Source: Promethearchaeota archaeon
Lineage (GTDB): Archaea; Asgardarchaeota; Thorarchaeia; Thorarchaeales; Thorarchaeaceae
NCBI GenBank assembly: GCA_048939765.1
Contig: JBHLPF010000043.1
Span: forward strand, 1 to 23,918
DNA length: 23,918 bases
Direction: 5' to 3'
Positions 1 to 23,918 of the stretch are shown here, one piece after another. The notes below the pieces were generated by a model. That model saw nothing but the letters and a program-made list of their open reading frames with translations, was not told where the DNA came from and did not search any database. The position numbers and the translations under genes were made by a program. How positions within the stretch are numbered: position 1 is the stretch's first letter; each line of letters begins with the position of its first letter.

Positions 1-3000
1 ACAATTGGATTTAGAACATCGCTTGGAATCCACACTTCTGGGCTTAGCTACACAGATGATTATCTTCCAGGCACATCGTTCTCAATAGTCAATGGCAGCT
101 TGGCTGTCTGGACAGCAAATGTACTAGTGTCCCCTCCTCCTGAGATAGAATCGATTTCGTTTGAGTTGTCCTATCCAGAAGGCGAATGGTATCCGTTCTC
201 TGTCAAGAGCCCCTCAGGATTAGAGAAGTCATTTGCAGCTGACTGGACATGCTTTGACGGGAGGCTGATTGTTGCTTCAACAGCGATTGATGAATATGGT
301 ATGTGGAGAATACAATTCCAAGATAGAAATCATGTCTTTGAAACGCAAATGGGTCCGGCGGGAGGACCTTATTCCTCGTCAGGGGAGTTTTCGATAGGTG
401 AAGATATCGTACTCCGGTCGTGGAGCTCCGGAACCATGAGTTCGGCCATAACTATTGATTTGACAGATCCATCTGGCTCAACATGGTATTCCGGACTCAC
501 AACATTCCAGGGACTGAGATTCACTCTGCCATACTCTCACAGAAAATATCTAACTATCAGTCACCAGAATGTTGCAGAAGATCTTGTCAACTTCCCCGTG
601 CTTGTTGACATGTATGACACCGACCTTCGAACGGATGTTCGTTCAGACGGTCGGGATATTGCCTTTGCGATTGGCGAAGTGACACTTGCACATGAGATTG
701 AGCTATTCGACCAGACATTCAACTCAACGCATGCGCATCTCGCAGCATGGGTAAAGGTACCGTTGCTTTCAGGTTCGAGCGATACTGCAATTAGCATGTA
801 TTACGGCAACCCCTTGGCGCCGATAGTCTATGATTCAGGACCAGTGTGGGATTCTGGGTATCTTGGCGTCTGGCACCTATCAGAGAGTGGAACTGGAGCG
901 CTTGATGAATACCTTGATAGCAGTCAGTATAAGAATCATGGCCAGGGAGGAGAAGGAGCGGCCACTTTTGTGCCAACTCAAGTTTCGGGCAAGATTGGAT
1001 TTGGACAGGACTTCAATAATCTTGATGGAAACTATGACCTTATTGACTGCGGAGATAGTCCGCTTTGGAACATTGATGGGTACCAGCTAACACTTGAAGC
1101 ATGGGTGCAACATGATATCACTCCCAATACACACATCTATGGAATAATGAATCACAAGGGGTGGTATAATGGTTACAGCCTATGGATCAATAACGGAGAA
1201 GGTTCAACTCTAAAGCCCGTCTTCAACGTCCAAGGAGAAACCCATCAGCTAGTAGGAGCTAATGATGTGACGGGCGGATCTTGGCACCATGTTGTAGCTA
1301 CTTATGATGGCACCTTGATGAGAATCTACGTTGACGGAGTACAGGATCCAAATGTCCTCCAAAAGAGTGACACAATACTGGCCTCCACAGCTGAGCAAGG
1401 CTTTTGGATTGGTCATGGCGACCAGCCAAAGGATGTTGGCTGGAGCGGGGAATATGAGGGTCAAATTGATGAAGTTCGCATCTCAGATGTTACGCGTTCG
1501 GCCGGTTGGATTCAGACCCAATTTCAGAATCAAGACAATCCAAGCAGCTTCTTCTCTGTCAGCGCAGAGCAGTCCCCAGGTTATTCAGAATCTGAGAGTA
1601 TCGCACTTGATTCTTCTGCACCTGCAGGAGTCTGGCATGCTACTGCCAGACTTACGGATAGCGGATTCAATGTCGGTCATAGAGTGGGGATATTCAGTCG
1701 AAGCTTTGTTGTGAAACGAGGCGCTTCGCTGAAACTCACAGCACCGGGTGATGCAATATCCGATGGAATCTCAGCTAAGCTCATAGGTGAGGGTCTGCAT
1801 GTTGAGTACGAGCTGTCCGATTTACTTACCTCTCTTCCAATAAGCGGTGCTACAATGACAATGAACTGGACAGTTGGCGGTGTTCCTGCTCAAGTTCAGC
1901 TCAATGACTATGGAGATGGGCGGTACGGAAAAGTCTTGAATACCACAGATTTGGGTACGGCCCAACGTTGGCGTTTTGAACTTACCTCATCACATCAATA
2001 TTATAGTGATGCAAGCAGCGTCTTCTTCCTAGACTTATCGCATCAGACCTATCTCACATATGAACCCCCATCAGATACTGCATACGGTGACGACTTCACC
2101 ATAAGAGTAACACTCAGAGACTTGTTCAACAGTCAACCCTTGGCCAATGCAGGATTCGCCAGCAACGGGACCATTGTAGGCATGCCTGTAGACTACGGAA
2201 ATGGAACATATCTCTTGACCATTGACAGCTCGTCACTCTCAACTGGTGCTCACACATTTAGATTCACAGCGACTCCGGCGGATTCATACCGCCTGAGTAG
2301 CTCAATTGATGTACAATTTGTGTATAGAGAAGTTGCCACGGATGCGTATCCACAAAGCTCTGATCCAGTTGAAATCCCTTGGAGACAACAAGCCACCGTC
2401 ACGATACATTGGTATGATTTGGACCACTCAGGAATAGGCATAGAAGGAGGTACTGCTAGTATCGTTCCCTCGGTCACTATTCAAACAGCGGATGTTGGAG
2501 GAGGAGATTATACTCTAACAATAGACACGAGTTCGTATCTAGTTGGCACCTACGCATTTGATGTAACTCTATCAAAGGCTAACTACCAAGATGCGACTAC
2601 AATTGTTACCGTGATAGTGAAAGTACATAGTACATCATTAAGTGCAGATTATAGTCCATCAACGCCAGTGGGAACGAACACCTATTTCGACATCTCATTC
2701 CTTGATATCGATGGAGGTTCAGTTGGAATAGGCGTTGGCAATCTGAGTCAGGTGACACTAGACTGGGGTAGTGGACCTCAAGCATTCTTCCCCTATGGAT
2801 TTTCGTTGGATACAAGTGCTTGGCCTATAGGGGTATATACAATCAACATTACAGTCTATGCATCTATAGCACCTCGATACTATTCGGACGCTACAATTTC
2901 CGTTGACCTCGAAATCAGAAAGCTTGAGGCCTATGTGAGCTGGGAACATCTTGAGCCATTCCCGAATGGTGATGACTTCATTATGTTTGTTCATCTGAAT

Positions 3001-6000
3001 ATTAGCGAACCAGGAACATTGATTGATGGAGACCCCATCAATGGATTGACTCAAGCATACTTCACTGCGAGGAATGAAACTGGCTGGCAATATACATTGG
3101 AGAGCTTTGCATTCCTCGGTGAGGGTCGATACCAGATTGCCATAGATCAAAGCAACTTCCTGGAAGGAGAATACACAATTGTAGTTTACGTCGACTTTCT
3201 GCCTGCAGAGAACTATCTCGATTCACAGACACCAGTAATAACATTTACCTATAGGCCCATCTTGACCTATTTGTCGTCTGATGATTATCCAACAGTGACA
3301 ACTACCTATGACACAAATGTGACTATCACACTCAATTATGTGGACATAGACAACAATGTCAATATCACTACAGGCTGGATTACAGCAGAAGGTGCGTCTA
3401 TCACCTGGCTACATCTAGGTGACGGAATCTACGAAGTGCTCGTAATTGTGCAGGATTGGGATCTGGGAACACATGAGGTCAATATTACTGCAGACGCCCC
3501 AAGCTATCAGGCCAAGACCCTGACGTTCGAGGTTTTGGTGCAAATCGCCTACGCCTATGCTCGGTCTTCTGAATCATCAATTGATCTTCCATTAGGAGAC
3601 ACAGCTATCTTTTACGTGGACTACTGGGACATTATTCACGATGAAGCTATACTTGGTGCAACAATCGACCATAACTGGACTCACGCTTTGACAGTAATCT
3701 GGACAGGTTCACAATACCGAGTCGAGCTCCCTAGCCTTGATACAGATTCCTTAGGCAGCTTTTTCATTCTGTTCAATGTTTCCAAGGGTTCGAACTATCA
3801 GTTTGGATACTTCAATGTGAGCCTGACTCTCAGGACCCATTACACAGATTTCAGACTTGGCAGCGCTGTCGAACCAACAACTTACATTGGCATGGTTAAT
3901 ATTTCGGTATACTACGGCGACTTAGACAACGATATTGGTATCACCTCTCAATATGCAAATGCTTCAGTCTACAGTGATACCCGTTGGATTGACGCATCCC
4001 TTGAGAACGACACATCTCAAGGTGATGGATACTATATCATAAGATTCCCAGCATCGATTCTCGGTCCGGAGGGAATCTTTAACTTCACCGTCTATTTCAA
4101 TTGGACGGGACCAAGCCAGCAGTTCTATAACGGCATAATAATAGCATCTGTCAATATTATAGGTGAAGAGTCGAATTTAGGTCTCGAGGATTCACCCGGA
4201 CCCACTCCATACCTGGAGAATATGACGTACACATATTTCTACAGCGAGCTTTACAGCGGACAAGGAATATCCAATGCATCAACTGGCAATGTATTCATTT
4301 TCGTTGATTTCATTGGCGAATCTATTGATCCATCATTAGTAACGATTCTTGAGGGCCTACCAGGACACTATAGTATAGAGTTCAATTCCACAATTTTCGG
4401 AAGACCCGGCGTATTCTCCATGACTGTACAGGTGAATTGGTCTGTTTCAGCCGAACCCGCTTATGGCAATCAAACTGATACCATAACCGTACGGGTTATC
4501 CCAAGAAACACCGTGGTATCTGTGACCCCGCCAGATAACACTGCTTATGGTGTCAATGCCACATTCTCATTCTCGTATGACGATGTATCTGGCGCTATTC
4601 CGTCCGCTATTCCCAGGGACTCACAGATGATAGTCAATATGAACTTGCCAGACTACACAATCAGCTATAATTCAACAACTAGACAGTTCCATGTATCCTT
4701 CAACACCAGTGTTCTAGGTGCATCTCTTGGAAGCAAGCAGTTCACCATTAGCATTACTTGGATTGGCTCACCATTCTATGCAAATATCACAGCAAGAACC
4801 ATCTTTCTCACTGTATCCAACAGAGAAACGTCGTTGGATTTTGCTACACCCAGTCCCACTCCATATGGAGAAATGGCTACATTTACTGTGACCTATCTGG
4901 ATGTCGCAGGAGCAGCTCCTAGTCCAATTGATGATGGAACAATTGCATTGTACAACGACTCTCAGCCAGTTCCAGTTTCATTCTACAGCTATGTTCCTGT
5001 TGGAAACGGTCAATACACCATTGAGTTGAATACAAGCTATTTCTCTAGACCAGACTCCTATAATCTAGAGATTCAAATCACCACAACTCACTTCTACTAT
5101 CTTGATGCTACGGGTTCGCGGATACTCAATGTTCGATATAGAATCACCACGCTTACAGCTGAATCCGTCGGGATCGTATCGTACAATTCATCAATCCCAA
5201 TAGTGTTACACTATAGTGATCTATTCTCTCTTACACCAATCGGGAATAGCTCCCTACTGACAGGCATAGAGATTCTCAATGGAAGCTCTTGGCACTTTAC
5301 AGCAGATTGGCGTGGTGTTTCTCAAGATTACTTGGTCACTGTGCAGACATTCAATCAGATCCTTTACGTTGATACAGACTATGTGCTTTGGATTCGATTC
5401 ACCTACGCAGATGCTGCACCATTCTACCTTCCCGCAGAAACTTTCGTGTCCTTCAGACTCAGGGGACGCACAACGTATCTAGATGTCACTGAATCACCAT
5501 TGCCTACTCCGTATCTAGACTTTGTCAATTTCACAGTTACATATCGTGACTTGGAGTCATCTGCTCGGATCGGAGGTGCAAACATTGTACTTTCTATTGA
5601 CACAGTTGATCTTATCGAGGGTACAGAATACATTCTGCAGACAAGTGGTGATGGCATCTATTATCTGTCGATCAATACTACTGCGATAGGGACTCCGGGC
5701 ACCACAAAAAGCCTTGTAGTAACTGCTGAGTGGACCTCGGGAGCCCCCTACTACACGGACTGCACAATTGCTTTGACTGTATCAGTATTAGTACGACCCG
5801 CAAGTGTCAGAATTATCAGCTCACCATCGCAGGTCAGGTTCCTCGATAACATCACATTCGTATTCAGCTATAGTGACGACAATACGGATGATTTCATCTC
5901 GCTAACAAAGAGCATGGTGTCAATCTACAGTGCAGGAAGCCTCCTTCAAGGCAGCGACTTCATGATGGCTTTCGTTGGCAATGGATATAGAATTGGAATC

Positions 6001-9000
6001 AATTCAGCTATCTTGAGTCCTAATCTAGTAACCAATTGGAATGTCACAGTCTTTGTCGATTGGTCTTTCACGGTTGCCCCGTACTATTCAGATGATGCAG
6101 CATCGGTGGGTGTCACTGTCATCAATAGGGTTGGATCCATAAGCCTTGGCAATGCTCCAGCAACTCCAATTGGCGACAATATGACACTTGCTTTCTCCTA
6201 CGAAGATCAGGACAATGGATTGGGAATTGGTGATGCCATAGTCGTGTTTGATTGTCTAAGTCCGAGTGGGCTTGCCGAGGATGTTGACTTCTGGGTAGTT
6301 AGGGGTGTTGGCATTGAGTTTGGTGAGTACACGATTTTGGTTGATACAGACAAGCTTACCGGAGTTGGCCTGTACACATTCTCCTTGCGCCTTCAGTGGA
6401 ATCCGTCCGTCGCACCCTATTATCGGAATGCCTCAGAGGTATTTCTTGTTGGTTCAGTCAGGCTGATTCAATCTCAATTGGAGTATGAAGAACCAACGCC
6501 AACAACAGTACCTATCAACGACAATGTGAGTGTGGTTCTCACACTAGCTGATGCAGATCACTTGTTGCCAATAGCCGGAGCTGAAAACAACATCAGTGTC
6601 ACATACAAATCAGATGGTTCTACTCCGTCGATATGGAGTATAACTGTGGTCGCTCCAGGGATGTACGGACTGGTGGTGAACTGCACTGATGCAGGCTCCA
6701 GCGGTACAAATGCACTTGTGATACAAATTGACCTGAGCAACTACCAATTTGCTGAGGTTCAGGTACCAATACAGATTCGGGCCAGGCAGGGTGTGTTGAC
6801 GAAAGTAGAATCACCTGAAGCTTACTTTGGTGAGCAGACTTATGCAATTGTTGAACTAGTAGATATTGATGCATCATCTGCTCCAATACAGGATGCTATA
6901 TTGAATCGAATATGGCCTGAAACTTCAAGCTATATCTACATTGGAAATGGAATGTACAACATTACTCTTGACACAACTTCTTTGGATGCAGACCTCTACA
7001 CCCTTATAGTGAGCGCTCAAAAGGCTGACTACTTCATTCCGGAAATTTCCATCTCAATAAGGGTGCTTAGCATTCCAACAGGAATTATTCTGCCTCAGAC
7101 AGTTCCGGATGTCTATTGGGGAGAAAGCGTTTCAATTTGGGCTATCTTCAATGACACTCGGAGCGGCACTCTCATTCCTGGAGCCACTGTCAGCTATCAG
7201 TTCGGCATTTTGAGTGGAAGTCTTGCAGAGGGAGCACCGGGGAATTACTCGTTTACGATTGATACCGGAAACCTTCCTCTCGCTACAACATATCTCGTGT
7301 CGATAAGTGCTAGTCTTGATAATTATGTCACAGTTACAGGGCAAATCACCGTGAATATCTTGCGATTGAATCTTGAACTTACAATAGTGGATGGTCTAAA
7401 TAGCCAGGAGATCTACAAAGGTGAACCAGCAAACATCACCGTATTTGTTCGTGATGCATACAATGATGTGCCTCTAACGGGGGCTTCGGTATCAGCAAAG
7501 TGGGTCTTTGACTTGGTTGGCGTGTCGTTAACGCCAGTTCCAGGAATGGATGGATATTATACAGGACTCATCACAACAGCGGCGGCGAGCCCTACGACGT
7601 ATTCAATTGTTGTGAGTGTCGAAAAGACCAACTATCTCACTACTACTTCTTCTGCGGAGGTTGAAATCAAGCAGATTCTGACCAGGGTGGATTTAGACCC
7701 ATTGACTGAAACTTATGGTAGTCGGATTTTCAATTGGACCGATACTATTCGAATTGGGGTGTTTGTGCTTGTACCTTCTTTGAATGATACTGGATTATCA
7801 AACTGCACAGTGACTTGGTTGCTTTCAGGAACATTCCTGACAGGCGAATTCCTGAACGGTTCATCAATTGGAGGGCCAGGCTACTTCTACTATGACTTCA
7901 ATACCTGGGAGTTTAATGCGACTACGTACACTCTAAGGTTTACTGCATACCCATGGATTGGTGCATTTGACACATCCAGCAATATGACAACCATAACAAT
8001 CAGACCTGTTCAAACAACAGTTGAATCCTCATTCGTGCCACCCAAGGTGTGGGGATGGGCCGGCTGGGTGAACCTAACATATTGGAACCTTATGGAAGAT
8101 AGAGGAGTTGTTGCAGCTGAGGTCGGAATTGACTGGGAAGGAATCGAGCAACGGTCAAGGTACGCTATCGACGGCATATATCAGGTATGGGTCAACACGT
8201 CCCTAGTAGGTCCCGGCGTATACACAATGGTTGTCAGCTTCCTGAAACAAAATTATGAAGGTGGGACCGGAGTCATCACACTGACAGTAGTCGAAGTTCC
8301 GACAGAAATTGCAGTTTACGCCCCATCACAGTATAAAATCGAGGGCAATGCCTTGAATCTCCAGATTCCTTATGGTGACAGCCTCTCAATTACGCTGTTC
8401 TATAATGACACGTGGTATAACCGAGGCATATCCAATGCTTCAGAGTTGACCTCCGTTATTATAGGCCCATCGATTCCAGACAAAGACAACCTACTGATTT
8501 CGGAACTCTCTTCTGGTAACTACAGTTTATTCATTGATTCTTCTCGTTGGATAGTCAGCGATACCCGGTATCGAATTGTTGTGAATCTTGGACTGGAAAA
8601 TCGAAGCAGATCTACGCTCAATCTCTATGTCACCATAATCAACATCCCAACGGCACTCACTGCCAATCAGGAAACCATCCCGATGAGCTATAGTCAGACA
8701 ACTACTGTCCTAGTGTTCTATTATGACATCTGGGAAGGCCACAACAATCGAGGACTTCCAGATGGTGACGTGAACGCGACTAGCTTGAACGAAGAATTCG
8801 TAGTCGCACGAGTGATGCCACAAGAGGGCATGGATCCCGGTTGGTATGAAATCACGTTGTTATCACAACGCAGTCAGGGGTCTGTAGTGGTCCTCATTGA
8901 GCTGTCAAAAGAGAATTGTGAGTCGGCGATAGTATCTGTTGCAGTTTCAGTAGAACCATCTGATTTTGACCTTCTCCTTGAACGTTCATTGCTCTATGGC

Positions 9001-9753
9001 CTTCCAATTGGAGTCATTTGCATTATTGGTGCCATCCTCTGGTCGAGACTGTTCAGTCTGCCAAAACGACTGAGAGAACTTCGTGGAATGGTGAGAACTA
9101 TCAGCCGTGGTCGTATTCCGAAGGTGCCTGATGGCGTCCAGAACAGAAGGGAGATGCTTACTGGTCTCTTCAACGAAATCGTAGCACCAATTGGGATTGT
9201 CAGGTCAGCTGATAGTATGCCCGAATATTCCCTGACAGCTGAAGTTCCAGAGTTGGAGGAACTGCTAATTCAGCTGTCTATCCTGACAGAATTAAGGCCC
9301 GAAGAGCTAGATGAATTTCGAGCAGATGTATCAAAAATGAAGCCCAGCGAGCAGGCGGCTTTCATTAAGGAAGTAATCGATCAAGAACTAATCAAACACT
9401 CTAAGAAGGAAAAGAAGAGCATTGAGAAGATCCGGGAAGAAACCTTAGCACAGGCAAGAGCACAGATCGCTGGAGAAGAGATTGCTCCTCCATCAGAACC
9501 AGTAGTTATTGAAGAGGAGCCACTTCCTGAAGAATCTGAACAGAAACGACCTGACCTCACAAAGGCAAAGGACGAATTGCCACCTGATTTAGTCAGCGTG
9601 GAAGAGATTCGAGCTATACGTAGGAAACTAGTCGAGGCAGGAATTGGAGGCGGCGAACTGGAAACAATTATGGAGCAAGTTCAAGAGCTTCCAAAGGAGC
9701 TGGTTGAAGACCTCATCAATAGCATTCTCAAGAAGGGAGGTGACAAGCCATGA
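1..9753 (+). CDS. Giant single-pass membrane-anchored surface glycoprotein A (5'-partial): DUF2341 + LamG cassette, 23 Ig-like repeats, C-terminal TM helix, ~236-aa cytoplasmic tail
   Basis: Frame +1 has no stop from base 1 (TIGFRTSLGIHTSGLSYTDDYLPGTSFSIVNGSLAVWTANVLVSPPP). This aligns with internal ORF2 sequence (LDSNMMPGTSFSTANGTDVTWTANVLISPPP), so TTG 100 is not the real start and the gene begins upstream of the window. The ectodomain is beta-rich and T/S/Y/D-rich with many N-x-S/T sequons. A hydrophobic helix at ~8989-9042 is followed by basic residues. Confidence 0.92.
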   Translation, partial: TIGFRTSLGIHTSGLSYTDDYLPGTSFSIVNGSLAVWTANVLVSPPPEIESISFELSYPEGEWYPFSVKSPSGLEKSFAADWTCFDGRLIVASTAIDEYGMWRIQFQDRNHVFETQMGPAGGPYSSSGEFSIGEDIVLRSWSSGTMSSAITIDLTDPSGSTWYSGLTTFQGLRFTLPYSHRKYLTISHQNVAEDLVNFPVLVDMYDTDLRTDVRSDGRDIAFAIGEVTLAHEIELFDQTFNSTHAHLAAWVKVPLLSGSSDTAISMYYGNPLAPIVYDSGPVWDSGYLGVWHLSESGTGALDEYLDSSQYKNHGQGGEGAATFVPTQVSGKIGFGQDFNNLDGNYDLIDCGDSPLWNIDGYQLTLEAWVQHDITPNTHIYGIMNHKGWYNGYSLWINNGEGSTLKPVFNVQGETHQLVGANDVTGGSWHHVVATYDGTLMRIYVDGVQDPNVLQKSDTILASTAEQGFWIGHGDQPKDVGWSGEYEGQIDEVRISDVTRSAGWIQTQFQNQDNPSSFFSVSAEQSPGYSESESIALDSSAPAGVWHATARLTDSGFNVGHRVGIFSRSFVVKRGASLKLTAPGDAISDGISAKLIGEGLHVEYELSDLLTSLPISGATMTMNWTVGGVPAQVQLNDYGDGRYGKVLNTTDLGTAQRWRFELTSSHQYYSDASSVFFLDLSHQTYLTYEPPSDTAYGDDFTIRVTLRDLFNSQPLANAGFASNGTIVGMPVDYGNGTYLLTIDSSSLSTGAHTFRFTATPADSYRLSSSIDVQFVYREVATDAYPQSSDPVEIPWRQQATVTIHWYDLDHSGIGIEGGTASIVPSVTIQTADVGGGDYTLTIDTSSYLVGTYAFDVTLSKANYQDATTIVTVIVKVHSTSLSADYSPSTPVGTNTYFDISFLDIDGGSVGIGVGNLSQVTLDWGSGPQAFFPYGFSLDTSAWPIGVYTINITVYASIAPRYYSDATISVDLEIRKLEAYVSWEHLEPFPNGDDFIMFVHLNISEPGTLIDGDPINGLTQAYFTARNETGWQYTLESFAFLGEGRYQIAIDQSNFLEGEYTIVVYVDFLPAENYLDSQTPVITFTYRPILTYLSSDDYPTVTTTYDTNVTITLNYVDIDNNVNITTGWITAEGASITWLHLGDGIYEVLVIVQDWDLGTHEVNITADAPSYQAKTLTFEVLVQIAYAYARSSESSIDLPLGDTAIFYVDYWDIIHDEAILGATIDHNWTHALTVIWTGSQYRVELPSLDTDSLGSFFILFNVSKGSNYQFGYFNVSLTLRTHYTDFRLGSAVEPTTYIGMVNISVYYGDLDNDIGITSQYANASVYSDTRWIDASLENDTSQGDGYYIIRFPASILGPEGIFNFTVYFNWTGPSQQFYNGIIIASVNIIGEESNLGLEDSPGPTPYLENMTYTYFYSELYSGQGISNASTGNVFIFVDFIGESIDPSLVTILEGLPGHYSIEFNSTIFGRPGVFSMTVQVNWSVSAEPAYGNQTDTITVRVIPRNTVVSVTPPDNTAYGVNATFSFSYDDVSGAIPSAIPRDSQMIVNMNLPDYTISYNSTTRQFHVSFNTSVLGASLGSKQFTISITWIGSPFYANITARTIFLTVSNRETSLDFATPSPTPYGEMATFTVTYLDVAGAAPSPIDDGTIALYNDSQPVPVSFYSYVPVGNGQYTIELNTSYFSRPDSYNLEIQITTTHFYYLDATGSRILNVRYRITTLTAESVGIVSYNSSIPIVLHYSDLFSLTPIGNSSLLTGIEILNGSSWHFTADWRGVSQDYLVTVQTFNQILYVDTDYVLWIRFTYADAAPFYLPAETFVSFRLRGRTTYLDVTESPLPTPYLDFVNFTVTYRDLESSARIGGANIVLSIDTVDLIEGTEYILQTSGDGIYYLSINTTAIGTPGTTKSLVVTAEWTSGAPYYTDCTIALTVSVLVRPASVRIISSPSQVRFLDNITFVFSYSDDNTDDFISLTKSMVSIYSAGSLLQGSDFMMAFVGNGYRIGINSAILSPNLVTNWNVTVFVDWSFTVAPYYSDDAASVGVTVINRVGSISLGNAPATPIGDNMTLAFSYEDQDNGLGIGDAIVVFDCLSPSGLAEDVDFWVVRGVGIEFGEYTILVDTDKLTGVGLYTFSLRLQWNPSVAPYYRNASEVFLVGSVRLIQSQLEYEEPTPTTVPINDNVSVVLTLADADHLLPIAGAENNISVTYKSDGSTPSIWSITVVAPGMYGLVVNCTDAGSSGTNALVIQIDLSNYQFAEVQVPIQIRARQGVLTKVESPEAYFGEQTYAIVELVDIDASSAPIQDAILNRIWPETSSYIYIGNGMYNITLDTTSLDADLYTLIVSAQKADYFIPEISISIRVLSIPTGIILPQTVPDVYWGESVSIWAIFNDTRSGTLIPGATVSYQFGILSGSLAEGAPGNYSFTIDTGNLPLATTYLVSISASLDNYVTVTGQITVNILRLNLELTIVDGLNSQEIYKGEPANITVFVRDAYNDVPLTGASVSAKWVFDLVGVSLTPVPGMDGYYTGLITTAAASPTTYSIVVSVEKTNYLTTTSSAEVEIKQILTRVDLDPLTETYGSRIFNWTDTIRIGVFVLVPSLNDTGLSNCTVTWLLSGTFLTGEFLNGSSIGGPGYFYYDFNTWEFNATTYTLRFTAYPWIGAFDTSSNMTTITIRPVQTTVESSFVPPKVWGWAGWVNLTYWNLMEDRGVVAAEVGIDWEGIEQRSRYAIDGIYQVWVNTSLVGPGVYTMVVSFLKQNYEGGTGVITLTVVEVPTEIAVYAPSQYKIEGNALNLQIPYGDSLSITLFYNDTWYNRGISNASELTSVIIGPSIPDKDNLLISELSSGNYSLFIDSSRWIVSDTRYRIVVNLGLENRSRSTLNLYVTIINIPTALTANQETIPMSYSQTTTVLVFYYDIWEGHNNRGLPDGDVNATSLNEEFVVARVMPQEGMDPGWYEITLLSQRSQGSVVVLIELSKENCESAIVSVAVSVEPSDFDLLLERSLLYGLPIGVICIIGAILWSRLFSLPKRLRELRGMVRTISRGRIPKVPDGVQNRREMLTGLFNEIVAPIGIVRSADSMPEYSLTAEVPELEELLIQLSILTELRPEELDEFRADVSKMKPSEQAAFIKEVIDQELIKHSKKEKKSIEKIREETLAQARAQIAGEEIAPPSEPVVIEEEPLPEESEQKRPDLTKAKDELPPDLVSVEEIRAIRRKLVEAGIGGGELETIMEQVQELPKELVEDLINSILKKGGDKP
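532..1572 (+). other. DUF2341 + LamG (concanavalin A-like jelly-roll) cassette in ORF1
   Basis: DUF2341-type motifs RKYLTI..V..DL.NFPVLV...DG.DI.F...L.HEIE.F...AWVKVP.LS...MYYGN. These are followed by GVWHLSE/DSS..NHG and LamG motifs TLEAWV, WHHVVATYDG..MRIYVDG, GQIDEVRIS...RS.GWI. Confidence 0.85.
1717..8958 (+). repeat. Stalk of 23 tandem divergent Ig-like beta-sandwich repeats (~95-115 aa each) in ORF1
   Basis: Recurring protein pattern [R/I]xTxL...P..(Y/W/I)G(D/E)....(Y/F)xD....(G/P)IxGA.....(D)xGxGxY.....(N/D)T..L..GxY.......Y. I counted 23 units by hand. The repeat is visible at protein level only; the Ig fold is inferred. Confidence 0.75.
8989..9042 (+). other. C-terminal transmembrane helix of ORF1
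   Basis: LLYGLPIGVICIIGAILW followed by the basic segment SRLFSLPKRLRELRGMVRTISRGRIPK (positive-inside rule). Confidence 0.85.
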
Positions 9754-9755
9754 TG
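9736..9755 (+). promoter_or_regulatory. Shine-Dalgarno GGAGGTGA plus ATGA(TG) start/stop overlap coupling ORF1 to ORF2
   Basis: GGAGGTGA at 9736-9743 lies 6 nt before ATG 9750. That ATG overlaps the ORF1 stop TGA (9751-9753). A second in-frame ATG is at 9753. Confidence 0.85.
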
Positions 9756-9896
9756 CCCTCTTCGTCCAGAATCCCCTCTCTGAGAATGAGAAACAAGACA
9801 CGAAATCTGCTGTTTCAATTGGTGGTGGTAGGAATACTAATCCTGGTCGTTTCTCCAGTTCCTAGTTTTATCTCTAGCAGTAATATGGCAGAGGCT
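9750..9896 (+). other. Sec-type signal peptide / N-terminal signal anchor of ORF2
   Basis: Basic n-region, h-region LLFQLVVVGILILVV, and a possible A-x-A cleavage site AEA|YP at 9888-9896. The cleavage position is uncertain. Confidence 0.7.
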
Positions 9897-12800
9897 TATC
9901 CCGCATCACAGGTCCAATGGACAGACAATTGGGCCCAATCAGAAGGCCAGTCTTATGCAGGAAGTGGTGCACCACAGGATATTACCCTAAACGGAGCAAT
10001 CACCAATGATTCACAGGAGCTAGAGCTGATTGACCCGTCTGCGCCAACGGCGGTAACTATCAGTGCACCTCAAGGCTGGTCAGGCACGTCATTGAGCGGA
10101 ACCATGGATCACATTTCTACTCGATTCACTCCGATCAAGAATGGACTGCTTGATACATACCATACTGAACGCACTATAGTATCTGGTTGGCCTTGGAGTT
10201 CACAAGAATACAATGTGCCAGATAATTGGGCCATAATCGATGAGGGCGAAGACCCCGTGCATCCCTATTACGGCCATCTCTACTTCCATAGTTATTCAGC
10301 AAACGGTATGCAGGGGTCCATGGGATGGAGATTCACTGCGAACTATGGCACAACTAACTCTCTAGACACAAGCGATAGGATTTTCCTTTGCCAGCAGATA
10401 GGTATGCCTTGGAGAGAGCTCTACTCAGCGGAAGTATCTCTTCGCTACTACGTGCGAAGTCAATCAACCATGAATGACTACTTCTATCTTTTTGTCGGCC
10501 TTGGTGACTTTGAATCAAGGGTTCATGTATTCGAGTCAGGTGACACAACTGATGAGTGGCTCCAATATGACGTCGAAGTTCCAGCCTCCGCCTTTGATGA
10601 ATATCCGATTCCGGGGGCAATAGAATTGAGAATAGGCATCGGAACAGAATACTCAGGATTGCCAGCAGCCACCATTGACCATCAAGTTCTCATTGATGAG
10701 GTGGATTTGGTTCTTGAAGCACGACCACTTCCAGAACAAATAGGTCTTAGTGCTAACCAGACACTTATCACTAGTTCAATAGCAGGCAGTGTTTCACCAT
10801 ATGTGCCTGATGGGGCATCAAGAGATTGCTTCAGTCGATCTGACACTGGAATTAGCACTTCCAGTGCACTGAGAGTGGGCGTATATAGCTCCAGTGGATC
10901 ATCATGGGATGATATAATTAAGTATCAGATAGGAATTCAATTCCCCTTGGAAATACCGCAAGGTGCGATAATCACATATGCTGCATTGGAAGTAGAGGCA
11001 TTAGGCTACCTTGGCGGGGGTGACAATTCGCTACGTGTTCTTGTAGCTGAAGAAGATAATGTTTCACCCTTTACAAACGGCCTACCTAATCTCGAGGATA
11101 GATATACTTGGAGTAATACAAGTGTCGCATGGATACAAGATACATGGGAGAACTATTTCAGGTATAGAACACCAGATATGTCTTCGCTTGTACAGAGTGT
11201 TATATCTCGTTCTGGCTGGGACAGTGGAAACTACATCGGCGTCATGATTGACTACATGAACTCAGATCAATACCGTGATTGGAACTCTATTAGGGGCACA
11301 TATAGCTACGGCGGCCTAGACTTGGCTACATTCTATGTGGAATTTCTAGTACCTCAAGAAGAGGACACTATTTCCATCCTCGAATACAAGAAGGATTTGA
11401 CAATCGACCACACGAAGGTGAGCTCAGACCTAGAGGACTTCCCTGTTCTGGTTGACATCTATGACAGCGATCTCAAGACTGATGCTCGACAAGATGGGAA
11501 AGACATCAAGTTCACAGTTGGCTCAGAAATACTAGACCACGAAATAGAACTCTTTGACTCCGATTATAATTCAACTCATGCGCATCTTGTAGCTTGGGTG
11601 AATGTTCCTTTGCTTTCTGCTTCAACAGACACCACGGTCACAATGTCGTATGGAGCTCCAGATGCAAGCATCCCAGAAAATCCCCATCGGATTTGGGACG
11701 ACTATGAGAGCGTGTGGCATCTCTCAGAACAATCCGGCAATGGTTCGTTCATTGAAGACTCGAGCCAGAATTACCACAATGGTATGCCTGTGCAAACAAC
11801 CTTTATGCAAAATGCAAGAATAGGTGATGCCCGGTATTTCCAAGATGCAGTTGGCAATTATATCCCATTCATAGATGGCGACGATATATTCGACGGATGG
11901 GGAGACTTCCAGTTTTCATTTTGGGTCTACTTTGATTATTCAAGCGATGCTGAATGGACAGATGTAGAACCCCTAATCTTTGAGAAAGGCACAAGTATTA
12001 CTCTCGTAAGGACTTTCAGACAGTCTACTGGCTGGCCACCTGACATTGCTTCGTTCCAGCCCGATATTCATTTTAATAGTGGACACAATAGCTGGGTGAA
12101 TATCGGTGTGAAACGTCAGACTTGGAACTACATTGTGTACAAGTACGATAGCACAGGGGACGGAGTATTACGAGGATATAGCTATGCAGATGGTTCACTG
12201 CTCGATTCATCTTCAGATTCAGGCATGGGAGTGGGCGACCGATTGAGAGATGACCTGAATATTTTCATGCTTGGCATATATGGAGGAGGCCAAGTTCACC
12301 TTGGTGGGATAGACGAGTTTCGGACAATGATGGGTTACAAGTCAGTGGACTGGATCCAGACCGAATATGCAAACCAGTATGACCCATCCAGCTTTCTCAA
12401 TGTCGGCACGCAACAGAGTGTGCAGTTTGGACAGAACGCAACGTTGCTCTTCACCACAGATGCCCCATCGGTTGTAAGTATTCTTCCAAGGATGACACTT
12501 GATATCACCGATCAAGAGACCACACTTGATTCAAATATGATGCCAGGAACATCATTCTCCACTGCAAACGGAACAGATGTGACGTGGACTGCGAATGTAT
12601 TGATTAGTCCTCCACCAGGTGCTACTGACATCAGCCTGACCGTGGAGAAACTGTCAACATGGACTCTCCACAGTGTAACCGATTCATTCGATGAAATCAG
12701 GACATCTGAAGTGACCGGCACAGCAACGCAAGTCGTGGTTCCGTCATCCGCGATTGATGTTTATGGAGTCTGGAGCTTCGCATTCACATCTCCAAACGAA

Positions 12801-15800
12801 GCCAGCAATCTTGAATGTGCTGCTGGAGGCGGCTCATATGATATGACGACAGTGGTGCAACCAGGTCAATCACTAGACTTCAGAGGAACAGCTTCAGTAA
12901 TTCCTGGTTCCGCGATGAAACTTACACTTGTTGATCCTAATGACCAGATCTCCTATTCGTCATTTGATTTTTCGCAAGATGGGAGTGGGCAGTTTGAGTG
13001 GACAGGTATTGCCGTGGACAGTACTTGGCCACGTGGAACATGGGTTGCGTATGTAGATTTCAATGACACCGCAGGAGCATTCCCGCTTTATGTTGGCAGA
13101 TATAGCAGAGAGTTTATTGTGAAACATACTTCATCTTTAGAACTTCAGGCCCCTGGTGACGCGATTGGAGACAAATTATCAGTAAGAACAGCAGGCGACT
13201 TATTGCTGGTCGAAGTTCATCTTACGGACACGGACACATCTGAAAACGTGTCAGGCTCCACAGTGATAATGAATTGGACCATTTCAGGTGCACCGACACA
13301 GGTGCAGCTAGAGGACTATGGAGATGGCTCTTATGGCAAAGCTCTGAATACATCTGATCTTGGCCTGCCTGGGATGTGGAGAATCAATATCCAATCGAAT
13401 CATCCTTATCTTGCAGACTCCTCTACTTTCTTTGACCTTGAGCTGTCGCATCCCACATACATATCATATGAAACACCAGACACTACTGCCTATAGTGATG
13501 ATTTTGCTGTCAAGGTGACTCTTTATGATGCGATAAACAGCAATGCATATCCTTCGGCCACAATCACCTCGAATGGTACTCTCGTTGGTGTTCCTGTTGA
13601 TTATGGAAACGGAACTTATCTGGTCCAGATTGACTCAGCTGGTCTTGAACTGGGCACATACGGTTTCCAGATTAATGCCGTACCTAGTCAGAGTTTCGTG
13701 CTTGGGAGTAGCATAGATGTAGTCTTTGTATACAGAAGGATTAGCACAGAGCTTGCTCAGCTTGGTGCCAGTCCAATAAGCATCCCATGGGGTCAGACAG
13801 TCAATGCGACTCTGAAATGGCAGGACATGGACCACGGGAAAACTGGCGTATTAGGAGGGATATTGACTGGTGATGCAACCTTCCAGTACACTGACCTCTT
13901 GGATGGGACTTACTCGATTGAGATTGATGTGAGTGGGAATGCAGTTGGCCTCTACCTGTTCAACTTCTCAATCAGCAAGTCCTACTATACGATGGATCAA
14001 ATCACAGTCGCAGTGAGTGTGATTCCCCATAGGACGACACTGGTAGTAACCTACAATAGCTCAGTACCCATCGGTACGAACACATACTTTAGCTTGGCAT
14101 ATCATGATATGGACACAGGCGGTGCTGAAATTCCAGGCAATTTCTCATCAGTTCAGGTTCAGTGGAACGGTGGATTAGCTCCGTTTGGTTCAAAGGCGTT
14201 CTGGCTTCAAACTACGCAGTGGGGACTTGGTTCTCACACATTGAATCTGACGCTATTCGCAACATCTTCACCAAGGTTCTATTACGATGGACACACTGCA
14301 GTGATCATCGAGATAGGAAAGGTGAAAACAGGTTTCAATTGGGCTCCTATTGATAGCTTCCCAGTTGGGGATGATTTCGCAATACCTCTCTTCTTGACCG
14401 TGGATGAATATGTATCAATATACGATGGCACCTCAATTGATGGTCTCGATGTGAGCTACTTTGACGCTCAAGATAAAGACGGCACACCGTACACGATTAA
14501 GAGCCTCTCAGCCTTGGGCAATGGAGAATATCTCCTCACGATTGACCAAGCATTTTTCTCAGTTGGTACCTATACAATTCGGATAATCATCACTTTTGGA
14601 GCAGCGGAGAATTACACCAGCACTCAGACGCCCATCATCAATTTTGCATACAGTCAAGCACGTAGCGAACTAACTTCTCCAGACTATCCGACAATGACGA
14701 TATCATATAGTACGGACGCCTCAATCACACTGGAGTTCATAGATATAGATCGAGGTCAGGGAATCGATACTGCATCTGTTACAGTTGTCGGTGCAACAGA
14801 ATTGAGTGAGAACTTGATAAGCAGTGGTAGATACAGAGTTGTTATAGACACTTCAAGCTGGAGCATTGGAGGAGATAATGTGACTCTGATAGTGTCTGCT
14901 CCAAACTATCAGAGCAAGAACATGACTATATACATACAAGTGCGGCAAATCAGAACCTATGCAATAGCAACTATTGGCTTCTTAGATATACCAGTGGGAG
15001 ATTCGAAGATTTTCTATGTAGATTACATGGATTTGGACCACGACACGACCATAGGACTTGCGGAGGGTGCGATTGGTTCATGTAATTGGACTTCCAGCCA
15101 TTACGATGTAGCTTGGACTGGAACTCGTTGGAAGGTCACCATCACCACTTATGACACTGATAGTCTTGACTCCTACTTCCTAATGTTTGATTTCTCAGCT
15201 GGTGCTGAGTATGAAGTAGCCTATTTCAATATGTCAGTAGTTATTCGAACCATTGATACTGAATTACGACTAATCACGCCGGCAGAAACTACAACCGCAA
15301 CAGGTCAAGTACAGATATCCGTTTACTACGGAGACCGTGACCACGCCCTAGGCATTGTATCATCCGATGTTTCCTGTACAGTAAGAAACAGCACGGACAC
15401 ACTCACTATCTCATGGGTCAATGGTTCAGCTGACGGTTATTATGATATCACTATCGATGCATCGCAGTTCGGAAAACTTGGAAATCAACAACTTAATATC
15501 ATTTTCAATTGGACAGGGAGCATACAGAAGTACCAAGATAAGTTCCTTCTCACCTCAGCCGAGGTAGTTGGCGAGGATTCCGAGATCGTGCTAATTGATG
15601 CTACTCCCGCGACTCCATGTCTGGGCTATATGGATTATACATTCCTGTACATGGATTCCTCAGGTTTCGGCATAACCAACAACACATCTGATGTGTTTAT
15701 CCGTGTCGAATTCAGCGGGCTGGCTATTGATTACTCTCAGATTGACATCCTGGAAGTTGACAACATTGCTAGTCCTGGCTATTACTCTATTGGCTTCAAT

Positions 15801-18800
15801 AACACGATCCTTGGCAGCACCGGCCTATTCTCAATGAGGGTATTCATCAATTGGTCCCAAGGTGCTTGGCCATATTATACAAACCGGACGGATGTGATTT
15901 CTGTAAGGGTCCTCCCCAGAGATACACTACTCTCTATAGTACCACCAACCAGCGTGGCTTTTGGTGAGAACGCGACATTCACATTCACGTACGAAGACAT
16001 TACTGGAGGAACCTCCAGTACTATTGCCAATGACGCTGCAATGGCCATTTCATTGAGCCTTGCTGAGTTCACATTGGACTATGATTCTTTGGGTGGAATC
16101 TTCACAGTTTCGTTCAATACAAGTCAATTCGGGGCTCCCCTAGGTGAAAGGACATTCACCTTGAGCGTGTCTTGGTCAGGAATTCCATTCTATGCCAACA
16201 AGACTGGCAAGTTGATATCGTTGACAGTATCAGACAGGCAGACTGTGCTGACATATCCAACACCTCCAGTAACATCCTATAACGACAACGTTACATTCAC
16301 AATTATCCTTACAGATGTTGCTGGGTCCGTTTCGAGGGGTGTGGAAGGCGCAACTATAAGCCTCTATGATGGCGCTGCCGAAATACCACAAACATATGTG
16401 AAAATCATTGAGCAAGGTCAGGGACAATATCTCATTGAACTGAACACTTCGTATTACGCCATGCCTGACAACTATATCCTAGACATCATCGCGACCCCTG
16501 CAGCATTCTACTATCTAGCTAAGAGTGGTTCGCGGACACTCACAATTGATTCTCGTGTAACTATTCTGATTGCGGAACCTCCTGGTGATACAGCTCATAA
16601 TTCATCTCTGAGAATTGTAGTTCAGTATTTGGATCTCAATACTCTAAACTCGATTGCAAACCAGAGTAGCCTCTATACACATATTCAGATACTCAATGGG
16701 TCCGGGTGGATATTCACCTGCACATGGCGGCCATCAGCGGAGAACTATTTGCTCATTGTTGAAACCTACAATCAAGCGCTGGACATTGGAACACAATATC
16801 AGCTCTGGTTAAACTTCAGCACTGAAGAACAAGCACCATTCTACAGATCGTCCACCCTCCTAGTTCCATTCCGGCTCCGTGAGAGGGATACCACTTTGGA
16901 TATCATCGCAACCGCCCTTCCAACCAGCTATTCTGACCACGCCAATTTCACTATAGAATACAAGGACATCCTATCGTTATCAGGCATAACAGGCGGAACA
17001 ATAATACTCCATCATGGTTTCAATCTCCTAAGCCAAGGCGTGGAATATCAGATCTCCATTATCGGAGTTGGTCAATACAGGATATCTGTTGATACTTCGT
17101 TCCTAGGTGCACCTGGCACCAAGACTATCACAGTGACGGCTGATTGGTCTGCAGGCGCACCCTATTACAATGACGCTTCGCGGAATGTGACCTTCATTGT
17201 CACCGAGCGGCAGACTAGTATTGAGATAACCGTTCCTCCCTCAGAAACCCAATTCCTGAATAATGTGACATTCGACTTCATATTCACAGATGCAGCCACC
17301 AGAGCGGCAATCGGAATTGTTGCCGATGATGTCAGGATATTCAGTGAAGGCATTCAGCTAGGCGCACAAGATTACAGTATCTCCATTGCCGGCAGTGGGC
17401 TACGTATCAATCTGAACTCAACCATCATCAGTGCCGCGCTTGTCAGCAATTGGAATATCACGGTAGTAGTCGTCTGGACAGGAGGAACACCCTATTATCA
17501 GGATGATCAATCCACTGTCTTTGTCACTACAACTTCAAGATCAGGCACTGTGGAATTAGATCAAGTCTTAGACACACCGCTTGGTGACAATGTCGTGCTG
17601 GGTTTGACATTCTCGGATCAGACCAAAGGCATTGGCATCACAGGTGCTTCCATTGTCTTCTCGTGTGTAGAGGTGCCAGGACTTGTCGAGGGTGTTGATT
17701 ACTGGATAACAGCCGGAGTAGGGCCAGATGCTGGCAGATATACTGTTGATGTGAGTAGTACCGCGCTTGGGAGTCTTGGCCTCTATAACTTCATACTTGA
17801 GGTAAGATGGAATCCAGTAGTTTCTCCATACTACGCAAACATCACCAATCTACTGATGAAGGGAGTTGTGAGAGCAATCCAAGTTTCGCTATCAAGTGAA
17901 TTGCCTACGCCTTCGGTTGCAGCGTTCTATCAGAATATCTCATTCATTGTTACATTCACAGATATTGACCACTCCCTGGGTATACCCGGTGCAGAAGGGG
18001 CAATCTCTTTGAAATACGATTCAACAGGTCTGGAACCATCATGTTGGTCTGTGCATTCAATTGCTGCGGGAGCCTATAACATCTCGCTCAATCTCACCGA
18101 TAGCCTCACCACAGGACTTCAATATATCACAGTCGGCATCACCCTCTTCCCCTACCAGTCAGTCACAACTCAAGCAGTCGTTGGGGTCCGCAATAGAGTA
18201 GGAGGACTTACTGCAGATGTTCCTGCAGCCAATTATGCTGGAGAACCCATCTATGTCACGGTATCTCTTGTCGATGATGATGCAGGAGGGGCGCCTCGCA
18301 GCGGTGCGTGGCTTGACCTCACCTGGGGTGACTTTGCATCATTCACGGATTTGGGCGACGGGAGCTATAATGTGACTCTCTTCACAACCGGCCTAGGCTT
18401 TGGCATACAGACTCTGAAAATCGATGTAATTCTTACACATTATACTGTTAGCACTCTTTCGGTAGAACTAGAGCTACTTGCCGTTACTTCGGAATTAATT
18501 GTGACTTGGAGCGGACCGAGACCCAATTCTCCATTAGAGATTTACTGGGGAGAACCTCTGACAATCTATGCAGCTTTCAATGACACGTTAAGAAATCAGC
18601 TAGTCACGTCTGCTACTATCGTCTACTCATGGACAGGTGGATCAGATGCGTTTGGAATAACAGGCACGCCAGGCAATTACACTGCCATTGTGGATACAAG
18701 TCCAGGTAGTGCTCATCAAACGATTACTATAAGACTAGAAGGGCAAGCACCTAATTATCTAAACACCTCTGCTCAGCTGTCATTTCAGCTACTGCCAAGA

Positions 18801-23722: not shown

Positions 23723-23918
23723 CCACATGCGGTCGTGGAGAAAAGGTATGCTCTAATTTCATCAATGGATCAAATCTCACATACCACTGAAGTAATGAGC
23801 ATCACGCCAAGAGCTACTTCACAAAAAGCGCTTCAAGGCGCTTGGTTCCGCATTCTCTGTCATAGCTAGCCCTAAGAAGATGATTCATGTGTATAGAAGA
23901 ATCAAGGATGCTGCTGGT

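Follow-up and report, generated by a model that had tools for sequence, protein, structure and literature searches.

Giant Ig-repeat adhesins of bacteria, such as SiiE, LapA and the Marinomonas ice-binding adhesin, mostly leave the cell by type I secretion and stay attached at the outer membrane; a cytoplasmic domain is absent, and strains differ in the number of repeats. [quoted passage not shown] Tandem giant genes in Thorarchaeota MAGs were noted by Wu et al. 2022 (PMC8813620), and the same report described aloposons, which integrate at tRNA genes downstream of the giants and carry four upstream genes including that of a MinD/ParA ATPase. As for the Thorarchaeota pairs, that literature notes the tandem giant genes only and holds no analysis of architecture, topology, tails or neighbours. 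Cultured Asgard archaea are without an S-layer and bear unidentified complex surface proteins, the proposed mediators of the cell-cell contacts on which models of the origin of eukaryotes draw.

The window, a stretch of 23,918 nucleotides from a Thorarchaeota MAG of an uncultured Asgard archaeon, carries two giant genes in tandem, designated A and B (Table 1). Their products share 39% identity across 2745 collinear residues. At the A/B junction, GGAGGTGA is located at 9736-9743 and ATGA at 9750-9753. When 15 A-B junctions from two genera were compared, an (A/G)TGA overlap was found at 13 of them, with the same ribosome-binding site, GGAGGTG, 14-15 nt 5' of the overlap. A full-length A ortholog from a genome of the same genus has 6541 aa, and the A of the window aligns to its residues 3293-6541 with 83.6% identity; since this ortholog is of that length, the complete A is estimated at ca. 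6540 aa, about half of which is absent from the window. The sequence-only reading had described two paralogous genes, one of 3991 aa and the other truncated (>3250 aa), which are joined by a Shine-Dalgarno sequence and ATGA and would be co-expressed, and the open reading frames, the collinear identity and the coupling signals kept in two genera agree with it. The Thorarchaeota pairs noted earlier (PMC8813620) very likely belong to the same family of tailed giants, and they share with A, B, Otus and Ephialtes mutual homology, a length of 3000-6000 aa and occurrence in Asgard genomes.

Table 1 Features of the A-B locus (positions in the window)
Feature	Position	Strand	Description
ORF A	1..9753	+	3' half (3250 aa) of giant type-I surface protein (predicted); 5' open at contig start
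Last head cassette of A	526..1680	+	aa 176-560; DUF2341 aa 217-278, Laminin_G_3 aa 343-505
A stalk	1744..8973	+	23 Ig-like repeats, ~100 aa each
A transmembrane helix	8986..9054	+	aa 2996-3018
A cytoplasmic tail (predicted)	9055..9750	+	232 aa: basic juxtamembrane, conserved helical core, one 45-aa three-helix unit
Coupling site	9736..9753	+	GGAGGTGA within last codons of A, then ATGA stop/start overlap
ORF B	9750..21725	+	complete giant type-I surface protein (predicted), 3991 aa
B signal-peptide-like N-terminus	9750..9896	+	basic stretch, hydrophobic stretch, then AEA
B N-terminal domain	9897..11384	+	no known family; 42% identity to N-terminus of full-length A
B single DUF2341/LamG-type cassette	11385..12476	+	aa 546-909
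B stalk	13152..20411	+	23 Ig-like repeats
B transmembrane helix	20436..20498	+	aa 3563-3583
B cytoplasmic tail (predicted)	20499..21722	+	~408-409 aa: basic juxtamembrane, conserved helical core, four 45-aa three-helix units

Each protein has one strong C-terminal hydrophobic helix, and B also has a signal-type segment at its N-terminus. The ectodomains contain only 1.2-1.3% Lys and have 2 N-x-S/T sites per 100 aa, with 61 sites in A (27.3 ± 4.7 in shuffles) and 72 in B (30.9 ± 4.6 in shuffles), which corresponds to a 2.3-fold enrichment. The tails contain 8-9% Lys and 15-16% Glu and are devoid of N-x-S/T sites, and the net charge directly after the membrane helix is +6 or +8. On the grounds of charge, lysine content and glycosylation sites, the tails were placed inside the cell. 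These strong but indirect signals suggest that A and B are type-I proteins with a single transmembrane helix and a cytoplasmic tail, as had been supposed.

Stalk repeats were counted with an HMM built from one repeat. It matched 22 repeats in each protein and left one repeat-sized gap, which lies at the same ordinal position in A and B; hence, 23 repeats were assigned to each stalk, the number read at first from the sequence. The repeats are position-specific and old, with a mean identity of 23%. The model of a stalk repeat (pLDDT 96.4) showed an Ig-like fold, also part of the initial reading, and its best Foldseek matches were Ig domains of titin, Dscam and NCAM (E ca. 1e-4, 8-18% identity). 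Pfam searches of A and B returned the DUF2341 and Laminin_G families only, and no Ig, cadherin or integrin family. The resemblance to Ig domains is one of predicted fold only. A rod of 23 such domains would, if extended, measure ca. 90 nm. In architecture, though the comparison is not one of sequence homology, A and B resemble PySLP as archaeal giants with a signal peptide, mostly Ig-like domains, a stalk, a C-terminal membrane helix and likely glycosylation; unlike PySLP, they have 23 stalk domains plus LamG cassettes, are coupled paralogs and have leucine-rich repeat (LRR) protein and pseudoGTPase genes as neighbours. With the giant bacterial adhesins they share the order of head, extender and anchor and the placing of sugar-binding-type tip modules on a tandem beta-sandwich rod, whereas they differ from them in their Sec-type signal, C-terminal membrane helix, fixed repeat number and large tail.

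The Laminin_G_3 domain of A was detected with an E value of 1.2e-18 and 68.2 bits against a Pfam cut-off of 27.6. B itself gave only a sub-threshold Pfam match to DUF2341, and PF13385 and PF10102 are present in B orthologs. The lectin-type heads of the initial reading correspond in A to a LamG domain, but B itself stayed below the cut-off; from the name of the family, the LamG heads may bind carbohydrate. The full-length A ortholog has eight further copies of the head cassette, making nine in all. For aa 45-570 of B, its N-terminal domain, Pfam, NCBIfam and PDB sequence searches gave no match, and a protein atlas gave weak CBM96-type leads alone (0.80).

Between genera, B is 70-82% conserved in the head, 50-60% in the stalk and 47-52% in the tail, and its most conserved stretch consists of the cassette and the C-terminal part of the N-terminal domain. 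The span of the B stalk is fixed at 2376-2390 aa in 33 orthologs, a variation of less than 1%. In adhesins, it is commonly the tip and the number of repeats that vary. A head that is the most conserved region and a stalk of fixed span point to a structural assembly more than to adhesins, and a structural surface canopy and a receptor would account for them about equally well. In such a canopy, A and B would build an S-layer-like or glycocalyx-like coat of fixed height, with heads engaged in lattice or lateral contacts and tails that only stabilise the anchoring or position the coat. The canopy would also fit the PySLP-like plan of signal peptide, many Ig-like domains and C-terminal membrane helix, the enrichment of glycosylation sites, and the genomic share of tailed giants, which occupy 2.8% of the assembly or more and are near-universal in Thorarchaeaceae. 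On the other hand, nine cassettes on A versus one on B are awkward for a single lattice, and the Asgard archaea that have been cultured and examined to date, none of them a Thorarchaeon, have no ordered S-layer. The canopy was judged unlikely but credible, and if it did exist, it would represent a new type of archaeal envelope.

The tails speak against the canopy as well. With 232 and 409 aa, they are slightly shorter than the 236-411 aa first given, but large tails are present in both proteins; they have net charges of -12 and -23 and are conserved (46-90% identity among orthologs), as had been stated, and the tail model was all helical (pLDDT 78.6). The four three-helix units of B lie at about 21015-21719. 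Such acidic, predicted folded tails stand in contrast to the short basic tail of PySLP and its homologs, and a large, conserved, folded cytoplasmic tail is unusual among prokaryotic surface proteins. Searches with the tail against Pfam (to E 10), NCBIfam and, by Foldseek, the PDB gave no significant match; the tail matched no known adaptor-binding domain and, generic three-helix bundles aside, no known fold. A wider structural search brought up generic three-helix bundles alone (protein A, KIX), with Z ≤6.5, below noise for helical models. A prediction of an A-B complex from the helix and tail core of each protein, run with separate alignments and without controls, scored 0.00, a value that weighs neither for nor against such a complex. 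In their beta-sandwich repeat ectodomain, single pass and tail long enough for adaptors, A and B resemble IgSF cell adhesion molecules, cadherins and integrins, and their small-GTPase-type neighbours are reminiscent of eukaryotic type-I receptors; these likenesses are of fold and architecture only, and A and B do not belong to these families by sequence.

In a close relative, the A-B pair lies downstream of a gene for a cytoplasmic LRR protein and a gene for a divergent Ras-like pseudoGTPase. The LRR gene is divergent to the GTPase gene in all 20 loci with enough flank, and the N-terminus of A follows in 7/7 such loci. A signal peptide is lacking from the LRR protein. In the GTPase, the P-loop is out of register or without its lysine, and DxxG is gone as well; NKxD is retained. 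LRR proteins and Ras/Roc-type G domains are also encoded together in ROCO proteins (LRRK2, Chlorobium Roco); unlike the single LRR-Roc-COR chain with an intact G domain, however, the companion genes are separate and divergent, gave no COR match, and encode a degenerate P-loop and DxxG, with the phosphate- and Mg-binding motifs lost. These conserved neighbours, the LRR protein and the pseudoGTPase, provide a concrete candidate for the intracellular partners proposed at the outset and, judged by gene neighbourhood, rank first among the possible cytoplasmic adaptors of the tails. Against this stands that other tailed pairs of the same genomes have no LRR/GTPase neighbours: next to the C57-type pair lies a DUF2334/deacetylase-like gene instead, and the one LRR gene near the C106 pair is 2 kb distant.

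The pseudoGTPase, LRR, A and B genes come and go together as a four-gene cassette of 30 kb; since joint loss is to be expected of neighbouring genes, this is a limited argument for linking the LRR protein and the pseudoGTPase to the giants. Two g12 genomes (99% and 90% complete) lack the whole cassette, and their flanking methylase and hydrolase genes are 20 bp apart; in genus g1, the cassette lies between different neighbours. About half of the g12 species do without the cassette, which is, thus, dispensable, a point against the explanation favoured below. That near-complete g12 genomes do without this A-B pair type is a further argument against the canopy. The clean presence/absence polymorphism in one genus and the other context in g1 could also point to cargo of a mobile element related to the Heimdallarchaeum aloposons with their tandem giants Otus and Ephialtes. 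However, a search for tRNA genes, next to which aloposons integrate, gave none in the window or in 14 flanking loci (7 genomes), and the place of the upstream MinD/ParA gene set is taken by the LRR and pseudoGTPase genes and, beyond them, housekeeping genes, with no integrase or transposase in the flanks. The boundaries of the cassette are 18-55 bp wide and no repeats were found in them, viral contigs held no relative of the tail, and the trees of A and B follow the genera. Mobile-element cargo was, therefore, considered very improbable.

The tail was detected in 80 of the 85 genomes of Thorarchaeaceae, and the tail query used gave 0 matches in ca. 314 other Asgard genomes. Only 160 matches were obtained among 1.84 billion protein representatives, and the tail was C-terminal in every full-length one. 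Clades of A and of B were well supported (99/99 and 100/99), each containing both genera, and the A-B order and overlap are kept across genera, as the proposed synteny test called for. Neither extracellular or unconserved tails, nor homologs that are mostly single and short-tailed, nor identity with a known ordinary S-layer protein was encountered. The sequence-only reading has, thus, held in part, namely in topology, coupling, tail conservation, A-B order and Ig-like fold.

Whether A and B work together can be weighed against their being two independent fibres, which would not associate but work singly or as homo-oligomers, each with a separate range of ligands, the tandem and overlap reflecting old duplication and co-expression. 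In two other tandem pairs of the same genome, the mates are mutual closest relatives by tail core, which indicates that tandem duplication or conversion recurs among tailed giants; moreover, head content differs strongly between A and B (nine cassettes and one), and genus g6 has one B-like gene without an upstream A. All three observations would suit separate fibres. They are opposed by the A-B order, 4-nt overlap and embedded ribosome-binding site kept across genera, by stalks matched repeat for repeat, and by the joint gain or loss of both genes. Independent fibres are a real possibility, albeit one that we consider doubtful.

We prefer, tentatively and with slightly less than even confidence, the explanation that A and B are translationally coupled ancient paralogs, N-glycosylated type-I surface proteins of Thorarchaeia, which act as coupled surface rods with heads on a ligand and tails docking adaptors. 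The observed architecture, conservation, coupling signals and cassette behaviour form its basis; what we infer beyond them is that the heads bind a ligand, that A pairs with B and that the tails bind adaptors. A signal peptide would export each protein, and one helix would anchor it, with DUF2341/LamG (concanavalin-like) modules carried on the rod, nine on A and one on B, and an acidic helical tail made of a core and one (A) or four (B) units. The heads may engage a conserved external ligand, which could be a glycan or a component of a partner cell or of the cell's own coat, and the tails may serve as docking platforms that tie this external contact to cytoplasmic adaptors, with the adjacent LRR protein and Ras-like pseudoGTPase as the leading ones. 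The four-gene cassette is, accordingly named, a candidate surface-to-cytoplasm adhesion module, and the A/B family is a concrete molecular candidate, in Thorarchaeia, for the Asgard contact proteins. Should the tails indeed serve as docks for these two proteins, the LRR protein and the pseudoGTPase, an archaeon would possess a eukaryotic-style link from surface to cytoplasm. A narrower version, an Asgard-specific outside-in contact receptor in which paired rods bind a partner cell or glycan by means of LamG cassettes and the three-helix tail units bring the LRR protein and the Rab-like pseudoGTPase to the site of contact, appears distinctly unlikely; if true, it would be a prokaryotic analogue of the coupling of adhesion receptors to small GTPases in the lineage nearest to eukaryotes. 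An ESCRT gene cluster that precedes the cassette by ca. 3-5 kb in g12 is absent from this position in g1 and was treated as coincidental local synteny.

The proteins encoded by the giant paralogous genes A and B share 39% identity over 2745 collinear residues, and the paired head-stalk-helix-tail organisation noticed in the sequence-only reading was confirmed, this architecture being well established. An ATGA or GTGA overlap was found in 13/15 A-B junctions from the two genera examined, and GGAGGTG, which lies in the codons for a conserved Gly-Gly at the C-terminus of A, was located 14-15 nt upstream of the overlap. Three short ORFs on the minus strand (2758-3150, 21098-21613, and 21588-22064; 104-171 aa), antisense or overlapping and inside or beside the giant genes, are probably chance frames. 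The aminotransferase gene downstream of B lies outside the finding; it is likewise the 3' neighbour of B in G376, a genome of the same genus, whereas genus g12 lacks this arrangement.

Coordinates of the genes and sites described in the window, its own genome (G000) and related genomes (C, contig; L, locus)
Feature	Location	Strand	Remark
ORF A	1-9753	+	open at 5' end, 3250 aa
ORF B	9750-21725	+	3991 aa
Stop of A/start of B overlap (ATGA)	9750-9753	+	
GGAGGTGA	9736-9743	+	within last codons of A
Class I/II aminotransferase, Kbl/BioF type	21846-23042		downstream of B
GTPase gene	G000:C30:218-1579	+	own genome
LRR gene, first 24 codons	C30:5-76	-	own genome
GTPase gene	L042:12588-13952	+	
LRR gene	L042:11826-12446	-	
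Empty site	G349:C344:49489-51461		
Empty site	G353:C98:17436-19402		
Filled site for comparison	G365:C13:12337-44221		
DUF2334/polysaccharide-deacetylase-like gene	G363:C1:411019-411714 (L121:8019-8714)		
DUF2334/polysaccharide-deacetylase-like gene	G354:C3 (L123:11685-12377)		
377-aa LRR protein	G000:C106:22472-23605 (L113:4573-5706)		2 kb upstream of third tandem pair
Third tandem pair of tailed giants	C106:25628-41094		own genome

The window constitutes an entire contig of a 3.37-Mb MAG (108 contigs, 88.5% complete), and homologs carry the names Candidatus Thorarchaeota or Promethearchaeota. Another genome of the same genus, whose B tail is 90% identical to that of the window, has the whole region on one 103-kb contig. 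Two giant pairs, A'-B' (>5000 and 3991 aa) and A-B (6541 and 3996 aa), flank a 455-aa Ras/Roc-type gene on the opposite strand and, next to A, a 207-aa LRR gene; B is followed by the window's aminotransferase. The window's A corresponds to residues 3293-6541 of the 6541-aa ortholog (83.6% identity). The part absent from the window comprises a signal peptide, eight further DUF2341/LamG cassettes, and an N-terminal domain that shares 42% identity with its counterpart in B. Based on the ortholog, A has nine such cassettes and one tail unit, and B has one cassette and four tail units. Pfam searches detected DUF2341 and Laminin_G_3 (E 1.2e-18) in A and only a weak DUF2341 match in B; PF13385 and PF10102 are present in B orthologs. 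The survey by Amaral and Devos found mostly Laminin_G_3 in huge archaeal proteins, whose function it describes as not understood.

An HMM iterated from one stalk repeat detected 22 units of ~100 aa in both A and B, and a repeat-sized gap at the identical ordinal place indicates 23 repeats in each. The mean pairwise identity of the repeats was only 23%, and they were closer to their paralog counterparts; the array is therefore old and position-specific. A single repeat folded using the remaining 43 repeats as the alignment gave a seven-strand sandwich (pLDDT 96.4), whose best PDB matches were Ig domains of titin, twitchin, Dscam, SYG-2, and NCAM (E ~1e-4, TM 0.5-0.65). The earlier description of the stalks as Ig was thus borne out for the fold, and not for family membership.

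A and B each contain a single strong hydrophobic helix near the C-terminus, and the N-terminus of B is signal-peptide-like (basic, then hydrophobic, ending AEA). The ectodomains contain 1.2-1.3% Lys and ~2 N-x-S/T sites per 100 aa, ~2.3-fold more sites than shuffles (A, 61 vs 27.3 ± 4.7; B, 72 vs 30.9 ± 4.6), and the tails contain 8-9% Lys, 15-16% Glu, and zero N-x-S/T sites. The net charge over the first 42 residues past the helix was +6 and +8. N-glycosylation at N-x-S/T has been demonstrated in one Asgard archaeon (PMC11284389). The three signals from sequence (low Lys and N-x-S/T enrichment of the ectodomains, high Lys and Glu and no such sites in the tails, and positive juxtamembrane charge) are concordant and support the predicted type-I topology of A and B.

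The tails span 232 aa in A and 409 aa in B. Three parts were distinguished in an alignment of 30 tails: the juxtamembrane stretch, which is basic, a helical core with strong conservation, and a 45-aa unit present in one to four copies. Modelling with AlphaFold2 gave an entirely helical structure (pLDDT 78.6, pTM 0.30) with three helices per 45-aa unit; Foldseek and a wide structural search returned nothing beyond generic three-helix bundles, and the tail had no match in Pfam and NCBIfam. Only 160 matches (E <= 0.001) to the tail profile were obtained among 1.84 billion representative proteins, and each full-length match was a long protein with the tail at its C-terminus. Weak relatives (P0169, P0170, P0183, P0187, and P0171) from MAGs labelled Odin- or Hermodarchaeota are Ig-repeat surface proteins having a similar membrane helix and basic juxtamembrane stretch (IPW..RKMRKM...GKG). 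Their conserved tail differs, and the plan of a tailed giant may therefore extend more broadly among Asgard archaea than this tail family does. Separately, P0180 (481 aa) consists of seven ~60-aa helical units like the three-helix unit of the tail followed by a C-terminal membrane helix; in an exhaustive search it matched the tail profile in five stretches (E 3e-5) and could be related to the tail repeat, as a tail-anchored protein.

When the B tail was searched in 400 genomes of the phylum (E <= 1e-5), matches were found in 80/85 genomes of the window's family and the lone genome of a sister family, and none in the ~314 other Asgard genomes. In the own genome, eight tailed giants form four tandem pairs and, with additional fragments, occupy at least 94 kb (2.8% of the assembly). 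At least five genomes from another genus also have A upstream of B. A maximum-likelihood tree based on the helix and tail core placed A (99/99) and B (100/99) in separate clades, each including both genera, indicating that the duplication is older than the genus split. Two other pairs of the own genome were mutual nearest relatives; the origin of tandem pairs, or their homogenisation, was therefore not a single event.

Contig C30 of the own genome begins, beside B', with the LRR gene's first 24 codons and a GTPase gene (89% identity); the own genome therefore has the same layout as the same-genus contig, split by assembly gaps. The LRR and GTPase genes were back to back at 20/20 loci with sufficient flank (three genera), and the N-terminus of A followed the LRR gene at 7/7 loci with still longer flank. 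In three genera the two genes immediately precede A. The 207-aa LRR protein, predicted to be cytoplasmic, had neither a signal peptide nor a hydrophobic segment. The 455-aa Ras/Roc-like protein has a conserved N-terminal module (~120 aa, unassigned) besides the G domain, which retains NKxD and ETS(S/T); its P-loop is GExxVGV(K/N)S and WTF(E/P)x replaces DxxG, while more distant GTPase paralogs retain GxxVGK. Since the P-loop is degenerate and DxxG is missing, this protein appears to be a pseudoGTPase.

These two genes form a cassette with A and B, which in genus g12 sits between hydrolase and methylase genes, separated from them by only 18 and 55 bp. In two g12 genomes (99% and 90% complete), the hydrolase-methylase gap is 20 bp and all four genes are absent; the 30-kb cassette is a clean presence/absence polymorphism within one genus. 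Neither repeats nor an integrase were found at its boundaries. The GTPase ortholog and B-type tails occurred in nearly identical genome sets, and the four genes thus behave as a single unit across two distinct genomic settings. A functional link among them is suggested by this but not proved, since adjacent genes are expected to be lost jointly anyway. None of the tested defining features of an aloposon, a mobile element with tandem giant genes (Wu et al. 2022, PMC8813620), was found. The window and flanking loci contained no tRNA genes, the cassette flanks contained housekeeping genes and no MinD/ParA set, and no relatives were found in viral contigs.

Between genera, the identity of B was 70-82% in residues 251-1000, 50-60% in the stalk, and 47-52% in the tail, and its stalk spanned 2376-2390 aa in 33/33 orthologs regardless of divergence. 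With the head conserved and the stalk span fixed, the usual adhesin marks of tip variation and repeat-number variation are absent. A serious rival explanation, favoured by this invariant span and by the head being the most conserved part of B, is that A and B form a structural canopy of fixed height like the Pyrobaculum colossal S-layer protein, which has 19 Ig-like domains, a C-terminal helix, and a short basic tail (bioRxiv 10.64898/2026.08.21.746120). Unlike that tail, those of A and B are large, folded, and acidic; in addition, A and B are unequal partners, the cassette is dispensable, and cultured Asgard archaea have complex surface proteins instead of ordered S-layers, all of which argue against a plain S-layer. 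The receptor-like interpretation was partly supported. A receptor-like mechanism is plausible, with the LRR protein and pseudoGTPase as named candidate partners, but every binding step in it is inferred. The cassette-empty genomes, the regional conservation profile of B, the stalk-span invariance, and the reconstruction of the missing half of A are contributions of this analysis.

Other tailed pairs occur without LRR/GTPase neighbours. The pair of the type on contig C57 is one of these, and is preceded by a conserved same-strand DUF2334/polysaccharide-deacetylase-like gene. On contig C106 of the own genome, a CoA-ligase-like gene in the opposite orientation stands between the LRR gene and the tailed pair. 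An ESCRT cluster (L044:6943-10470, G365:C13) encoding Vps4 with MIT, Vps25-like, EAP30/Vps22-36-like, and probable ESCRT-III proteins precedes the g12 cassette at a distance of ~3-5 kb, and is not there in genus g1.
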